Below, piece by piece: positions 1-64,000 of a stretch of DNA of 64,000 nucleotides. The DNA comes from a virus. The position numbers were made by a program, and so were the translations under genes. Position 1 is the first letter of the stretch, and each line of letters starts with the position of its first letter. The DNA lies in IMG/VR virus record IMGVR_UViG_3300031251_000002, positions 102,451 to 166,450 of that record; one strand, given 5' to 3'. The notes beneath the pieces are model-generated. The model was not told the origin of the DNA and searched no databases. It worked only from the letters and a program-made list of their open reading frames with translations.

Positions 1-1263
1 GCGGAAGACCGCCAGATTCGTGGTCAAGCAGTTAGCACTCAACAGGCGCTCGTTGAAGGTGACAAGGGAAAGACGACGGCTGTCTACTCGGCCATTGACG
101 AGATCAAGAAACCCTTCACGAAGGCAAACTGGTCATTCATCGAGGTCATGTCTGGACCGATGGATCTCGCCGGTCAGATGGCCGAGAAACTCGCTACCGG
201 CCTACAGACGGGGATCGACTTTGTTGAGAAGTTCGGCACCGCGCTGAACGATCTCATCACCCGCATGGAGGGTTGGGTTACCGAAAAGATTGGTGGCAAG
301 ACCGGTGAGGCAATCAACACCGGACTAGAGGTTCTCAAGGACAACAAGGTTGCGGCTGCTGGTCTTGGAGCTACGGCTCTCTGGAAGGTCGGCAAGGCTC
401 TTCTGAAAAAGGGAATGACGACTGCGGTAACCGCTGGAGCGGAAGGCGCTGCCGGATCCACCGGGGCCGGGGTTGGTGGGCTTGGCGTCCTTCCATTCAC
501 GGCGGCTGTCGTTGGCGGGCTGGCAGTCAATCACTCGATAAAGCAGCTTGGTAAGTCACTAGAGGAAGACTACGAGATTGAGGGTCGCGGGACTTTGCGC
601 GATGCAGAGACACGCGCAGGTGGGACGGTGGCCGAACTTCGCGCAAAACGTGCCGCAAAGTGGGGACTCACTGAACCCGCCACCGCAGTAGGAACCAATG
701 AAGAGGGCGGAGCGCTCAGCAGTCCTGCCGCTGCGCCGTACCGGGCAGCGATTGAGGCAGCGGCTCGGAAGTACGGGCTGAGTCCCGAGATTCAGGCTCG
801 GCAGCTTGAGGCTGAGTCTCATTTCGATCCGAACGCGGTTGGCTTTGATGGCAAGAGTCTTGGTCTCGCGCAGTTCCGCAACGACCGGACAGGGCGCGAC
901 AACTCCAAGAAGTACGGTCTTGTAACAGAGGCTGACTTCCGCGATCCCATCAAAAACATCGAAGCTAACGCTCACTACATGGCGGATCTGAAGAAGCGCT
1001 TTGGCGGCGATTACGCTAAGGCTCTCGTTGCCTACAACACCGGTCGAGGAGACATCAACAGCGAGTCTGGAACGAAGTATCTGGCAGCGGTTCTTGGAAA
1101 GCGCGGGTCGGCGCATGATCCGATGTTTACAGAAAGTCCGTCTCTCGTATCGGCCATTCGTCAACAGACGACCGTTATCAAGCAGCTTAACGACACACTG
1201 ACGACCAACCGGCACGATCCGAAAGCGCCCTTTAGGTCGCAGATTGCTACGGGAGCCTCCTAA
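1..1263 (+). CDS. Tape measure protein, C-terminal part with lytic transglycosylase (SLT) domain; 5'-truncated by the window edge
   Basis: The frame is open from base 1 through the 148..1263 ORF. An Ala/Gly-rich region is followed by SLT motifs (AESHFDPNAV, GLAQF, ALVAYNTG), and the gene precedes the baseplate genes. Confidence 0.85.
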   Translation, partial: AEDRQIRGQAVSTQQALVEGDKGKTTAVYSAIDEIKKPFTKANWSFIEVMSGPMDLAGQMAEKLATGLQTGIDFVEKFGTALNDLITRMEGWVTEKIGGKTGEAINTGLEVLKDNKVAAAGLGATALWKVGKALLKKGMTTAVTAGAEGAAGSTGAGVGGLGVLPFTAAVVGGLAVNHSIKQLGKSLEEDYEIEGRGTLRDAETRAGGTVAELRAKRAAKWGLTEPATAVGTNEEGGALSSPAAAPYRAAIEAAARKYGLSPEIQARQLEAESHFDPNAVGFDGKSLGLAQFRNDRTGRDNSKKYGLVTEADFRDPIKNIEANAHYMADLKKRFGGDYAKALVAYNTGRGDINSESGTKYLAAVLGKRGSAHDPMFTESPSLVSAIRQQTTVIKQLNDTLTTNRHDPKAPFRSQIATGAS

Positions 1264-1745
1264 TGGCTAGAACTGAAGCGATGCTTCGCGCCGAGCGAAA
1301 GTATCATGCGAAAAATAGATCGAAGCGTAATGCTGAAAGTCAAAAGTATATGAAAGCCCGTCCTGAGTACGCCAAGAAGAAAATGGCGGAATGGAAGGAT
1401 GCCAATCCAGACTACTTCCATGCGGTTCAACGTCAACCCAAACATCGCTATAGGCGGCTTATTCATGCCGCTAAAAATCGTAACCTGTCGTTTAGCCTAA
1501 CATTTGAGCAGTATCTTTGTTTTACTGCGCGGCCATGCACCTACTGCGGCTTCAAGTTTGAAACCGCTGGTAGTGGCTTGGACCGGATAGATAACAGCAA
1601 GGGGTACGAAAACGACAATGTAACTTCCTGCTGTAAAGAGTGTAACTGGGCGCGTGGAGCTAGTTTCACCGCCGAAGAGATGCGATCTGTTCTTGGCCCT
1701 GCCATCAAACAGGTTAAAGAAGCAAGACAGGCTGGTGCGTCATAG
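1263..1745 (+). CDS. Free-standing HNH-family (homing) endonuclease
   Basis: CTYCG...GLDRIDNSKGYENDNVTSCCKECN motif; lower GC than its neighbours; sits between two structural genes. Confidence 0.85.
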   Translation: MARTEAMLRAERKYHAKNRSKRNAESQKYMKARPEYAKKKMAEWKDANPDYFHAVQRQPKHRYRRLIHAAKNRNLSFSLTFEQYLCFTARPCTYCGFKFETAGSGLDRIDNSKGYENDNVTSCCKECNWARGASFTAEEMRSVLGPAIKQVKEARQAGAS

Positions 1746-1783
1746 CTTACTTCGACCGGCCTTTTAACAGCTTCATCTACGAC

Positions 1784-2251
1784 ATGGTAGATGGCAGCAG
1801 GATCTTCTTCCAGTTCATGCCGGAAGACATCAGTGACACGAAGCAGGCGACCTACACCGATTACCCGATCATCGGGCGGTCGATTCCATTGAAGGCATAC
1901 GAGGCTTCTCAGTCACGCATCATTACGTTGACGCTGAGTTTCTTCACCATGCCGGTCGAGGCTGAGTTTGCGCCGGATCCTTTCATCATCAAGACATGGA
2001 TGGACAAGCTCCGTTCGTTCACGTACCCCGATTACTCGCAGGGCGGGGTTAAGCCTCCGCATACGTTCATCATCAATATCGGCGGCTTCATCGCCATGGA
2101 AGCGGTGATGACGCAATACACGCTGAGTTACCCCTTCAAGGTCTGGACGCCGGGGATGATGCTTCCGTATGGCAGCACCATCAACCTGACCATGGCTGAG
2201 GTTCGGGACATTCCGCTCTCGACCGAAGAAGTAACGGCGGGGGCACAGTGA
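1784..2251 (+). CDS. Tail tube initiator / contractile-tail tube-like protein; true start may be ATA at 1742
   Basis: FQFMPEDISDTKQATY...IIGRSIPL...SRIITLTL pattern; position after the tape measure gene. Confidence 0.7.
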   Translation: MVDGSRIFFQFMPEDISDTKQATYTDYPIIGRSIPLKAYEASQSRIITLTLSFFTMPVEAEFAPDPFIIKTWMDKLRSFTYPDYSQGGVKPPHTFIINIGGFIAMEAVMTQYTLSYPFKVWTPGMMLPYGSTINLTMAEVRDIPLSTEEVTAGAQ

Positions 2252-2601
2252 TCAAGACAAGCGAACTAACGCCGGTCTCCACGAAGGATGCGAAGATCCT
2301 TCAGCGGGACTTCTCTCGCTTCCGGGCGCAGACACTTTACCGCAACACGGATGGTCGCCTGTACTACGGCACCTTCAGCGCTCCGGACTTCCCTCAGGGG
2401 GCAAAGGATGTCTACCACACGGTAGTCGAAGGGCAAGATCAGCGGCTTGATCTGATCTCGTACTACTACTACCACACGGCTGAGTTGTGGTGGGTCATTG
2501 CGCTGGCTAACAACATCCTGTCGCCGTTCGATGACATTCACATCGGTGATCTGTTGCGAGTCCCGGACTTCAGCACTGTCATTGATGTCGTGGTGGTGTA
2601 G
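2248..2601 (+). CDS. Baseplate wedge protein, gp53/LysM (tail X)-like
   Basis: RLDLISYYYYHTAELWWVIALANNI...GDLLRVP. Confidence 0.85.
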   Translation: MIKTSELTPVSTKDAKILQRDFSRFRAQTLYRNTDGRLYYGTFSAPDFPQGAKDVYHTVVEGQDQRLDLISYYYYHTAELWWVIALANNILSPFDDIHIGDLLRVPDFSTVIDVVVV

Positions 2602-3893
2602 TGGCTCTCACACCGACTGATTACGCTCCTAACCCAAACGTTCCGTTCTTCAGCTTCAATGTTGGAGGTACGGACTTTGCGGATGAGGATCGCCCGCAGC
2701 ACCTGATGAGGTTCCAGATCACCATGAACACCAACACCATGGGGATGTGGACAGCCGTGTTTCTGGACCCAGAGTACACGACTATCGAGAAGACGCTGCT
2801 CGATAACTTCGACAAACCCATCACTATTCAGTGGGGTTGGCAGCATCCTAGCTCCCTCCGCTCGCCACAATTCAAGGTTTGGATCTCTGATTTCCAGCCA
2901 CGCTTTGTGATGGGTGGATCTGAGGTAACGATCAGCGGGTTTACGTTTGAGTACGCGAAGGGGGCAACACAGGACTCTCGCGTGTACCCGGACACCGTGA
3001 CCTACGGAAGCCACAAGGACTCGATGACGATCTCCGATATCGTCAACGACATCTGCACCCGGAATGACTGGAAGGCCGACATCCTAGGAACGAAGCCGAT
3101 TCCGGCTTTCACCGCGCTAGACTCGACGGACCTTCTTGGGGCCAAGTTTGTCCAGAACGGTTCGGATTTTGACTTCATCCAGTCGGTTCTCGCTCCCGCT
3201 GCTGTCTCGGAGCAAGATCACGGGGACTACTACACCTTCTTTGATCCGTACACCAGCACGTTGTCCTTCAAACCACGCACCAAGACCGACCCGGTTCAGA
3301 CTCTGATCTTCATTCAGGACAAGATGAATGAGATTACTAACCTTCAGCCAGACATTCTGATTGGTCTGTGGGTTGGACTAGTGGCCGCAAAGACGACCGC
3401 TCACGGACAGGCCCCAGAGAAGTCTGGTGATCTGCCGTGCGGGGTGTTCGACCTTCCCCCAAACACGCAAGCCGACACAGCAACCCAGTATGACGGAAGC
3501 AAGACCGGTAGTTGTCCGGAGGACATGCAGAACAAGCTCAAGGATCCATACTCTTGCGCGGCTGAGGTGGGCTACGCCCCGGCGGCGTCCAAAGAGATGC
3601 TGGAGAACCGGCAGAAGGCGGTTTGGAATGCCGGGGTGCAGTGCGCTGGTACGCAGGTTCAGGTAACCATCGTTGGCCATCCCGGAACGGACACGATTAA
3701 GTATCTGCCGATGCAGACCGTGGATCTCAGCGTGACCTCACCGCCACCCGATAAGCTGCCGTCTTACCTGAACGGCAACTACATGATCGTTGGAGTAACG
3801 CATCTGATTGATCAGCATGGCTACAAAACACAGTTGACTCTTACTAAGAACGCTTTCGATACAGTCGGCAACCTAGAGGTTACGAACGGCTAA
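2601..3893 (+). CDS. Baseplate hub protein (late control D / gp27-like)
   Basis: Lies between the LysM and spike genes; C-terminal NGNYMIVGVTHLIDQHGYKTQLTLTK; Q-x-x-SDFDFI motif. Confidence 0.75.
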   Translation: MALTPTDYAPNPNVPFFSFNVGGTDFADEDRPQHLMRFQITMNTNTMGMWTAVFLDPEYTTIEKTLLDNFDKPITIQWGWQHPSSLRSPQFKVWISDFQPRFVMGGSEVTISGFTFEYAKGATQDSRVYPDTVTYGSHKDSMTISDIVNDICTRNDWKADILGTKPIPAFTALDSTDLLGAKFVQNGSDFDFIQSVLAPAAVSEQDHGDYYTFFDPYTSTLSFKPRTKTDPVQTLIFIQDKMNEITNLQPDILIGLWVGLVAAKTTAHGQAPEKSGDLPCGVFDLPPNTQADTATQYDGSKTGSCPEDMQNKLKDPYSCAAEVGYAPAASKEMLENRQKAVWNAGVQCAGTQVQVTIVGHPGTDTIKYLPMQTVDLSVTSPPPDKLPSYLNGNYMIVGVTHLIDQHGYKTQLTLTKNAFDTVGNLEVTNG

Positions 3894-6283
3894 TGCTGCG
3901 CGACAACGAACATCCTGATAAGTACACCCAGCAGTCGGGTGTCTGGTCAGGTATCTATCGTGGGGTTGTTGAGTACATCAACGATCCCTTGATGCAGAAC
4001 CGGATCAAGGTCCGTGTTCCAGCGATCAACAAGACGGTTGACGTAGTTTCTACGGAAGCTCTGCCGTGGGCCGTCCTCATGACTTCCTTCGGAGGCGCGG
4101 GTGGCTTTGGAATCGTCGCCGTCCCGCCGGTTGGTTCAACCGTGTTCGTTGAGTACGAGGGTGGCAACCCGGCCTACCCGGTAGTTGTGGGAACGTGGTT
4201 CGGCGTTCCGAGCATTCCGCAGCCGATGGGCCGTATCAACGAGCAGCCCAAGGGCAAGATTTCGATGTCCCCGGACGAGTCCTCACCGTGGCATACCGAG
4301 CCGGGACCAGAGATTCCCGATGATTCCCAGCGTCGAGCTAACCTAGCGCCTGAAAACTACGTGTTCAAAACGCCTAAAGGCCATACGTTGATCATGGAAG
4401 ACCGGGACGAGGCCGAATACTTTGCGATCATAGATCGGGCAGGCCAGACGCTGCTGTTTGAGAGCGAGGTTCTGGAGAGCGAGAACATTGACAACGCCGC
4501 TCGCCGTGGGCTGAAACGGGCTAGCGAGAACGACGGTTTGGACGTTCCCAGCCAGATGCTGGGATCCTCGTCCAAGATCGAGATTACGGATGCGGCAGGG
4601 AACACGGTCCGTCTGTACGCCAAGAAGGACTCCGAACGGGTAATCCTGACCTCCGTAACCGATGAAAATACCCTAATTTTCGATCTGAGGGCCGCTGACG
4701 GCACTATCGACCTTCGGGGGGACTCCACAGAGGGGGAAACCCGTATCGGGCTTGATGCGGTCACTGGCAGCGCCTTCATGCGCTCCCGGACAGGGAACGA
4801 GCTTCGGGTGGACTCCCATGGTGGCGTTTCGATCAAATCTGACACTCTGACAGTCGAGGGCGACCTGTCCGTGAGCGGGGCCGTTTCCGCTGCCGGGGGT
4901 GTTACCTCTTCGGGAGCGCAGGGTGGCTCGCCGGGTAGCTTCAACCCCATCGCTATGCCTATTCCGCCTCCGGGACCGCCTCCTCCGGGTGAAGCGGACA
5001 TCGAAGCCATCATCACGGAGCGCTATCGGTTTGAGGATACGGTCAACGAGGAGGGCTATGTCCTACCGCTCGACTACACCGTGTTCTTTCACACGCCGCA
5101 CTTCACGTTAGAAAACCCGCCGGTTGTCCTGTCACGGAATGGCGTGACACAGGCTTTCAACCACAGCGCGACGATGTTCACTGATTTCAACGGTAACCTG
5201 TTCGATACGCAGGGTGCGTCAGTCGTGGATCCCCAGACCGGACCGGGAACCGGGTTGCGGATCGAGTGGTACAACGACGATACGTTTACGCTGCTGGCGG
5301 AAATTGATCTCATCGGACCGGTTAACTACAGCTTTGCCTCTCCTCCATATCCGGTTACTGGAATCACCTCGGATGTGTGGTCCGCCCGCCTGACAGGTTT
5401 CGTGAAGCCGCAGTATCAGGAGACGTATACGATCACCGCGACGGCAGGAGCCAACGATCTGGTTCGGATCTGGATCGACGGTGTTGAGCTTGCCCTGTCC
5501 TCGGGGCCGGTGTTTGTCGGCACCTTTATTGCGCCGGATTCTGGCGTCAAGCTGCCCATCAAAGTCGAGCATCGCAACGTGAGCGGAACCGGTGCCCTTC
5601 TACTTCAGTGGCAAAGCACCAGCTTGGCGCTGGAGACAATCCCTCTCCTCCGGATGTACACAGAGGGCAGTTCGGAGACAGTCGTTCGTGACCCGGCCTT
5701 CGGCTACTCGTTTGACGGGACCGACTGCTGGGTTGGCGCATTCCCCGGTTACCACGACGTTCAGATTGGCCATCTTGTGGTTGGCGTCAGCACGGGCTAT
5801 ACCCGAGATCCGACGTACTTCCCAAACGATACGCAGATCAGCTACAACCCGATTTCAAACACCTACCTTGGTGTCGAGCGCCTGAACCATAACGACGGGA
5901 CGCAGGATCCAAACTGGACGCTGGTCCTTCGTGGTGGTGCGCTGTTCACGATCATCGCTACGAACGCGGCCTCCTTCTTCGGAGCCAACTCGGCGGCATT
6001 GGAGGTCTACGTCTCCAACGATCCAGACGGGTCATTCTGGGTGAGCTTGCCTTCGGCTGGCGCGTTGTGGAATATCTCACCGACCGACGCCTCTGTGATT
6101 AGCGAGGTGATCATTGGCTCTACGCTTGCAGCCAAGCGGTTGCAGATGACGCCGCTCGACACGCAGTATTACCTGCTTACCGACAACCAGCACATCCGGA
6201 CGACGAAGCGGATGTCAGTAGACGAGTTCTTTGATGTGACATACGCCATCAAAGTAGGAACGGCGACAGGGGTTATCTCATGA
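3893..6283 (+). CDS. Baseplate spike gp5/VgrG-like protein (OB-fold) with a PA14-domain extension
   Basis: YRGVVEYINDPLMQNRIKVRVP...PPVGSTVFVEYEGGNPAYPVVVG (gp5 OB-fold); WSARLTGFVKPQYQETYTI...DLVRIWIDG...LLLQWQS (PA14). Confidence 0.85.
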   Translation: MLRDNEHPDKYTQQSGVWSGIYRGVVEYINDPLMQNRIKVRVPAINKTVDVVSTEALPWAVLMTSFGGAGGFGIVAVPPVGSTVFVEYEGGNPAYPVVVGTWFGVPSIPQPMGRINEQPKGKISMSPDESSPWHTEPGPEIPDDSQRRANLAPENYVFKTPKGHTLIMEDRDEAEYFAIIDRAGQTLLFESEVLESENIDNAARRGLKRASENDGLDVPSQMLGSSSKIEITDAAGNTVRLYAKKDSERVILTSVTDENTLIFDLRAADGTIDLRGDSTEGETRIGLDAVTGSAFMRSRTGNELRVDSHGGVSIKSDTLTVEGDLSVSGAVSAAGGVTSSGAQGGSPGSFNPIAMPIPPPGPPPPGEADIEAIITERYRFEDTVNEEGYVLPLDYTVFFHTPHFTLENPPVVLSRNGVTQAFNHSATMFTDFNGNLFDTQGASVVDPQTGPGTGLRIEWYNDDTFTLLAEIDLIGPVNYSFASPPYPVTGITSDVWSARLTGFVKPQYQETYTITATAGANDLVRIWIDGVELALSSGPVFVGTFIAPDSGVKLPIKVEHRNVSGTGALLLQWQSTSLALETIPLLRMYTEGSSETVVRDPAFGYSFDGTDCWVGAFPGYHDVQIGHLVVGVSTGYTRDPTYFPNDTQISYNPISNTYLGVERLNHNDGTQDPNWTLVLRGGALFTIIATNAASFFGANSAALEVYVSNDPDGSFWVSLPSAGALWNISPTDASVISEVIIGSTLAAKRLQMTPLDTQYYLLTDNQHIRTTKRMSVDEFFDVTYAIKVGTATGVIS

Positions 6284-7578
6284 GTAACGCGATTTTTGGC
6301 GAGCGGGCAGACCAGCACCGGCTCTACCCCCACGGCGGGGTGGTCAGCGTTGGCGCAGCCAGCTTTTTCGGTGTCGCCCCGTACTTTGGAGATACCGCGC
6401 CTCCGAACCCGTTTGAGGGAATGCTGTGGATCGACTCAGCCGCTCGGGCGTCCTCCCCGGTTGATGGGGATCCACCGTACGAGTTGTTCCGTTGGAATTC
6501 TGTGCGAGCAGCGTGGGAGCTTGTTGGCTACATTCCCTTCGCCGGTCTTGGTGCAGGCCACTCAACCGGTCTTGTGCCCGATCCCGGAGACGGCACTGGT
6601 GGTGCCCTCGCAACCGACTACCTCGCTAGAGATGCGACATGGAAGCCCATTCCCGGTGGAGGCGGCGGGGGCAGCAACGAGCCACTGGTGTTCGGCACGT
6701 TCACCAACACGGCGACGGTCTCCGTGGCGAGTACCTCCTACCCGGCTGTTCCGGGAGACGATCACACATCTAACTACTTCGGCACTTTGGTGAAGATGGC
6801 GTCAAGCGGATCAAATGTCACCTTCATGTCCAATTTGGACGGTGCGTCCATCGGCCATTTGGCTGACGGTGATTTCGTCGTGATTGCAACTGGACCTTAT
6901 GCCGGTTGCATCCTTCCGAAAGAGACTGGCTGGTACTACATCACCGGACACTTACGGTGGGCCAACCAATCGGATTCCAGCTATCGAATGACTGGCATCG
7001 GTTGGACCAGTGAAGCAACCTATCAGCCCATCGGTCTTGCTGGTGGCGTGGGTGTTTTCAGTGTTGTTGTCACAGCCGCTGGCACGGGTTATACAGACGG
7101 TGACGCGCTTTCATTCTCTGGCGGTGGTGGTTCTAGTCTTTCAGCCACCATCATCACAGACGGAGCGGGGCACATTGTCGGCATCAAGGTTACCGACATT
7201 GGTACTGGGTATACGTCTATCCCCACGATTGCCCCGGTCGGTGGTGGAACTGGCGGAGCGCTGCACGGTGTCATTCCAGTTGCGCTGTCCTCTCTGTCAA
7301 TCCTGATCAACGAAGACTTACGCCCTGCGGTTAACGGAACACCGACACAGGGGACTACCAACCGCCTCTGGTATCTGCCGGGTTACAACGATAACTCCGG
7401 TGCTGGCGGGACTCCGATTTGGCTTGTGGCCGCGCAGGGTTCCGGAGGATCCATTACCGTTCCAGCGCCACGCGGAGCCGGTGCATTGCCGTTGAATGAT
7501 TACTATGGGGCCTTGTCGTTGTTCAAGATCAACGTTGATCCTATTGGACCGCCGTGGGTTCCGGGACTTCCTGAATGA
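6280..7578 (+). CDS. Gly-rich tail or baseplate accessory protein
   Basis: VTAAGTGYT / VTDIGTGYTSIPTI motifs typical of virion structural proteins; coupled to both neighbours by ATGA overlaps. Confidence 0.6.
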   Translation: MSNAIFGERADQHRLYPHGGVVSVGAASFFGVAPYFGDTAPPNPFEGMLWIDSAARASSPVDGDPPYELFRWNSVRAAWELVGYIPFAGLGAGHSTGLVPDPGDGTGGALATDYLARDATWKPIPGGGGGGSNEPLVFGTFTNTATVSVASTSYPAVPGDDHTSNYFGTLVKMASSGSNVTFMSNLDGASIGHLADGDFVVIATGPYAGCILPKETGWYYITGHLRWANQSDSSYRMTGIGWTSEATYQPIGLAGGVGVFSVVVTAAGTGYTDGDALSFSGGGGSSLSATIITDGAGHIVGIKVTDIGTGYTSIPTIAPVGGGTGGALHGVIPVALSSLSILINEDLRPAVNGTPTQGTTNRLWYLPGYNDNSGAGGTPIWLVAAQGSGGSITVPAPRGAGALPLNDYYGALSLFKINVDPIGPPWVPGLPE

Positions 7579-9797
7579 GTTTACAGAGCAAGATCGACCG
7601 ACAGCTTTCCGAGGCTGGAAAGAATGTTCCCCAGATCGTTATCAACAACGAGTCGGGTTCCGTCAACCTGCCTGTCAACGTCTCAGCCACGTTCAGGAAT
7701 TGCTCCATCACCAGCTTGACGACAGCGGGCAACAGCCGAGTAAACGTCGAGGGCGGGACGGTCCAGAGCATGGATCTGACCGGTACAGCCATCATCGTTC
7801 GGAACTGCCCAATCAGTGGGACGGTCACGGCGACGGACAGCAAGCTGGAGTTCGATGCGGTTACCTGCTCTGGGGCTGTTACTTTGACTAGCACCGCGTT
7901 CGTTAGCAAGAAGTCTACGTACAGCCAACCGTTCACGGCTTCGGCTAAGTCCGTCATTCGTTCCGTTGTGGATACCTTCTCTGGAAGCTCGTTGTTGACC
8001 GCGCAGGACAGCGGCACAGCCGCAGTTTTCATCAATGCGACCATCACTACCTCGACCTTGCTCACCCTCACCGCCGGGGCCAAGGCTGAGATTGATGGCG
8101 GCACGGTCCAGTCAACGGACATGGGAACAGCCGATGCGTCAACTGTCGAGATTCGCAACTGTACATCCTTTCAGGTTACCAGCCTCCTTACGGCCTCTAC
8201 TGGCAGCAAGGTAATCCTTAGGAAGATGACACTCGTTCAGGCTACGTCCGGGTTCACGCTGTCCAGCAACACGTACCTTGAAATCTTGGATGTTCAGACT
8301 GTCCAGACTTCAACAACGATGTTCACAATGGACAACAGCCGTCTGGAGCTAGTTCGCTTCATTACACTGACCAGCGGGACTGACTACCTTCAGGCGACAA
8401 ACAACAGTGCGATCCGCATAGCCAACGGAACGACGATGCGCCCCGGAACGGCATTGGGTAAGTTGACGGATACGAAGGTGCTGATCGACAAGATCGCTAC
8501 TGTGATCACGGATAAGCTTTTCGACGCTACACGGTCTGCCGTGAACTTTACGGATGTCACGACACTGGTTGGCCGTCAGGACAACGCTTTTATACTGGTC
8601 AACTCGGCGCTGACCCTGACCGGCTGCACGACAGTCGGCGGTAAGGCTGATGCCTTTGTCAACCTATCAGACATCTCCAGCCTCATCGTGAAGGACTGTA
8701 ACCGCTTTCAGTCCGATTCGGGCCGCTTGATTATCGGCAGTGGGCAGGGCGAGGTTCACATCAGCGGCTGCGCGAACATCTTTAGTGATAGTTCGATCAT
8801 TGATACAAGCGGCGTCTTCACAGTCACCATCTCGGGCTGTGGAATCCTCGTTGCGTCAAACAATGAAGCCATCAAGATGAGTTCCAACGGCGGCTCGACA
8901 CTGAACGTGGCCGCAACGCAGCAGATTCACGCCAATCAGGACACGGCAATCAAGGTTACTGGCGTGGACACCTTCCTGACGGCCCTCCCGGACGTAGGCA
9001 ACGGCTCAGGAAGCCGGTACACCATCTACGGGCTTGACGGCGGCACTGGGAAGCAGCAGATCGTGATGTCCAAAGTCATCGTGACCAACGGTGGCATTTC
9101 GTTGGGCCAGTACCACGCGGACATCAAGTTCACGACGTTCCCGAAATTCCACCTCTTCAACTGTGACGCGATCTTCATCCGATGCACCCAACAGGGGTCT
9201 CAGGCGCTCGATGACGCGGACATCGTTCAGAGTACGGCACAGATCAAGTTCGGATCATGGGACACCGCGATCTATGTCAACGAGTCGATCCTTGAGTGCC
9301 AGCGTTCGACTCACGGGGCCGAGATCAAGCCGATTGACTCGATTCTAAGATTGGAGTGCATTGACTCCACTTCTGGAGTCATCAGCCAGTCCGGGGGCGC
9401 TCGCGGTAGCTTCATCGAAGCGCGTGGGTTTGACATCACGACGGTTACCTCGTCTGACTCCAAGAAGGATACCTTCTTCTTGGCCAATGTCGGCACTCCG
9501 ACATACAGCGGTCGTGGTTCCCTCTTGGTCATGGAGTCCGGTGAACCGGACGAAGGCGAGATGGATTACATCATGATCAAGGACAACAACCTTCGCATTT
9601 TCGACTACCGAAACTGCTACATGGATGTTACGAACGACCATCACCGCTACTCTCCTGACAACATTCAGGATGACGCTGACAACAACATCTATATAACCGC
9701 GCAGATCAACCTCGATCTCGACGGTGTTCAACAGGCGCTCCTTGAATCGACCGCTGAGGTGGTCATTCAGGCTCCAGTTATCAACGAGCAGTCATGA
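7575..9797 (+). CDS. Large beta-helix virion protein (tailspike or spike-like)
   Basis: 740 aa, rich in Ser/Thr/Ile/Val with regular short beta-strand periodicity; directly upstream of the PAAR gene. Confidence 0.6.
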   Translation: MSLQSKIDRQLSEAGKNVPQIVINNESGSVNLPVNVSATFRNCSITSLTTAGNSRVNVEGGTVQSMDLTGTAIIVRNCPISGTVTATDSKLEFDAVTCSGAVTLTSTAFVSKKSTYSQPFTASAKSVIRSVVDTFSGSSLLTAQDSGTAAVFINATITTSTLLTLTAGAKAEIDGGTVQSTDMGTADASTVEIRNCTSFQVTSLLTASTGSKVILRKMTLVQATSGFTLSSNTYLEILDVQTVQTSTTMFTMDNSRLELVRFITLTSGTDYLQATNNSAIRIANGTTMRPGTALGKLTDTKVLIDKIATVITDKLFDATRSAVNFTDVTTLVGRQDNAFILVNSALTLTGCTTVGGKADAFVNLSDISSLIVKDCNRFQSDSGRLIIGSGQGEVHISGCANIFSDSSIIDTSGVFTVTISGCGILVASNNEAIKMSSNGGSTLNVAATQQIHANQDTAIKVTGVDTFLTALPDVGNGSGSRYTIYGLDGGTGKQQIVMSKVIVTNGGISLGQYHADIKFTTFPKFHLFNCDAIFIRCTQQGSQALDDADIVQSTAQIKFGSWDTAIYVNESILECQRSTHGAEIKPIDSILRLECIDSTSGVISQSGGARGSFIEARGFDITTVTSSDSKKDTFFLANVGTPTYSGRGSLLVMESGEPDEGEMDYIMIKDNNLRIFDYRNCYMDVTNDHHRYSPDNIQDDADNNIYITAQINLDLDGVQQALLESTAEVVIQAPVINEQS

Positions 9798-10165
9798 GCG
9801 ACTTTCACGTAAAGCCCGAACCGACACCGACCATCGACTCGGGGAGCTTGCTGCCTGTCGTACGGCTTGGGGATACCTCCGACCACGGGGGCGCGGTCAC
9901 CAGCAGTTCTACCATTACAAAGGTCGAGGGGATCTTTCAGGCGCGGCTGAACGACGAGTTCACCTGTGGGATCTCGGCACACAACATTCCCACGCTCCCG
10001 ACGCTGATTGGCTTCATGAGCGTGGCCGTTGACGAGGGGATGGACGTAGCCAAGGAGGGAGACATGACTTCCTGTGGCGCAACGTTGATCTCGTCTCAGA
10101 CAGTGGTTTTCACTGAAGCCGGATTCGTCCGCTTCATCAGCCCGAGCAATGGGGCCGCGTTCTAA
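9794..10165 (+). CDS. PAAR-type spike tip protein
   Basis: VVRLGDTSDHGGAV...QARLNDEFTC...VAKEGDMTSCGATLI. Confidence 0.85.
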   Translation: MSDFHVKPEPTPTIDSGSLLPVVRLGDTSDHGGAVTSSSTITKVEGIFQARLNDEFTCGISAHNIPTLPTLIGFMSVAVDEGMDVAKEGDMTSCGATLISSQTVVFTEAGFVRFISPSNGAAF

Positions 10166-11190
10166 TGCCCACGCTGGCAACGATTCCCTTCACGACGGCT
10201 CCTAAGGTCCACAACATGGCGTGGCCCGCTACGAGTCCGACCGCGATCACGTACTCTGGCCGTTGGATCGTTCACGTTCAGCAGTGGGGCTGCTACATGA
10301 TCAATGCCGATACGGGTGTCTTTGAGTGGATCTCGCCGGTTGGCAAGATTGACGCCACCTTTCAAACTCCGGAGTTGGCGATAAGCGGTGACTGCTGGCA
10401 GTCTGGTGTAGCGATTGGTGTCAACCCAACGACAGCGAAGTGGATCGTAATCACTGGAACGCCGTCCTGCCCGGTTACCTTCCCGCTCTCGTACCCATTT
10501 CTTGGTCAAGCAGCAGGGCGCATTCAGGTCTGCCGAATGGACGGGGCTTTCGCCCCTCATCTGAGCTATGTCGGTGAGATTCGTGCCACTACGGTTGGGC
10601 GGGTAAACACGCAGCCAGTGGTGGTTGGCGACACGGCGTACTTCAAAGAGATCACTGGAACGACTTGGGCCTCGGTTGATCTCAATACGTTGACCGTAAC
10701 CGCGACAGGTCTTGGATCTGCCCCCGGCCCGTCCTATCAGACAGACATTGATGGGTACGTCTACACCATCAGTCCGGTAGTTCCCAATCCCGCCCCAAAT
10801 CCCTTCCCCGGTCCAAGCTCGTTCGTGGCGATTCGGAGCGATCAGATCAATCCCGGCGGTGGAGGTCTACCGGACATCACGTTCCAAGTTCAGGTTGCAG
10901 CCGGTGGGCCGAGTGGTCAGACGGTCGAGTACGTTATGACGAACGAGGATACAGGCACTACGTCCTCCATCGGGCTGACCGTGGCTCCCTACTCCTTGGT
11001 GTGGAAGGCGGACCAGATTGGGCGTCTTAAGGTGGAGGCACGATTGACGCGGGGCATCAACCAGTATTCGGCTTTCATCTTCATTCGGGTTACCTCTAAC
11101 ACCATTAATGGCACGGCAGTTCTGACCGGAATGGAAAGCTATGGCGGCTTGATAACCGGCTCAGCGAGCTTGACGGGAGTAGAGTCTTGA
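10165..11190 (+). CDS. Structural protein of unknown function
   Basis: 341-aa ORF within the structural operon, with a TAATG overlap. Confidence 0.55.
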   Translation: MPTLATIPFTTAPKVHNMAWPATSPTAITYSGRWIVHVQQWGCYMINADTGVFEWISPVGKIDATFQTPELAISGDCWQSGVAIGVNPTTAKWIVITGTPSCPVTFPLSYPFLGQAAGRIQVCRMDGAFAPHLSYVGEIRATTVGRVNTQPVVVGDTAYFKEITGTTWASVDLNTLTVTATGLGSAPGPSYQTDIDGYVYTISPVVPNPAPNPFPGPSSFVAIRSDQINPGGGGLPDITFQVQVAAGGPSGQTVEYVMTNEDTGTTSSIGLTVAPYSLVWKADQIGRLKVEARLTRGINQYSAFIFIRVTSNTINGTAVLTGMESYGGLITGSASLTGVES

Positions 11191-11241
11191 TAACTCAGAC
11201 AGTTTGCTCAATCTATAGGGCCTGTGGGGGATATTTCTAGC

Positions 11242-11775
11242 ATGGCAAACGCCGCAGCGACTGGTTTTCTGACCCCCGGAGCCATCAAGGCTATCGGGAT
11301 TGGTCCATCTTTCCCGTTTTCTTTCACGGGTCAGGGGGCAACCAACACGGTTGCTTCCTCCAATGGGCTAGACAAAATCAATCAGTCCATGCACATCATC
11401 CTGACAACTCGTCCCGGTGACCGGATCATGAACCCGGAGTTCGGATCTCGCCTGCCCGATCTCGTCTTTGAGCCGAACGATCAGGTTCTCAAGACCCTCT
11501 TGAACATTTACACGGCTGACGCTCTGCGGCGCTGGGAAAAGCGGATCATCATTACGGCTGTGACCTTCCCTTCAACGGACTCGGATGTGGAGAATGGCAT
11601 CGTTCGTATCCGCATCAACTACACGGTTCGTCAGACCAACACTCCCGGTAGCTTTGTGTTTCCGTTCCAGCGCTACCCGATGGGACAGGATCAGTTGGTT
11701 ACTGGAGCGCCGGTTCCTGCGCCGAACGCTGGCAGCGGAACGCTGGCCTCGCCCTACATTTCGTCTCCGATTTAA
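11242..11775 (+). CDS. Baseplate wedge gp25/W-like protein
   Basis: INQSMHIILTTRPGDRIMNPEFGSRLPDLVFEP...LRRWEKRI. ATG 11242 is preferred over GTG 11224. Confidence 0.9.
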   Translation: MANAAATGFLTPGAIKAIGIGPSFPFSFTGQGATNTVASSNGLDKINQSMHIILTTRPGDRIMNPEFGSRLPDLVFEPNDQVLKTLLNIYTADALRRWEKRIIITAVTFPSTDSDVENGIVRIRINYTVRQTNTPGSFVFPFQRYPMGQDQLVTGAPVPAPNAGSGTLASPYISSPI

Positions 11776-11778
11776 GAG

Positions 11779-13437
11779 GTGCCTGTGAGTACGCCCGCCA
11801 TTACCAGAATTCAGTACACCAGCAAGGATTTCGCAACCCTGCGAAATGAGCTAGAGGCACTCATTCCCATTCTCACGAATGGGCGATGGACGGACCTCAA
11901 CGAGTCCGACCCCGGCATCGCCATCGTTGAGCTTCTGACCGCGATGATGGACCTCCTCCTGTTCTATCAAGATCAGTCAGCAAACGAAGCTTTCCTCCCC
12001 ACGGCAGTTCAGCGCGGCGACGTTATCAACCTCGTCAAGCTGATTGACTACGCGCCCGCTTCCATCAAAAGCGCGGTGGGTAAGGTGGTTTTCAGCACCT
12101 TCAATGCTTCTACGGTACTGTCAGTCACCATCCCACCGTACACTCGCGTGTCAACAAATCGCGTCAGTGGAAATGAGTTCGTTACTACGACTGCTGATGG
12201 GGCTACGGACCCTACGCCCGTTCCAGTCACCATTCTTAATGGCCACACTCCAGTAACGATGAACGTCATTCAGGGGACCAAGGGCACCGACACCTTCAAC
12301 TCCGATGGGACACCCACGCAGCGCTTCAAGCTTTCGATGGCGGATATCGACACGACAACGGTGCTTCTGACAGTCAACGGTTTCCCGTGGGAAAAGGTTA
12401 CCTCCTTCGTCAGCGCAGATTTGAACGCGGAAGTTTTTGAGGTCAGCAGCGATTCCAAGGACAACGCCTATGTCACTTTTGGTGACGGACAGTTCGGTAT
12501 GATCCCTCCGACCGGGGCCACCATCTTGGTTACCTATGTGGTCTCAGAGGGTGTTACGGGTACGACCGGCGCTGGGAAGATCACGGTTCTTCTAGACACA
12601 CTTCAGGATTCAGCGCTTGTGAACGTTACCGGAATCACCGTTAACAACCCTGTGGCTACCGATTCGGGTCTGTCCTCAGAAACCATCGAGCGTACCAAGC
12701 AGTTGGCCCCTGCTCTTCTTGCGGCGTTGTTCACGGCCAAGTCCAAGGACGACTACAACGCGCTGGTCCAAGCTGCCTCCTCGGCGGTTACGAAGGTGAA
12801 CACATGGGGGGAGGCCGAAGAGAACCCGCCGAACTACAAACTGTTCAACAAGGTACAGATTGCCTTCGCCGGTCTCGGGACGGACGGGAAGATCCTGCTG
12901 CCAACCTCTTCTGAGTTCCCAGATGTCAAGGCAGCGATCATCGCGTACCTCAACTCGGGAAGCCGGAAGATCATCACGACGCGGAACGTTTTCATCGAGC
13001 CGCAGTTCGTGGATATCGTGATCACCGGAACTGTCTATGCGGACCTGATTCGGGTTGACCCGGCGACAGTGACAGCGGCTTGCACTCAGGCGTTGACGGA
13101 CGCATTCGGATACGCCGCTTCCGCTTTCGGGCAGGATATCTACGTCTCACAGATTCAGAACGTGCTGGCGCAGGTGCCGGGGGTTGTCTGGTCACAGGTA
13201 GCCTTGACCGCTGTCCCTGACACTTTCGTAGACACGACAACCCGGTATCAGTACAACACCTCTGTCTTCCCCAACGAGGTGGTGGGCGTGACGATCCAGA
13301 AGTTTGAGATTCCCATCGTTGAGGATGACCTTGTGACTGGCCGTCTTAGTGTGATCACGCACGTTAACCTGACCGTTGTAGACGCGGTTGATCAGCCGTC
13401 TGGTGGCGACGTTCTCAACAACCCCTGTGCTGTCTGA
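11779..13437 (+). CDS. Baseplate wedge gp6/J-like protein
   Basis: YTSKDFATLR...WTDLNESDPGIAIVEL...FYQDQSANEAFL...FGDGQFGMIPPTG. Confidence 0.9.
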   Translation: MPVSTPAITRIQYTSKDFATLRNELEALIPILTNGRWTDLNESDPGIAIVELLTAMMDLLLFYQDQSANEAFLPTAVQRGDVINLVKLIDYAPASIKSAVGKVVFSTFNASTVLSVTIPPYTRVSTNRVSGNEFVTTTADGATDPTPVPVTILNGHTPVTMNVIQGTKGTDTFNSDGTPTQRFKLSMADIDTTTVLLTVNGFPWEKVTSFVSADLNAEVFEVSSDSKDNAYVTFGDGQFGMIPPTGATILVTYVVSEGVTGTTGAGKITVLLDTLQDSALVNVTGITVNNPVATDSGLSSETIERTKQLAPALLAALFTAKSKDDYNALVQAASSAVTKVNTWGEAEENPPNYKLFNKVQIAFAGLGTDGKILLPTSSEFPDVKAAIIAYLNSGSRKIITTRNVFIEPQFVDIVITGTVYADLIRVDPATVTAACTQALTDAFGYAASAFGQDIYVSQIQNVLAQVPGVVWSQVALTAVPDTFVDTTTRYQYNTSVFPNEVVGVTIQKFEIPIVEDDLVTGRLSVITHVNLTVVDAVDQPSGGDVLNNPCAV

Positions 13438-15059
13438 TGGCCGTGACGTATACGCCTGTAATCACAGGCCCGCTTCTTGAGGGAGATACCGTTGTCGCCG
13501 GTTACTACCGGTCCGACAACTGGCTCACCTCGGTTTCCGCAACCTTCACTGGCGATGGAACCACAACTACGTTTTCGGGTGGAACGAGTTTACCTATCGT
13601 TCCGGGTAGTTTGGCCATCTCGGTGTTCAATCCCGTAGATAGTTATACTGATGATGGACTTGGAAACGTACTTTTCGGTGTTTCGATTGTTGGCACGATC
13701 AACTACAGTAATGGGAGTTTTAGTTTTACTACTCCACTGGGCCACACGCCCGTATCTGGTTCGGCCATCATTGTCACCGTTGCGTACTCTCCAGTCATCG
13801 CGGTCCTTCTAGACGGAATTAAGGTTGGTGAGCTAACTGTCGATACGACAGCTACGCCAGTCCCGAACATCAACTTCGGTACTGAAGATGTTCCCAACCT
13901 CCAGTCTGCGTGGGCTTGGTACTATCCGCCCAACCCCTTCAACGTTGATCCAGCCCCAGCGCTCGATCCAGCACTAACTCGTCGCCAGCGCGTAGACGCT
14001 CGCGCTCAGGTGCAGGGTTACGACTGGAGCGGACTGGCAGAGCAGATTGTAATCACCCAGTATTTCCGGAAGAACCTGATCAACTTCGTTCCCCCGGAAT
14101 TCACCTACCTCGACGGCCTGACCGGGTACAACGATCTGGCTAACTTCGTTCAGATCCTTGCGGTGACGCTGGATGAGGTGAAGGACTACATTGACAGCTT
14201 TGTTGAAATTTTTGACATTGACCGTTGCGACTCCAAGTACCTGCCGTACATCGCCGTCATACTCGGTTACAGCCTCAACAAGACTGACTCTCTCGACTCT
14301 CAGAGGCGTCAGCTTAAAAACGCAGTTGCTTGGTACAAGGTCAAGGGAACCTTTGAGTCTTTCCGAATTCTCTTCTACTCCCTAGGGTACACGATCCAAC
14401 TGTGGGAGTTGTGGACAGAGGACTACTCGTTCTTCTTCAAGACGCTGCCCGGAGACCCCCCGGACACGGTGGCGGACTCAGTGCCTCCGACCGATCCACG
14501 ACTCATCGAGAACGGTGGAACTTGGTATCGGTCACCACACTTTGCGATTGAATTTGTGGCGCTTGGTACGCCAAACCTGACTGCCGCTGGCCTTCGTTAC
14601 ATCATCTCGCGCATCTCCCAGATCCGGCCCGCGCACACGGTTTTGGAATACCTTGAGTACCTGCTGGCGATGGAAGACGACTACGAGCTTCAGGATGAGA
14701 ACTACTACAACATCATGAACTACCCGTGGCTCGATGACGGGTGGTACACGGGGTACTGCTCCATCCCGGACACGGTGTACGTCCGCTCGGGTGACCTGTT
14801 CCCCAACTTCCCCATCTTCCCGACCCGGAACGGGACCGATACACATGACATCAAGATGTACTCGGAGATCCCCGGCTTCCCGGTAATCACTGATCCATTG
14901 ACTTCACTTCCAATGGATCCATCTATGCGTGGATCGCGTTCACCGCTGCCGCGCATCTGCAATCCGGTAGAGACTTTGACGGTTACTCTCGCAGCAGCGG
15001 CTCCCGTTGTAGACGGCGGAGTGCAGGTTGTTGACAGCGGCGTGGATGTTATTTCTTAA
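13437..15059 (+). CDS. Baseplate/tail protein I (P2 gpI / gp7-like) with an N-terminal extension
   Basis: FDIDRCDSKYLPYIAVILG...LKNAVAWYKVKGT...IRPAHT. Confidence 0.8.
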   Translation: MAVTYTPVITGPLLEGDTVVAGYYRSDNWLTSVSATFTGDGTTTTFSGGTSLPIVPGSLAISVFNPVDSYTDDGLGNVLFGVSIVGTINYSNGSFSFTTPLGHTPVSGSAIIVTVAYSPVIAVLLDGIKVGELTVDTTATPVPNINFGTEDVPNLQSAWAWYYPPNPFNVDPAPALDPALTRRQRVDARAQVQGYDWSGLAEQIVITQYFRKNLINFVPPEFTYLDGLTGYNDLANFVQILAVTLDEVKDYIDSFVEIFDIDRCDSKYLPYIAVILGYSLNKTDSLDSQRRQLKNAVAWYKVKGTFESFRILFYSLGYTIQLWELWTEDYSFFFKTLPGDPPDTVADSVPPTDPRLIENGGTWYRSPHFAIEFVALGTPNLTAAGLRYIISRISQIRPAHTVLEYLEYLLAMEDDYELQDENYYNIMNYPWLDDGWYTGYCSIPDTVYVRSGDLFPNFPIFPTRNGTDTHDIKMYSEIPGFPVITDPLTSLPMDPSMRGSRSPLPRICNPVETLTVTLAAAAPVVDGGVQVVDSGVDVIS

Positions 15060-15068
15060 GGGACTAAA

Positions 15069-15992
15069 ATGACTGTTGAACACAATACTCTGGCTGGGAC
15101 ATCTCTTCATGAGTCGTTTCACTACGTTCAGACCTCCGACCCCGGCTCGGTGGGCGCAGGGAAATACTGGCTCAATACGACCTCTGCGCCCTACGTTTTG
15201 AGCCGCCGCGATGCTGGAAACACATCATGGATCACCGTTGGCTCGACCGGAGGTGGTGGTGCGAGTGTAGGCGCTTACGGCTCGCGTCCTGCGGGATCCG
15301 ATGGCGACTTCTATCAGGCCAACGACTCGGCAATCTACAGCATCCATTCGGGTGGAAACTGGATTGACTACTATCAGGGTCACCCTATTACGGTGCCCAA
15401 CAGCGGCAGCTACGCTTGGGTTAACCAAGGTGGTGCGGCTGTGGCGACGGTTGGCGGCATGACCAAGTTAACTGCTCCTGCTACCGGCGCGGCGAACAAC
15501 ATGCGAATCCGGAAGAAGGCGGTTCCGTCTACGCCATACACGGTGGTTGGGAAGTTCCTAATCGGTCAGTTTTTGGCCCAGAACTACCATCAGTTTGGGA
15601 TGCTCTTTAGAGACTCGGGCAGCAGCAAGTTGGTAGTCAATCAGGTGTCAAACGACTCAACTGGCGCACTGGCCATCGTGTCGAACAAGATGACCAACGA
15701 GACGACCTTCAGTGCGGCCTACTCCGGTTCGGTGGCAAACTTCAAGTCGTACGGTGCGATTGTGACCCCCGGCTCCATTCTTACGTTGGGTCTGATGGAT
15801 GATGGAAGCACCAATAGAAAAGTCGGTTACTCCTTCGATTGCGGCTTGACATGGTACGCCTTCGACTCGGAGACGAGGACCGACTTCTTGACCGCGAATG
15901 AAGTTGGCTTCTGGGCGCAGTCCGGTGGCGCAGCGAACGATTGCGTCATCTACCTTCTGAGTTGGGAAGAGTACAACTCCGCGCTCTTCTAG
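15069..15992 (+). CDS. Tail fibre / receptor-binding accessory protein
   Basis: SD GGGA; fibre-like N-terminus (SDPGSVGAGKYWLNT) and a beta-sandwich-like C-terminus. Confidence 0.55.
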   Translation: MTVEHNTLAGTSLHESFHYVQTSDPGSVGAGKYWLNTTSAPYVLSRRDAGNTSWITVGSTGGGGASVGAYGSRPAGSDGDFYQANDSAIYSIHSGGNWIDYYQGHPITVPNSGSYAWVNQGGAAVATVGGMTKLTAPATGAANNMRIRKKAVPSTPYTVVGKFLIGQFLAQNYHQFGMLFRDSGSSKLVVNQVSNDSTGALAIVSNKMTNETTFSAAYSGSVANFKSYGAIVTPGSILTLGLMDDGSTNRKVGYSFDCGLTWYAFDSETRTDFLTANEVGFWAQSGGAANDCVIYLLSWEEYNSALF

Positions 15993-16062
15993 AAACCGCT
16001 TAAATTTTCAAGCCCTATCCGTCCAAATAGCCAGCCCGTAGGATACTTATTTTGAGGAAAAC

Positions 16063-16557
16063 ATGAAGAAGTGGCTGAGTCCGAATTTTTTCAAACCCCG
16101 TGGCATGGTAGAGCGGGTGGATGTGGCTGGCTATCTCACCGTCAAGGTCATAAAAGCCGCCACTGGCGATGTTGTACAGGTCGAAGAGGGCAAGAACATC
16201 GTCTGCAACGGCGGTCGAACCGCCCTGAGCCACCTCTTTGCGGGCGATGACGTTGTTAACCAGCAGATAGTCAACATTGAGTTTGGTGACGCAACCGGCG
16301 TCGTGGACATCGCTGACACTGCTCTTTTCGGTTCGCTGATCATCACCAAGCCGGTTACCCCGTCCTTCCCGGCGTCTACGACGGTTGTCTTTACCGGCAC
16401 GGTCGGTCAGTTTGAAGGAAACGGTTCGGGTAGTCAGGTCTATCAAGAAGCAGCACTCTTAACAGGTAATGGGACGTTTGCAACTCATCGTGCGTTCGGC
16501 AGTATTACGAAAGACAACACCGTGGTCCTGTTAGCAACATGGACATTCGTGTTCTAA
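16063..16557 (+). CDS. Tail-collar / fibre adaptor protein
   Basis: KNIVCNGGRTAL...IEFGD...DTAL...QEAALLTG...ITKD...TWTFVF; SD GAGG. Confidence 0.7.
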   Translation: MKKWLSPNFFKPRGMVERVDVAGYLTVKVIKAATGDVVQVEEGKNIVCNGGRTALSHLFAGDDVVNQQIVNIEFGDATGVVDIADTALFGSLIITKPVTPSFPASTTVVFTGTVGQFEGNGSGSQVYQEAALLTGNGTFATHRAFGSITKDNTVVLLATWTFVF

Positions 16558-16568
16558 CGGAGATTTGA

Positions 16569-19500
16569 ATGGCAATTCCTGCAAGTCCTGATCTAATCAC
16601 CGTTCTGACCTCAGACGGTGATGTTGATCTATTTCTGCCGTCCGACATCTATCGGTATGACTTCGATAACCGTCCGCTTCGTAACCTCATTCTGAATGAC
16701 GAGAGTCTTCAGACCGGGGCGAACGAGGCGATTACAGAGACATTCAACTCCCGCTATCCGGGTGTTGACTGGCTGACAACGACAGGTGCGCGAGGCCCAT
16801 ACCTAAACCTTAAGGCTCGTCTTGACGACATGGATTCGTCCGTCAAGAAGAACATCTACAGCCTTAATCAAGAACTGGCTGCTCGCTACCGGAGTCAGTA
16901 CGCCTCGGGCTTCTTCCTGAAGACAGGAGAGGTCTACGATGCCAACGTATTTGACGTAGTGAGCGCGTCCAGCACCCACATCCCGTTCGGTGCGATCTGC
17001 GTCCCGGATGCGAACCCGAATGACGTTAGCTCCAACCTCACATCTTCGATTCCTGCCAACTCGGTTTGGATCTCGACTCATGAGGGAACACGCTCGCCCT
17101 TTGTGGCTAAGCCGATTGAGGCGATGCTGGGCGGTTTCCATGTCCGTCTGTTCAACGAGTCCGCGCATGGCGCAGCCACATCTGGCTTCACCAACGGCGT
17201 GTCGATCCTGTTCGATGCAGCCCCAAGCAGCGGTCAGCGCTTCGATCTCGCCTTCCTAGAGTTCTGGTTCGCCCCGGTTGACGGCGGGCTGGCCAACACA
17301 GGTGGCACCGACTCCTTCTACGAGTACGGCGCTGTAGACTCCAACGCTTCACGGTCTGTTGACCAGTCAGCCGCAGCGGTTCAGGGAACCGTGTGGTTCG
17401 ATCCGACTACGATTGGCAACTACATTCAGTTGCGCCATCGGATCCGCGTCGTATCGAACATTGATTACGTCAACAAGCCATTCGGCATCAACGATGCGTC
17501 TGTCGTTGCACAGGGCGGTGCCGGTTCCCCGGTCGGTGGAAAGACATTCGTCAACGGCCTGTCGGTAATCAGCGATCCGGCGATCTGGGTTGCTGGAAGT
17601 GGCTCAGGCGGCGACAAGACAGCCCTCGGCACCTCGGATGGGTACGTGTACGCGATCCCGATGATGATCGTTTCGCGTAAGAACACGGCTGCGTGGAGCC
17701 TCTCTAATCAGAACGGCGGTCAGGCATCCAACTTCGGTGCTGGCGGACGACCGGATGGTTACACGCACCAGAAGTTCTCGCGTGGCGACATTCTTGACAT
17801 CCGTCCTCGCGCTTTCATGGATCGTACGAGCCTGATTGACGCGACTGAGGAATCATTCGACAAGCTGCTTCGTGGACGCCTTTTGACGGCCATGAGCCAG
17901 ATGTCCTACGAAGCCGGTTCGGATCTGTTCACCCAGTCACACCTAGGAACGTTTACGGATCCAGTCGGGATGTACGGAACCGAGCTTCTGGAGATGAACC
18001 AGCTTGGTACGACGAACACCGCGCACACGCATCCGATTCGTGACTTTTTGGACAACGGTTCGCTCGCCGTCGCTAGGCCAACGGGTTTGCGTCGTGTCTT
18101 CAGCCCAAGTCGGGATACGCAGGTTCAACCGTTCCACATCAACTTGAATGGTGGAGCAACGACCAATGCAGATTTCGTGACATGGGCACCTCCGGTCATT
18201 ACCTTGTTTGCAGCCGGTGTTTCGGCTCTCGGTCCTGCGAACGCAGTGATCGAAAGCGTTCCCATCATGTCGTGGCGCACCACGCACCTGCCGGTTGTTA
18301 CCATCGGTAATTGGTCAGGAATCGGCACCAATCAAGCAACCGCGACGGTTGATACGGGCGGGGTTGGTTATGACGCGACCGACACGATTGACGGGGCAGT
18401 GAACATCCGCTGGCCACAGTCAACCGGTCTGCGCCACTCGCCTACGCGGATTGACTATCAAGACTGGACCGCTGGCGCGAACGGATCTGGCAGCATCACC
18501 CCGTCCATCCGGGCTACCGGGTTGAACGGCGGTACGGGTGGCGCTCAGGGTCCGACCGGCCTCTTTGTTTCAACAGACGGCCACATCTACGTCTGCGATA
18601 CTAGCAATCACCGGATTCAAATCTATGCTCCGCCCGCACCGACTGATACGACGTTCACCATCGTAGGTCAGTTCCCCGGCTCAATCGGCACGTTGCCGGG
18701 TCCGGGATCTGACAACGCGCATCTAAATTCCCCACAGGCTGTGGCGGTTGATGGTTCTGGCAACATCTATGTTGCTGACACCAACAATCATCGGGTTGTG
18801 AAGCTGTCCAATGCGCTTCCGCTACCGGCCTACGTGAGCCAGTTCGGCACTGGCAGCATTGGAACAGGAACGACACATCTCAACACCCCACAGGGCGTTG
18901 TGGCTGGCGTCTCCAACGTCTACATCTCTGACACGAACAACTATCGTGTAGTGAAGCTTGACGGTTCATTGACCTTCGTAGACCAGTTCGGCGTAACCGG
19001 TGTACCGGGTTCGGATGCGACCCACTGCTTGAGTCCGCAGCGCCTCACGACTGGCATTGGTGGTTCGGGTGGTCGCCTCATCGTGGCTGACCAGACCCGC
19101 GTTCTAGTTTTGAACTCTGCCCCCTCACCGATGACGCTTGATCGGGTTCTTGTGGGTGGTCAGGGCTATGCAGACGGCACAGCCATCACCGCTTTGAACG
19201 CCATCAAGTCCATGGCTATCGTAGAAGACAGCAGCGGTAACAAGTACGTCAGCGGCGGTGGAACCTCAGCCATCTTCAAATTCAACTCGTCGTGGGTTCT
19301 TCAGGCCAAGTTTGGTGCGGGTACGAATGACCTGACAAGCTTGTGGTACGGCCCTGCGGATCCTAATTTCAACACGCATTGCGGGCTTACCGGGAACATC
19401 GTTGTTGATTCGGCAAACGGCTTTGTCTACGTAGCTGACAACACCTACGGCGTCTCCCCCGGCTATGCGCGAGTCCTAGTTCTTAATATTGCTGACTTGA

Positions 19501-21467
19501 CGTATCACAATGAGCTTTTGCTTTCGACGCCGCGTCCGTGGATGGACGGCTCGTCAGTTCTCCCGAAGTCCCCGACCCCGAACTACGTGCAGCCGTCCTG
19601 CAACATCGCTATGGATCTGGTCAACACGGAGATTTACATCACTCTGGACACGCTGGCATGCGTAGAAAAGTGGGACACCTCCCCGAGCGCGGGCAACCCG
19701 AATCTCTGGGCATACGAGACCAAGTTTGGCAATGGAACGCACATCACGGAATGGCCGTACTATCAAGGCTGGCGCAGTCCTGCTGACGATGCTCACAGCT
19801 TCTCGTTCCCCAAGACGGTCGCTGTCTCTCCCGATGGTTCGACCCTGTACGTGGGCGATCAGAATTTCCGAGCGCTTAACGACGGCCACCACGCAAGCCG
19901 TATCGTTAGCCTGACATGCAACACGGTCCCGATGACCATGAACGCATGGTTTGGCGACCTGAACGTAGCTGACACCTCTTGCGACCTCGGCTCAACCACT
20001 GACACGCCGTACTTCCAGTCCGTCAGCGGGCTGGTGGCGCAGGGAACCCGCGTTTACGCAACCGATGCGTACGCGAACCCGCCGCTTCTCGTTGTTCTTG
20101 ATGTCGCTGGCTGGACGGGAGTGACCCGAGTTACCGCGCCGTTCAAGGAAGCGATTACAGACACGACATGGACCTCAGCCAGCATCCCGGCTAGCGGTGT
20201 AAGCAGCAACTACCTGACGGTCAACGGGGGCAACTACAACGCTGTTCTAGGCGACTCGACGGTGCTGTACATCAACCCCGGTTTCTCGACCCAGCGCTGG
20301 GCTATCGACAACAGTGTTGTAACCGGCGCAAGTGTCGATAACCCGTTACGCGCTTTCCTGACCCTCGGAACCGGGATCGCGGTGCAGAAGCCGATTCAAA
20401 GCACCCAGCCGTTTGTCGGTGTCAGCGGTGTCTGGTACGACGCTTCAGTTACCCCAAACCGACTGGTGATCTCGGATCAAGTGACCAACGAAGTCTATGT
20501 CGTTTCGGTAGACATTGACACAAACTCGCTCCCAGCAGACTTCACGCTTCTGGGCGAGGCGGGCACCGCAGGTGTCTCAGGCTTCGGCTTCGGTGGCTGG
20601 GCACATCCAACGTCGGTCGCCATGAAGCAGTTGAGTGGAATCGACTACTTCTACTACACGGACTTCTACAACGGCTCGCTCCAGCGGTCATCGCCGTACT
20701 TTGCCTTCATCGAACGCGGAACCGGGCGGATCGAATGTCTTCTGCCGCCACCGGCAGGAACGACACTCCGGGTCTACTCGCGGTTCACCCCCTATCAGGG
20801 TGTCTACGTGCGGCCTGACTTCCTTGGCAACTCCGCGCACAACTCGACGGCCTACGCCCAGTCCTTGTTTGCTTCGCGCCTAGTCGTGAAGCCGTACAAG
20901 ATGCTGGCAACGACCCTTGGCCGGGTAGGTATCGACTCCGGAAACCTGATCACTGAGACCGCCTACTCTTCGCCGCTATCCCATCTTCCGCTTCCTCTGG
21001 GAACGACGACGGAGTACGCATGGCAGGGGGATCGCCTTCAGTTCATCGGGGACATGATCTCTCCGTCCAGCCTAGTGGTCCTGCCGCTGGTTCAGCTTGG
21101 CTCACAGCCTCAGGAGTGGGACACCGACTCGGAGTCCTTCTACGAGCGCTCAACCCGCATCGGTCGGCTGGAGGATCCAATCCTTAACAACGGCCACGGT
21201 GGAGCGCCCAGCTACACGCTGGCATCCAACGAGTTCCCGGTTGTTCAGTCCTTCTCGCTGTCCAACGTGGTTCCACACATCAACTACACATGGGGCACGG
21301 TTGATTACTATGGTGAGCTTCTCTTGTTCGTTCGCGGTGACTTCAATCTAAGTAACAAGAACGTCGTTGGTCCTAGGATCAATCCGTTCGTTCAGACAAA
21401 CACTGTTGTTGAGCTATACCGGATGAATGGAAACCCCTTCACTCGGATGGTTGAGACTAGAGGCTAA
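16569..21467 (+). CDS. Large tail fibre protein with NHL beta-propeller repeats
   Basis: 1632 aa; repeated units GPTGLFVSTDGHIYVCDTSNHRIQ, LNSPQAVAVDGSGNIYVADTNNHRVVK and LNTPQGV...YISDTNNYRVVK. Confidence 0.8.
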   Translation: MAIPASPDLITVLTSDGDVDLFLPSDIYRYDFDNRPLRNLILNDESLQTGANEAITETFNSRYPGVDWLTTTGARGPYLNLKARLDDMDSSVKKNIYSLNQELAARYRSQYASGFFLKTGEVYDANVFDVVSASSTHIPFGAICVPDANPNDVSSNLTSSIPANSVWISTHEGTRSPFVAKPIEAMLGGFHVRLFNESAHGAATSGFTNGVSILFDAAPSSGQRFDLAFLEFWFAPVDGGLANTGGTDSFYEYGAVDSNASRSVDQSAAAVQGTVWFDPTTIGNYIQLRHRIRVVSNIDYVNKPFGINDASVVAQGGAGSPVGGKTFVNGLSVISDPAIWVAGSGSGGDKTALGTSDGYVYAIPMMIVSRKNTAAWSLSNQNGGQASNFGAGGRPDGYTHQKFSRGDILDIRPRAFMDRTSLIDATEESFDKLLRGRLLTAMSQMSYEAGSDLFTQSHLGTFTDPVGMYGTELLEMNQLGTTNTAHTHPIRDFLDNGSLAVARPTGLRRVFSPSRDTQVQPFHINLNGGATTNADFVTWAPPVITLFAAGVSALGPANAVIESVPIMSWRTTHLPVVTIGNWSGIGTNQATATVDTGGVGYDATDTIDGAVNIRWPQSTGLRHSPTRIDYQDWTAGANGSGSITPSIRATGLNGGTGGAQGPTGLFVSTDGHIYVCDTSNHRIQIYAPPAPTDTTFTIVGQFPGSIGTLPGPGSDNAHLNSPQAVAVDGSGNIYVADTNNHRVVKLSNALPLPAYVSQFGTGSIGTGTTHLNTPQGVVAGVSNVYISDTNNYRVVKLDGSLTFVDQFGVTGVPGSDATHCLSPQRLTTGIGGSGGRLIVADQTRVLVLNSAPSPMTLDRVLVGGQGYADGTAITALNAIKSMAIVEDSSGNKYVSGGGTSAIFKFNSSWVLQAKFGAGTNDLTSLWYGPADPNFNTHCGLTGNIVVDSANGFVYVADNTYGVSPGYARVLVLNIADLTYHNELLLSTPRPWMDGSSVLPKSPTPNYVQPSCNIAMDLVNTEIYITLDTLACVEKWDTSPSAGNPNLWAYETKFGNGTHITEWPYYQGWRSPADDAHSFSFPKTVAVSPDGSTLYVGDQNFRALNDGHHASRIVSLTCNTVPMTMNAWFGDLNVADTSCDLGSTTDTPYFQSVSGLVAQGTRVYATDAYANPPLLVVLDVAGWTGVTRVTAPFKEAITDTTWTSASIPASGVSSNYLTVNGGNYNAVLGDSTVLYINPGFSTQRWAIDNSVVTGASVDNPLRAFLTLGTGIAVQKPIQSTQPFVGVSGVWYDASVTPNRLVISDQVTNEVYVVSVDIDTNSLPADFTLLGEAGTAGVSGFGFGGWAHPTSVAMKQLSGIDYFYYTDFYNGSLQRSSPYFAFIERGTGRIECLLPPPAGTTLRVYSRFTPYQGVYVRPDFLGNSAHNSTAYAQSLFASRLVVKPYKMLATTLGRVGIDSGNLITETAYSSPLSHLPLPLGTTTEYAWQGDRLQFIGDMISPSSLVVLPLVQLGSQPQEWDTDSESFYERSTRIGRLEDPILNNGHGGAPSYTLASNEFPVVQSFSLSNVVPHINYTWGTVDYYGELLLFVRGDFNLSNKNVVGPRINPFVQTNTVVELYRMNGNPFTRMVETRG

Positions 21468-21468
21468 T

Positions 21469-22062
21469 ATGCGTAAGTTCCTGCTTCTCCTGCTCCTACC
21501 GCTGTTCGGTTGCGCGTCTGCGGTGACGCACATCAAGGGTGACGATGCAACGATTACCCGTTCAGTTCAAGCAGAGAAGGTGCTGTTCAACACAGCTAAC
21601 ACTCTATTTCTGATTGAGGCCCAGCAGCGGGTGTTGCTCTCGGCTCCGTTTCCGACTCTGCACACTTACGTGCAGGAAGAGCGGACAGAGGTGCCACGCC
21701 TCATCCTGACCATCAGAACCTACACCCAGATATACCGCGAGACGGTGATTCCGCCCAAGCCGGATATCCTGAAGGTAGTTGCGCGAGCCGAGGCGGTGAG
21801 CGCGGAACTTCAGGGCTGGTTGACGCAGGTGGCCATCGCGGACATCCCTCCGCCAACAACGCCGACGCATTCTGCTCTGACGACCGGCAACCCGTATGTT
21901 GATGCGGCAGTTCAGCTTCTCAACCTAATCAATACCGGGTTAACCATCTATCAGGGCGCACAAGCTAAGGCTACGACGCAGGGTGTCCTTATTGATGCAG
22001 ATGAAACGCTGCTTCACATTCATGAGGATCAGACGATGATCTCCGCGTGGTGGCAACCGTAG
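21469..22062 (+). CDS. Predicted lipoprotein (possible lysis or spanin-related protein)
   Basis: Start at ATG 21469 after GAGG; MRKFLLLLLLPLFG-C lipobox. Confidence 0.65.
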   Translation: MRKFLLLLLLPLFGCASAVTHIKGDDATITRSVQAEKVLFNTANTLFLIEAQQRVLLSAPFPTLHTYVQEERTEVPRLILTIRTYTQIYRETVIPPKPDILKVVARAEAVSAELQGWLTQVAIADIPPPTTPTHSALTTGNPYVDAAVQLLNLINTGLTIYQGAQAKATTQGVLIDADETLLHIHEDQTMISAWWQP

Positions 22063-22138
22063 GAGGTGTAGTGTAACCCAAAACACAATATTCAGCGTTT
22101 TCGTTTTCAAATCGCCCCTCAAACGGATACTTACCTGT

Positions 22139-22390
22139 ATGCGATTCCCCGTAGCTCTCACCGATGCCTTTACTGCCGTCTCTGCCGCTCAGTGGTTAAT
22201 TGGTGGTGTTGCCATCGTTCTTCTGAGCGCGGAAAAGATCCTCCTCCCGGTCGGAGCGGTTCAGAACGCACTCGTTTCATCGACTATCTCGATCAGCAAC
22301 TTGTTGCTGGTCATCTATCGTAAACCTTCGGACAAGGGCGGGACGGTAACTACCGCTCGCCTGATGCGGAAGTCCGCGTCCACTAAGTAA
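22139..22390 (+). CDS. Small membrane protein, holin candidate
   Basis: Two hydrophobic segments and a basic C-terminus; at the end of the structural module. Confidence 0.45.
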   Translation: MRFPVALTDAFTAVSAAQWLIGGVAIVLLSAEKILLPVGAVQNALVSSTISISNLLLVIYRKPSDKGGTVTTARLMRKSASTK

Positions 22391-22408
22391 TCTTCAAGGA
22401 GATTAACA

Positions 22409-22669
22409 ATGGCTCTAACACTCGGTCAGGTTCTCGCAGATGTTCTTCAGGATGCGCCTGAGGTTGTCGCTCTCGTTCAGGAGATCGAAGCCGCCATCCA
22501 GAAGTTCCCCACCGCTGGCAGCTTCAAGGCTGACGGCGAACTCATCGCTGCTGTCCTTCCGGATCTTGGTGCGCTAATTGACGCCCTCAAGGCGCAGTTC
22601 ACACCCGCCGCTGCCCCGGCTCCCGCAACCGTGGCTGCTGGCAAGATCGCCGCTCGTCTAGCCAAGTAA
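22409..22669 (+). CDS. Hypothetical Ala-rich protein
   Basis: Strong SD AAGGAG; followed by terminators. Confidence 0.6.
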   Translation: MALTLGQVLADVLQDAPEVVALVQEIEAAIQKFPTAGSFKADGELIAAVLPDLGALIDALKAQFTPAAAPAPATVAAGKIAARLAK

Positions 22670-22681
22670 GCTGACGAGGAC

Positions 22682-22752
22682 GGTGGTGTAGACCTTAACC
22701 CCTACATCACCTTTTGATTTTTGGGGGCCGTGCAAAGCGGCCCCTATTTTTT
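22682..22752 (+). terminator. Two tandem intrinsic terminators ending the structural operon
   Basis: GGTGGTGTAG/CTACATCACC followed by TTTT (22682-22715), and GGGGCCG/CGGCCCC followed by TATTTTTT (22724-22752). Confidence 0.8.
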
Positions 22753-22753
22753 C

Positions 22754-22782
22754 TTGACGCAGAAGAGTCGGAAGAGGAAGAT
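22754..22782 (+). promoter_or_regulatory. Sigma70-like promoter for the replication module
   Basis: TTGACG-N17-GAAGAT; the same -10 hexamer occurs at 61968. Confidence 0.55.
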
Positions 22783-22815
22783 CCTCTTCTAACTTCGTAA
22801 CTGGGAGGGCACTGT

Positions 22816-23106
22816 ATGGAGACACCTGTGGAATCGGTTACCGCCCTTCCTCCCCACCACTGGAAACAGACCAGCAAAGCACTACAGTTTGTAACCGACC
22901 GGGCGAAGCCCTTGATGGTTCCCGTCCTGTGTGAGCTTTGGGATCGTATTCCAGCCGATACGATGCGTCAGGTCGTCGCGGCCATGGACAAGCCGGATCC
23001 TGAGAAGGCTATAGAGCATGCCTTCAGTCTTTCTGTTTTCCCAATTCCAGATCACGTACAGCGCATTGTTTTCTCCCTCCTCTACTTCCGCTTGGTCATC
23101 AAGTAA
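22816..23106 (+). CDS. Hypothetical protein
   Basis: SD GGAGG, 96 aa. Confidence 0.6.
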   Translation: METPVESVTALPPHHWKQTSKALQFVTDRAKPLMVPVLCELWDRIPADTMRQVVAAMDKPDPEKAIEHAFSLSVFPIPDHVQRIVFSLLYFRLVIK

Positions 23107-23134
23107 CCAATGCTTCATTTAAAGGTAGGTCCAC

Positions 23135-23389
23135 ATGACCTCAGCAGATTTTCTTGGTTCGCTAGTGAATCGGGTTCGTGAGCAGGTTCCTTTCGATATC
23201 AGTGGGGCGATTGACGGTGGGGCAATCACAATCAGTAACTTTCCAGCCGTAGATGAGAGCGAGCAGTGGTTACTGCAATCAATTTTTGAGGACATCTACC
23301 GCTACTGCGAACGGTACAACATCCCGGTCACCGCGATTCGGTTGCGGGACGGGAGTGGGCAACTGGTTTCTGAGGTAAAGATTGCTTGA
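23135..23389 (+). CDS. Hypothetical protein
   Basis: 84-aa ORF in the operon. Confidence 0.55.
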   Translation: MTSADFLGSLVNRVREQVPFDISGAIDGGAITISNFPAVDESEQWLLQSIFEDIYRYCERYNIPVTAIRLRDGSGQLVSEVKIA

Positions 23390-23690
23390 TGAGACTCCAT
23401 ACCTGCGTCCGTTCTTTCGAGCCGATTTCGCCAAGCGTGGGAAAAAGGCGAAGCGGAAACGGAATTCGCTGGCAGCAGCGCGGGCCGGGATCCAGCGCCT
23501 AGAGTATGAAAAGGCAATCCTTGAGTATCGAAGTACCCTTCTGGCCGACATCGTTCTTCTCGGTGAAGCGCGTCTGCCCGGTATCGGTTGGCTCACACTC
23601 AAAGGAACCGTGCTAAAGTTTCGGATCAGTCGATCCTGTCGGGCGAAGCTGGCGAAAGCGGACTTCCCCATTTCTTTCCCTAAGAGGTAA
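23382..23690 (+). CDS. Basic protein with a divergent HU/IHF-like C-terminus
   Basis: GEARLPGIGWLTL...VLKFRISRSCRAKL resembles the HU motifs V-x-L-x-GFG-x-F and P-x-F-x-P. Confidence 0.4.
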   Translation: MLDETPYLRPFFRADFAKRGKKAKRKRNSLAAARAGIQRLEYEKAILEYRSTLLADIVLLGEARLPGIGWLTLKGTVLKFRISRSCRAKLAKADFPISFPKR

Positions 23691-23691
23691 C

Positions 23692-24210
23692 ATGAGTAAC
23701 ATCATCATGCCGGGAGACGCCGCGTCGGCCTTCAATCCGCGCAGCAACGTAATGCAACTGGAGTTTCGGACCATGGTCTCCGAGATGGAGAAGGCCATGA
23801 ACGAGTTTGGCGAGACTCTCCACATGCTCAGCATGCGCCATGAGGCATTGATCAAGATGGCGACCTTCTGCCCGGAGAAGCTGGTGTCGGACGGCAAATT
23901 CAACCTTGCCGAATACTACCGATACGTGAACAAGATGCTGACGCAGTTCGTACCGATTAGCGAGGACATCATCACCAGCCCGTCCTTCATGGAACGGTGT
24001 CAGTTGGCCAAGCGTTGGAACGGGGGCAGTCCGGAGATGCCGATAGTGGTGGACGAATTGCGTCTCCATGAGTTGGTTCTCAGCCCGTCCGGACACTGGC
24101 CGACAGAAGAGGAGACAGCAGCGATGAATGAACTGCCCCGCACCGGGTTGTTCAAAGAACATTGGGATTCAGTTTTAGCAGCGAAAGCGAAAATGAACAC
24201 GGCAGAGTAG
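23692..24210 (+). CDS. Hypothetical protein
   Basis: SD GAGG, 172 aa. Confidence 0.6.
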   Translation: MSNIIMPGDAASAFNPRSNVMQLEFRTMVSEMEKAMNEFGETLHMLSMRHEALIKMATFCPEKLVSDGKFNLAEYYRYVNKMLTQFVPISEDIITSPSFMERCQLAKRWNGGSPEMPIVVDELRLHELVLSPSGHWPTEEETAAMNELPRTGLFKEHWDSVLAAKAKMNTAE

Positions 24211-24219
24211 TAACTGCCA

Positions 24220-25665
24220 ATGAAAGTAACAATCGAATGGGGACCAGTACGGTCTGGATTTAATCCGCTGCTGCCCCCGGCTCTTGCCGCTCTAGTAGAC
24301 AGTAACATTTCAGTCTTCGTTCCCGGTTACAAATTCTCCAAACAATACAAGGCGCGAGTTTGGAACGCGACGAAGACAGAGAAGGTTCGGTTGTGGGATG
24401 GCAAGAAGCATTTTCTTTGGCCCAAGAGACAGAGGTTTCCTACGGGTCTTCTTCACATGGTTAAAGAAGCTCTGGAAGCGGCTGGTAACGAAGTCAACAT
24501 CAGTGGCGAGGCTCCGATGCCTGACCACATCCTCCCTGTTACATCATTGCCGGACGGATCGAAGCTTCGTGACTACCAGATTGCGGCTTGTTCCGCCTTC
24601 CTTGACAGTCCGCGAGGGATCCTCCGCCTCCCTACGGCGTCTGGGAAAACTCTTGTAGCGGCAGCGATCACGCGCAGCATGAACTGTCAGACGTTGGGCC
24701 TGATTCACGGTAACTCGCTCCTCGACCAGACCCACGCGGACTTTGAACGTCACCTGCGCCAGAAGATCGGGCTGATTGGCAACAAGGTCTTCGATCCGCA
24801 GATGATTACGCTGGCTTCAGTGGACACTGTGTACTCTGCATTAAAACGCAACACCCCCGCTGTCTTGGAGGTTTTGGGGACGACGGATTTCGTCTGGTGT
24901 GACGAGACCCACCGTGCCTCGGCTATGTCATGGGTCGAGGTTCTCAAGGCCATCGAGACTCCGTATCGCCTTGGCCTGTCTGGGACGCCGTTCAAGAAGC
25001 AGGAACTGCGCGACATGGAGCTTCAGGCGTGGACAGGCCCGCTGCTCTACAACATTGATCCAAAGCAGTTGCAGGACACGGGCTTTCTGGCCCCCGCTCG
25101 TCTGACGGCGGTTGAGATCAACTCGCCCAAGAGTAGCGAGAAGGACTACCAGACGGTTGTTAAGGAACTGATCATCGAACACGAAGAGAGGAACACTGTT
25201 CTGGCAGACCTTGCCATCGCTCGGGCCAAGGCTGGAAAGTCCGTGTTCCTTCTGGCTGGGAACAGCATCGCTCTGTCGCTCTGGCTCTTTCGATACATCG
25301 AGGAGCTTTTCCCCGGTGTTGAACTGGTCACCGGACAGACGGGCGTGTACGCCAACCGGGATGCCTTGAAGCGCTTCAGCGAGGGGGCATCGCGGATCAT
25401 CGTGAGTTCCGTGGTCATGGATGAGGGCATCAACGCGCCCAATACGAACGTGGTCATCTTGGCCTATACCGGCAAGTCATACGTCAAGACGATCCAGCGT
25501 ATCGGGCGCGGCCTTCGGTTGAAGTCAGACGGTTCAGGGCTTGAGGTAATCGACGTAATGGACAACACGAATTTCTTCCTGCGTAACCACGCGAAGAAGC
25601 GGCTTGAGTATTACGAGGAGGAGGGCTTCTTCTCCTCCGTTGAAGTGATCAACGGGGTCGCATGA
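24220..25665 (+). CDS. Superfamily 2 DNA helicase (UvsW-like)
   Basis: LRDYQ, PTASGKT, DETH, GLSGTP, MDEGIN and QRIGRGLR motifs. Confidence 0.92.
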   Translation: MKVTIEWGPVRSGFNPLLPPALAALVDSNISVFVPGYKFSKQYKARVWNATKTEKVRLWDGKKHFLWPKRQRFPTGLLHMVKEALEAAGNEVNISGEAPMPDHILPVTSLPDGSKLRDYQIAACSAFLDSPRGILRLPTASGKTLVAAAITRSMNCQTLGLIHGNSLLDQTHADFERHLRQKIGLIGNKVFDPQMITLASVDTVYSALKRNTPAVLEVLGTTDFVWCDETHRASAMSWVEVLKAIETPYRLGLSGTPFKKQELRDMELQAWTGPLLYNIDPKQLQDTGFLAPARLTAVEINSPKSSEKDYQTVVKELIIEHEERNTVLADLAIARAKAGKSVFLLAGNSIALSLWLFRYIEELFPGVELVTGQTGVYANRDALKRFSEGASRIIVSSVVMDEGINAPNTNVVILAYTGKSYVKTIQRIGRGLRLKSDGSGLEVIDVMDNTNFFLRNHAKKRLEYYEEEGFFSSVEVINGVA

Positions 25666-26189
25666 AACACCTTAACTGGGCTGAAGCAGATCGTCCCGTT
25701 CGGATCCGACTGGTCAAGGATGCGTATACTGCTCTCGTATACAAGCTGTGGTTGGAGTCTGATGAGCCGTGGAAAGACTTTCGCCGTGCCCACAACAGCG
25801 GCTTCTACGAGAACAACTGGTTCAACATGATCGTCAGCCTGTGCGAGAAGCACGGCTTCGACGGCATCGAGTACATTCGCGCTCAGTTTTTCTTCTGGCC
25901 TAAGTCTGCTCGATACCCGATAATCCCGCCACTCAATCGAATCGCGGGAGGAAAACGGGCGATGCGAAATTTCCAAAAATGGTTGGATGCAAAACCGAGC
26001 AACGCAGCGTACACTCCTTCCCAGCAGTACGAGCGAGCGATGTCTGAGTCCCAACGTTTGGTTGAAGCGTTCATGCGAATCAACCCGAAGGAATACCCGA
26101 ATGCGCTGGCGGTCGTTCAGAATCCGGGTATCCGTCGCATGCTTCCGGACTGTTACTTGGAGAGCGTCGTCCCATCTATCGCCTCGTAA
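25662..26189 (+). CDS. Hypothetical replication-region protein
   Basis: ATGA-coupled, between the two helicases. Confidence 0.6.
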   Translation: MKHLNWAEADRPVRIRLVKDAYTALVYKLWLESDEPWKDFRRAHNSGFYENNWFNMIVSLCEKHGFDGIEYIRAQFFFWPKSARYPIIPPLNRIAGGKRAMRNFQKWLDAKPSNAAYTPSQQYERAMSESQRLVEAFMRINPKEYPNALAVVQNPGIRRMLPDCYLESVVPSIAS

Positions 26190-26201
26190 CCGGGAGTAAG
26201 C

Positions 26202-27557
26202 GTGGCTGGCCTTTCCGAAAACTTCCTGTTTCGTCTACTGGTCCTTTTGGCGAAGGACTACGACTTCTGCGACCGCTACTTCGATCTCCTTCCGACTGAC
26301 TTCTTCGACCTGTTCCCGGTTCAGTCCCGCGTCTACGGGGCTATCAAGTTCTATCGGGATACGTACTCCAAGAACCCGCGCTGGGGCAGCACCCTGCCCG
26401 CCCTGCTCGCCACGGATCCGCCGCCGGGTTGGTCCATCCCGAAGGATGACGAAGCAGACGTGGTTCTCGCGTTCATCGAAGAGGTTTTTGAGGCTGATAC
26501 CGATGACCGGGCGTGGGTCGAAGATCGTCTCAAGAACGAGTTGCAGCGAATGGCTCTCAAGCTGGCGCTGCGCGAAGGCGCGGAACTAGCCCAAGAGGAA
26601 GACTTCTCCCCGGACACTCTGGAGTTTTTGAAGGGGAAGCTGGAGGCCGCAGAAGAGCTTTCTGTCGAGACAGAGGATCTGGGCGAGTCCATCAAGGTAA
26701 CGCTGAATGAGCGTATCGAACGCCGGTTGCGGGCTGAAGACGCAATGGTTCGGATACCGACCATGATTGGTAACCTCGATGACTTCCTGACTGGCAAAGG
26801 TCTTCCGACCAAGAGCCTGAATCTCGTCGCGGCTCGTTCTGGATTGGGTAAGTCCGCTGCTCTGGTCCACCTGTGCAAGATCGCGGCGCTGGCCAAGCGG
26901 TTCAATGCGCTCTACATCACGCTTGAACTCTCGAAAGATTACGTCGAGGATCGGTTCGACGCGAGCTTGACCGAGACCTCGATGGGTTCACTGGTTGGCA
27001 ATGAGAAATACCTCCAAACCAAGTTCAACAAGAAGCGGGAGTGGGGCGAGATTCGGGTCATTGAGTCCGTGCCGGGGAAGCTGTCCGTTTCGCACATTGA
27101 ACGGATCCTTGATCGCTTGAAGCGGGAGAAGAACTTTGAGCCGAAGCTAGTCTGTGTGGACTACGCGGATCTGATGAAGTTCAATCGAGCGCGGAAAGAG
27201 CGCTGGCTGGAGTTGGGTGACCTGTTCATCGGTCTCCGGAGTATCGCAGTCGAGCGGGATATCGTTCTCTGGACGGCTTCGCAGATCAACCGCGAAGGCG
27301 TGGACTTCGCGTCCGGTGAGACACTGGCCGGGTCAGATGAGAAGCTGGCGACCTGTGACTTTGCCATTTCGATCAACCGTCCTCCCGGCTCTGTCAAAGA
27401 GGACGCGAAAGTGAAGATGGTCGGACCGGCCAAGCCGAGGAAGGTTAACGTTTACATCCAGAAGAGCCGATTCGGTCCGATGTTTGAAAACATTGAGATC
27501 GAGCAGGATTTGGATACAATGACTTTCTGCATCGGGATTCCAGAAGCCACACTATGA
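26202..27557 (+). CDS. dnaB: Replicative helicase, DnaB-like
   Basis: AARSGLGKS, YITLEL, VDYADLM, TASQINR and KSRFG motifs. Confidence 0.92.
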   Translation: MAGLSENFLFRLLVLLAKDYDFCDRYFDLLPTDFFDLFPVQSRVYGAIKFYRDTYSKNPRWGSTLPALLATDPPPGWSIPKDDEADVVLAFIEEVFEADTDDRAWVEDRLKNELQRMALKLALREGAELAQEEDFSPDTLEFLKGKLEAAEELSVETEDLGESIKVTLNERIERRLRAEDAMVRIPTMIGNLDDFLTGKGLPTKSLNLVAARSGLGKSAALVHLCKIAALAKRFNALYITLELSKDYVEDRFDASLTETSMGSLVGNEKYLQTKFNKKREWGEIRVIESVPGKLSVSHIERILDRLKREKNFEPKLVCVDYADLMKFNRARKERWLELGDLFIGLRSIAVERDIVLWTASQINREGVDFASGETLAGSDEKLATCDFAISINRPPGSVKEDAKVKMVGPAKPRKVNVYIQKSRFGPMFENIEIEQDLDTMTFCIGIPEATL

Positions 27558-28495
27558 TCCAGCCGATTGTTAAACTTGTCTCGCGGTATGCGAAGCCGAC
27601 CCTCTACAACGAGGGGGCAGAACTGGCTGTGCCTTGCCCGTACCATGAGCATGGCCGCGATCCCGGCAAGAAGCTTTGGATCAACGTCAACAAGCGGGTC
27701 TGGATCTGTTACAAGTGCGACGAGAAGGGCACCTTCCGTCAGCTTCTTCGGAAGTTCCGGGAGGTCAAGCCGCAAGCATTCGCTGACCTGTCGCCAGAGG
27801 CTCTGGATGCCCTTTCTGAGCCTACAGAAGCCCCTACAGGCCCTGTCGAGCATCCCGGCTACACCGCCAAGCTGCCGACCGAGTTTGAGCCTCTATGGGG
27901 CCGCGTTTCGGATACGTGGGGCCTGAAAGCACTTAAGTACCTGAGGGGTAGAGGGTTAGAGGATTCGACCATCGAACTGTACCGAATCGGCTTCTGCAAG
28001 TATGGCGAGTACGCCTACCGGGTCATCGTGCCGACTTACGAGGAAGGCCGACTGGTCTACTGGCTGGGCCGTGACTTCACCGGGAAGCAGGAGAAGAAGG
28101 TCATGAACCCGAGCAAGACCCTGTGCGGGGTTGGCTCCAAGGAGTGGGTGTTCAACCTGAACGTTGCCATGGACTATCGTGATCTGGTGATTTGCGAAGG
28201 CGTCTTCGACGCGATTGCAACCGGCTTGCGGGCCGTTGCTCTGTTTGGGAAGCACGCGAGCGAGATCCAGTTGTCGAAAATTCGGCGGATCCCGTTCCGC
28301 TCTGTAACAATGCTTCTGGATGCCGATGCAGCGCGAGACGCCGAGAAGCTGGCAGACACGTTCTTACGACTTCCGAGTGTGGTTCCGTGTCCGGAGGTTC
28401 GTATCGCTACCCTGCCACTGGGCGATCCAAACAGTGTGCCGCTGGAGATTGTTAGTAAGGCGTTGCTCGATGCGCGTGTCATAGTAGGTATTTGA
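27554..28495 (+). CDS. DNA primase (zinc finger + TOPRIM)
   Basis: CPYH...CYKC; ICEGVFDA; LLDADA. Confidence 0.9.
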   Translation: MIQPIVKLVSRYAKPTLYNEGAELAVPCPYHEHGRDPGKKLWINVNKRVWICYKCDEKGTFRQLLRKFREVKPQAFADLSPEALDALSEPTEAPTGPVEHPGYTAKLPTEFEPLWGRVSDTWGLKALKYLRGRGLEDSTIELYRIGFCKYGEYAYRVIVPTYEEGRLVYWLGRDFTGKQEKKVMNPSKTLCGVGSKEWVFNLNVAMDYRDLVICEGVFDAIATGLRAVALFGKHASEIQLSKIRRIPFRSVTMLLDADAARDAEKLADTFLRLPSVVPCPEVRIATLPLGDPNSVPLEIVSKALLDARVIVGI

Positions 28496-30972
28496 TGGCA
28501 AAGTGGGAAGCTCCGGAAGGTGTTCGGTGCGACAAGTGCGAGCTATGCACTATCGCTGAGTCCATCAAGATCGAGGGACAAGGCCCGGACGACGCCAAGA
28601 TCATGTTCGTTGGTGGCCCGCCCGGTGTCGTAGAGAACGCCCACAACGCGCCGTTCCGGGGAATGTACAACGCTGAGTTCTCATCGGCGCTGAAAGCGGC
28701 TGGGGAGCGGCGGAGCGCCGTCTACGTGACACACGTAATCAAGTGTCAGGGGCCGGGAAGGAAGGCTTATCTTGACGCTTGCCGCGAGCATTTGAACGAG
28801 GAGATCCTGCGTATCAAGCCCAAGGCGATTGTTACCATCGGTGCGCTCGCTCTCCGTGGGCTGTTTGGTGCGGACGCCAAGATGAACAAGTACCGGGGAC
28901 GGATCAAGCCGATTACGATTGGCGAGTTTACGACCAAGGTATTCCCGACCTATGACATCAACGCCATCCTCGCCGGGGACACGGAGAAGCGGAAGTCCAT
29001 CATCCGGGACTTCAAGCGGGCTGTTGACTGGGCAGATGATGTTCTAGAAGCCTTCAACGACGAGAAGATGAAAGAGTTTGAAGTCATTACGTGCGAGTCG
29101 GACAAAGAGCTTCGTTCAGCGGTAGATTTGATCCTTGAGCGGCCTAAGATTGTCATTGATACAGAAACTCGGGGCAAGGACATCGGGACGGCGGGCTTCT
29201 TGGTTACTCTACAGGTCGGAGTTTCTAAGACAGAGGCTATCGTCATCCCGGTCAACCATCCGGAGTCGAAGCTGACCCCTGCTGTTGTGAAGAAAGAGGT
29301 CCGTCGCCTGTTTCGCCAGTACGAAGGCCGTGTGATCGCACACAACGGCAAGTTCGATCAGGAGGCGATCTGGACGCTGACCGGTGAGATTCCACGCTTG
29401 TCGTTCGATACGATGGTGGCGCACAACCTTGTTACGGGTGACAGCACTGGTAACGATCTGAAGTCCATGACTTGGAAGTACACGAACTTTGGCGGCTACG
29501 AGGACGAAGCGGCACCTCTGATGGAAGCGGCTGAGTACGACACCGCCAAGGCCTCTCTGGCTCCGTTGGCGAAGTACGGCGGTCTGGATACGATAGCGAC
29601 GTATCGAATTGCCAATGCCCTGCGGCGAGAGATCAAGGAGATGGGCGAACGCCCCGTCTACCTCATGGCGATGATGGCTTCCCTCAGCACGGTCATGAGC
29701 AAGGTCGAGGTCAGTGGAATTCGTGTCAACTGGGACTTCTTGACCGAGTACGAGAAGGAACTGAAAGAGCGTCGAGCGCAGATCGAGGAGGAGATTCGCA
29801 TTCTGGCCGGGAAGGAGATCCTTCTGACCGAGCGCGATCTGGAGATTGAGAAGTTCAGCTTTGCTTCCAACAAGCACCTGTCTCACCTGCTGTACAAGCG
29901 GATGGGTATCGAAGCAACCGTTACGACTGCCAAGGGCCATGCGTCTGTTTCCAAGGCCGCGCTGGTGACAATCAAGCATCCGGTTGCCGAGCTTTTGCGG
30001 GAGTATTCGGGGATCGCTCAGAACCTCAAGATGTACGTCGAAGCGTACCCGAAGTGGCGCTGGAAGGATCGCATCCGCCCTCAGTACAGTCTTATTCGGT
30101 TCACGGACACGGACACCGGGGCTGAGACAGGGACGCGCTCTGGCCGATTCAGTTCCAACCACCCGAACATCCAGCAGTTGCCCAAGGAGTCTAAGGGCAA
30201 GATCAGAAAGATTCTCCTGCCGGATGACGAGGATTCGATCATCGGGGACGTTGACTTCAACCAGCTTGAGCTTCGTGTCGCTGCGATGTACTGTCAGGAC
30301 AGCGACATGGTTAACTTCTTCAACGGGGACGGCGACTATCATGCGTTCGTTGCCAGCGAGCTTCTGGGCATCCGTCTGGATAAGGTAACAAAGGAGCAGC
30401 GTCAGATTGGGAAGGCGCTGAACTTCTCCATCCTGTACGGAGCCGGTCCGGACAAGATCGCCATGATGCTGGGTGTAGACGTTGAGCGGGCGAAGGGGTA
30501 TCTGGAGCAGTATTTCGAGCGCTTCCCGGCGATCATGAAGTGGAAGAATCAGGTCGAGGCGTTCGTCCGCAAGAAGGGCTATGTGGATACGCTGTTCGGT
30601 CGGCGTCGGTCCATGCCGGATGTCTACTCCGATGATCGTGCCCGTCAGTTCCGTGCGCTCCGTGCGGCTGTTAACCACACCTGTCAGTCCGCTGGCGCAG
30701 ACCTTTGCTATACGGCAATTGTTAACGTCCACAAGTTCCTTACCGAGAACAAGCTGAAGACGCGGATGCTGTTCACGGTTCATGACTCAGTAACATTCTC
30801 GGTTCCGTTGTCAGAGGTTACTTTGATCCCGGAGATTCAGAAGACGATGGAAAATTCCGGCCTCGACTTCATCGAAGCGACTGGAGTTCGCATCAAAGTG
30901 GACGCCAAGATTGGGTTGGACTTTGGGGATTTGGTGGACTATAAACAGGGAATCAAAGAGCTTGGCCTATGA
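28492..30972 (+). CDS. polA: Family A DNA polymerase with an N-terminal uracil-DNA-glycosylase-like domain
   Basis: UDG family-4-like N-terminus (CDKCELC, KIMFVGGPPG, VIKC, CREHL); exonuclease motifs DTET and HNGKFD; polymerase motifs DFNQLELR, KALNFSILYG and VHDS. Confidence 0.93.
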   Translation: MMAKWEAPEGVRCDKCELCTIAESIKIEGQGPDDAKIMFVGGPPGVVENAHNAPFRGMYNAEFSSALKAAGERRSAVYVTHVIKCQGPGRKAYLDACREHLNEEILRIKPKAIVTIGALALRGLFGADAKMNKYRGRIKPITIGEFTTKVFPTYDINAILAGDTEKRKSIIRDFKRAVDWADDVLEAFNDEKMKEFEVITCESDKELRSAVDLILERPKIVIDTETRGKDIGTAGFLVTLQVGVSKTEAIVIPVNHPESKLTPAVVKKEVRRLFRQYEGRVIAHNGKFDQEAIWTLTGEIPRLSFDTMVAHNLVTGDSTGNDLKSMTWKYTNFGGYEDEAAPLMEAAEYDTAKASLAPLAKYGGLDTIATYRIANALRREIKEMGERPVYLMAMMASLSTVMSKVEVSGIRVNWDFLTEYEKELKERRAQIEEEIRILAGKEILLTERDLEIEKFSFASNKHLSHLLYKRMGIEATVTTAKGHASVSKAALVTIKHPVAELLREYSGIAQNLKMYVEAYPKWRWKDRIRPQYSLIRFTDTDTGAETGTRSGRFSSNHPNIQQLPKESKGKIRKILLPDDEDSIIGDVDFNQLELRVAAMYCQDSDMVNFFNGDGDYHAFVASELLGIRLDKVTKEQRQIGKALNFSILYGAGPDKIAMMLGVDVERAKGYLEQYFERFPAIMKWKNQVEAFVRKKGYVDTLFGRRRSMPDVYSDDRARQFRALRAAVNHTCQSAGADLCYTAIVNVHKFLTENKLKTRMLFTVHDSVTFSVPLSEVTLIPEIQKTMENSGLDFIEATGVRIKVDAKIGLDFGDLVDYKQGIKELGL

Positions 30973-31541
30973 CAGACGAAACCTACGACACGCCGAACCA
31001 GCGCTTCTCTTGTACGCTGGAGGGCCGTAAGTACGTTCTGGATGTCAAAGCTGACCTTGCGATTACTCCCAGCACTTTCAATGTCTGCCTGATGCGTCAG
31101 GCCGCGCTTCTGGGCTTCTACGCCGGTCTGTACCGGACAGCGGACCGGGTGGTGCGGAAGCTGGAAGACGACATTGACATCCAGACGGCCCAGTGGCGGA
31201 TCGCGGCTCGCTCCGCGCATCCTGAGGCCAAGACCGAGAAGGCCATCGAGGATCTCATCAAGACCGAACCCGCCTATCGGTTCCTTCGGGAGACGCTCTC
31301 TGAGGAGACCTACAAGCGGGACTTCCTGAAGGACATCGTAACGGCCTTCCGTGATCGCACTCAGATGCTCATGAAGATTGGAGCCAAGCTGCGAGACGAG
31401 TGGGCGATTGATGAGCTTTCGGGCCGTGACATGACCGTAAAGGGAGGCGACATCCATAGAGAAAAAGTTCGACAGTCAGCGTTATCAGCAGAGCAGCAAG
31501 CGGATAGGTTACGTAACAGAAACGGTAAAAAGGAGGAGTGA
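30969..31541 (+). CDS. Helical protein, possibly a UvsY-like recombination mediator
   Basis: Coiled-coil character with KTEKAIEDLI; lies just before the SSB and RecA genes. Confidence 0.45.
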   Translation: MTDETYDTPNQRFSCTLEGRKYVLDVKADLAITPSTFNVCLMRQAALLGFYAGLYRTADRVVRKLEDDIDIQTAQWRIAARSAHPEAKTEKAIEDLIKTEPAYRFLRETLSEETYKRDFLKDIVTAFRDRTQMLMKIGAKLRDEWAIDELSGRDMTVKGGDIHREKVRQSALSAEQQADRLRNRNGKKEE

Positions 31542-32491
31542 TGCCCGTAGATAGGAAGGCTCTAGCAAAGGCACAGGCAGAAGTGGACAACGCTCAAGGG
31601 GGCGTCAAGTTCTGGAAGACCAAGGAGGGGCGGAGCAAGTTCCGTCTCATCGTGGACTGGCCGGGAAACAACGGTGTCTACTTCCGTGATGTGGCCACCC
31701 ACTACAAGGTCGGTCCGGAGAAGAAGTCGATCACCTGCACCAAGATGACCTCCACGCTCGCCAAGCAGAGCGGCAAGGAGTGCTATCTGTGCGACAAGGT
31801 TCTGGAGTTGATGTCCAGTGAGGACGAGAGCGCTCAGGCAGCAGGTAAGGAGCTTCGCGCTACGACCCGCTACCTGATGAACATCTTCGTTCGCAACACG
31901 GGGACCGAAGGTGGGGGACTCAAGATCGGGCAGTTCCCGCGCACGGTTCACGAAGCCATCTACGAGTTCGTCTTCAATCCGGAGGATCACGGCGAGATCA
32001 CGGATCTCATCGAGGGCAACGACATCATCGTGGAGCGCAAGGGGTCTGGACTGGACACGAAGTACAAGGTGTCGCTGGCCAAGATCGCTTCCCCGCTCAG
32101 CACGAACGAGCGGGAGATCAAGCAGGTTCTGGAACAGGCCGTTGATCTCAACAGGTTCATCAACTTCACTGACGAAGAGACGATGCGGGCTGCGTTCGGT
32201 GGTGACGACGAAGAGGAAGAGGTCGCTAAGGAGCGCAAGCGCACTCCGGTAGCGGTTGATGACGATGAGGACGAGACTCCCGCTGAGGGGGCGTCGGAAG
32301 ACGATGACGAGGAGCCGACCCCGCCGGTCAAGAAAAAGAAGAAGCCCGCCCCGGCTCCAGTCGATGATGATGACGATGAGGCATCTGAAGACTCGGATGA
32401 CGAAGATGAGGACGACCCCCCGGTGAAGAAGGCTAAGGCTGCTCCCGCAACGGCTACGCTCGCCGGTTTGCGGTCTCGATTGGGGCGGTAA
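31538..32491 (+). CDS. Single-stranded DNA-binding protein (gp32-like)
   Basis: H...C...CYLC zinc ligands; GNDIIVERKGSGLDTKY; long acidic tail. Confidence 0.8.
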   Translation: MMPVDRKALAKAQAEVDNAQGGVKFWKTKEGRSKFRLIVDWPGNNGVYFRDVATHYKVGPEKKSITCTKMTSTLAKQSGKECYLCDKVLELMSSEDESAQAAGKELRATTRYLMNIFVRNTGTEGGGLKIGQFPRTVHEAIYEFVFNPEDHGEITDLIEGNDIIVERKGSGLDTKYKVSLAKIASPLSTNEREIKQVLEQAVDLNRFINFTDEETMRAAFGGDDEEEEVAKERKRTPVAVDDDEDETPAEGASEDDDEEPTPPVKKKKKPAPAPVDDDDDEASEDSDDEDEDDPPVKKAKAAPATATLAGLRSRLGR

Positions 32492-32559
32492 TCCCGTACC
32501 GGCCTGATCCTAGGTTTGCCGGTTCCTAACAAAAACCGGCGCTTTAATTTGGAGGAGCA

Positions 32560-33651
32560 GTGGCGAAGAAGGCGAAAGCTGTATCTGTTGACCTGAAGAA
32601 GATCCTCAAGGCGATGCAGGGGGACTTCTCCGACACGCTTGGAATGCTGGGTGACGGTGACGGACCTACCTCCCTCGCACCGAGCCGCATCCCTACGGGA
32701 GCTATCAATCTGGATTGGGCTACGGGAGGCGGGATTCCGACTGGCCGGATCGTGGAACTGTACTCGCGCAAGGAGTCGGAGGGAAAGTCCACACTCGCCT
32801 GTACGGTCATGAAGGAAGCCCAGAAGATGGGCGCGATGTGCTTGTACCTCGACCCGGAGCGGTCTTCGCTGGCTACCCGTCTGATCAAGCTTGGTCTGGA
32901 CAAGGCTAACCTCGCGTACGGCCAGCCTACGTCCGTTGAGAATTCGTTCGGCATGGCGGATAGCTTCATCAAGAAGACGCGGGACGCAGGTCACAAGGGC
33001 CACATCGTTGTTGTCCTTGACTCGATTGCGGCCATGGACACGGAGCAGCAGCTTGAAGCGGATAAGCAGCAGGTTGCCTCTTTGGCTCGCGCCATGTCAT
33101 CGAATCTCAAACCCCTGAACAAGACTGTCGCTGACTACGATGCAGTCTTTCTGGCTACGAATCAGGTCCGTCAGAACATCGGTGTCCGCTACGGCGAGAC
33201 GCTGATCACTCCCGGCGGTATGGCGCTGAAGTTCTACTCCTCGATGCGGATCGAGCTTCGACGGCTGAGCAAAATCTACGACACGGCCAAGGGCGACAAG
33301 ACGCAGATTGGGATCGAGGTTCGGGCCACGATCAAGAAGTCCAAAGTCGGCATGCCGTTCCTCGCGGCGGATATCAACGTCATGTTCGCAACCGGGATTG
33401 ATCCGGCTGCGGCTGCATTCAACTTCGCGCTCCAGCGGCACCTGATTACCAAAGAAGGCAATAGCTTCATCTTCAAGGGAATGAAGAAGACGTTTGTCCG
33501 CGCCAAGTTTGGTGAGTACCTCGCTGAACATCCGGAGCTTGAGTCGAAGATTTACGCTGAACTGGACACGGCGCTGACTGAGGTTACCAACGTCTCCCTT
33601 GAGACCGGTGAGGACGACGAAGAGGAGACTTCAGAGGTGGGCGATGAGTAA
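32560..33651 (+). CDS. recA: RecA/UvsX recombinase
   Basis: IPTG..LDWATGGGIPTGRIVELY...GKST; LDSIAA; TNQVR; TPGGMALKFYSSMRI. Confidence 0.95.
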   Translation: MAKKAKAVSVDLKKILKAMQGDFSDTLGMLGDGDGPTSLAPSRIPTGAINLDWATGGGIPTGRIVELYSRKESEGKSTLACTVMKEAQKMGAMCLYLDPERSSLATRLIKLGLDKANLAYGQPTSVENSFGMADSFIKKTRDAGHKGHIVVVLDSIAAMDTEQQLEADKQQVASLARAMSSNLKPLNKTVADYDAVFLATNQVRQNIGVRYGETLITPGGMALKFYSSMRIELRRLSKIYDTAKGDKTQIGIEVRATIKKSKVGMPFLAADINVMFATGIDPAAAAFNFALQRHLITKEGNSFIFKGMKKTFVRAKFGEYLAEHPELESKIYAELDTALTEVTNVSLETGEDDEEETSEVGDE

Positions 33652-34060
33652 ATGGTATGAGACCACTGATGATCGTGGGCGAGAAAAGGCTTTTGTAAAG
33701 AAGATCGAAGAACGCTGTGCAGCGAAACTGGAACGCATCGGTGGACGCGAGTATGGGAACTATTGGGTGCGTGATGAAAAGGGATGCATTGCGATTGCAG
33801 ATGTTAGAACACGCACCTGTAGCGTCTCCAAGTTCGGAACCCTGATAGTTAATCAAGATCGCTTTGAGCGGGTGAACGCTCTTGCCGACAAACAATCAGT
33901 GCCATACCTTATATTTTGTCGCTGGAAAGACTTCGACGGCTTCTATCGGACTAAGCGAGAGGACTTGATGTCAAGTTTGGGAGGGCGATTCGACAGAAAC
34001 GACGAAAAAGACTACTGTCCAGTATACAAAATCAGTATCAAGAAGTTTGAAAGGGTATGA
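33644..34060 (+). CDS. Putative degenerate PD-(D/E)XK-fold protein
   Basis: Start at ATG 33644, overlapping the recA end; IAIADVRTR where an E-x-K motif would be expected. Confidence 0.4.
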   Translation: MSKWYETTDDRGREKAFVKKIEERCAAKLERIGGREYGNYWVRDEKGCIAIADVRTRTCSVSKFGTLIVNQDRFERVNALADKQSVPYLIFCRWKDFDGFYRTKREDLMSSLGGRFDRNDEKDYCPVYKISIKKFERV

Positions 34061-34520
34061 AGTGGCTACTCTCCTAGGAGAAGCGATGAAACGAAGAAAC
34101 TTCTGGGCTAAAGTGGATGTTCGTGGTCCAGAAGAGTGTTGGCCGTGGAAACGCGCCACCACAAAGGGATACGGGGTTATTCGTTTCAAAGGTAGAAACC
34201 AATATGCTCATCGTGTTGCTTGGGAGTTCACACGGGAGTTAGAGAACGGTTCCATTCCGTCTAACATGTTTGTTTGTCATAAGTGTGACAACCCGCCGTG
34301 CTGTAATCCGGCTCATTTGTTTCTAGGTACTCACGCCGAAAATCTTAAAGACGCCGCCGAGAAGAAACGTTTCACTAATCGGCCAAACCGTAAGTTAACC
34401 TATACGCAGAGAGAGAAGATTAGAAAACGCTACCGCACTGGAAAGTGGACACAGGAAAGACTCGCGGAAGAGTATCAAGTGAGCCGTACCTTGATAGAAC
34501 GAGTTGTTAATGAGTGCTAA
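34047..34520 (+). CDS. HNH homing endonuclease
   Basis: FWAKVD...CWPW...GYG...AHRVAW...CHKCDNPPCCNPAHLFLGTHAEN with a C-terminal HTH. Confidence 0.92.
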   Translation: MKGYEVATLLGEAMKRRNFWAKVDVRGPEECWPWKRATTKGYGVIRFKGRNQYAHRVAWEFTRELENGSIPSNMFVCHKCDNPPCCNPAHLFLGTHAENLKDAAEKKRFTNRPNRKLTYTQREKIRKRYRTGKWTQERLAEEYQVSRTLIERVVNEC

Positions 34521-35682
34521 TTCATGCTTGGTGATATCAGATTCTCACTATCACAACTTCCCGTCCTTTGGGGGGCAGCGGATCCCGGAAGGAACAGCGA
34601 TTCAGGACGAGCAGTCCGGGGACTCGCGCTTTCCGGGTTGCAACCAGAGGGCGGTGCGCCTCTTCAACGCGACTGAGCGGGCGTTCGCGTACGCCAAGAA
34701 GAGGGACATCAAGACGGTCTTCCATCTGGGCGACATGTTCCACACGAAGGCCAACGTCCCTCTTGCCGTCCTGAACGGCGCTACCAAGGTTTTCCTGAGC
34801 GGTCGAGCGATGGGCCTGAACTTCTACGCCCTACCCGGTAATCACGACTACGCCGGGAAGTCGCCGCGTTGGACGACCCTGCACACGCTGTTTCCCATGT
34901 ACGACCTGAAGACGAGTCAGGCACCGGACCTTCGCCTGATTACTATCGGGGAGTACGTTCTCGCGGCAGTCATGGTGCCGTACATGTCTTCCAAGGCGTC
35001 GATTCTAGAGGCCCTGTCTGACTTGTGCCCGCGAGTCGCCGCTGCTCTGGAAGACGGCTCAGCAACCCACTCGGCGCTGTTCATGCACACCTCCGTTGAC
35101 GGGGCGACTGTAGGCCCGCATGAGTACGTCATGCGCGAAGGCTTGAAGATGAGCGAGATTCCGTTCGCGTACTTCAACACCGTGATCTCGGGGCACTACC
35201 ATAAGCATCAGCGAATGCTGCGCGGGGAAGACGAGTTCATCTATGCCGGTGCGATTGCTCAGCACAACTTCGGGGAGCGGGACTACACGCCCGGTTACCT
35301 CCGTCTCGACCTGACTCCAGAGGGCATTGATGTGGTTCAGGTCGAGAACAAGAAGACGCCCCGCTTTCATTCGTTGGTCTGCACGACCCGCGAGGAACTA
35401 GAGGCTGTCGCTGAGGAACTGAAGACGGCTGAGACCCCGGACTACGTACACATTGACTGGCAGGGCGATGTGTATCCTAATGATGTTGAGCTTCCTGAAG
35501 AGTGGGTCATTGTCGAGAAGGCTCATACCAGTGCGCTGGTCAAGCCGAGAATCGAAGTCAGCTTAACGAAGGATACGCCAGAGACACTGGTGGACAAGTA
35601 CGTTGCTATGACAGCCGACCCGGAAGATTACAAAAACTTCGTTGATCTTGGACTGGAGATCATCCATGGCGGGGACGAATGA
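34510..35682 (+). CDS. SbcD/Mre11-like metallophosphoesterase nuclease
   Basis: ISDSH, LGDMFH, PGNHD and SGHYH motifs. Confidence 0.92.
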   Translation: MSANSCLVISDSHYHNFPSFGGQRIPEGTAIQDEQSGDSRFPGCNQRAVRLFNATERAFAYAKKRDIKTVFHLGDMFHTKANVPLAVLNGATKVFLSGRAMGLNFYALPGNHDYAGKSPRWTTLHTLFPMYDLKTSQAPDLRLITIGEYVLAAVMVPYMSSKASILEALSDLCPRVAAALEDGSATHSALFMHTSVDGATVGPHEYVMREGLKMSEIPFAYFNTVISGHYHKHQRMLRGEDEFIYAGAIAQHNFGERDYTPGYLRLDLTPEGIDVVQVENKKTPRFHSLVCTTREELEAVAEELKTAETPDYVHIDWQGDVYPNDVELPEEWVIVEKAHTSALVKPRIEVSLTKDTPETLVDKYVAMTADPEDYKNFVDLGLEIIHGGDE

Positions 35683-37526
35683 TTAGTTTCAGCAGCTTGA
35701 CGATCAAGAACTTCTTCTCCGTCGAACAGGCATACCTGCCGTTGGACGTTAACGGGACTGTTCTCGTTACTGGCGAGGTGCGTGGAAAAGCCTCTGCCTT
35801 CTCCAGCAACGGGGCCGGAAAGACAACGCTTTTCAATGCGCTAGTGTGGGGCCTGTTTGGTCGCACGATTCGTGATCTTCCTGAGGACGAGAATGTGATC
35901 CGTCTCGGGACGGACGAAGCATCGGTTACAGTCGAACTGCTGGTCAATGACGAACGCTTCTCCATCCAGCGCTCCCGGCGGCGTGGCAAGCCGTCGAAGC
36001 TGCGGGTTCTGAACGAGGCGGGCGAGGATGTCATCGTCGGCTCCTCTGTTGTTCAGATGTCCCGGTTTCTGGAAGACCGGATACTGCACTGCTCCTTTGA
36101 TGCGTTCTGTAACACAGTGTATTTCCCGCAAGGCAGCTTCACGTTCTTTACTCAGGCGAACGATGTCGAGCGGAAGAAGATTTTTGATCGCCTCCTCGGG
36201 ACAGCCGAATTCGTGGACTGGGAGAAACGGGCGAAGACGCTCAAGGTTACTTACGAGAACGCCTTGGACAACGCGGCTGCGACCCGCAAGCTTCACCAGT
36301 CCGTGATGGAACGAGACATCTATGATCGTGATCGCATTCCGGGTGCTGAGCAGGAGCTAGCGCGACGGCGTAAGAACGAACTGGAAAACCTCGGTCTTGA
36401 GGCCGTCTCTCCCGCTGCCGTACAGGCGAGTCTAGCCAAAGCGCGGAAGCAGGAGAAGGCTGCGCGAGCGGCTCTAGAGGCTGGTAGTGCCCAGATGGCG
36501 TCTAGGACGGCTCTGGAAGCCCGTCTGAACGATTTGAAGGCCCAGCAGAGCGCTGCGCGGGATACCTACAACAAGGTCTACAACAAGCTGACAGCCGTTA
36601 AGGCGCTGGCCGAAGCCGGTAACTGTCCAACCTGCTTTCAGGACATCTCCCCCGGTCGGAGTAAGACGGCTGTGAAAGAGTTTCTAGTAGATGTTACCGC
36701 TCGGAAGACGGAGTTGGATGCGATTGAAGCGAAAGTGGCTGAGATCGTGTTACCAGAGCGGGTTCGGGTCGGTGATCTCCGCGACGACCTGAAGCAGATT
36801 GAGGCCAAGGTCAAGGATTTGGAAGACGAGCTTGAGGCCATCAAGACTCAGGCGACTGATTACGAGAAGGCACAGGCCGTGGTCGAGGCTCGCTATCAGG
36901 AAGGCTTGGCGAACTTTCAAGCGCGGACGGCAGCGCTGAACGAGAGGATTGAGTCCGCTCAGGAACTGATTGCTGGGTATGACAAAGAGATCGCGGAATT
37001 GACCGCCTCTGTCCGTCAAGCAGCATTCTGGATTACGGGGTTCGGGCCGAAGGGGATCCGCTCCCTGATCTTTGAGAACATCATGCCGTACCTGAATGAG
37101 CGAGCTAACCACTACAGCAGCATCCTGACGGACGGGACTATCGAGATCAACATCAGTGCGACCTCCAAGCTCAAGAGCGGGGATGAGCGGGAGAAGATTT
37201 TCGTCTCTGCCGTCAACTCTGACGGTGCCTCCGTCTACGAAGGCAACTCGGGTGGCGAGCGCAAGCGGGTTGATCTCTGCATCCTTCTGGCGCTTCAGGA
37301 TCTCATCCTCAACCGCAGTCAGGGGTCTATCCGTCTTTCCGTCTATGACGAGCTTCTGGACGAACTGGACGAAGAGGGCATCGAGCGGGTTGTCGAGCTT
37401 CTCAAGGAGCGCGGGCAGAACCAGCCGGTGTTCCTGATTAGCCACAACGCTGCACTTAAGGGGTTCTTTGAGGACACGATGGTGGTTGTCAAGAGGAACG
37501 GTATCTCCAAAATCGAATCAGCTTAA
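35679..37526 (+). CDS. SbcC/Rad50-like ATPase
   Basis: SNGAGKT, coiled coil with a CPTC zinc hook, SGGE signature, YDELLDELD, ISH. Confidence 0.93.
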   Translation: MISFSSLTIKNFFSVEQAYLPLDVNGTVLVTGEVRGKASAFSSNGAGKTTLFNALVWGLFGRTIRDLPEDENVIRLGTDEASVTVELLVNDERFSIQRSRRRGKPSKLRVLNEAGEDVIVGSSVVQMSRFLEDRILHCSFDAFCNTVYFPQGSFTFFTQANDVERKKIFDRLLGTAEFVDWEKRAKTLKVTYENALDNAAATRKLHQSVMERDIYDRDRIPGAEQELARRRKNELENLGLEAVSPAAVQASLAKARKQEKAARAALEAGSAQMASRTALEARLNDLKAQQSAARDTYNKVYNKLTAVKALAEAGNCPTCFQDISPGRSKTAVKEFLVDVTARKTELDAIEAKVAEIVLPERVRVGDLRDDLKQIEAKVKDLEDELEAIKTQATDYEKAQAVVEARYQEGLANFQARTAALNERIESAQELIAGYDKEIAELTASVRQAAFWITGFGPKGIRSLIFENIMPYLNERANHYSSILTDGTIEINISATSKLKSGDEREKIFVSAVNSDGASVYEGNSGGERKRVDLCILLALQDLILNRSQGSIRLSVYDELLDELDEEGIERVVELLKERGQNQPVFLISHNAALKGFFEDTMVVVKRNGISKIESA

Positions 37527-37580
37527 GTTTTCAGAGAAATTGATGGGCTATCTGTTAGATAAATAGATAGTTACCTCGTA

Positions 37581-38315
37581 ATGACTGTAACAAACACCTG
37601 TAAGCGATGTGAAACTCCAATCCCAAGGCGCAAGCAGTTCTGTAAAGATTGCTACCGGGGTGGCTCCGCAAAGCCATTAAAGACTTGCGCTCGCTGTACA
37701 AAGCAGTTCCGAGGACGCCCTAACACCAAGTATTGTTCTGCGTTCTGTCGAAACGAACAGAACATCCTCGATAAGCTGGCGCGGTCTGGAACCGAGATTG
37801 TCACAGAAAAGACTTGCTCATCGTGTAAAGTAACAAAGCCCGCCTTCAAATTCGTCCCAAGCGGTTACTCCAAAGACGGTATTCGTTCGCGTTGTCGTGA
37901 TTGCGATAAAGAGAAAAATCGCAAGTGGCGAGAGATTACTCCAGACTATAAAGAGCGGGCTAGAGAAAATAACCTGCAAAGAAATTTCGGAATCTCTGTA
38001 GCCGAATACGAAGCGCTTTTGAAGTTTCAAGGAAATGCTTGTGCCATCTGTGGCTCCCCGCCCCCAGAAGAGGGAAAGAAGAGGTTTGCGGTAGATCATG
38101 ATCACGCTACTGGTGAGATCCGTGGTCTCGCATGCCTTATTAAGTGCAATAAGCTAATGATTGGTTACCATACCGTAGAAACAGCTAAGCGAGTTTTGGC
38201 ATATCTGGAGAACCCGCCCGCACGGGATTTCTTTGGTGGTGTCAAAATCGCTGAACGCTCAAAAAATACTGGGCGCAGAAGAAATATAACGCTTCACCCC
38301 CTCCCGAAGCGTTAA
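37581..38315 (+). CDS. Endonuclease VII-family nuclease with N-terminal zinc fingers (probably homing)
   Basis: QGNACAICG...VDHDHATGEIRGLAC..CN; several CxxC pairs; lower GC. Confidence 0.88.
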   Translation: MTVTNTCKRCETPIPRRKQFCKDCYRGGSAKPLKTCARCTKQFRGRPNTKYCSAFCRNEQNILDKLARSGTEIVTEKTCSSCKVTKPAFKFVPSGYSKDGIRSRCRDCDKEKNRKWREITPDYKERARENNLQRNFGISVAEYEALLKFQGNACAICGSPPPEEGKKRFAVDHDHATGEIRGLACLIKCNKLMIGYHTVETAKRVLAYLENPPARDFFGGVKIAERSKNTGRRRNITLHPLPKR

Positions 38316-38333
38316 CCCGATCAGGAGATCCCC

Positions 38334-38915
38334 GTGACAGAAGAAGTCTTCATCCCACCCGTTGGCACCCTAGTTCTCTGCGACACCCAGCAGCTTTTCT
38401 TTGGTTGCCGAGACGCCTACGGTCCAACCATGCGTACTGACTTCAAGAAGCTCAAGGAGCTAATTGACGCGCAGCTAGCTGACGACCCACCTAACTCATG
38501 GGCTGATTACCAAGCCTATGTAATGGCGTACCAGAACTACAATGTTACTAACTTCACTTCGATGCTGAAGCACTTCAACTACAGCATCAAGAAGAAGGAT
38601 GTCGCCACGTACGAGTCTGGTCGAAACACCAAGGAGCATTCCTGCTCGACCGAGATCATCGCAGACGCCGTGATCAAGCAGGACCGTTATCAGCGCTTCA
38701 TCTTCATTACGGGCGAAGGCGGCATCCTACACGCTGTCCGTACCCTGAAGGCTTCCAACAAGACGATCTGGGTAGTAGCCTTCCCCGGTAGCCTAAACCA
38801 GTCCTTGGCCGCAGAGGTTGACCGAACCCTGCTGCTCTCCGAAAACATAGTCTGGACTCCTGAGCGCGAGCGCACCATGGCGGCACAGCGACAGGCGGCA
38901 ACAGTGAATGAGTGA
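38334..38915 (+). CDS. NYN/LabA (PIN-like) domain protein, degenerate
   Basis: LCDTQQL...DFKKL...FIFITGEGGILHAVRTLK...SLNQSLAAEVD. Confidence 0.7.
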   Translation: MTEEVFIPPVGTLVLCDTQQLFFGCRDAYGPTMRTDFKKLKELIDAQLADDPPNSWADYQAYVMAYQNYNVTNFTSMLKHFNYSIKKKDVATYESGRNTKEHSCSTEIIADAVIKQDRYQRFIFITGEGGILHAVRTLKASNKTIWVVAFPGSLNQSLAAEVDRTLLLSENIVWTPERERTMAAQRQAATVNE

Positions 38916-39579
38916 GGAAACCCCACCCACAGAAGCGCTGTCGGAGCCAGAGAAGACTCGGATTCAGGCTCAGACACTGTACGTCTGTGGTTACTCACCG
39001 CTTGTCATTGCCAAGCGACTCGGGCTTAAGGTTGCTCAGATTGATTCATGGATCCGTCTGGGCCGGTGGGACCAGTCTCGGGAGAAGGCTCGTCGCGCAG
39101 TTGACAAGAAGATCCTTGCAACAGTCAAGAGCAATGCGGCAAGATTAGTAAGTGAACAGCTTGGTCAGCTACGGTGGATCCAAGCAAAGCTCTTTAACAA
39201 CCTACGTGGTTTGGATCGAAACGGTCGGCCTATTCTCGATGCAGACGGTAACCCGCTCGGAGAGCTAAACGTTCTCAACGCATTCGATGCCGTTCAACAT
39301 CTAATCAGTGCCAACCGGTTGACCAAAGACTGGCTGATGCAGGTTCTTCCGTCGATCAGTGAGGCGTTGCCGAACATTGACCCGGCAGACCTTCAGCTTG
39401 TTGCTCGTACGGATCGTCAGCCTCCTGCGGCTGAAGAAGAGCCACCAAACTCACACAGGACTCGCGCTAAGAAACGTGCGGCTGGGAAACGGTCACCAGC
39501 CGCTGAGAAGGTACTAGAAAAGACCGGTAAGATTTTGTCGTTCGACAAGGAGACAGGTAATGGACAGGAACGGAAGTAA
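38908..39579 (+). CDS. HTH DNA-binding protein (terminase-small-like N-terminus)
   Basis: LYVCGYSPLVIAKRLGLKVAQIDSWIRLGRWD. Confidence 0.55.
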   Translation: MSEETPPTEALSEPEKTRIQAQTLYVCGYSPLVIAKRLGLKVAQIDSWIRLGRWDQSREKARRAVDKKILATVKSNAARLVSEQLGQLRWIQAKLFNNLRGLDRNGRPILDADGNPLGELNVLNAFDAVQHLISANRLTKDWLMQVLPSISEALPNIDPADLQLVARTDRQPPAAEEEPPNSHRTRAKKRAAGKRSPAAEKVLEKTGKILSFDKETGNGQERK

Positions 39580-40129
39580 CGTAACAGGGTTTCGCACTCC
39601 CGCTGGCTCTAGTGACGCCACGCGAAAGCTACGACAGGAAGCGGAACGCCGAGTAACAGCCGGTGAGCTAGCCAAAAACTTCCTTGAGGTGCAGCGCGGG
39701 TTTGAGCGCATCAGCAGCGCACTCAATGACCGGACTGTACGCATCGAGGCACTCCTGAAGACTCTGTATGAAGCCGGGATTGTGCAGGAAACTGCCTTCA
39801 AGGCAAATCTCGGTGGGTTGAAGAAGATTCAACTGTTTGTTACCAACATCATCAGCGACTCCAAGCTGGACATGCTGGCCAAGGTCAAGTCAGTCGTTGA
39901 GTTCAACAAGAAACAGCCGGATGACTTCAAGATCAAGGACAGCTACTTCCCGGTCCGGAACTATCTGGTCCTGAATCCGGACAAGCTTTCGCTGGATGAG
40001 GTCGGTGAGATCGCGCTGGCCTTCGGCTTCACAGCGGAAGATGTAGACAAGATCATGGCTGACGCCAAGGTGGTTGAGGCCCAGAACGAAGAAGAGGTTC
40101 CGAGTGCTGAACAAGTCCCGGAGCCATAA
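39560..40129 (+). CDS. Hypothetical protein
   Basis: SD AGGAG, 189 aa. Confidence 0.6.
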   Translation: MDRNGSNVTGFRTPAGSSDATRKLRQEAERRVTAGELAKNFLEVQRGFERISSALNDRTVRIEALLKTLYEAGIVQETAFKANLGGLKKIQLFVTNIISDSKLDMLAKVKSVVEFNKKQPDDFKIKDSYFPVRNYLVLNPDKLSLDEVGEIALAFGFTAEDVDKIMADAKVVEAQNEEEVPSAEQVPEP

Positions 40130-40505
40130 CGTCTACCCGCATCGGCGCTGGACGGACGACGAGGCGAAGGACATCATCCGTCGATTTGGCGAGGCAATCG
40201 ACGCCATCCCGGAGCTACGGGAGGGGTGTCTGTACTTCATCGGTCTGTCCGTGCCGACAGATCAGGTCAGTGAAGACGACCAGCCGATTACCAGAACTGC
40301 CCACTACATGACCGGCCATCCCCATACGGCTGTTCTGGTCGGTAACGGCATGGCGACAGTTTACCCCATCCTCCTGAGCGAGATGGCTGGCTTTCTTGGG
40401 AAGCTGGCCATCGCCCCGGCGGTTATCCAGCTAGTCGAGGATCTGGAGGAGGAAGCTCCCCCGCTAATCACCATGCCAGAACTGAAGGGACAAAAGCCCA
40501 GTTGA
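40074..40505 (+). CDS. Hypothetical protein (start uncertain)
   Basis: The ORF fills the gap before the promoter at 40502. Confidence 0.5.
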   Translation: MRPRTKKRFRVLNKSRSHNVYPHRRWTDDEAKDIIRRFGEAIDAIPELREGCLYFIGLSVPTDQVSEDDQPITRTAHYMTGHPHTAVLVGNGMATVYPILLSEMAGFLGKLAIAPAVIQLVEDLEEEAPPLITMPELKGQKPS

Positions 40506-40530
40506 CATGTTCCCGGTAACCCTTTAAACT
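40502..40530 (+). promoter_or_regulatory. Sigma70-type promoter
   Basis: TTGACA-N17-TAAACT. Confidence 0.8.
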
Positions 40531-40573
40531 CCGAGACCCAAAGTAACAGGGGTTAGGCCCCAAAAGGAGTAAC

Positions 40574-41377
40574 ATGGCACGTAAGGCTAAGGAAACTGGG
40601 GGTCGAGGGGCGCAGATTGCGTTGGCTCGATTGACCCCGCAACTGGGAACAGCGACCTTCAACAAGGCTGCGCTGGATGGGATGGGCGGTCCCACCAAGG
40701 TCATCTTCTACGACCTTGGGAACGCCAAGGCTATCGTTCAGCCGTACCGCAAGACCGACTCCACGGTGTTCGATACCCTCAAGACCAAGAAGATCCTCGT
40801 AACGGGACGGCTCTTCTCCCTCTCCACCCGTAACGGTACGGCAGTATTCCGTACCCCGGCGTGGCTCAGGAAGCTGAAGGGCACCGTCGTTCACCAGCCC
40901 GTTGAAGGCATCAGCATCCGGGAGCTTCCGGAGTGTCTGTACTTCGACTTCGCCAAGGCGGCAACCACCTCCATGGAGTCGCTGTCGGCCATCGTTCAGG
41001 CGACCGGCAAGCAGACTTCGATCATCGAGACGTACGAGGACACCTTCCTCCGCATCCCGAAGAAGACCGGGGAGGTTGAGAAGCCGAAGGCGAAGAAGGC
41101 CAAGCCGGTGAAGGCTGCGAAGAAGGTCAAGGCTGCACCTGTGCAGGTTGAGGCCGAGGAGACGGAGACGGAAGAGGTCGAGACGCCCGCTCCTACTCCC
41201 AAGAAGAAGGTCGCTGCCCCTCCGGTAGCAATCAAGAAGGCCATCCCGGCGACTCTTACTACGTCCGAGGACGAAGATGAAGAGTGGACCGAGGAGGAGG
41301 CCGAAGAGGCGGCAGAGGAAGAGAAGGCCGTCCCTCCGGTAACAACGCGGGTCCGGTCCAGCCTTCGTAACAGGTAA
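40574..41377 (+). CDS. Protein with a Lys/Ala-rich and acidic low-complexity tail
   Basis: SD AGGAG; KPKAKKAKPVKAAKKVK followed by Glu-rich tracts. Confidence 0.7.
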   Translation: MARKAKETGGRGAQIALARLTPQLGTATFNKAALDGMGGPTKVIFYDLGNAKAIVQPYRKTDSTVFDTLKTKKILVTGRLFSLSTRNGTAVFRTPAWLRKLKGTVVHQPVEGISIRELPECLYFDFAKAATTSMESLSAIVQATGKQTSIIETYEDTFLRIPKKTGEVEKPKAKKAKPVKAAKKVKAAPVQVEAEETETEEVETPAPTPKKKVAAPPVAIKKAIPATLTTSEDEDEEWTEEEAEEAAEEEKAVPPVTTRVRSSLRNR

Positions 41378-41384
41378 TCAAAGT

Positions 41385-41571
41385 TTGGGGACGAATTGGC
41401 AAGGTTCATTGTTAACCAGACGCAACCGGGATAAACCGCCAAAGGCATATATACAGCCCCGCCACGGCCCCGGCCAAGATCATAACCCTGAGCCGCGACT
41501 TTCTGGTTGAAGGAAACGTCACCTAGTCCGGATAGCTACCGGCGATGGTATTTGACGAGCGGTGTCCCCAA
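41385..41571 (+). ncRNA. Candidate structured ncRNA (~187 nt)
   Basis: Closing helix TTGGGGAC/GTCCCCAA, inner helix TTAACCAGA/TCTGGTTGA and further hairpins; followed at once by a terminator. Confidence 0.55.
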
Positions 41572-41578
41572 GTTTTTT

Positions 41579-41610
41579 AGGCCGGGAGTAACGTCCCGGC
41601 CTTTTCTTTT
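41579..41610 (+). terminator. Intrinsic terminator
   Basis: AGGCCGGGA/TCCCGGCCT followed by TTTCTTTT. Confidence 0.85.
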
Positions 41611-41612
41611 GC

Positions 41613-41641
41613 TTGACTCAGGTAACCCCATCCTTCAAAAT
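41613..41641 (+). promoter_or_regulatory. Sigma70-type promoter
   Basis: TTGACT-N17-CAAAAT. Confidence 0.6.
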
Positions 41642-41658
41642 TCCTGTAACCCTCAAAC

Positions 41659-41868
41659 ATGGCTTTTAACCAAGGAGGTTTTATGGACGCACCAATTGTG
41701 TGCCCAACATGTGGGTCTACGTATCAGGCACGAACGTACTCTAAGCGGAAAGACGACGGAACGCTGGAAGCCAATGTCCATATTGACACCCGCTGCCCCG
41801 TTTGCTTGCAACGACAACTGGAAGGTCAGACACCCCAGACACCGGTCCGCAAGCCTCTGGGGGATTGA
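41659..41868 (+). CDS. Small zinc-ribbon protein
   Basis: CPTC...CPVC; the true start may be the internal ATG after AGGAGG. Confidence 0.6.
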   Translation: MAFNQGGFMDAPIVCPTCGSTYQARTYSKRKDDGTLEANVHIDTRCPVCLQRQLEGQTPQTPVRKPLGD

Positions 41869-42540
41869 TTGGCTAAGAACGCAGAAGAAGCCTACGCATC
41901 CCTGCTAGCGTTCAAGGACTCCCCGTCTGAGGACGCGCACAACGCCGCCTACGAGAAGCTAGATCCGGTCATCGAGATCGCTGTTCGACAAGCGTTCTCC
42001 CGGTGCCCAGCGCGGCACATCCTAGATGATCTCCGTCAGGCAGCGCGGCTGCGCCTGTTCCAGCTACTCCCCAAGCTATGTGACCTATGCGACGGGCCGG
42101 AATACTACTTCCGCCTAGCTATCCAGATCGCACGACGGGCCATGCTCTCGGAGTTTGCCCGGTTACGCCGTCAATCGTTTCGTGAGGTCAGTCTTCAGGA
42201 CCGGGCCACCGGGACGACAGACGAAGGCGCGACTTACGACGACGTTCTTGAGCAGCCAACTGCCGATCCCTTCGTTGCCCTCAACCATGAGTTCGATGCG
42301 TTTGAGCAGCGCTTGCTGCTAGACCAGACAACGGGTGTCATCTATAGCCGCGTCAAGCGGGAGCTAGTTTCGATGTTTCGCTCATCTGACTACAAAGAAG
42401 CCGCAGTCTTCACGCTCCTGATGTTGTTCAAGGGCCACGATCCCTCACCGTCTTGGTTACAGGAGACATGGGGAATCAAGGAGCCAGAGCGGATGCGGCA
42501 GTGGGTCATGATTGTCTTACGACGAGTGATTAATGAATAA
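41869..42540 (+). CDS. Divergent RNA polymerase sigma-factor-like protein
   Basis: LDDLRQAARLRLFQ resembles sigma region 2.2; REVSLQD. Confidence 0.55.
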   Translation: MAKNAEEAYASLLAFKDSPSEDAHNAAYEKLDPVIEIAVRQAFSRCPARHILDDLRQAARLRLFQLLPKLCDLCDGPEYYFRLAIQIARRAMLSEFARLRRQSFREVSLQDRATGTTDEGATYDDVLEQPTADPFVALNHEFDAFEQRLLLDQTTGVIYSRVKRELVSMFRSSDYKEAAVFTLLMLFKGHDPSPSWLQETWGIKEPERMRQWVMIVLRRVINE

Positions 42541-42958
42541 AGCACATGATGTCCTAGAGGCCGCGCTGCCGCTCAAGCCGCCCGTTCCGGACGATAGCTA
42601 TCCCGAACTGGTAGAGACGATGGTGGGCATGCTGGCCGACGCCAATCCGGTACTTCGCATCCTGCGCGACTCCTTCGATCCAGTAGGCGTCATCAAGTTC
42701 ATTTCGATGTTCAATGGCATGGAAGTAACCATCCAGTCCCGCGCCTACTGGACAACGGTATTTCGAGACGCGCATATCCATATGGTCTTGCGGCTGACTC
42801 CGAAGAAGGAAGACGAAGCGGCATGGCGAAAAGCCGTCCTCGCGCTGGCCCGGAAGTACAACCTGCCGCCGAAGGTGGTTGTCAAGATTTCAACCAAGGT
42901 GCGGGCTGCGATCAACAAACGGAGCGTGTATGAAGAGACTCAGATTGATGCTAGCTAG
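42533..42958 (+). CDS. Mor/C-family transcription activator-like protein
   Basis: FISMFNGMEVTI...RDAHIH...LALARKYNLP..VVKI resembles the Mor pattern GG-x-x-x-YIP...RN..I...LA-KY-LS. Confidence 0.55.
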   Translation: MNKAHDVLEAALPLKPPVPDDSYPELVETMVGMLADANPVLRILRDSFDPVGVIKFISMFNGMEVTIQSRAYWTTVFRDAHIHMVLRLTPKKEDEAAWRKAVLALARKYNLPPKVVVKISTKVRAAINKRSVYEETQIDAS

Positions 42959-43068
42959 GTTACAGGCTTTTGGTCGTTTGCTCTGGGCGACCTTCAGCGC
43001 CGAACCGGCTGACATCACGATCCATAATTGCTACACCTGTCTTCGACCGTTAAGAGAGTGGAGAGCTA

Positions 43069-43965
43069 ATGCCGCCTACAAATTTCTCGCATGTCCTCAT
43101 TGGCACCATGCTGTTGTTATCGTTCTTGGGGCTGACGTTCGCGGTAGCGATGTGGTCGTGGCGGCTCTACCGGAGGCGCGAGCTATGGCGCGAGAAATCG
43201 GGCCTTAAGGCTCTCTTTGTCTCCTGTAACACGGAGGAGTCAGTCAAGGAACTGAAGGCTCTCCGTCGCGCCGGATTCAACACGATTGTTACCTCCAGCC
43301 CGCCGACCGTCTCGACGTTGGAGAATGCCAAGAAGGCGGGGCTGGGTGTCATCGCGTACATCTCGACCGCTTCGGCCAAGGCGTTGTCTCAGGACCGCCA
43401 AGCGTATCGGCTGCTGCGGCAGATTACGACGGCACCTAACTTCATGGGATTTCACTACGCCAACGAAGCCGGTGTCGAGGGTCGTACCTCGGCATTCGAT
43501 CAGAGGTACACGTACTCGCTCCTGAAGACGATGTTTCCCTCTGCTCTGGCAATCACCTTCCTGCGCGTCGTTCTCGGGAAGATTGATGAGAAGTTTCTGG
43601 ACGAGTGCTTCTGCCCGGAAGCAACCGATCTGGTGGTCCCGTACTTTTACCCGGTCGGGGAGACGGCGCTGGGGGATGTTAAGAACGAGTTCCTCTGGGA
43701 GACGACGTTGAACAGCCTCCTCCTGCCGGTCTACATTCGGCTTCAGTCGTGGTCGCTCCGATGGGGCATCGTCCGGCCCGTCATGCCCATGCTTCAGGGC
43801 TTTGAGGAGCCAGAGTACCCGGTGGATGACCGATTCATCGCCCGCCAAATGTCTGTCTACACCCATCTCTGGCCGATTCGGGATGTACTGGTAGGCGGCA
43901 CGGACCGGATTAAAAATTCAAGGCTTTTGGAGCAGGTAACCGCTGCGCTTCGATTCTTAAGGTGA
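43069..43965 (+). CDS. Membrane-anchored glycoside hydrolase-like TIM-barrel protein
   Basis: N-terminal TM helix; LKALRRAGFNTIV, LENAKKAGLGVI, YANEA, DLVVPYFYPV. Confidence 0.55.
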   Translation: MPPTNFSHVLIGTMLLLSFLGLTFAVAMWSWRLYRRRELWREKSGLKALFVSCNTEESVKELKALRRAGFNTIVTSSPPTVSTLENAKKAGLGVIAYISTASAKALSQDRQAYRLLRQITTAPNFMGFHYANEAGVEGRTSAFDQRYTYSLLKTMFPSALAITFLRVVLGKIDEKFLDECFCPEATDLVVPYFYPVGETALGDVKNEFLWETTLNSLLLPVYIRLQSWSLRWGIVRPVMPMLQGFEEPEYPVDDRFIARQMSVYTHLWPIRDVLVGGTDRIKNSRLLEQVTAALRFLR

Positions 43966-44136
43966 CTCTCGGGTAGGCAGGTAGAAGTTGGATGTGGAGG
44001 CTTTAGTTGCTGAGATTTTTCTCGGTCAGATCACTCCATAAAAAGTGTCCTGCCGCCGTGTGACCGGCGCTCTCCCCGCCACAGGGGATCTGATGTTGTG
44101 TGGGGTGACCATCCGAATTCCTCACCCCGAGAGTCA
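43963..44136 (+). ncRNA. Candidate structured ncRNA (~174 nt; rod-like, 6S-sized)
   Basis: 11-bp closing helix TGACTCTCGGG/CCCGAGAGTCA, nested helices GGATG/CATCC and TCAGATC/GATCTGA, then TTTTT. Confidence 0.6.
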
Positions 44137-44160
44137 TTTTTGTGGTAATCTGGAGGTTAC

Positions 44161-44454
44161 ATGACGATGCCTAGTTGGATCATCCGTTGTTCGCATTGCG
44201 GTCGGCAGATCCGTGTGGAGTCAATCTCCTACACGAATGAATGCCCCGCCTGTTCCAACGTTCTACCTCCAGTGGATCTGAGTCGCCTCACGTTGCCCAA
44301 GGGGAAAGAGGAAAAGGCCCCCTTGCCAGTACCGGAGGCTAACAAGCCGGTGGATCAGCCTGAAGAGACAGCCTCTGTCGTTGTGCCCGAGATGGTAGAT
44401 GACGATCAGGGGTTCGATCTGGGTGGCGTCCATTTGGATGATGAGGATGCGTGA
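44161..44454 (+). CDS. Zinc-ribbon protein with an acidic tail
   Basis: CSHC...CPAC; SD GGAGG. Confidence 0.65.
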   Translation: MTMPSWIIRCSHCGRQIRVESISYTNECPACSNVLPPVDLSRLTLPKGKEEKAPLPVPEANKPVDQPEETASVVVPEMVDDDQGFDLGGVHLDDEDA

Positions 44455-45062
44455 GAAAATGGGTGCTACTGTTTCTCGTCTATAGCGCAACTGGTCTCTA
44501 CGTTTTCGATCTCCGGGCGTCTCCAAAACCTATCGTCCATCTTCCCCCACTCCCGCAACGGGAGGTCTCGCCTGTCGTTCGCCTGACAGGGGAGCTTCTG
44601 AAGAATCCCCATGCCCGGACTTCGCTGGGGAACCGTGTTCCCGCTGTCGCGGCCAAGATCATGGACCTGTCAGATCGTTACCGGGATGACGGTGTTACCC
44701 CGGCCATGCTCCTCGGTCTGATCGAAGTCGAGTCAACCTTCAACGCCAATGCGATCTCCCACAACGAAGCGGGGGAGAAGGTTGCTTACGGGTTGATGCA
44801 GGTAACCCAGAAGACTGCGACTCCCTATCTCCGGGACATGGGTGTTTCGTGGAGCGAAGCGGTTGCTCTGGATCCCCTTCGGAACCTCGATGTAGGCGCG
44901 GCCCATTTCGCTTCCCTCCACCGCCGGTTCAAAGGCAACCTCCTGCTGGCTAGCTTGGGGTACAATCAGGGAGAGGGTGCCGTTCGTGCGGGATATGCCG
45001 TACCGGGCTACGAAATCAAGGCGAATCAGGCCATCTGGCGCTGGGCGCGACTGGGTTTCTAG
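44451..45062 (+). CDS. Lytic transglycosylase (SLT) with an N-terminal signal or anchor
   Basis: IEVESTFNANAIS, AYGLMQV, YNQG; hydrophobic N-terminus. Confidence 0.88.
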   Translation: MRKWVLLFLVYSATGLYVFDLRASPKPIVHLPPLPQREVSPVVRLTGELLKNPHARTSLGNRVPAVAAKIMDLSDRYRDDGVTPAMLLGLIEVESTFNANAISHNEAGEKVAYGLMQVTQKTATPYLRDMGVSWSEAVALDPLRNLDVGAAHFASLHRRFKGNLLLASLGYNQGEGAVRAGYAVPGYEIKANQAIWRWARLGF

Positions 45063-45084
45063 GCCCCTTTTCCCTCCGTTTTTG

Positions 45085-45114
45085 AGGCCCCTTTTCAGGG
45101 GCCTTTTCCTTTTT
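45085..45114 (+). terminator. Intrinsic terminator
   Basis: AGGCCCCT/AGGGGCCT followed by a T-rich tail. Confidence 0.8.
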
Positions 45115-45160
45115 CTTCGTATTTGTTGATTCTAAAGGACTTAGAATTGCACTCTACCTA

Positions 45161-45189
45161 TTGACATCGTAGTGTGACTCAAGTAACAT
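45161..45189 (+). promoter_or_regulatory. Strong sigma70-type (early) promoter
   Basis: TTGACA-N17-TAACAT. Confidence 0.85.
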
Positions 45190-45195
45190 TCTCCC

Positions 45196-45513
45196 TGTCG
45201 AAAGGACCGCCAATGTAAACCCTAAGGAAACAGCCCCCCAGAAATGCGTGAGGCACAGTGACGACGGGGAACCTCCTCGGTTCCAAAGGTCACAGGCGGG
45301 GCGGTGATGAAGAGGGAGCGGAAACGCTCGGGCCAAGGTCGGCAAAGATCGAGGGCAACGCGGTAGACGGTTCCACAAGGGGAGCCGCCTAATGGGGAAC
45401 GCGGATGAAATTCCCTCTCTTTTTGAACGCCCGAAGTTGCAAGACTTCCCGCTGTCCGTGGGGAAAGCAGTGGTGAGGAAACCACGGTCTTGCTCGGGAG
45501 TCGGGCGTTCAAA
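45196..45513 (+). ncRNA. Long structured 5' leader / candidate ncRNA
   Basis: Multiple helices, including a GAGCG-GAAA-CGCTC tetraloop and the 13-bp TTTGAACGCCCGA/TCGGGCGTTCAAA helix ending just before the SD of 45527. Confidence 0.55.
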
Positions 45514-45526
45514 TGGAGGTCTCAAA

Positions 45527-48500
45527 ATGATGGCCTATCGGGTGTGGATGATTGATGAATCGGTGACGCCTTCGGCTCCCATGTACCCGGTCAGCCGGAA
45601 GTTCTCGACCAAGGAAGCGGCTGAGATTTACATGGAAATGTATTACGGTCAGGTGGCGCTGGAGATCATGTACTCCGACGAAGATGAAGGCGAAATGAAC
45701 GTTCAGATGTTCCTTAAGGGGGTAGCGTGAACAAGTTTGCTGCGGAAGAGCTTCTGTACCAGAAAGCCGATGCGGCGGGTCGGGATGCGGCGGCGAGATG
45801 CAAGCCGGTTCCGATGATCGTGGGAACGCCTACGACGCCCTTCGGCAACGACATGGACCCTGCGAAGCCAACGTACTTTGTCGAGGGCGGCGTCTGCGGG
45901 TTCGCGTGGGTGACGATCCGCCCCGCTCGGGGAAAGTTCGTCAGCTACCTGAAGTCCAAGGGCCTCGGCAATGTCGGGTACTACGGTGGCTACCAGATGT
46001 CATCGCGGATGATGACGCAGAGCATGGCAGTCAACGAAGCGTACTGCGAGGCGTTCGCCAACGTCCTGCGGTGCTTCGGAGTCAAGGCGCACTCAGAATC
46101 GAGGATTGACTGATGAGACAAGATCCCAGACTCAAGTATCGGTTGGTTCAGGTTGGCAACGGGTTCACGCGGGGCGGCGACAAGCTTTACAAAACCGCGC
46201 CTCTCGCTGAGGCTGCGCGGCGACGGTCTGGTGATTACAGCCTCAAGGTCGAAGAGGTTCCCGCTCCCGGTTGGATGTGGGCGGACTGCAACGGCGAGGC
46301 CCACAGCAACCCGCACATTGATCATTGCTCGGTCTGCATGCCCCTGTGGGGGCGGATGCTGGTCAAGGATCCGGCGGTCGCGGAACGGTTGGGGGAGATT
46401 GAGAACGCCCTGAGTCCTGAGAATCTTTACTGGGACGGCGAGCGCAACCGTGGAGATGCCCTGCGGGCCAAGCGGTTGCTGCTGGCCGAAAAGAAAAAGC
46501 TGGGAGGCTGACATGGAGACGATGAACTACCGCCACGGTGGCCCTTGGGATCGTGGCTCTGCTGACGCCTACTACGGGCGTGGCCGTGATCCGCACTGCT
46601 ACGAAGATGCAAGCTACTCGTCAAAGCGCATCGAAGCGGCTGACATGACCCCGGAGCAGATCGCGGAGTACAACGACGGTTTCGATTCAACGACTGATCG
46701 AAAGGAGTGGTGACCATGGCGGTCATTCTGAAAAAGGCTGGCGTCGAGGAGACGCTGTACGCGGGCGCGGTCCTCGGTCTCGGTTCGGCCAGCTTCAACG
46801 ACGGTTACGACGCAACGTACTTCGCTGAGGTCTGGGATGCGGCTACCGGGCAGATCAAGACGGTCTCCTACAGTTGCACGATGTCTGCGGCCTCGGAGAA
46901 CGGCAAGGCGTGGATCGACGCCACCCCGGAGGTCCGGGAAGCCTACGCGGCCTCGATTGAGCCGCGCCTGTTCGCGGAGAAGCTCGGGACGGCTGAGTAC
47001 GAGGCATGCAAGGTGCGAAAGGGTGACGAGGTAGTTGTCGCTCGGGGCCGCAAGGTCAAGAAGGGAACCAAGGGAATCCTGTTCTGGACCGGCGACGGCA
47101 AGTTTGGTGTCCGGGCTGGCGTCAAGGATGCGGCTGGCGAGATTCACTGGACGGCGCTGGACAACCTCGATGTCGTGGAGCCGCGCTGGGTGGATCGGGA
47201 GGCCGTGAAGCTGGCGGCGAGGAACGAAGCCCGCAGGATCGCGGGACTGGAAAGGATGGCGGCATGAACAAGCAGGTGGATGTCTACGTGAGGAACGAGG
47301 GAACGATCTTTACCTTCAACCCCCGGACGGACGCGGCCAAGGAGTGGATCGCTCTGAACGTCGCTGAGGATGCCCAGTGGCTGGGGAATCAGTTGATCGT
47401 GGAGCATCGGTACGCTCGGGATCTGGCGGCGGGGATGCAGGAGGAAGGGCTGGTGCTGGCGTGATCTGGTCTGCACTGGATCGTGGCAGGAACGCGCTGC
47501 CGACCTTTCCGATGAACGATTCGGAGGCATGCGTACGCATCGCGGTTAACACCGTCTCCAGCCTGATGACTCAATTGGAGGCGGAACACAAGTCAAACGT
47601 GGCGCTTCAGGAGGAGTATCTTGGGGCAAGCCACGACGAGTATCGGTGCGAGACTTGTGCTTTCTTGGAGGAGTTGAGAGCATGAAACCCATCATGAAGT
47701 GCGGTTGCGTGGCCATGGGGTCTTGCAGCCGCCTGAACGGGGTTGAGTACAACCCGCCGATTCCGTCCTGCATCACTCACGACTGCATCGAGGTCGCCCC
47801 TGCGGCCCCGGATCTGACGGGGCGGGTGGCAACGTGCGGTCTGAACTGCAAGAGTCAGCGGCCCTCGTCTCTGGATCTGGCGTTCTTTGAGTACCGGCCT
47901 AACCGGGAAATGGACTCGTACTACTGTGGGTGCCGGGGGTGGGATTGATGATTACCGTGCCGGAAAAGAGTGAGGATGGGCGCTTCCTGTGTTCTGGGTG
48001 CGACGATTTTTTTGAGGAACGAAACGGTGACATTCTCGACAACGGCCAGTTCTGGTGCGAGGAGTGTCAGGATAAGGAGGAGAATGAAGATGCCTGAGCA
48101 GGTGGATGCATGGCTGATCGGCAGCTTGGCGGAGGGCGAGGCCAGCGTGGAGTTTGAACTGGTCTCCCCGGCGGCGTGGTCTTTCGCCAAGGCGTTCCTT
48201 CTGGACGGGCGCGGTTACCTCCATGCCGATTACGGCACGGTCGAGGTCGCCGGGAAGGACGCGCTGACGGTTCTGCGGGACATGAAAATGGCAGGGTTGA
48301 AAATCAAGTAACACTGGGGTAACATGCCCCAATCGAAAGGAAGTAACAATGCAAACTGCGAAGCTTTCCCCCCCGGTAACCCAGAAGCGGACTCCCCGAA
48401 AGGTCGCGGGGACCGTGACGGTCAAGATCAAAAAGGTGAACTACGTCGAACTGATGGAGAAGGCCGTCTCTGGCAAAAAGGACCGGGAGGCCATGGCTCA

Positions 48501-50735
48501 GGTGATCGAAGGGCTGATTAAGCCTCTGGAGGTCGCTGGAGCGCCGGAACTGCTGGACTCAGAGGCGGCGGAGCGGTACGTCGAACTGGATACTCAGGCC
48601 AAGGAAATCAAGGACGAGATGGACAATCTCAAGGTCACGCTCTTTACGGAGGCGGCAGAGAACGAAGTGATCCGGTTTCGTGTGGATCGTAACGTGTCTC
48701 TGATGATCGTGGACTCTTCCTCCTCAAAGGTCGATACCACGCTCCTGACCCCGGCTGAGGAGCAGATGTACACGGCTCTCAAGGCCAAGGCGACGGTTTC
48801 CTCCCCGGTGCTGGCGATCAAGCGAGGGAAGTAACATGTGGTGGTACGTAGGGTTTCTGGTGGTCGCTGGAATCGGTCTTTACGTCGGCTTGAGTCTTAC
48901 CCTTGCGGGTGATGCTCCGCCTTTCATACGAGGGAAGTAACTCTTGAGACAGCAAGACCGCCACTTATTTTTTGGCGGTCTTGCTTTTGATTGGAGGTAC
49001 AAGTGAAAAATCTAGTTGGCAAATCGGTGAAGTTGAAACTGCAAGGATTGGACGGTAATGCATTTAATCTCCTAGGCAAATTTCAGCGACAAGCTCAGAA
49101 AGAGAAGTGGACGAAGCAGGAAATCAACATGGTGATGGATGAAGCTTCAGCGGGGGATTACAACCACTTGCTGCAAGTCCTCATTACTCACACAAAGGGG
49201 TAACATGTTTGAAATCAAGTTTGAAACTGACAACGCGGCTTTCGAGGATATGGATTACGGATTTGAGGTTGCCAAGCTGCTCCGCGAGATTGCGGACAAG
49301 CAGGAACGGTGGCGCTCCCCGGACGGCATCGAGCATCCGGTGATTGATACCAACGGTAACAAGGTCGGAACGTGGAGGGCAACACAGTGAAATTGAAATG
49401 GTATGACGTTGGGGTGCTGGTGTGCTTGGTGCTTCTCCTGCTTCTCTTTCCGTGTTTCGTAACCGCTTACGTCGAGACTCAGCGGGAGCGGATCATGGTG
49501 GATCACATGAAGCGGGTTGCGGAGTTTGCGGCGTTGGTTCAAAAAACGGGTATCGGCCCAGCGAATCTCTCGCCAGCGGATCTGGCCCAGTTTCGGTATC
49601 TGGCTCAGGAGTTGAAAACAGAAGCCAACATGTACGAACAGGCTGTACAGGCCGGGAGATAACATGAGAATTACACCTCTAGCGGTTCCGGAATCAGGTC
49701 CGTATCGTATGGCGGCGGTTAATCAAACTACAGGGGCGCTTTACGCAGAACAAATCTTTGAGAAGAAAGAGGATGCGATTGCGAAAGCGCAGTATTGGAT
49801 GAATCGTGGGTTCGCCGGTTCGGTCTATGACGCTCAAGGTCGGTGTCACGAAATTTTTGTAAAGGAAGAAAATGAAACAGAGAAAGACTAAGGCAGAGAA
49901 GGCGATGGACAAGGCAATCGAGACTGAGTACTACCGGCAAGGCAACGGCGTACAAATCTCCATCATGGATATTCCGAAGCTGTGGAATGATGTTCGGGCT
50001 GACATTACCCCGCTTCCGGACCTTCCGGCTCGGCCCATCGAGGTTGCGATGCAGAATGCAATCTCCAAGTATCGGGTGAACTGACCTACAAAAGAGGTCA
50101 TATGACCGCATAAAGAGGTCAACGAAAGGAAGTAACATGTTTAAGGACGGAGATATCGTCAAGGTCAAGGTCGGCGGTGAGGAGATGGTGGGCAACATCG
50201 TGACTGGTCAGGATCGTCGGGCGGTGATCAACGGAACGCTCCATTCTGGCAAGGTCATGGTCGCTCTCCAGTTCGCGTCAGGCGTCAAGGGTCGGAAGTA
50301 CGTCATGTTGGATGCGGCGAAGGTCAAGCCGTTCACGCTAGGCGCGGTGAAGCCGTGAATCTTCAGCGTTGTACGAAATGTAACAAGTTGTTTTCTGATG
50401 ATATTCATGATCCGACTTATTACGGTGCTGTGAGTCGAACGTGGCATCCGTTTGAAACCGAAAAAATTCTTAAGGCCGGTGAGTGGTGTTGCGTTGTTCT
50501 TTCTAATAATGCAACTTGTCTCCAGCCCAAATCGGAACACGCGCCGGATCATGTTTTCTACCCCGGTGTCGTGGATGTTTGGGCCGGTACAGGAAAGCCA
50601 GTTCATGAGGTTTCCGATAACGACGGGAATTCGGACGCTATCGCTCGGGAGATTGTGGAGAAGTACGGCAACGGTCCGAAGCAGGATCTTCAGGACGCAA
50701 TCGCTGTTGCCATTCAAGAGGCGAGAACGGCATGA
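45527..50735 (+). other. Cluster of about 20 small hypothetical (early-type) genes
   Basis: Tightly packed, SD-led or overlap-coupled ORFs: 45527-45730, 45727-46113, 46113-46511, 46513-46713, 46716-47267, 47264-47464, 47682-47948, 48084-48311, 48349-48834, 48836-48940, ~49003-49203, 49205-49390, ~49387-49662, 49664-49891, 49872-50084, 50137-50358, 50355-50735. Confidence 0.75.
48951..48988 (+). terminator. Intrinsic terminator-like hairpin
   Basis: 12-bp AGCAAGACCGCC/GGCGGTCTTGCT followed by TTT. Confidence 0.75.
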
Positions 50736-50839
50736 CACTCAAAACTTTGGCTAAGGATGTTTTTTACGCGCTGGTGGGGTTCATCGGGATAATGATTTTT
50801 CTCACCATCGTTTTTTCGTTGAAACCGTAAAGGAAGAAA

Positions 50840-51703
50840 ATGCTACCTAGACTCAGTACTACGCTGGCCTCTCCCGGAGAGGCGACGGATATCAAATCCG
50901 GCTGGATTACCGAATGCAAATATGACGGGCTGCGAGTTCTCGCTTATCGCGAGATGGGCCAAGTCCGGCTGGTAGGAAGATCGGGCAACGACGTGACGCG
51001 GCGGTTTCAAAAAGTTGCTCGGGCTGTCCTTGACATTCCGGGGGATGCTCATATCTTCGACGGCGAGCTTGTCACCTTCGATCCAGACGGTGTGAGTAAG
51101 CTTCATCTCGTTTCCTCCCATGGTGATGAATCAAACGCTGTGTACGTCATGTTCGACGCTCCGTTTCTGGACGGGGTTGATCTTCGACGGCAACCGCTGT
51201 CGGCTCGGCGTGAAATGCTGGAGCAGAAGTACAACACCGTTGTGTCGCCTTCCCTGATGCTTGCTGAGCGGTTTGACAGTCACGCGCCTACGGCGTTCGC
51301 GCATGCGAAGGCGCTTGGTCTGGAAGGCATCGTCGCCAAGGATCCCGCTGGCCTGTACACGGAGGATCGCTCGACGCGCTGGGTGAAGCTCAAGGCGCTG
51401 GAGGAGGATGTGTTCGATGTCATCGGGTACACCAAGTCAGAGAAGCGCGGCTTCTCGGCTCTGATGGTGGCCGATGGGGACCGCTACATGGGGAGGGTCG
51501 GCACCGGGTTTAATGCCTCGGATATTGCGTCCCTTGGCTCCCAGATGGCCAAACTGGCAACGCCTAGGCCCTCCATCCCCCCGCCCGTTCCTGTGCCTTC
51601 TGGGGCCGTCTGGCTGAAACCCGGCCTCCGGGTACGTGTGGAGTACCTTCCCGGCAAGGACCATCTTCGGTTCCCTGTCTACCTTGGGACGGAAGCCCCC
51701 TAG
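50840..51703 (+). CDS. ATP-dependent DNA ligase (LigD/LigC-type ligase domain)
   Basis: ECKYDGLR, FDGELV, MFDA, LEGIVAKD, WVKLK, GRVGTGF and LRFP motifs. Confidence 0.93.
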   Translation: MLPRLSTTLASPGEATDIKSGWITECKYDGLRVLAYREMGQVRLVGRSGNDVTRRFQKVARAVLDIPGDAHIFDGELVTFDPDGVSKLHLVSSHGDESNAVYVMFDAPFLDGVDLRRQPLSARREMLEQKYNTVVSPSLMLAERFDSHAPTAFAHAKALGLEGIVAKDPAGLYTEDRSTRWVKLKALEEDVFDVIGYTKSEKRGFSALMVADGDRYMGRVGTGFNASDIASLGSQMAKLATPRPSIPPPVPVPSGAVWLKPGLRVRVEYLPGKDHLRFPVYLGTEAP

Positions 51704-51723
51704 AATCAATGGTTTACAAGTAG

Positions 51724-51752
51724 TTGACAACGGCCCCTTATTGCACTACACT
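51724..51752 (+). promoter_or_regulatory. Strong sigma70-type (early) promoter, followed by a boxA-like element
   Basis: TTGACA-N17-TACACT; GGTTCCTTGAAA at 51773-51784. Confidence 0.85.
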
Positions 51753-51759
51753 ACACCTG

Positions 51760-52050
51760 CGATTGAGTTAGTGGTTCCTTGAAATTGTTCCCCCGGTCAA
51801 GCGGCTCGAAAGGTCGGACGGACAGGGGAGCTAGGACGCTGGGGGCGCTGAAAGATGCGCCGGGGCTGGCTCCGGTTGGCCCAAGAAAAAGCGGATGTAA
51901 CACCGGTCTCTCGGTCCCCGATAGCAAGGGGGGCTTGAGACGGCCCAAGAAAGGGCGGTGGCACGACCCCGACTGAAATTCCCGGCTTGGAAAATAGTCA
52001 AATCTTAGAGGGCGTGAAAACTTCGCGCCTTCTTTAGAGTTGATTAATGA
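51760..52050 (+). ncRNA. Long structured 5' leader / candidate ncRNA
   Basis: GC-rich nested helices (GGCGC/GCGCC, CACCG/CGGTG, GTCTC/GAGAC); no SD-led ORF until 52067. Confidence 0.55.
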
Positions 52051-52066
52051 AAGGAAAGGAAAAAAT

Positions 52067-52288
52067 ATGAGACAGCGTGGCTTCCGGGTTCAGTATCGAA
52101 AGGGTGCGATCAAGCAGTCGCGGATTTTTGTCGGACTGGATAACGAGACGATTGATGCGGCGATGCGGTTTTCCAAGGACATGGCGCGGGAAGGCTTCTT
52201 GGTCTCCGACCCGCTTCCGATGTACCGGTCAGCGCTGCTGCCGTCTCTGTCCGCACGGATCCCGTTGATGAAAAAGGAGAGCAAGTAA
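52067..52288 (+). CDS. Hypothetical protein
   Basis: SD AAAGGA before ATG 52067. Confidence 0.6.
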   Translation: MRQRGFRVQYRKGAIKQSRIFVGLDNETIDAAMRFSKDMAREGFLVSDPLPMYRSALLPSLSARIPLMKKESK

Positions 52289-52585
52289 ATGAAACTGATG
52301 ACGAAAGAAATCATGAAGAAGCTGCCCAAGCTTTACAGCCAAGAGAAGGTTGCGGATCCGATGGCGATGGTGAAGTTTTTCGACCCGTGTGGAAGCTGGA
52401 CTTGGTACGCGACTGAGGGTGAGCCGGTGGGCGATGACTTTCGCTTCTTCGGGTTGGTCAAGGGCCATGAGGCTGAGCTTGGTTACTTCATGCTGAGCGA
52501 GCTTCAGAGTGTGCGCGGTCCGTTGGGTCTGGGAATCGAACGGGATCTGTATTTCAAACCGAAACCGCTGAGTGAGGTCAAGTAA
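52289..52585 (+). CDS. DUF2958-family protein
   Basis: KFFDPCGSWTWYATE...FFGLVKGHEAELGYFMLSEL...IERDLYFKP. Confidence 0.85.
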   Translation: MKLMTKEIMKKLPKLYSQEKVADPMAMVKFFDPCGSWTWYATEGEPVGDDFRFFGLVKGHEAELGYFMLSELQSVRGPLGLGIERDLYFKPKPLSEVK

Positions 52586-53043
52586 TGTCGGCTTACATCG
52601 TTCCCAAAGTTCAGATCGACGCTCTGGTGATGGGGGCTGAGTTCTTCCGTCAGCAAGCGTACGGTCCGTTCAAGTATCGGTTTCAGGGGGAGCGGAAAAC
52701 GCTCGGAGTGGATGTCTCGGTACAGGAGTTCGGTCAGATCCTGTGGAATGAGAACTACAAGAGCGTGAACGCGCTCTACGACGAAAAGGACGAGGCTCCG
52801 ATTTACCAGTTCTCGCGGCTTCCCGGTTCGCCTTCGCTGGCCAAGATTGCGGCGGCGGTTCGGAACTATGAGTACCAGTCCTGCGAGCATCCGGACTGGC
52901 AGAAGAGCGAGGCGTACGCGATCTGCGAGAGCATGCGCGAGTCGATTGTGCGGCAGGTTTCTTCGGGTGACTGGGGCGTGGATGGTCCTGATTACTTCCT
53001 GACTGAAGAGCAGCGGAAAGTTTTCGCTGGAAAGGTGGCGTAA
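52585..53043 (+). CDS. Conserved hypothetical phage protein
   Basis: MSAYIV...GQILWNENYKSVNALY...YEYQSCEHPDWQKSEA. Confidence 0.7.
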   Translation: MSAYIVPKVQIDALVMGAEFFRQQAYGPFKYRFQGERKTLGVDVSVQEFGQILWNENYKSVNALYDEKDEAPIYQFSRLPGSPSLAKIAAAVRNYEYQSCEHPDWQKSEAYAICESMRESIVRQVSSGDWGVDGPDYFLTEEQRKVFAGKVA

Positions 53044-54063
53044 GTGGCACGAAAGGCAAAGCTGGTCATCCCGACTGAGGGGGCGATGATGCTTGATGAA
53101 ATCGAAAAGCGGTTGCTCCTCCCAGTCGGCTCTCTGGAGCTTCCGAAAAGCTTCACGCTCCCCCGGTACGATTCGGACGGCGTGATTCACACTGAAGAGG
53201 ATCCGAACTACCGGTCCAACCCGGAGTACGTTCCGGAAATTGATCCCACCTACGTGATGCAAGTCGAGCAAGCCACTTTGGCGCTGATCGCGTGTGAGTC
53301 TGGCGTTCCGACTCAGGCGTACGGGGTCTCGGGATCGGGCAAGACGACGTTCTGGGAGCAGTTCGCTGGGCGGCTGGGCCGCGAGCTTCGCGTCATCCAG
53401 TGCCTCAAGGGCATGACGGAAAAGACGCTGCTCGGCAAGCAGGATTTCGTGTCGGATGAAAAGGGAACGCGGACGCCGTTCGCGCTTGGCCCGCTTCCGT
53501 CCTACATTTCCTACCCCGGCGCTATCGTCCTGCTGGACGAGCAAGACGTTCTGGACGATGCGGTTGGTTTCGTCCTTCAGCCGCTGCTCAAGCGCGGCGG
53601 TGTTCTCCGCATCTCGGAGCTTGGTGACAACGGCAACATCTACCCGGCTGAGAATGTCTGGGTGGTCTCCACGACGAACACGGTCAACGGCGTGGACGAA
53701 ACTGGGACGTACACTCGTACGCTTCAAGACGCTTCGCAGGTTGACCGGTTTCTCTGTAAGATCCCGTTCCCGCCGCCCGACGAGCGGAAGATTCTCAAGG
53801 GCAAGTGGGGCGAGTTTCTTGCGGATGAAACGATTGATGCACTGGTTCGGTTCGCCCATGGGTTCAGGCAGTCGCCTGAGCTTCAGTCGAACCTGTTTTC
53901 CACGCGGCGTCTGGTCTTCATCGGGGAGATTGCTGCCAAGTACGGAAGCACGGAACTGGCGCTCCGTACCGCTCTGTTCAACGAGTTGCCCGCTGGTCCT
54001 CTTCGGGAGACGGCGCGCAACCTCGCCATTCATGAGAATCTCGCTCGGCCTGAGGTCGGGTAA
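53044..54063 (+). CDS. MoxR/CobS-like AAA+ ATPase
   Basis: GVSGSGKT, LLDEQD, STTNT, DASQVDRF and STRRL motifs. Confidence 0.9.
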   Translation: MARKAKLVIPTEGAMMLDEIEKRLLLPVGSLELPKSFTLPRYDSDGVIHTEEDPNYRSNPEYVPEIDPTYVMQVEQATLALIACESGVPTQAYGVSGSGKTTFWEQFAGRLGRELRVIQCLKGMTEKTLLGKQDFVSDEKGTRTPFALGPLPSYISYPGAIVLLDEQDVLDDAVGFVLQPLLKRGGVLRISELGDNGNIYPAENVWVVSTTNTVNGVDETGTYTRTLQDASQVDRFLCKIPFPPPDERKILKGKWGEFLADETIDALVRFAHGFRQSPELQSNLFSTRRLVFIGEIAAKYGSTELALRTALFNELPAGPLRETARNLAIHENLARPEVG

Positions 54064-54072
54064 GGAGTAACA

Positions 54073-56022
54073 ATGGATCTTCTGGAAAGCTTCGCAAAGA
54101 CCCTGACCGGGGATCCTTCGGTGTCGGTGGTGATGAAGGGTAAGGGCTGCTTTGTTGACCTTCAAACCAAGCAGATCAACATCCCGGCCATCTCCGTTCC
54201 GAACGGGACGAAAATTCCGCCGTACATCATCGGTTACTTGGATCATGAGGTCGGTCACCTGAAGTTCTCTACGGTTGCTGCGGAACGGCTGGTTCGGGAT
54301 GCCTTCAAGTCCGCTACGCCGTACGAACGAGCGGTGGCTGATTACGTTCACAATGTTCTCGATGACTGCCGTCAGGAGCCGCTGTTCATTCAGCGGTATC
54401 CGGGTGGTCGGTACTACCTTGGGATCGCGGCAGTGTTCGACATTGAGAACACGATTACCCGCGAAAGTGCGGAGGGAGTCGCCAGCAACAAGGCGCTGAC
54501 GGACCCGCGAGTTCTGGCGAGCATCGGTTACCTGCAAGGCTTCGCTCGGGCGTACTACGAGACCGGGCATCCGATGCCTGAGTCGGTTACCAGAGAGGCG
54601 CTGTCGTTGGCCGGGAAGTGGTTTCCTGAGTACAAGAAGTTGCCCCTCATGTCTCCGATGAAGGTCGCGGAACTGACCATTGAGTTTGTCAAAGCCAACC
54701 CGTACACGCCGCCCCCGCAACCGGCGGGTCAGCCCAAAAGGCAAGAGGGTGGCGAGGGTAGCGGTGAGGAGTCCGGTCCCGGTGGCCCTCCGGTTCCCGG
54801 CGAGGGCAAGGCTCAAGGTAAGGCCGAGGGCAAGGGCGCGGGTGACGAGGCCGAGGGATCGGGCGGAGGCGGGGTCGGCGGTTCGATGGCTGATCTCTCT
54901 GACGAGAGCGGGATTGAGTTCCTGAGCGGTCTCGGTCACGCGGGTAAGAAAGCTGAGTTTGATAAGCAGGTTGCTGAGATTCAGAAGCCTAACGTGCTGA
55001 CCGCTGACCGTGGGAGCAAAGCGGTTTACCCGCCCAGAACAACGGAATGGGACAAGGTTTTCAACTTCACTGCTGCCGTGTCGAAGGTGCTGGCCAGCGC
55101 TCCTGATGTTCTCAAGCAGGTGGTTGCCAGTACCGTCAAGTTCGATCAAACGACGAGCAACGTTCTCGGTCCTGTCCAGCGCAAGTTTCTCGGGGCGCAC
55201 AAGTCCCGTAAGACCGTGCGTGACTTCGATGGGTACGAGTTCTCGGATGACGCTTTCGTGTCGGTTGCTTCAAAAAATTTCCGTGGTCTGTATCACGACC
55301 GCGACAACAAGAAAACCATCAAGGGTACGGCGGTCACGCTTCTGCTCGACGTTTCCGGGTCCATGACTTCTGCTGGATCCGCTACGCTGTTCGGAGAATC
55401 CTCCAACGCAGCTACGGCTTCCATCTGGTCGGTCTGGGCCATGGCTTCGATTCTTCGCTGCCCGTTTGAGATTCTCGCCTACAGCACCGGGGACACCCCG
55501 GAAGATGTTCGGCTTGTGGCGGGGAAGGAGAGCGTGGGCTGGGTGCCGTTCAGGCGTACGGAGTCGGTGATTACTCACGTTATCAAGACCTTCGATGAGA
55601 AGTGGGGTCAGCAGCACAAGAACGCGCTGGTTGCCCTTCTCGGCGGCGGCGGGAGCGATCACAGCCCCAAGCTTTCGGTTCCCTCGACTCGAAACCTCTT
55701 GGTTGGTACGGCGCGTCAAATCTGGCGTGGCAACTGCGACGGTGATAACTTCTTGGTTGCAAGGGAGCGCATGATGCGCCGTCCCGAGGAGCGCAAGGTA
55801 ATCATCGTGGTCAGCGACGGTCAGCCGGTCGGCGCGTGTGTTCCGGACGAACACCCCAAGAGCTTCCTTCGGTATGAGATTGACCGCGCTATCAAGGCGG
55901 GCATCAAGGTTGTCGGTATCGGACTTGGCCGCGAGGGCGGGTACGTCAAACGGTTCTACCCTGTGTATCGGCATCTTATGAACCCTGCCGGGTTGGGTAA
56001 GGCGCTGATGGAAACGCTGTAA
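54073..56022 (+). CDS. CobT-like VWA-domain protein with an N-terminal HExxH
   Basis: DHEVGH; Gly/Glu-rich linker; MIDAS motif LLLDVSGSM; VSDGQP. Confidence 0.88.
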   Translation: MDLLESFAKTLTGDPSVSVVMKGKGCFVDLQTKQINIPAISVPNGTKIPPYIIGYLDHEVGHLKFSTVAAERLVRDAFKSATPYERAVADYVHNVLDDCRQEPLFIQRYPGGRYYLGIAAVFDIENTITRESAEGVASNKALTDPRVLASIGYLQGFARAYYETGHPMPESVTREALSLAGKWFPEYKKLPLMSPMKVAELTIEFVKANPYTPPPQPAGQPKRQEGGEGSGEESGPGGPPVPGEGKAQGKAEGKGAGDEAEGSGGGGVGGSMADLSDESGIEFLSGLGHAGKKAEFDKQVAEIQKPNVLTADRGSKAVYPPRTTEWDKVFNFTAAVSKVLASAPDVLKQVVASTVKFDQTTSNVLGPVQRKFLGAHKSRKTVRDFDGYEFSDDAFVSVASKNFRGLYHDRDNKKTIKGTAVTLLLDVSGSMTSAGSATLFGESSNAATASIWSVWAMASILRCPFEILAYSTGDTPEDVRLVAGKESVGWVPFRRTESVITHVIKTFDEKWGQQHKNALVALLGGGGSDHSPKLSVPSTRNLLVGTARQIWRGNCDGDNFLVARERMMRRPEERKVIIVVSDGQPVGACVPDEHPKSFLRYEIDRAIKAGIKVVGIGLGREGGYVKRFYPVYRHLMNPAGLGKALMETL

Positions 56023-56031
56023 AGGAGTAAC

Positions 56032-56673
56032 ATGGAAAGCGTGAAGAAGTTCGTTGTCCGGAAAAGCGAGTTGGTTTCCAAGGCTGTTCTGAAGGGCAAG
56101 GCGACCGCGCCGACGACCCGTAAGAAGCCTTCAACGCTCAAGACGTTCGTCAACCTGTCGGGCACCAAGGCGCTCCTGATTGATGCGCTGCGGACGGCTG
56201 CGGCGGCGTTCGATCTGACGGCGGCATACGAGGCCATGCCCATCAAGTACAAGGGGCTGATCAAGGAAATCGTGGCGATAGGTCAGCCGCTCGGCGGGAT
56301 CCCGGTTCCTACCCCGGCACTCGATGAGGCGGGGAAGGAGATCGAAGGCAAGCAGGAAGTCACTCTGGGCTTCGATCCGGAAAAGCTGACGGATACGAAT
56401 CTGGAAACGTGGGGCCGGGTGTTCATCGGGGCCGACATTCGGGGTAACGCGGCTACGCTGTACATCGAAGCGTACGACCCCCGGTTTGAGCGGTTCGCGG
56501 AGTTCTCTTCGGTGGACAAGAGCCGCTACCCGGACATCCGGTTCTACGACGGTCCCACTGCGGCGGATAAGAAGCACGTTTTCGTGCAGTTCAACCTGAC
56601 GGAAATCACGAATGGCGCGGCGAAGCACAAGATCCAGCAGCTTGTGACGCTGGCTGCGGAGGCGGTGCGATGA
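56032..56673 (+). CDS. Hypothetical protein
   Basis: SD AAGGAG, 213 aa. Confidence 0.65.
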   Translation: MESVKKFVVRKSELVSKAVLKGKATAPTTRKKPSTLKTFVNLSGTKALLIDALRTAAAAFDLTAAYEAMPIKYKGLIKEIVAIGQPLGGIPVPTPALDEAGKEIEGKQEVTLGFDPEKLTDTNLETWGRVFIGADIRGNAATLYIEAYDPRFERFAEFSSVDKSRYPDIRFYDGPTAADKKHVFVQFNLTEITNGAAKHKIQQLVTLAAEAVR

Positions 56674-57717
56674 GTCGCCTTCTCTACTACTCGGCGGCAC
56701 TGGTCGCCGTCTGGCTCATCACCAAACGCGCAGTGTGCGCCTTCGCCCTGAAGGATGATTTTCAGGAGGGCTACTGCTCTCGCTGCGAGACATTCTCTGT
56801 CGAGACCGTTTGCCCGAACTGCCGAAAGGAAAAATGACGAAATTCGCAGTCGGTCAGCGGTGGCGGTTGAAGCCGGAATGGGTGGCAGAGCGCGAGACGC
56901 AGGGACGTAAGGAAACGACCTTCGATTTCGTCATTCTCGGGCCTCCCGGAATGGAGTGGAACAATCCGAAGACCAACAAGACCTGTCGGCTGGAGGTTCC
57001 GGGGCACACTGAAAAGTGCGGCCCCATCTGTAGCCATGGGATCGTTCAGGATTACTCCCATGCCCATCTGAAGAAGTACGCCTATCTTGTGGAGGAGAAG
57101 TGAAGAAAAAGCCGGAACCGATTAAGCTTGAGATCACCCCCCGTGAGTTTTTCCAGCACCTTAACCGTAGCCATGAGACGGCGCAGGAGGTCTTCAAACT
57201 CCTTGGGCTGGAGATCCCGGAGAGTGCCAAGAAAGACATGGAGCGGCTCGCTGAGTCACTCAAGTCACTCAAGGAGAAGAAGTGAAAAAGAAGGAAGTCC
57301 CGAAGGGGATGACTTGCGAGTGCGGTGAGTACACCAAGTACGACATGTACGTGTACGCGCATTGGACGGTGGAGCTTGTCTTTACCTGCCCGAAGTGCAA
57401 GGCCAAGTATGGCCTTCTGGAAGGCGTGGCCGAACCGAAAGGGAGAAAATGAAAAAGTTCGTTCAAGCGGAATGCTCGTCCTGCAACGCAACTGGCCTCT
57501 ACTCTGGAATGTGCGAGGCAGAGGGCACGGCGGTTGTTTGCCTCGGCTGCAACGGGACGGGTTGCGAGACTGTCAGTTTCACCCCCTTCACCAAACGCCG
57601 GGGACGGCGAGACATCAAGACGGTCTACCGGTCTGGCGGACGGTTCATCATGACCGGCACCGGCCCGGTTGGTTCCAGCATCACGTACTCCGAATTCACG
57701 AAAGGAAAAATGCCTTC

Positions 57718-58893
57718 ATGAAGAAGCTGCTGACTCTGGCTCTCCTGTTCTCGGTTGTGTCTTGCGCTCAGGCACAAAGCAACGGCGGATTCCCGCCCCC
57801 GGTCACCACGACGCGGAGCGCGAGCTATTACCTGTACCTGCCGACTGCGGCGGGGGCGGCTGGCCCGGTCTCTCCGGAGGAAATGCTGGCCAACGAGCAG
57901 ATCGACTTCCCCAACATGGCGGCTTACGGATTCAATACCGTCTATCTGGTGGAGTTCCGGTCCAAGTTCGACCCGCTTCTCGATAACCAGTACAACCGCG
58001 AGGGCATCGCCAATCTCCGCATGGAGCTAGAGGCTGCTCGGCAGAACGGGCTTCGGGTTTTCCTTGGTCTGAACTTCGGGAGCGGCTACCAGATCGGCAT
58101 CGACTCCACGCCCGAAGCACTCCTTGCACGTAACGCCAAGTTCCAGTCTTGGCTCCAGTTCGTCCAGTACCTACTGATGAACATTGATGACTACCGGGAC
58201 ATGGTTTACCCCATCGTGTTTGAAGAGGGACAGGCGGACGCGACCTACAACCTGATTACGAATGCGGACGCTGCTGCACGGGCCTTTCAACAGACGCTTG
58301 GGAATCTCCCGGCTCTTCTTCCTGCTGCCCTGCGGGCGAAGTGGACGTTCGGCTGGTACGGGGCGACAACTGCCCTGTACTCGCACACGCCCGCTCAGGT
58401 CGGCTTTGACTGGGTTGGTGAGGGTGCGTACTTCTTCGATCCGACGATCACGCTTTCATGGCTCGCGGCAACCGATAAGGGGTTGACTGACGCTCAGATC
58501 AGCGCGAAGCTTGAGGACATGTTCGGCAAGGTCGGAGCGCTCTATCCCGGTATGCCCATCGTGTTCACTGAGGGTGGTTACTACACCTGCTCTTCTGAGA
58601 CCTTCAATCGTCAGGGCGAGGTCTATGCCCTGCTGGCGGAGTTCGCCATCTCTCGGGGCTACGGGTTGAATCTCTGGGGGTATCGTTCGCTCCTGACGCC
58701 TGAGCAGGAGTGCGCGGAGCGCGGTGGCAAGGGTGGACACTCGATGGGGAACGCTGATGGCTCCCCGCGACCCGCCATGCTGGCCGTCTCTGCGGCGATT
58801 ACCGGCCATCCGACAGAGCAGATGATGTTCATTGCGCCACTTCCCGGCGGTCGGCCTGAGCCGAGAAAGGTTGAGAGGCATGGCAGAGACTAA
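57718..58893 (+). CDS. Secreted glycoside hydrolase-like TIM-barrel protein
   Basis: The true start is ATG 57718 (signal peptide MKKLLTLALLFSVVSCAQA); MAAYGFNTVYL, ARQNGLRVFL, PIVFTEGG. Confidence 0.65.
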   Translation: MKKLLTLALLFSVVSCAQAQSNGGFPPPVTTTRSASYYLYLPTAAGAAGPVSPEEMLANEQIDFPNMAAYGFNTVYLVEFRSKFDPLLDNQYNREGIANLRMELEAARQNGLRVFLGLNFGSGYQIGIDSTPEALLARNAKFQSWLQFVQYLLMNIDDYRDMVYPIVFEEGQADATYNLITNADAAARAFQQTLGNLPALLPAALRAKWTFGWYGATTALYSHTPAQVGFDWVGEGAYFFDPTITLSWLAATDKGLTDAQISAKLEDMFGKVGALYPGMPIVFTEGGYYTCSSETFNRQGEVYALLAEFAISRGYGLNLWGYRSLLTPEQECAERGGKGGHSMGNADGSPRPAMLAVSAAITGHPTEQMMFIAPLPGGRPEPRKVERHGRD

Positions 58894-59170
58894 GGAACTT
58901 CAAGTCGGAGACATCGTTCTTGTTGCTTACGTCCTGACTCGCTTTGGACAGGACATTCCAAGCTCGGAGGATCGAAAAGAGGCGACGATCATCGAGTTTT
59001 CAGACGACCGTTCCATGGTCAAGATTTTGGTCAACGAAGATCGAGAATATCTGTCGCCTAAGACAGCATGGCTTCGGGCAGACGGAGTTCAATTCCTGAA
59101 GCGTCCGGTTCCGAAGCCACCCGTGCCCAAGAAGGTTGGTTGGTTTCGGCGGTTCTTGGAGGCGAAGTGA
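58880..59170 (+). CDS. Hypothetical SH3-like small protein
   Basis: MAETKELQVGDIVLV; SD GAGG. Confidence 0.5.
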   Translation: MAETKELQVGDIVLVAYVLTRFGQDIPSSEDRKEATIIEFSDDRSMVKILVNEDREYLSPKTAWLRADGVQFLKRPVPKPPVPKKVGWFRRFLEAK

Positions 59171-59226
59171 CCGGGCAGTGCGAGAAAGGAGCCACAGTGA
59201 GGACCATGTAATCACAAGCACCTTTG

Positions 59227-59255
59227 TTGATTAATAAATTGTGGGTTAATAAAAT
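59227..59255 (+). promoter_or_regulatory. Sigma70-type promoter in an AT-rich patch
   Basis: TTGATT-N17-TAAAAT. Confidence 0.6.
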
Positions 59256-59505
59256 GTGTATAACTATTACTCCTGCCGTGTCCTGTTCGGGAATCGTGAG
59301 AAGTCGGCACAGTGGCTCAGCGGTTAATTTTCTGGGCAGCGCAACCTAGCCTTGTCTTCTCGACAGTAGTAGACGGATGGAGACCTAAAAATTTTTGGTT
59401 GGTTTGGTTTTTAAGAACGCCTAGGCCAGACGCAGGTTTGTTACCGCCAGTGGGCATCCGGGTAACCCGTGTTAACGGTGCGTCAACTTTTTTGAAGGGA
59501 ATGCA

Positions 59506-60024
59506 ATGAACAGAACGCGATTGGTGCAGCGGCTCAATGCCCCAAGCAAGACCACGGGCGGGCTGGGAGATAACCCGTTCGCTTTCGGAGGGGGTCTCCG
59601 CAACGGTGGACTCTCGGAAACGGCCATGGACCTGTTGCGTCCCGTCTTCTCCTTCGATTACATGGGAGCCGCCGAGTACGAATTCGGCGCGGTCCAGCAG
59701 ACCCTTGCTGCGATCAAGGCATCTGCCATCGCTGGTAATCTTGTGACCTTTGAAGTCAAAGGTCTCAAGAAGCCGGTCTGGGGCCTTGCGCCGAAGGAGA
59801 TCGTTGCCGAGGCGTCTGAGTTGGTTCGTGAATTGGCCAAGAAGCAGTACGACCGGCAACTCAAGGAGTCCTCGCTCTTCTACGACGCCCTGAACCCGGA
59901 CAAGATTACTTGGCCCGTTCCTACTCTCGGCTGGCTGGAACTGAACAACCACTTCTTCTGGACCGTGGATCAGAAGATGTACGATGGCTTCGCTAACCTG
60001 ATGGGAGTTCAACATGAACAGTGA
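59506..60024 (+). CDS. Conserved hypothetical phage protein
   Basis: FDYMGAAEYEFGAV motif. Confidence 0.7.
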   Translation: MNRTRLVQRLNAPSKTTGGLGDNPFAFGGGLRNGGLSETAMDLLRPVFSFDYMGAAEYEFGAVQQTLAAIKASAIAGNLVTFEVKGLKKPVWGLAPKEIVAEASELVRELAKKQYDRQLKESSLFYDALNPDKITWPVPTLGWLELNNHFFWTVDQKMYDGFANLMGVQHEQ

Positions 60025-60487
60025 AAGGTGGACGCTGCACAAGTCTGACGCCGAATCCAAGGCTCTTCACAACGCCAAGTCCTGCTGCGATAAGTGGGGT
60101 GAAACGGATTGCATCAGTGTCGAGGTAGTCGAAGCCGCCGCCTACGACGCCCTCGCGGCCAAGCTCGCGGAGGTAGAGCAAGAGAACGACGACCTGCGCG
60201 GAGCTTTCGCGGATCAGCACAACGAGGATGCAGAACATACTCGCGCCTACATCGCCGCCCTCGACAAGGCCACACGCGAGCGGGACGATGCGCTGAACTC
60301 CCGAGACGCCTGTATCGTGGAATACGGGCGGCATCAGGCCAAGGCGGACGCCGCCATCGACAAGGCCACCCGCGAGCGGGATGAGCTTCATGCCGCTCTC
60401 GTGAAGGCACACGGCGACCTTCAGGTGCGTGGAACGACCGGCTACCACAACTGGGATCACACATTCGCTACTGGAGGAAAGAAGTGA
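60014..60487 (+). CDS. Coiled-coil protein with an internal repeat
   Basis: A(L/I)DKATRERD occurs twice. Confidence 0.6.
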   Translation: MNSERWTLHKSDAESKALHNAKSCCDKWGETDCISVEVVEAAAYDALAAKLAEVEQENDDLRGAFADQHNEDAEHTRAYIAALDKATRERDDALNSRDACIVEYGRHQAKADAAIDKATRERDELHAALVKAHGDLQVRGTTGYHNWDHTFATGGKK

Positions 60488-60978
60488 ATTCATCCGAGTC
60501 TTACGCCCAGAAGACGGCTGATCGGGCGGCAGAGCTTGCCCCCGAAGCAGTCGCAGCAATGGCACTCCGAAGTCGGCTGACCGAGGAGCGATTCATGTAT
60601 GGGTCTGTCCATTCTCGTAACCTTCGCGCCCCTGTACACTGTGCGGGATGCCATACCATCTACGAAGGCAGTCAACCGGCTTGCCCCGCCTGTGCTGACA
60701 CCGTAGCCATCGGTCCAGTAACCGAGCTTTCGATGCTTCAGGCCAAGATCAGGGAGGGGAGATGACCGAAGAGAGGTCTACGATGCCTTGCGAGCATCAT
60801 CGCGCTTGGTGTACCCACCCGGACCACAAAACATCGCAGGTTTCGGAGGGGAAAGAGCATCGCTATTCCGTCGCTCCCGGACTCTGGAGCCGCTGGCACC
60901 CCGCCACTGACATCTGCGAAATGCCGGATGCTCCCGGCGCAACCATCAAACACGAATGGCGAAGTCCAGAGGATTCCA

Positions 60979-61293
60979 GTGCGCGTTGAAGATGTAAAGG
61001 AACGCCTGATCAAGACGGCGCTCCGTTCCACCTGCAAGTATCGTGTGGCAGCTATCGGGCTGAACGCCCGAGGTACGCCTATCTCGTCCGCCTACAATAC
61101 CTCCCGCATCCAGCGGAAGGGTGGCGGTTTTCACGCCGAAGCTCTCGTCATGAGGAAGTCCCCGCCCTCGCTGAAGACTATCCTGATCTGTCGGTTGGGC
61201 ATGGCCGGGGAGATTCGACCTATTCATCCTTGCCCCGCTTGCAAGCGTCTGGCTGACAAGCTGGGTATCAAGATACGAACCGTGGAGAGGTAA
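60979..61293 (+). CDS. Cytidine/dCMP deaminase-fold zinc protein
   Basis: FHAEAL...PCPAC; probable GTG start at 60979 after GAGGA. Confidence 0.8.
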   Translation: MRVEDVKERLIKTALRSTCKYRVAAIGLNARGTPISSAYNTSRIQRKGGGFHAEALVMRKSPPSLKTILICRLGMAGEIRPIHPCPACKRLADKLGIKIRTVER

Positions 61294-61944
61294 TGAAACG
61301 ACCAGCAAGGCTCTACAAGGGCCTAAAGACAACGGCTGACCTATCGACCAAGCGAACCATTATCCCGGTCGCTCTGCCGATTCTGGAGTGGATAGAGGCC
61401 AACCATGATCGCCTTGGCGTTTGCAAGGCGAGGCTGTTTAATGATCTAGTCGCCAGTGCGATCAAGAGTAACGACATTCGATTTAAGGGGCTGGAATGAG
61501 CAAGGTTAGCAAGCTGGGTGGGGACGCAGAGAACCAGATCCATGGGGATGAATGCATTGACGATTGCGACGGCTGTCCCTGCTGGTGTCATCCCGGCAAG
61601 AAGAAGCTGAAGTTGAATCCAACGGCCTATCTGGAGCTTCTGACCGAGGCCGAGAAGTACGCTCAGGCAATCGACCATGAGTACCAGACCCCGGAAATGA
61701 GCCGCTTCCTGTCCGCAGTCAAGAACGCAAGGGGGCTTCTCGATGGATAACGTTACCAAGTTCAAACTGCCCCCGAGACCGAGGCCGTATCTGGGTAACC
61801 CGATTCTTCAGACCCCGTGCGACCTGTGCGGCGCGGATCGGTATGCCGAGCCGGTCTGGGACACCGAGTTGGGATGCGTCGTGGCGATGACTCTTCTCGA
61901 TCATCCCTGCATCAAAAAAGTTGATTCGTTGAAAAAATAGGGTC

Positions 61945-61978
61945 TTGACATCGAGAACGCCCTGAAAGAAGATACTTA
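61945..61978 (+). promoter_or_regulatory. Promoter of the tRNA locus
   Basis: TTGACA-N17-GAAGAT, overlapping GCC-N9-GATACTTA (also seen at 16030 and 22114); either reading puts the start at or within about 3 nt of ATG 61983. Confidence 0.7.
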
Positions 61979-61982
61979 CATC

Positions 61983-62096
61983 ATGTTGACGCGCTGGTAT
62001 CTCTCCGCAAGCCCCAATAGCTTTTCAAAAAAGCATGGGGTCGAACTGTGCCCAGCGACTATGCTTAGGCAGCAGATCGAGGGTACGGATATCTAG
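61983..62096 (+). CDS. Attenuator leader peptide, 37 aa: MLTRWYLSASPNSFSKKHGVELCPATMLRQQIEGTDI
   Basis: Translated by hand; no SD (leaderless); encodes all 20 amino acids with 32 distinct codons; its stop overlaps the antiterminator 5' arm. Confidence 0.75.
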   Translation: MLTRWYLSASPNSFSKKHGVELCPATMLRQQIEGTDI

Positions 62097-62154
62097 GGCT
62101 TTGGGGTTTCAGAAGTAGGATCCACCAAAGCCCGCCTAGAAAGCGGGCTTTTTT
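62096..62154 (+). terminator. Mutually exclusive antiterminator and terminator (attenuator)
   Basis: GGGCTTTGG (62096-62104) pairs with CCAAAGCCC (62125-62133). Alternatively AAAGCCCGC (62127-62135) pairs with GCGGGCTTT (62143-62151), with a T6 run at 62149-62154. Confidence 0.85.
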
Positions 62155-62170
62155 GTTGGTCGGTCCGGTT

Positions 62171-62183
62171 TGATCGTTGAAAA
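62171..62183 (+). promoter_or_regulatory. boxA-like antitermination element
   Basis: TGATCGTTGAAAA resembles rrn boxA (TG[A/C/T]TCTTT[G/A]A[A/C]AA); lies between the attenuator and the first tRNA. Confidence 0.6.
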
Positions 62184-62225
62184 TTTAGGTGCCCCCAACG
62201 AAGTGGGGGCGCAGCATTGCTCAGC

Positions 62226-62299
62226 AGGAGCGTGGTGTAATAGCAGCACGACGGATTCCAAACCCGTCAGCGAGGGGGCAGTACCTTCCGCTCCTGCCA
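62226..62299 (+). tRNA. tRNA-Trp (CCA)
   Basis: Acceptor AGGAGCG/CGCTCCT + GCCA; anticodon loop TTCCAAA; atypical T-loop GGCAGTA. Confidence 0.85.
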
Positions 62300-62302
62300 A
62301 TT

Positions 62303-62390
62303 GGATAGGTGGCGAAATGGTAGCCGCGCTGGTTTGCTAAACCGGTGAGCCTCCTTGGCTCTGTGGGTTCAAGTCCCTCCCTATCCTCCA
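62303..62390 (+). tRNA. tRNA-Ser (GCT)
   Basis: GGATAGG/CCTATCC + TCCA; loop TTGCTAA; long variable arm; TTCAAGT. Confidence 0.92.
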
Positions 62391-62391
62391 T

Positions 62392-62467
62392 GGACTGCTA
62401 GCTTTGAAGGTCAAAGCGCCCACCTGAAGAGCGGGAGAACGTCGTTCAATTCGACGGCAGTCCACCA
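62392..62467 (+). tRNA. tRNA-Phe (GAA)
   Basis: GGACTGC/GCAGTCC + ACCA; loop CTGAAGA; TTCAATT. Confidence 0.9.
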
Positions 62468-62478
62468 TGAAAGTTTTT

Positions 62479-62551
62479 AGTAGGGAGAATGAGTATTCCA
62501 GTTGGTCTCATAAGCCAACCTCCGTGGGTGCGACTCCCACCCCTGCTACCA
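62479..62551 (+). tRNA. tRNA with CAT anticodon (Met or Ile2), short D-loop
   Basis: AGTAGGG/CCCTGCT + ACCA; loop CTCATAA; D-arm GAAT-GAGT-ATTC; T-loop TGCGACT. Confidence 0.8.
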
Positions 62552-62552
62552 T

Positions 62553-62626
62553 GCCTTCGTAGCCAAGTAGTTAGGCACCGGTCTGCAAAACCGGTTACGT
62601 TGGTGCAATTCCAACCGAAGGCTCCA
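62553..62626 (+). tRNA. tRNA-Cys (GCA)
   Basis: GCCTTCG/CGAAGGC + TCCA (U73); loop CTGCAAA. Confidence 0.9.
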
Positions 62627-62639
62627 TTGAAATCGGTCT

Positions 62640-62706
62640 GGGGGAAGAGACGTTCGACTCGTCAAGAGGGGCTTGCTCCTCCTTAGTGTAACGGCAGCAC
62701 TCCCCC
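62640..62706 (+). ncRNA. Circularly permuted tRNA mimic (YrlA / Y-RNA-like module)
   Basis: Order is GGGGG, T-arm (GACG-TTCGACT-CGTC), loop-closed acceptor-like stem, TA, D-arm (GTGT-AACGGCA-GCAC), CCCCC. Confidence 0.75.
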
Positions 62707-62806
62707 GTGCAAATGACAGCCGTAAGGCGCGGGTAAAACGTAGGCGTCACGACACGCCAACCCTTCAAAGAAGGGGCCGTCATTTGGTAATTTCCTCTAA
62801 ATCAAT

Positions 62807-62881
62807 CCGGGTGTGGGTCAGTGGCTGATCGCCTGTTTCGGGGACAGGATTAGGGAGGTTCAATTCCTCTCACCCGGACCA
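62807..62881 (+). tRNA. tRNA-Pro (CGG)
   Basis: CCGGGTG/CACCCGG + ACCA; loop TTCGGGG; TTCAATT. Confidence 0.9.
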
Positions 62882-62977
62882 AAGTTTCCCGAAGAATTCC
62901 GAGAACTGTTTGGTGGTAGCTTGTCAAGGAGCCGGGGGGTATATGAAAACCCACGGTGAAAGTAGAAACCACAAACC

Positions 62978-63067
62978 GGGCAAGTCGGATAGTAGCGATT
63001 CCAGCAGACTGTAAATCTGCCCTGTTTACAGCTAACACCGAAGGTGCAATTCCTTCCTTGCCCACCA
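62978..63067 (+). tRNA. tRNA-Tyr (GTA)
   Basis: GGGCAAG/CTTGCCC + ACCA; loop CTGTAAA; long variable arm; T-loop TGCAATT. Confidence 0.9.
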
Positions 63068-63069
63068 TC

Positions 63070-63078
63070 TGCTATAAT
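63070..63078 (+). promoter_or_regulatory. Extended -10 promoter inside the tRNA array
   Basis: TGCTATAAT, a perfect TGn-TATAAT. Confidence 0.5.
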
Positions 63079-63154
63079 TTTTGAATGCCGCATACAGTCG
63101 AGACTCATACCCGGACACGGGCCGAGTTTCGGGCACGAACCGGGAAACGTTAAT

Positions 63155-63231
63155 CCGCAGGTGAGGCAATTGGCAGACCTTCCAAACTCAAAATTTGGAG
63201 CTTGCGAGTTCAAATCTCGCCCTGCGGACCA
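63155..63231 (+). tRNA. tRNA-Leu (CAA), lacking the long variable arm
   Basis: CCGCAGG/CCTGCGG + ACCA; loop CTCAAAA; variable region of only 5 nt (AGCTT). Confidence 0.88.
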
Positions 63232-63341
63232 TTTGATGAACCATGGAACCTCTGCTACTGAACGAGTGTTGTGTTCGGGGTAGCACGTTCAAGTCACAGC
63301 CACAACCTTCTGACAGCCATGGTTCTTCAAATGGAGGTAAC

Positions 63342-63617
63342 GTGAACGAAAGACAGGCATACGAAACGAAGGTGTTACCAGACGGGCGAGTAATTGATGT
63401 TTACCCGCTGACGTTCGGTCGCGCTAGGATCACGATTTCTGAGTCCTTGTCGGATCCGTGTTACCTCGACGGTTGGTGATACGACACTCCAAAAGCCGCA
63501 GTTGCGGCGATGAAAAATTGGGATGGGACAGGCGAACCTGATGGCTGGATGAGACATCCGAGATCGGGCCGACGCCGCGAACACGGAGATCCCAAAACTG
63601 AATATGTGAATCTGTAG
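63342..63617 (+). CDS. 91-aa protein with an in-frame TGA (63477-63479); candidate selenoprotein or readthrough gene
   Basis: SD GGAGGT and GTG start; 45 codons, TGA, then 45 more open codons to TAG; hairpin GCCGC-AGTT-GCGGC 15 nt after the TGA. Confidence 0.65.
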
Positions 63618-63715
63618 ACTAGTGCGGTTTTCTCTCTCGTTCCGCCTAAATAAAACGAGAAGCGGGTGGCCGTCCCGCGAACAAACCAATCGGCCATGTA
63701 TGCTAAAATTCGGAC

Positions 63716-64000
63716 ATGGGAAATCACAAAGTTGGTTGTGCGTGTCCGTTCTGTAGTCGTAAAGGAAGAAAGCGCTCTAAGGAAGAATTAGCCTTGATGG
63801 GGCGTACTGGTTGTCGAAATCGTACAGAGTACGAACGAGCGCTTTCTGAAAAGTTAGTCGGAGAAGGTTACGAGGTCTTCTCTCCGTGGTCAGCGTGTGA
63901 TCGAGTAGCATTGAAAGACGGCAAGGTATTTTTCGTGGAATTCAAAAAGCCACAACAGGAGCTAAGCCCAATTCAACAACGTGTTCATGATGCGCTCCCG
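63716..64000 (+). CDS. VRR-NUC-like PD-(D/E)XK nuclease, 3'-truncated
   Basis: Translated by hand: CDRVALKDGKVFFVEFKKPQQELSPIQQRVH. An extended -10 TGCTAAAAT (63701-63709) lies 6 nt before the ATG. Confidence 0.75.
   Translation, partial: MGNHKVGCACPFCSRKGRKRSKEELALMGRTGCRNRTEYERALSEKLVGEGYEVFSPWSACDRVALKDGKVFFVEFKKPQQELSPIQQRVHDALP

Follow-up and report, generated by a model that had tools for sequence, protein, structure and literature searches.

In the 64,000-nucleotide stretch of viral DNA analyzed here (IMG/VR record IMGVR_UViG_3300031251_000002, positions 102,451 to 166,450; hereafter the window), the tRNA gene region is headed by a leader that appears to be a ribosome-mediated transcription attenuator, matching tRNA transcription to decoding speed. 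We put the probability of this reading at about 60 %. The transcript start, the translation of the leader ORF, the coupling of ribosome and polymerase and the physiological signal are points that we infer from the anatomy of the leader, the features of which are as follows (window coordinates).

61932 to 61937, + strand: A6 tract at about -48 to -43, just 5' of the -35 hexamer and overlapping the final codons of the upstream 65-aa gene
61945 to 61950, + strand: -35 hexamer TTGACA (6/6)
61968 to 61973, + strand: candidate -10 hexamer GAAGAT, 17-nt spacing, 3/6 with A-11 and T-7 kept
61983 to 62096, + strand: leader ORF of 37 codons plus TAG, 20 amino acids, 32 distinct codons, no Shine-Dalgarno (SD) sequence, probably leaderless
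62011 to 62041, + strand: hairpin in the leader ORF, a possible pause or region-1-like element
62046 to 62088, + strand: second hairpin in the leader ORF
62096 to 62133, + strand: antiterminator hairpin, 5' arm 62096-62106, 3' arm 62122-62133, -21.0 kcal/mol
62127 to 62157, + strand: intrinsic terminator, 9-bp stem (6 G-C pairs), 7-nt loop, then TTTTTT
62191 to 62210, + strand: G+C-rich hairpin of 7 bp with no T run, ending 15 nt 5' of tRNA-Trp, possibly for processing or insulation
62226 to 63231, + strand: first eight tRNA genes, Trp (CCA), Ser (GCT), Phe (GAA), CAT (Met or Ile2), Cys (GCA), Pro (CGG), Tyr (GTA) and Leu (CAA)

An attenuator had already been proposed for this locus in a preliminary description of the DNA. 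Its geometry, the competition between two folds and the codon diversity of the ORF all hold, but the boxA-like element that it placed after the terminator is not supported: the best local candidate for TGCTCTTTAACAA carries at least 4/13 mismatches, and no match with three or fewer was found in 62150-62226, for a consensus that may not be that of the host.

When the RNA behind the ORF was folded, two mutually exclusive structures were observed. The antiterminator is a helix of 11 pairs plus an inner stem, in which GGGCTTTGG (62096-62104) pairs with CCAAAGCCC (62125-62133), and the G of the stop codon (62096) is its first base. The terminator stem AAAGCCCGC/GCGGGCTTT occupies 62127-62151 and is followed by TTTTTTGTT, and positions 62127-62133 are common to both structures. 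The overlap of the stop codon with the antiterminator arm, and the exclusion of the terminator by that arm, are thus borne out by both sequence and folding. At -21.0 kcal/mol, the antiterminator is favoured over the terminator region (-15.5 kcal/mol) as the minimum free energy fold in the 64-nt segment, in the full leader and in growing transcripts. Forcing the terminator in an 80-nt context costs 3.4 kcal/mol, a penalty that 0.5 % of the 400 shuffles attained; of 5,000 shuffles, 0.28 % contained a 9-nt complement. Among 14 strong terminator candidates in the genome, pre-emption of this kind was seen for the leader terminator and for one weak 6-bp candidate only.

The position of a ribosome is predicted to decide between the two folds. 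The complete 9-pair terminator is formed only with the modelled footprint of a ribosome at the stop codon (62082-62108) masked; in this thermodynamic model the naked RNA goes to the antiterminator, which also stays when the footprint is placed at codons 10, 30 or 33. Stalls at codon 33 or earlier thus keep the antiterminator intact in the masked folds; the sole Asp codon of the ORF is codon 36. No clear 1:2 anti-antiterminator was found, and neither ORF hairpin sequesters 62096-62106. Since a clear 1:2 hairpin is absent, an untranslated leader RNA would read through by default. A transcript reading through from the promoter-like site of the upstream operon (L008 11510), being untranslated, would run on in the same way, and the switch could then govern only those transcripts that start at the proximal promoter.

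This competition between the folds is significant irrespective of the ORF and would also suit a conditional terminator set by an RNA-binding protein of phage or host, by a small RNA or by folding kinetics, with the ORF an untranslated accident of a leader of balanced composition. We consider such a switch unlikely. No Rfam riboswitch, T-box or protein-binding leader family was matched in 61900-62230 at E-values up to 10. In addition, the ORF takes up exactly the stretch between the predicted transcript start and the foot of the hairpin; among shuffles, 2.8 % had an ATG ORF of 35 or more codons with its end -12 to +6 nt from the hairpin foot. Homology to the trp leader was rejected, as the Rfam model Trp_leader (RF00513) scored 23.9 bits against a threshold of 41 with an alignment to the terminator only, and the same model also gave 19.9 bits on the minus strand.

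The leader ORF itself lies after TTGACA (61945) and before tRNA-Trp (62226), with its ATG at 61983 and its TAG at 62094-62096. As first described, it encodes all 20 amino acids with 32 distinct codons and starts from an ATG that proved on checking to lack an SD. The first 26 codons include 25 different ones, each amino acid occurs one to four times, and codon runs are absent. An SD precedes about half of the genes of this phage. Its absence here is explained by the predicted start (about 61980), which lies only 3 nt 5' of the ATG and would give a leaderless mRNA. No further leaderless genes were found in this genome; genome position 50520 was tried as a second case and rejected, being an ATGA-overlap coupled start within coding sequence.

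Several features point to translation of the ORF. Its codon-usage log-odds of 0.067 falls at the 22nd percentile among real genes and exceeds 95 % of open off-frame pieces, and its GC3 is 0.65 against 0.64 in genes (the whole ORF is about 52 % G+C). Together with an ATG at the predicted transcript start, we infer from these values that the leader is translated, and they speak against the ORF as an accident of composition. For that latter view, the SD is missing, the -10 is weak and the gene caller behind locus L008 (which takes in the tRNA region) did not call the ORF. The 37-aa product matched no PHROG family, and no paralogue of the leader was found by blastn against the genome and all fetched loci. 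When the ORF part was folded alone, its stability was not significant (z = -1.65). A decayed tRNA or a T-box within 61983-62096 was considered and rejected, as there was no Rfam match.

The amino-acid and codon content of the ORF was compared with that of other frames, using a descriptor that the preliminary description had picked after seeing the ORF among very many scanned windows, so that the following frequencies are post hoc: all 20 amino acids occur in 62 of 122,600 stop-free 37-codon genome windows (0.05 %, at 13 loci), in 0 of 3,909 windows from long ORFs, in the leader ORF alone among 184 short ATG ORFs, and in 0.3 % of sequences under an iid null with the ORF's own composition. Against genomic and random 37-codon frames, a full set of 20 amino acids is unusual (0.05 % to 0.3 %). 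A frequency of 0.3 % among random balanced open frames is not vanishingly rare in a large scan, which leaves some room for an untranslated ORF and a switch without ribosomes.

Against such a switch, 26 of the 29 tRNA species of the phage are able to read at least one leader codon (P ~3e-4, again a post hoc figure). Genome windows cover 16.7 +/- 2.5 species on average, with 26 or more in 3 of 40,907, and 26 species were attained in 3 of 10,984 open shuffles. Three phage tRNAs have no leader codon, and the leader codons TCC, CCC, TCA, AAA and CCA have no phage tRNA reader under simple wobble rules. The codon diversity of the leader is genuinely exceptional and fits the tRNA set that the phage itself encodes.

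The eight tRNA genes that had been reported after the terminator are present. ARAGORN detected six of them, whereas Trp (CCA) and CAT were called only with Rfam. The record is circular, and the tRNA region continues past the window end onto the record start, to genome position ~6201. The leader heads a region with 30 or more tRNA genes that together serve all 20 amino acids; this region ends in terminators at genome positions 1632-1652 and 6211-6228. The remaining tRNA blocks lie directly 3' of protein genes, none with a leader of its own. From this arrangement, the leader would gate more than the eight tRNAs in the window. An RNA-ligase-family gene (PF17720 RLIG1) is also located inside the tRNA region (L008 19384-19956). 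The 20 amino acids of the leader mirror the 20 of the tRNA region (Ala from an Rfam-only tRNA); the match is less discriminating than in Caulobacter phage phiCbK (see below), because every amino acid stands on both sides.

In the case of the promoter that had been placed before the leader, the -35 TTGACA is perfect, but the -10 at 17 nt is weak (GAAGAT, 3/6). The consensus promoter scan was silent here because a 3/6 hexamer falls below its threshold. An alternative -10, GATACT (61971-61976), would require a 20-nt spacer. Six other promoters in this phage have TTGACA or TTGACG, 17 nt and a TAnnnT hexamer. The A6 tract is presumably UP-element-like, judged by its likeness to stable-RNA promoters, and the predicted transcript start is at about 61980. 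No consensus promoter was found between the terminator and tRNA-Trp.

The upstream operon ends at 61940, and the leader terminator is the strongest on the + strand across about 10 kb. These surroundings suit a view in which nothing is switched: 61941-62157 would close the upstream operon and terminate it, or else form a separate transcript of about 175 nt (either a small RNA or a gene for a 37-aa protein, with promoter and terminator of its own), and the tRNAs would be expressed via leaky readthrough or an unrecognised phage-specific promoter, of a kind that a sigma-70 consensus scan would miss. In T4-type phages, small stable RNAs of unknown function are found among the tRNA genes. Taken with either route of tRNA expression, we regard this view as quite unlikely. 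A plain terminator is not expected to be pre-empted by a stronger upstream hairpin, and the other strong ones here are not. The gap of 187 nt from the upstream stop to the terminator is long for a tightly packed genome, and the absence of a PHROG family and of leader paralogues, noted above, also argues against this view.

The attenuator would work as follows. Transcription would start about 3 nt before the ATG, and a ribosome would load on the leaderless mRNA and trail the polymerase. When decoding is fast, the ribosome at UAG would cover 62097-62108, the 5' arm of the antiterminator, so that AAAGCCCGC/GCGGGCTTT could fold and transcription would stop at 62152-62157. Without a ribosome, or with one slowed at codons 2 to ~33, the hairpin 62096-62133 would form first and sequester the terminator 5' arm, and the polymerase would continue into the tRNA genes. 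As every amino acid is represented, with codons for 26/29 tRNA species, the transit time would report on nearly the whole tRNA pool. The outcome would be a negative feedback in which slow decoding leads to synthesis of phage tRNAs; the phage thus probably makes its tRNAs when decoding is slow.

An attenuator of this kind would respond to any loss of decodable tRNA, and it may be a dedicated inducible counter-defence that senses cleavage by anticodon nucleases (PrrC, PARIS AriB, retron PtuAB) and expresses nuclease-resistant phage tRNAs. It was previously reported that phage tRNAs rescue infection from tRNA-targeting defences (PMC10264068, PMC11464382, PMC11555353), and the ligase-family gene in the tRNA region hints at RNA repair. 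We nevertheless find a dedicated counter-defence decidedly doubtful. Judged from the sequence, an attack by nucleases looks no different from a mismatch in codon usage, a lack of amino acids or a heavy demand from late genes, and the phage tRNAs are probably not silent before an attack, because untranslated transcripts would read through by default. The link to anticodon nucleases is speculative, and plain supply-and-demand feedback explains the same anatomy.

The design of a codon-matched leader with a terminator and an antiterminator is shared with two unrelated phages. The first is IMG/VR contig 3300037193_000509 (locus L073), which had been fetched for an unrelated reason. Its leader ORF (L073:12167-12099, minus strand) encodes SLYSLLSLCYS, 11 consecutive residues that are all among the four amino acids of the array behind it (Ser-Cys-Ser-Tyr-Leu-Leu), and CCAGGAGG at the end of the ORF pairs with the 5' arm of the terminator. 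The second is Caulobacter phage phiCbK (JX100813), in which annotated terminators precede the tRNA blocks. Its ORF 51341-51439 starts 7 nt after its -10, contains QFVRQIQVVRNI, carries an 8-nt copy of the terminator's 3' arm and precedes Phe-Val-Ile-Ile-Val-Gln-Gln, and its gp083 (45 aa) is 69 % Ser/Leu/Pro/Lys/Ala and precedes a Pro-Lys-Leu-Ala-Ser block.

As in these phages, a promoter is followed here by a short ORF at or near the predicted transcript start, a terminator and a tRNA block; the putative antiterminator is formed with a second copy of the terminator's 3' arm, located within the ORF or at its end, and the amino acids of the leader are those of the tRNAs behind. The phiCbK and L073 leaders are spelled in four to seven clustered amino acids before blocks of 6 to 12 tRNAs, whereas one leader has all 20 here, and the antiterminator arm lies inside the ORF in those phages and begins at the stop codon here. 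Leaders spelled in the amino acids of their arrays would be explained only by a translated ORF, which again tells against a switch set by protein, small RNA or folding kinetics. The design is not universal, since in the gut-phage family found among the RNA-ligase loci the Gln-Met arrays are preceded by a conserved 44-aa ORF without any match to them, and the small tRNA clusters of L021, L027 and the Ser blocks of L055 lie directly after genes.

We also searched for relatives of the leader and for a host. The only other readable copy of the leader is 100 % identical. No relative was found in IMG/VR with the exact terminator pattern or with the neighbouring 84-aa, 65-aa and 522-aa proteins, and blastn against phages returned only short tRNA-Met matches in Bacillus phages. 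The DNA polymerase shares at most 28 % identity with that of any cultured phage, and the upstream 65-aa gene has no counterpart among 5.8 billion proteins. The 84-aa protein has homologues on one syntenic ENA contig of 4,712 nt (assembly ERZ1426817) and in non-syntenic phages, and those of the 522-aa protein lie on bacterial contigs. The ENA contig shares the gene order seen here, and its last small gene is followed by an interval devoid of genes at 2728-3653. A JGI scan with the 84-aa alignment gave no match, one with a Trp-Ser-Phe anticodon-loop pattern gave 120 chance matches and no relative, the 52 loci carrying the 172-aa family held no syntenic array, and the host search across genome contigs had no match.

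For fifty years the presence of tRNA genes in phages has been a matter of debate, the proposed answers being codon compensation, a substitute for host tRNAs that have been degraded, and evasion of anticodon nucleases. If the attenuator reading is true, this phage measures decoding speed and supplies tRNAs on demand, and the debate becomes experimental, namely which shortage opens the switch. Leader-peptide attenuation, the textbook control of amino-acid operons, would then extend to tRNA genes, and a leader with all amino acids would make a compact natural sensor for translation capacity as a whole, usable in reporters. Because the same design is seen in the cultured phage phiCbK, the principle is testable in a tractable host. 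A further step would be that the leader is a selected 'pan-codon timer' answering tRNA-targeting immunity, with any cleaved or depleted tRNA calling up the full phage set, and that leader-peptide attenuation of tRNA operons is widespread in phages and, as far as we found, unpublished; we offer this tentatively and think it unlikely to hold in full. Our search found no publication on leader-peptide control of tRNA genes.

Among known systems, the leader resembles the attenuators of amino-acid operons in E. coli and Salmonella (trpL, hisL, leuL and pheL, and the multivalent thrL and ilvGMEDA), which likewise combine a short ORF close to the promoter with an intrinsic terminator and an antiterminator that overlaps it, the stop codon lying just 5' of the antiterminator's 5' arm. 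The logic proposed here is also theirs, a ribosome at the stop giving termination and a stalled ribosome giving readthrough. The distance from the stop codon to the terminator end is about 61 nt here and similar in the trp leader. The regulated genes differ, being phage tRNAs here and biosynthetic enzymes in trp/his/leu-type attenuators, and this leader lacks their regulatory codon run and clear 1:2 hairpin and is probably carried on a leaderless mRNA. With one to four codons per amino acid and no runs, it should react less strongly than trp or his leaders when one tRNA is scarce; how attenuation leaders respond in such a case is treated in PMC1183508.

The multipurpose sensory uORFs for translation stress, toiL (E. 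coli topAI-yjhQ, PMC12121999) and bmrB (B. subtilis bmrCD, PMC4191407), are similar in that ribosome occupancy at various positions of a short ORF reshapes the downstream RNA and reports a general slowing of translation. bmrB works via an intrinsic terminator and is sensitive to rare codons (PMC4191407), and toiL acts through ribosome-binding-site occlusion and Rho (PMC12121999). Both answer to antibiotics, with a toxin-antitoxin pair or an efflux pump as the target, and sampling of all amino acids or control of tRNA genes is described for neither. T-box riboswitches likewise make a terminator/antiterminator choice set by tRNA status; they differ from the proposed attenuator in that uncharged tRNA is bound directly, without translation, and the genes controlled are those for synthetases or amino acids.

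The IMG/VR record of the phage comprises 166,450 nt, and the window covers its final 64 kb. A Logan contig (L008), 100 % identical, bridges the end and the start of the record, where 126 nt are repeated; the phage genome is therefore circular or terminally redundant. ARAGORN called 27 tRNA genes in the whole genome. Rfam added a Trp(CCA) tRNA and a CAT tRNA in the window, and one tRNA missed by ARAGORN at L008 16730-16801 (genome ~574-645; 35 bits), which has a cloverleaf, an anticodon loop CUUGCAA corresponding to Ala(UGC) and an encoded CCA end. Because this Ala(UGC) tRNA is included, the combined total of at least 30 genes and 29 anticodons covers 20 of 20 amino acids. The genes form a single region, all on the + strand except one tRNA-Val, extending from window position 62226 across the record end to genome position ~6201, with HNH-type and other small genes and an RNA-ligase-family gene among them. 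The leader had been described as preceding an array of eight visible tRNA genes. It does lie ahead of them, but it borders the whole tRNA region on the 5' side, and no other tRNA block of the phage has its own leader or terminator.

Within genome positions 2600-6200 (L008 18281-21176 and beyond), several tRNA blocks lie directly 3' of small Cys-rich, HNH-endonuclease-like genes, and the RNA-ligase-family gene (PF17720) and a DUF7574 gene are also found among the tRNAs. These genes suggest that the tRNA region is mobile and repair-associated. In the first tRNA block, three spacers that measure between 87 and 180 nt (62627-62806, 62882-62977 and 63068-63154) showed neither a convincing ORF nor an Rfam match at E-values up to 1; more non-canonical tRNAs, ribozymes or processing elements may lie within them. 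Parts of the phage are T4-like, but it has no close cultured relative; no cultured phage has a DNA polymerase more than 28 % identical to its own.

Elements of the leader (window coordinates, + strand)
61945-61950: -35 hexamer TTGACA, followed after 17 nt by GAAGAT (A-11 and T-7 kept)
61983-62096: leader ORF, 37 codons plus TAG
62096-62133: antiterminator hairpin, 11 pairs plus an inner stem, -21.0 kcal/mol; 5' arm 62096-62106
62127-62133: bases common to the antiterminator hairpin and the terminator stem
62127-62157: terminator, 9-bp stem plus T run

When the 64-nt segment, the whole leader or growing transcripts were folded, the minimum-energy structure retained the antiterminator and reduced the terminator to a 4-bp remnant. 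The terminator region folds at -15.5 kcal/mol. In an 80-nt context, imposing the terminator carries a penalty of 3.4 kcal/mol, which only 0.5 % of shuffled upstream sequences match; a perfect 9-nt complement arose in 0.28 % of shuffles. Of the 14 strong terminator candidates in the genome, upstream sequence pre-empts just two, the leader's and a weak 6-bp one; a plain operon terminator would not have this design.

Since the antiterminator pre-empts the terminator, termination needs something that blocks 62096-62106, and the leading candidate is the ribosome. The full 9-bp terminator returned, as the preliminary description had proposed, once 62082-62108 was masked, the stretch that a ribosome covers when UAG occupies its A site. 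With footprints masked at codons 10, 30 or 33 the antiterminator stayed, and codon 35 gave an intermediate fold; in line with the earlier caution, the final codons, with the single Asp among them, cannot be sensed. Of the shuffles, 2.8 % contained an ATG-initiated frame of 35 codons or more whose end fell between -12 and +6 nt of the hairpin foot. The most economical reading is that a ribosome-mediated attenuator heads the tRNA operon. We give this reading, in which one leader with all 20 amino acids serves a region with tRNAs for all 20, a probability of about 0.6.

The terminator stem and loop (62127-62151) are closely similar to the Rfam Trp_leader consensus terminator. Trp_leader matches on both strands were rejected as they are sub-threshold and produced by this likeness alone.

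The ORF, its codon counts, the paired 9-mers and the terminator agree exactly with the preliminary description, and the diversity of the ORF proved rare by three comparisons. Stop-free 37-codon windows with all 20 amino acids numbered 62 of 122,600 in six frames of the genome (13 loci) and 0 of 3,909 within long ORFs, and the leader ORF was the only such case among 184 short ATG ORFs. The fairest null for non-coding DNA is an iid model that keeps the base composition of this ORF, which is close to uniform, and it gave all 20 amino acids in 0.3 % of open frames. By simple wobble rules, 26 of the 29 phage tRNA species can read at least one leader codon; genome windows covered a mean of 16.7 +/- 2.5 species, and 26 were reached in 3/40,907 windows and 3/10,984 open shuffles. 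In codon usage the ORF resembles a gene: its log-odds of 0.067 falls at the 22nd percentile of genes and exceeds that of 95 % of open off-frame pieces, and its GC3 is 0.65, as against 0.64 in genes, with an overall G+C of ~52 %.

The attenuator reading is weakened by a poor -10, by codons that occur singly instead of repeated, and by the absence of a 1:2 hairpin, the anti-antiterminator of classical attenuators, so that untranslated or upstream-initiated transcripts would be read through by default. Six other promoters of the phage combine TTGACA/G, a 17-nt spacer and a TAnnnT hexamer. Of the promoter claimed at the leader, the TTGACA is present, but owing to the weak -10 a consensus scan lists none there. 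From the -35/-10 spacing, transcription is predicted to start near 61980, 3 nt 5' of the ATG, and the leader mRNA would thus be leaderless. The ORF has no SD, which about half of the phage genes possess; no second leaderless gene was found in the phage genome, and the stretch from the terminator to tRNA-Trp lacks a consensus promoter. The reported boxA-like element was dismissed, with at least 4 of 13 positions mismatched.

Leaders of this design also stand before tRNA blocks of other phages. An IMG/VR contig (L073) reached via an RNA-ligase homologue carries a Ser-Cys-Ser-Tyr-Leu-Leu tRNA array on the minus strand. A 22-codon ORF ending 61 nt upstream of the array contains SLYSLLSLCYS, 11 consecutive residues all among the array's four amino acids; in the loci examined, six-frame sequence holds a run of this length roughly once every 370 kb (chance in a 130-nt leader ~4e-4). 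At the ORF end CCAGGAGG complements the 5' arm of the terminator that follows. In Caulobacter phage phiCbK (JX100813), annotated terminators lie immediately 5' of tRNA blocks. Upstream of its Phe-Val-Ile-Ile-Val-Gln-Gln block, TTGACA, 17 nt, TAGGGT and 7 nt lead to the ATG of a 32-codon ORF containing QFVRQIQVVRNI, the sole one of the locus's 11,926 12-residue windows in which nine or more residues come from the Phe-Val-Ile-Gln set, as well as GGCGGGCC, a copy of the terminator 3' arm. The annotated gp083 (45 aa), ahead of a Pro-Lys-Leu-Ala-Ser block, is 69 % Ser/Leu/Pro/Lys/Ala. At 2640-2809 of L055 (IMG/VR 3300025030_000038, 485 kb), TTGACA, 17 nt and TATACT precede a 36-codon ORF with an Arg/Gly-rich second half, directly before an Arg-Arg-Arg-Gly-Gly block; a simple scan gave no terminator. 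In these two leaders with an evident promoter the ORF opens shortly past the -10 (7 nt in phiCbK, 14 nt in L055), like that of the present phage. The leader design is not universal before tRNA blocks, being absent from a gut-phage family and several small tRNA clusters.

Unannotated tRNA-shaped stretches with CCA ends were seen in phiCbK (L267) at 2950-3140 and 3600-3684; by eye, the anticodon positions give two Thr (GGT, CGT) and one His (GTG), none called by ARAGORN or Rfam. ARAGORN calls an unannotated tRNA-Ala at 3684-3754. These amino acids make up the remainder of the gp083 leader.

Metagenome scans gave no usable relatives of the leader locus; the small adjoining genes are orphans or have distant homologues only, and one syntenic contig (ENA ERZ1426817) shows 63 % identity in the 172-aa protein. 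A 522-aa protein (57325-58893), without a Pfam or PHROG family, has homologues 46-61 % identical on bacterial-looking contigs, adjoining ferritin, chorismate mutase and GGDEF genes; its gene is possibly host-derived and a clue to the host. Small proteins of other phages share the C-terminal half of an 84-aa Cys-rich protein (61496-61750); one is encoded close to RtcB and RNA-ligase genes (L010).

A counter-defence role is compatible with the leader yet indistinguishable from ordinary decoding-speed feedback, and we consider it unlikely. Work on phage tRNAs and anticodon nucleases (PMC10264068, PMC11464382, PMC11555353) is a possible context, without regulatory precedent. Full-text searches turned up no account of phage tRNA genes being controlled by a leader peptide. 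Whereas the leaders of the other phages spell few amino acids, those of their own block, the present one uses 20 for a 20-amino-acid region. The nearest published systems are classical and multivalent amino-acid attenuators, toiL, in which a uORF senses stalls at differing positions (PMC12121999), and bmrB, whose leader peptide and intrinsic terminator respond to translation inhibitors and rare codons (PMC4191407).

Follow-up and report, generated by a model that had tools for sequence, protein, structure and literature searches.

An in-frame stop codon followed by a SECIS-like hairpin marks a candidate selenoprotein gene in a bacteriophage

Our analysis indicates that the open reading frame at positions 63342-63617 of the window, by which we mean the whole 64-kb stretch of DNA analysed here, is most probably a single unbroken gene whose product is a 91-residue phage protein, with an in-frame UGA decoded as selenocysteine (Sec). 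We put the probability of this reading at roughly 80%. It is carried by the observations that a stop codon is conserved at the column where other members of the family have cysteine, that a covarying hairpin specific to the stop-containing forms follows it, that the sequence downstream of it is under selection in the same frame, and that TGA is a normal stop elsewhere in the genome. The identity of the inserted residue as Sec and of its reader as SelB are inferred. Sec insertion had been proposed in the initial annotation of this stretch, and the comparative tests suggested there came out in favour of it, although dependence on selenium and SelB stays a matter of inference. The window comprises the last 64 kb of a 166,450-bp IMG/VR phage record that is rated 100% complete and whose assembly is circular, since its ends overlap by 127 bp. 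The gene and its parts are laid out as follows:

63333..63337, + strand: Shine-Dalgarno sequence GGAGG, 4 nt upstream of the GTG start, read directly from the sequence
63342..63617, + strand: whole gene, with its GTG start at 63342 and 91 codons including the UGA (proposed Sec46); homologues span both halves
63477..63479, + strand: in-frame TGA, the proposed Sec codon, which aligns with the family's conserved Cys
63480..63494, + strand: spacer of 15 nt, TAC GAC ACT CCA AAA, from the stop-form alignment
63495..63508, + strand: SECIS-like hairpin with stem GCCGC/GCGGC, within the codons for A-A-V-A-A
63500-63503, + strand: apical loop AGUU of the hairpin, nt 24-27 when the U of UGA is counted as 1
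63480..63614, + strand: downstream half of the reading frame, 45 codons in the same frame as the upstream half, supported by in-frame pN/pS and the lack of a conserved internal start
63615-63617, + strand: terminal TAG, which ends the read-through reading frame

The read-through product is 91 aa long, made up of 45 codons, the TGA and 45 more codons before the TAG, and gene callers split the frame at the TGA. On rereading the sequence, the coordinates originally given for the reading frame and the hairpin were all correct, and so was the remark that the downstream half has no convincing start of its own: the sole in-frame ATG (63510) lacks a Shine-Dalgarno sequence and is not conserved in relatives. 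The next gene, at window 63716-64000 and continuing across the contig junction, encodes 104 aa, ends in TAG and is free of in-frame TGA codons. Its product has a Cys-rich N-terminus (C-x-C-P-x-C), a nuclease-like D...E-F-K motif can be made out by eye, and a tRNA-Ser lies directly 3' of the gene.

We gathered homologues from IMG/VR, scans of JGI metagenomes and the protein database, which yielded about 100 distinct sequences. Across 100 distinct homologues, the column aligned with the TGA of the window is occupied by TGA in 36, TAG in 2, TGC in 41 and TGT in 21, that is, by a stop in 38 and by Cys in 62. The window's UGA is kept by 35 other related phage sequences, with UAG in two more. The initial annotation had proposed looking for Cys or TGA at this position in homologues, and both were found there. 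When the read-through product was compared with cultured phages by tblastn, it matched single uninterrupted hypothetical genes, covered over both halves, in jumbo phages of Caulobacter, Brevundimonas and Sinorhizobium (37-40% identity), and the column is Cys in all three of the cultured-phage genes examined (D-R-[WY]-C-[YF]). The W-C-Y that the initial annotation gave for related proteins is borne out by the D-R-W-C-[YF] of the Cys-forms. The C-x5-U arrangement inferred at the same time is present in the window but is not a feature of the family, as the domain contains no further Cys in 27 of the 38 stop-forms. The stop-forms are only 47-68% identical to the window protein, and the GC content of their contigs ranges from 39 to 74%; this divergence and spread therefore point to many independent, old lineages and not to copies of one error.

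When a tree was built with the Sec/Cys column masked, all 29 stop-forms included fell into one clade. The sister of this clade is a Cys-form (SH-aLRT 94), one Cys-form and one Ser-form are nested inside it, and two state changes are enough to explain the distribution of Sec and Cys, as is usual for selenoprotein families in which the two residues are exchanged. The Ser-form (P0002, 98 aa, on a 1.6-kb Logan contig) reads D-E-W-S-Y around the column, is placed inside the Sec clade beside the Cys-form L101, and may be an inactive or differently acting derivative. Some other copies have an unusual structure. Only the C-terminal half of the family gene is found at L017:285-413 (in the 180-kb record IMGVR_UViG_3300032893_000002), where the copy begins with an ATG just past the hairpin region and lacks the Sec codon as well as the N-terminal half; it is a remnant or else a C-terminal module that stands alone. 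At L010:2086-3237, no stop interrupts the frame of the family gene over more than 300 upstream codons, which include an HNH-endonuclease-like sequence (H-V-D-H ... C-P-P-C-N); the arrangement is either a fusion or two adjacent genes in the same frame without an intervening stop.

The hairpin GCCGC-AGTT-GCGGC described in the initial annotation is present in the window, with 20 nt between the TGA and the loop, which starts at the 21st nt, and with the G claimed at loop position 2. The window's own stem has only 5 bp and its loop is AGUU, not GGUC, and a single 5-bp hairpin alone would be at chance level; what lifts it above chance is that 38 distinct homologues share the stop and the hairpin at one and the same place. 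With few exceptions, the stop-forms carry a hairpin of 5-10 bp with a loop starting 21 nt after the stop (at exactly the 21st nt in 32/38), and the Cys-forms have no common position. The best stem near the site has a mean length of 7.0 bp in the 38 stop-forms, whereas the mean in the 62 Cys-forms is 4.0 bp. The loops of the stop-forms are GGTC in 21 (and GGTCG in 3), AGTT in 6 (and AGTTG in 1) and CGTGC in 1, with GU at loop positions 2-3 in nearly all of them (GGUC, AGUU or CGUG(C)), and the Cys-forms share no common loop.

We computed covariation on an alignment of 33 stop-form sequences and counted pairs on the hairpin structure given above, because the RNAalifold consensus for the stop-form alignment (A4) was uninformative. 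The covariation score was 0.356, compared with 0.187 +/- 0.022 for shuffled alignments (none of 500 reached the score) and 0.10-0.20 for slid controls. The pair at columns 33-42 is CG in 8 sequences, UA in 7, GC in 5, UG in 3 and AU in 2, and the pair at columns 30-45 is GC in 9, CG in 7, AU in 6 and GU in 6; both of these varying pairs lie at third-codon, synonymous positions, and pairing is kept. A proposed lower helix between the Thr-Pro codons and the Trp-Asp codons showed no covariation. The TAC-GAC after the stop is nearly invariant at the nucleotide level in the stop-forms, and the corresponding "YD" follows the stop in 33 of the 38 and is variable in the Cys-forms, which also have no conserved peptide of the A-A-V-A-A type at the hairpin site. 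A hairpin embedded in A-A-V-A-A codons, with no such conserved peptide in the Cys-forms, is the pattern expected of an RNA signal that constrains the coding sequence. One caveat is that a coding stretch for Ala-Ala-Val-Ala-Ala is inherently GC-palindromic, but the covariation at third positions and the absence of the hairpin from the Cys-forms argue against a purely protein-level cause. A hairpin that is conserved and covarying in the stop-forms and absent from the Cys-forms supports the Sec reading first made from the window alone.

The distance between UGA and apical loop in bacteria has been given as 16-37 nt (PMC10778597, citing Zhang & Gladyshev 2005), and the 20 nt found in the window and in 32 of the 38 stop-forms fall inside this range. 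For comparison, we used the SECIS of Escherichia coli fdhF, a sequence that 5,419 of 5,426 complete E. coli genomes contain in fdhF at 100% identity; its apical loop GGTC occupies nt 22-25, versus nt 24-27 for the phage loops, with the U of UGA as 1. In fdhF, the bases read by SelB are G23 and U24. The Rfam SECIS families, whose models are gene- and lineage-specific, gave no match at E<=1 in 61800-64000, and a crude scan of the genome for a TGA followed by a GU-loop hairpin returned other sites only in the wrong frame within real genes, apart from one unresolved site at genome position 8448. The window gene shows several features of a bacterial-type selenoprotein gene, namely an in-frame UGA that aligns with Cys in homologues, the spacing, the loop G (GU), compensatory change in the hairpin together with its absence from Cys orthologues, and in-frame translation 3' of the UGA as judged from pN/pS.

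Exchange of Cys for a stop is accompanied by changes elsewhere in the protein. Arg is found at position -2 in 59 of the 62 Cys-forms and in none of the 38 stop-forms, which have G, A, V or other residues instead, and the first His of G-W-H-R-H, present in 60/62 Cys-forms, is Met (GW-M-RH) in 34/38 stop-forms. Such correlated changes are typical of the replacement of Cys by Sec, and we infer that Arg(-2) and His are thiol-activating or partner residues that could be dispensed with once a low-pKa selenol had replaced the thiol. AlphaFold2, run on a 69-sequence alignment, produced a model (pLDDT 95.2, pTM 0.85) with four predicted beta-strands, Sec46 at the end of the fourth, and then a helix and an ordered C-terminal region. 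The model confidently predicts a new fold, and its biochemical role is unassigned. Pfam has no family for the window protein, a sequence search of the PDB gave no match, and Foldseek found nothing in the PDB at E<=0.001; the best hit in the VIA wide fold search had a Z of 4.9. Only uncharacterised phage proteins were recovered from BFVD, and only "hypothetical protein" clusters from the language-model atlas. PADLOC returned nothing for the window protein, and no conserved neighbour genes were seen around family members. Two Cys-forms (P0004 and P0005) match phrog_24748, a family of unknown function, at 3.7e-9 and 1.4e-7; the window protein (P0001) has no match to it at E<=0.1, and its homology to P0004 and P0005 is supported at E 1e-16 to 1e-18.

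The nearest relatives of the window gene are L018 and L019 (70% identity), which come from two different soil metagenomes and have TAG at the Sec/Cys column (L018:603-605 of Ga0308174_10379004 and L019:2593-2595 of Ga0066703_10020688), followed by a GGUC hairpin as in most of the TGA-forms. Immediately upstream of the family gene, both contigs have a gene that ends in TAG, and their remaining genes terminate with TGA; TAG is therefore not reassigned in either of them. Searches with their neighbouring genes matched only actinobacteriophages: a ribonucleotide reductase fragment gave 957 records, all from phages of Actinobacteria and at <=63% identity, and a 216-aa protein gave 331 records, almost all from phages of Actinobacteria. 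On the basis of these matches, the contigs look actinophage-like. The bacteria reported to use UAG for Sec are soil Actinobacteria (Geodermatophilus, Blastococcus). The forms with UAG fit hosts that have a UAG-reading tRNA-Sec, or else Sec-independent readthrough. SECIS-directed insertion of Sec at UAG occurs naturally where the anticodon of tRNA-Sec matches (PMC10778597, citing Mukai 2016). The UAG forms are compatible with Sec, and even suggestive of it, and they are also the main support for the competing explanation by read-through discussed below. The simple picture of a host tRNA-Sec(UCA) from which the initial annotation started did not extend to these two close relatives.

We did not find selA, selB or selD in the phage genome, and the best score for a tRNA-Sec was 36 bits against a cut-off of 47, the match in question being a tRNA-Ser. 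The suggested search for selA/B/C/D in the rest of the genome thus came back empty, and no tRNA-Sec above the cut-off was found in five related phage records. As the phage has neither selA/B/D nor tRNA-Sec, the machinery of the host, which is unidentified, would be needed. The polymerase, baseplate and helicase of the window phage have only 24-30% matches, to a mixture of Bacillus, Streptomyces and cyanophage records. No Sec-forms were found in 185,579 bacterial and archaeal genomes, which suggests that they belong to lytic phages; a small number of Cys-forms were recovered from MAGs and from a Paracoccus plasmid.

Neither a UCA nor a CUA anticodon is present among the 27 ARAGORN tRNAs and 2 extra Rfam tRNAs of the phage. 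The two tRNAs detected by Rfam and missed by ARAGORN lie at window 62226-62296 (Trp(CCA), 39.6 bits) and 62479-62548 (CAT anticodon, 29.3 bits), and the tRNA array crosses the circular junction to the start of the genome, where there are 20 more ARAGORN tRNAs. An 86-nt tRNA-Val(GAC) called by ARAGORN at window 18741-18826 lies inside a 1,632-codon open reading frame (16569-21467); the call is probably spurious, unless the long frame is not one gene. In another phage record (IMGVR_UViG_3300032893_000002), a tRNA at L118:1502-1605 (- strand) scores 59 bits with the Rfam model and has the anticodon loop CUCUAAA, and thus a CUA anticodon, marking it as a possible amber suppressor. Its variable region contains about 30 inserted nt, and ARAGORN did not call it.

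One alternative is that the gene is broken or split, the TGA being a nonsense mutation or a sequencing error, or the downstream half a second gene that is re-initiated. A TGA is a single substitution away from TGC or TGT, and gene callers do split the frame, but we consider this explanation very improbable. In 36 stop-forms, pN/pS of the 22 codons from the E-P-x-G-W motif is 0.26 in frame versus 1.34 and 1.90 in the other two frames, and the 11 codons directly after the stop have a value of 0.42; at these codons just past the stop, the amino acids are retained and synonymous changes are seen. Beyond the stop, the stop-forms share no start codon or Shine-Dalgarno sequence. The pattern of substitution shows, as far as sequence alone can, that translation of the downstream half follows the frame of the upstream half, and the in-frame selection and the lack of a conserved start therefore rule out a nonsense mutation, an error of sequencing and a pair of separate genes. 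With 38 independent, divergent sequences that keep a stop at this codon, a broken or split gene is effectively refuted. Reassignment of TGA throughout the genome, as in codes 4/25, or a phage suppressor tRNA that reads every TGA, is the least credible of the alternatives, even though some phages recode stops and the window phage has a large set of tRNAs. Under translation table 11, long open reading frames cover 90% of the genome, and TGA is their commonest terminator (95/210). When TGA is treated as a sense codon, genes are fused (from 210 frames to 150) with little gain in coverage, and none of the tRNAs listed above has the UCA anticodon. Because TGA is the commonest ordinary stop in the genome, the code is not reassigned, which agrees with the initial judgement that genome-wide UGA reassignment was unlikely. 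On stop usage, genome-wide reassignment of either TGA or TAG was rejected.

The only serious rival to Sec insertion is programmed read-through that does not depend on Sec, in which the hairpin slows termination or stimulates near-cognate decoding of any stop, so that a 45-aa product is made together with a full-length protein that has an ordinary residue at position 46. This is unlikely in our view, but it has real support. The same hairpin accompanies both TGA and TAG at the site, TAG serves as a normal stop in the L018 and L019 contigs, and no Sec machinery is demonstrable in the phage; to account for TAG in two close relatives, one needs a mechanism without Sec or else hosts with a UAG-reading tRNA-Sec, which is rare. 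What speaks for Sec is that the stop replaces the one conserved Cys of the family. Near-cognate decoding inserts different residues, mostly Trp at UGA and Gln, Tyr or Lys at UAG, and would therefore give unlike residues at the two stop codons. The loop is of the fdhF-type N-GU-N form at SECIS distance, and the loss of Arg(-2) and His along with Cys is as expected for replacement by a chemically better residue, not for loss of the residue. Natural systems in which UAG encodes Sec are also documented (PMC10778597, citing Mukai 2016).

Under the Sec reading that we favour, the hairpin 15 nt downstream of the UGA would act on the mRNA as a bacterial-type SECIS, binding the host's SelB-GTP-Sec-tRNA(Sec) and delivering it to a ribosome paused at the UGA, where it would compete with release factor 2. 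The mRNA signal would be the phage's only contribution, and SelA, SelB, SelD and tRNA-Sec would all come from the host; the relatives with UAG would be read in hosts that have a tRNA-Sec with a CUA anticodon. As a further inference, Sec46 may be a single reactive residue, and our working guess for the function of the protein is accordingly a nucleophilic or redox centre or a soft-metal ligand formed by this one residue. A broader scenario, which we hold only tentatively and at somewhat under even odds, is that of a phage-specific selenoprotein family in which the recoded codon tracks the Sec codon of the host, being UGA in most members and UAG in the actinophage sub-lineage nearest to the window gene. 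Such a family would use host SelB and tRNA-Sec across several phyla, with the codon re-tuned for hosts that have a CUA-anticodon tRNA-Sec, and Sec would replace a Cys-Arg-His centre in a previously unseen small fold.

If the Sec reading is true, phages tap the selenocysteine machinery of their hosts with a minimal mRNA signal, and genes of this kind are systematically split by gene callers. Selenium availability and the sel genes of the host could then affect phage fitness and host range. The family would also provide a natural series of Sec, Cys and Ser versions of a 90-residue domain in which to ask why selection favours selenium, and nature would offer, in the occurrence of UGA and UAG in the same SECIS context, a test of how flexible the codon is in SelB-dependent decoding.

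The gene can be compared with several known systems. Like bacterial selenoprotein genes of the fdhF type, it has an in-frame UGA aligned with Cys and a hairpin directly 3' of it within the reading frame, and the GGUC loop is identical in most members of the phage family, with the central GU retained throughout the common variants (PMC10778597). It differs from them in being carried by a bacterial virus without Sec machinery, in encoding a 91-aa domain of unknown fold and function instead of a known oxidoreductase, in having no bulged U that we could see in the stem, and in having two family members that use UAG. Codons other than UGA are also recoded to Sec in nature (PMC10778597, citing Mukai 2016), which resembles the situation in L018 and L019, where a SECIS-type hairpin follows a UAG and UAG is a normal stop nearby; however, the known cases are cellular genes in genomes that hold the matching tRNA-Sec, whereas the tRNA for L018 and L019 is unseen and their host unidentified. 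Homologous over both halves are the hypothetical proteins of Caulobacter phage CcrBL9, Brevundimonas phage Kabachok and Sinorhizobium phage Phosso in phrog_24748, which share the motif W-D-G-x-G-E-P-x-G-W-x-R-H-P-x-[ST]-G-R-R-R with the window protein but have Cys, Arg(-2) and His, and no hairpin. In contrast to phages with reassigned stops, the window phage uses TGA as a terminator and has no UCA-anticodon tRNA.

Among viruses, selenoproteins have been described in poxviruses, with a GPx1-like protein in molluscum contagiosum virus and a GPx4-like protein in fowlpox virus, whose SECIS lies in the coding region (PMC8310308). These two glutathione peroxidases are the only virus-encoded selenoproteins named in a 2021 review of recoding (PMC8310308), and we found no natural phage selenoprotein in the literature searched. 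The poxvirus proteins are likewise encoded by a virus and dependent on the Sec machinery of the host, but they belong to eukaryotic viruses, rely on a eukaryotic SECIS and SBP2, and derive from captured cellular genes of known function, whereas the window family is phage-specific and has a SECIS of the bacterial type. The decoding mechanism, with Sec as the inferred residue, is of a known kind, and what is new is its occurrence in a phage, in a phage-specific family, and in both UGA and UAG versions.
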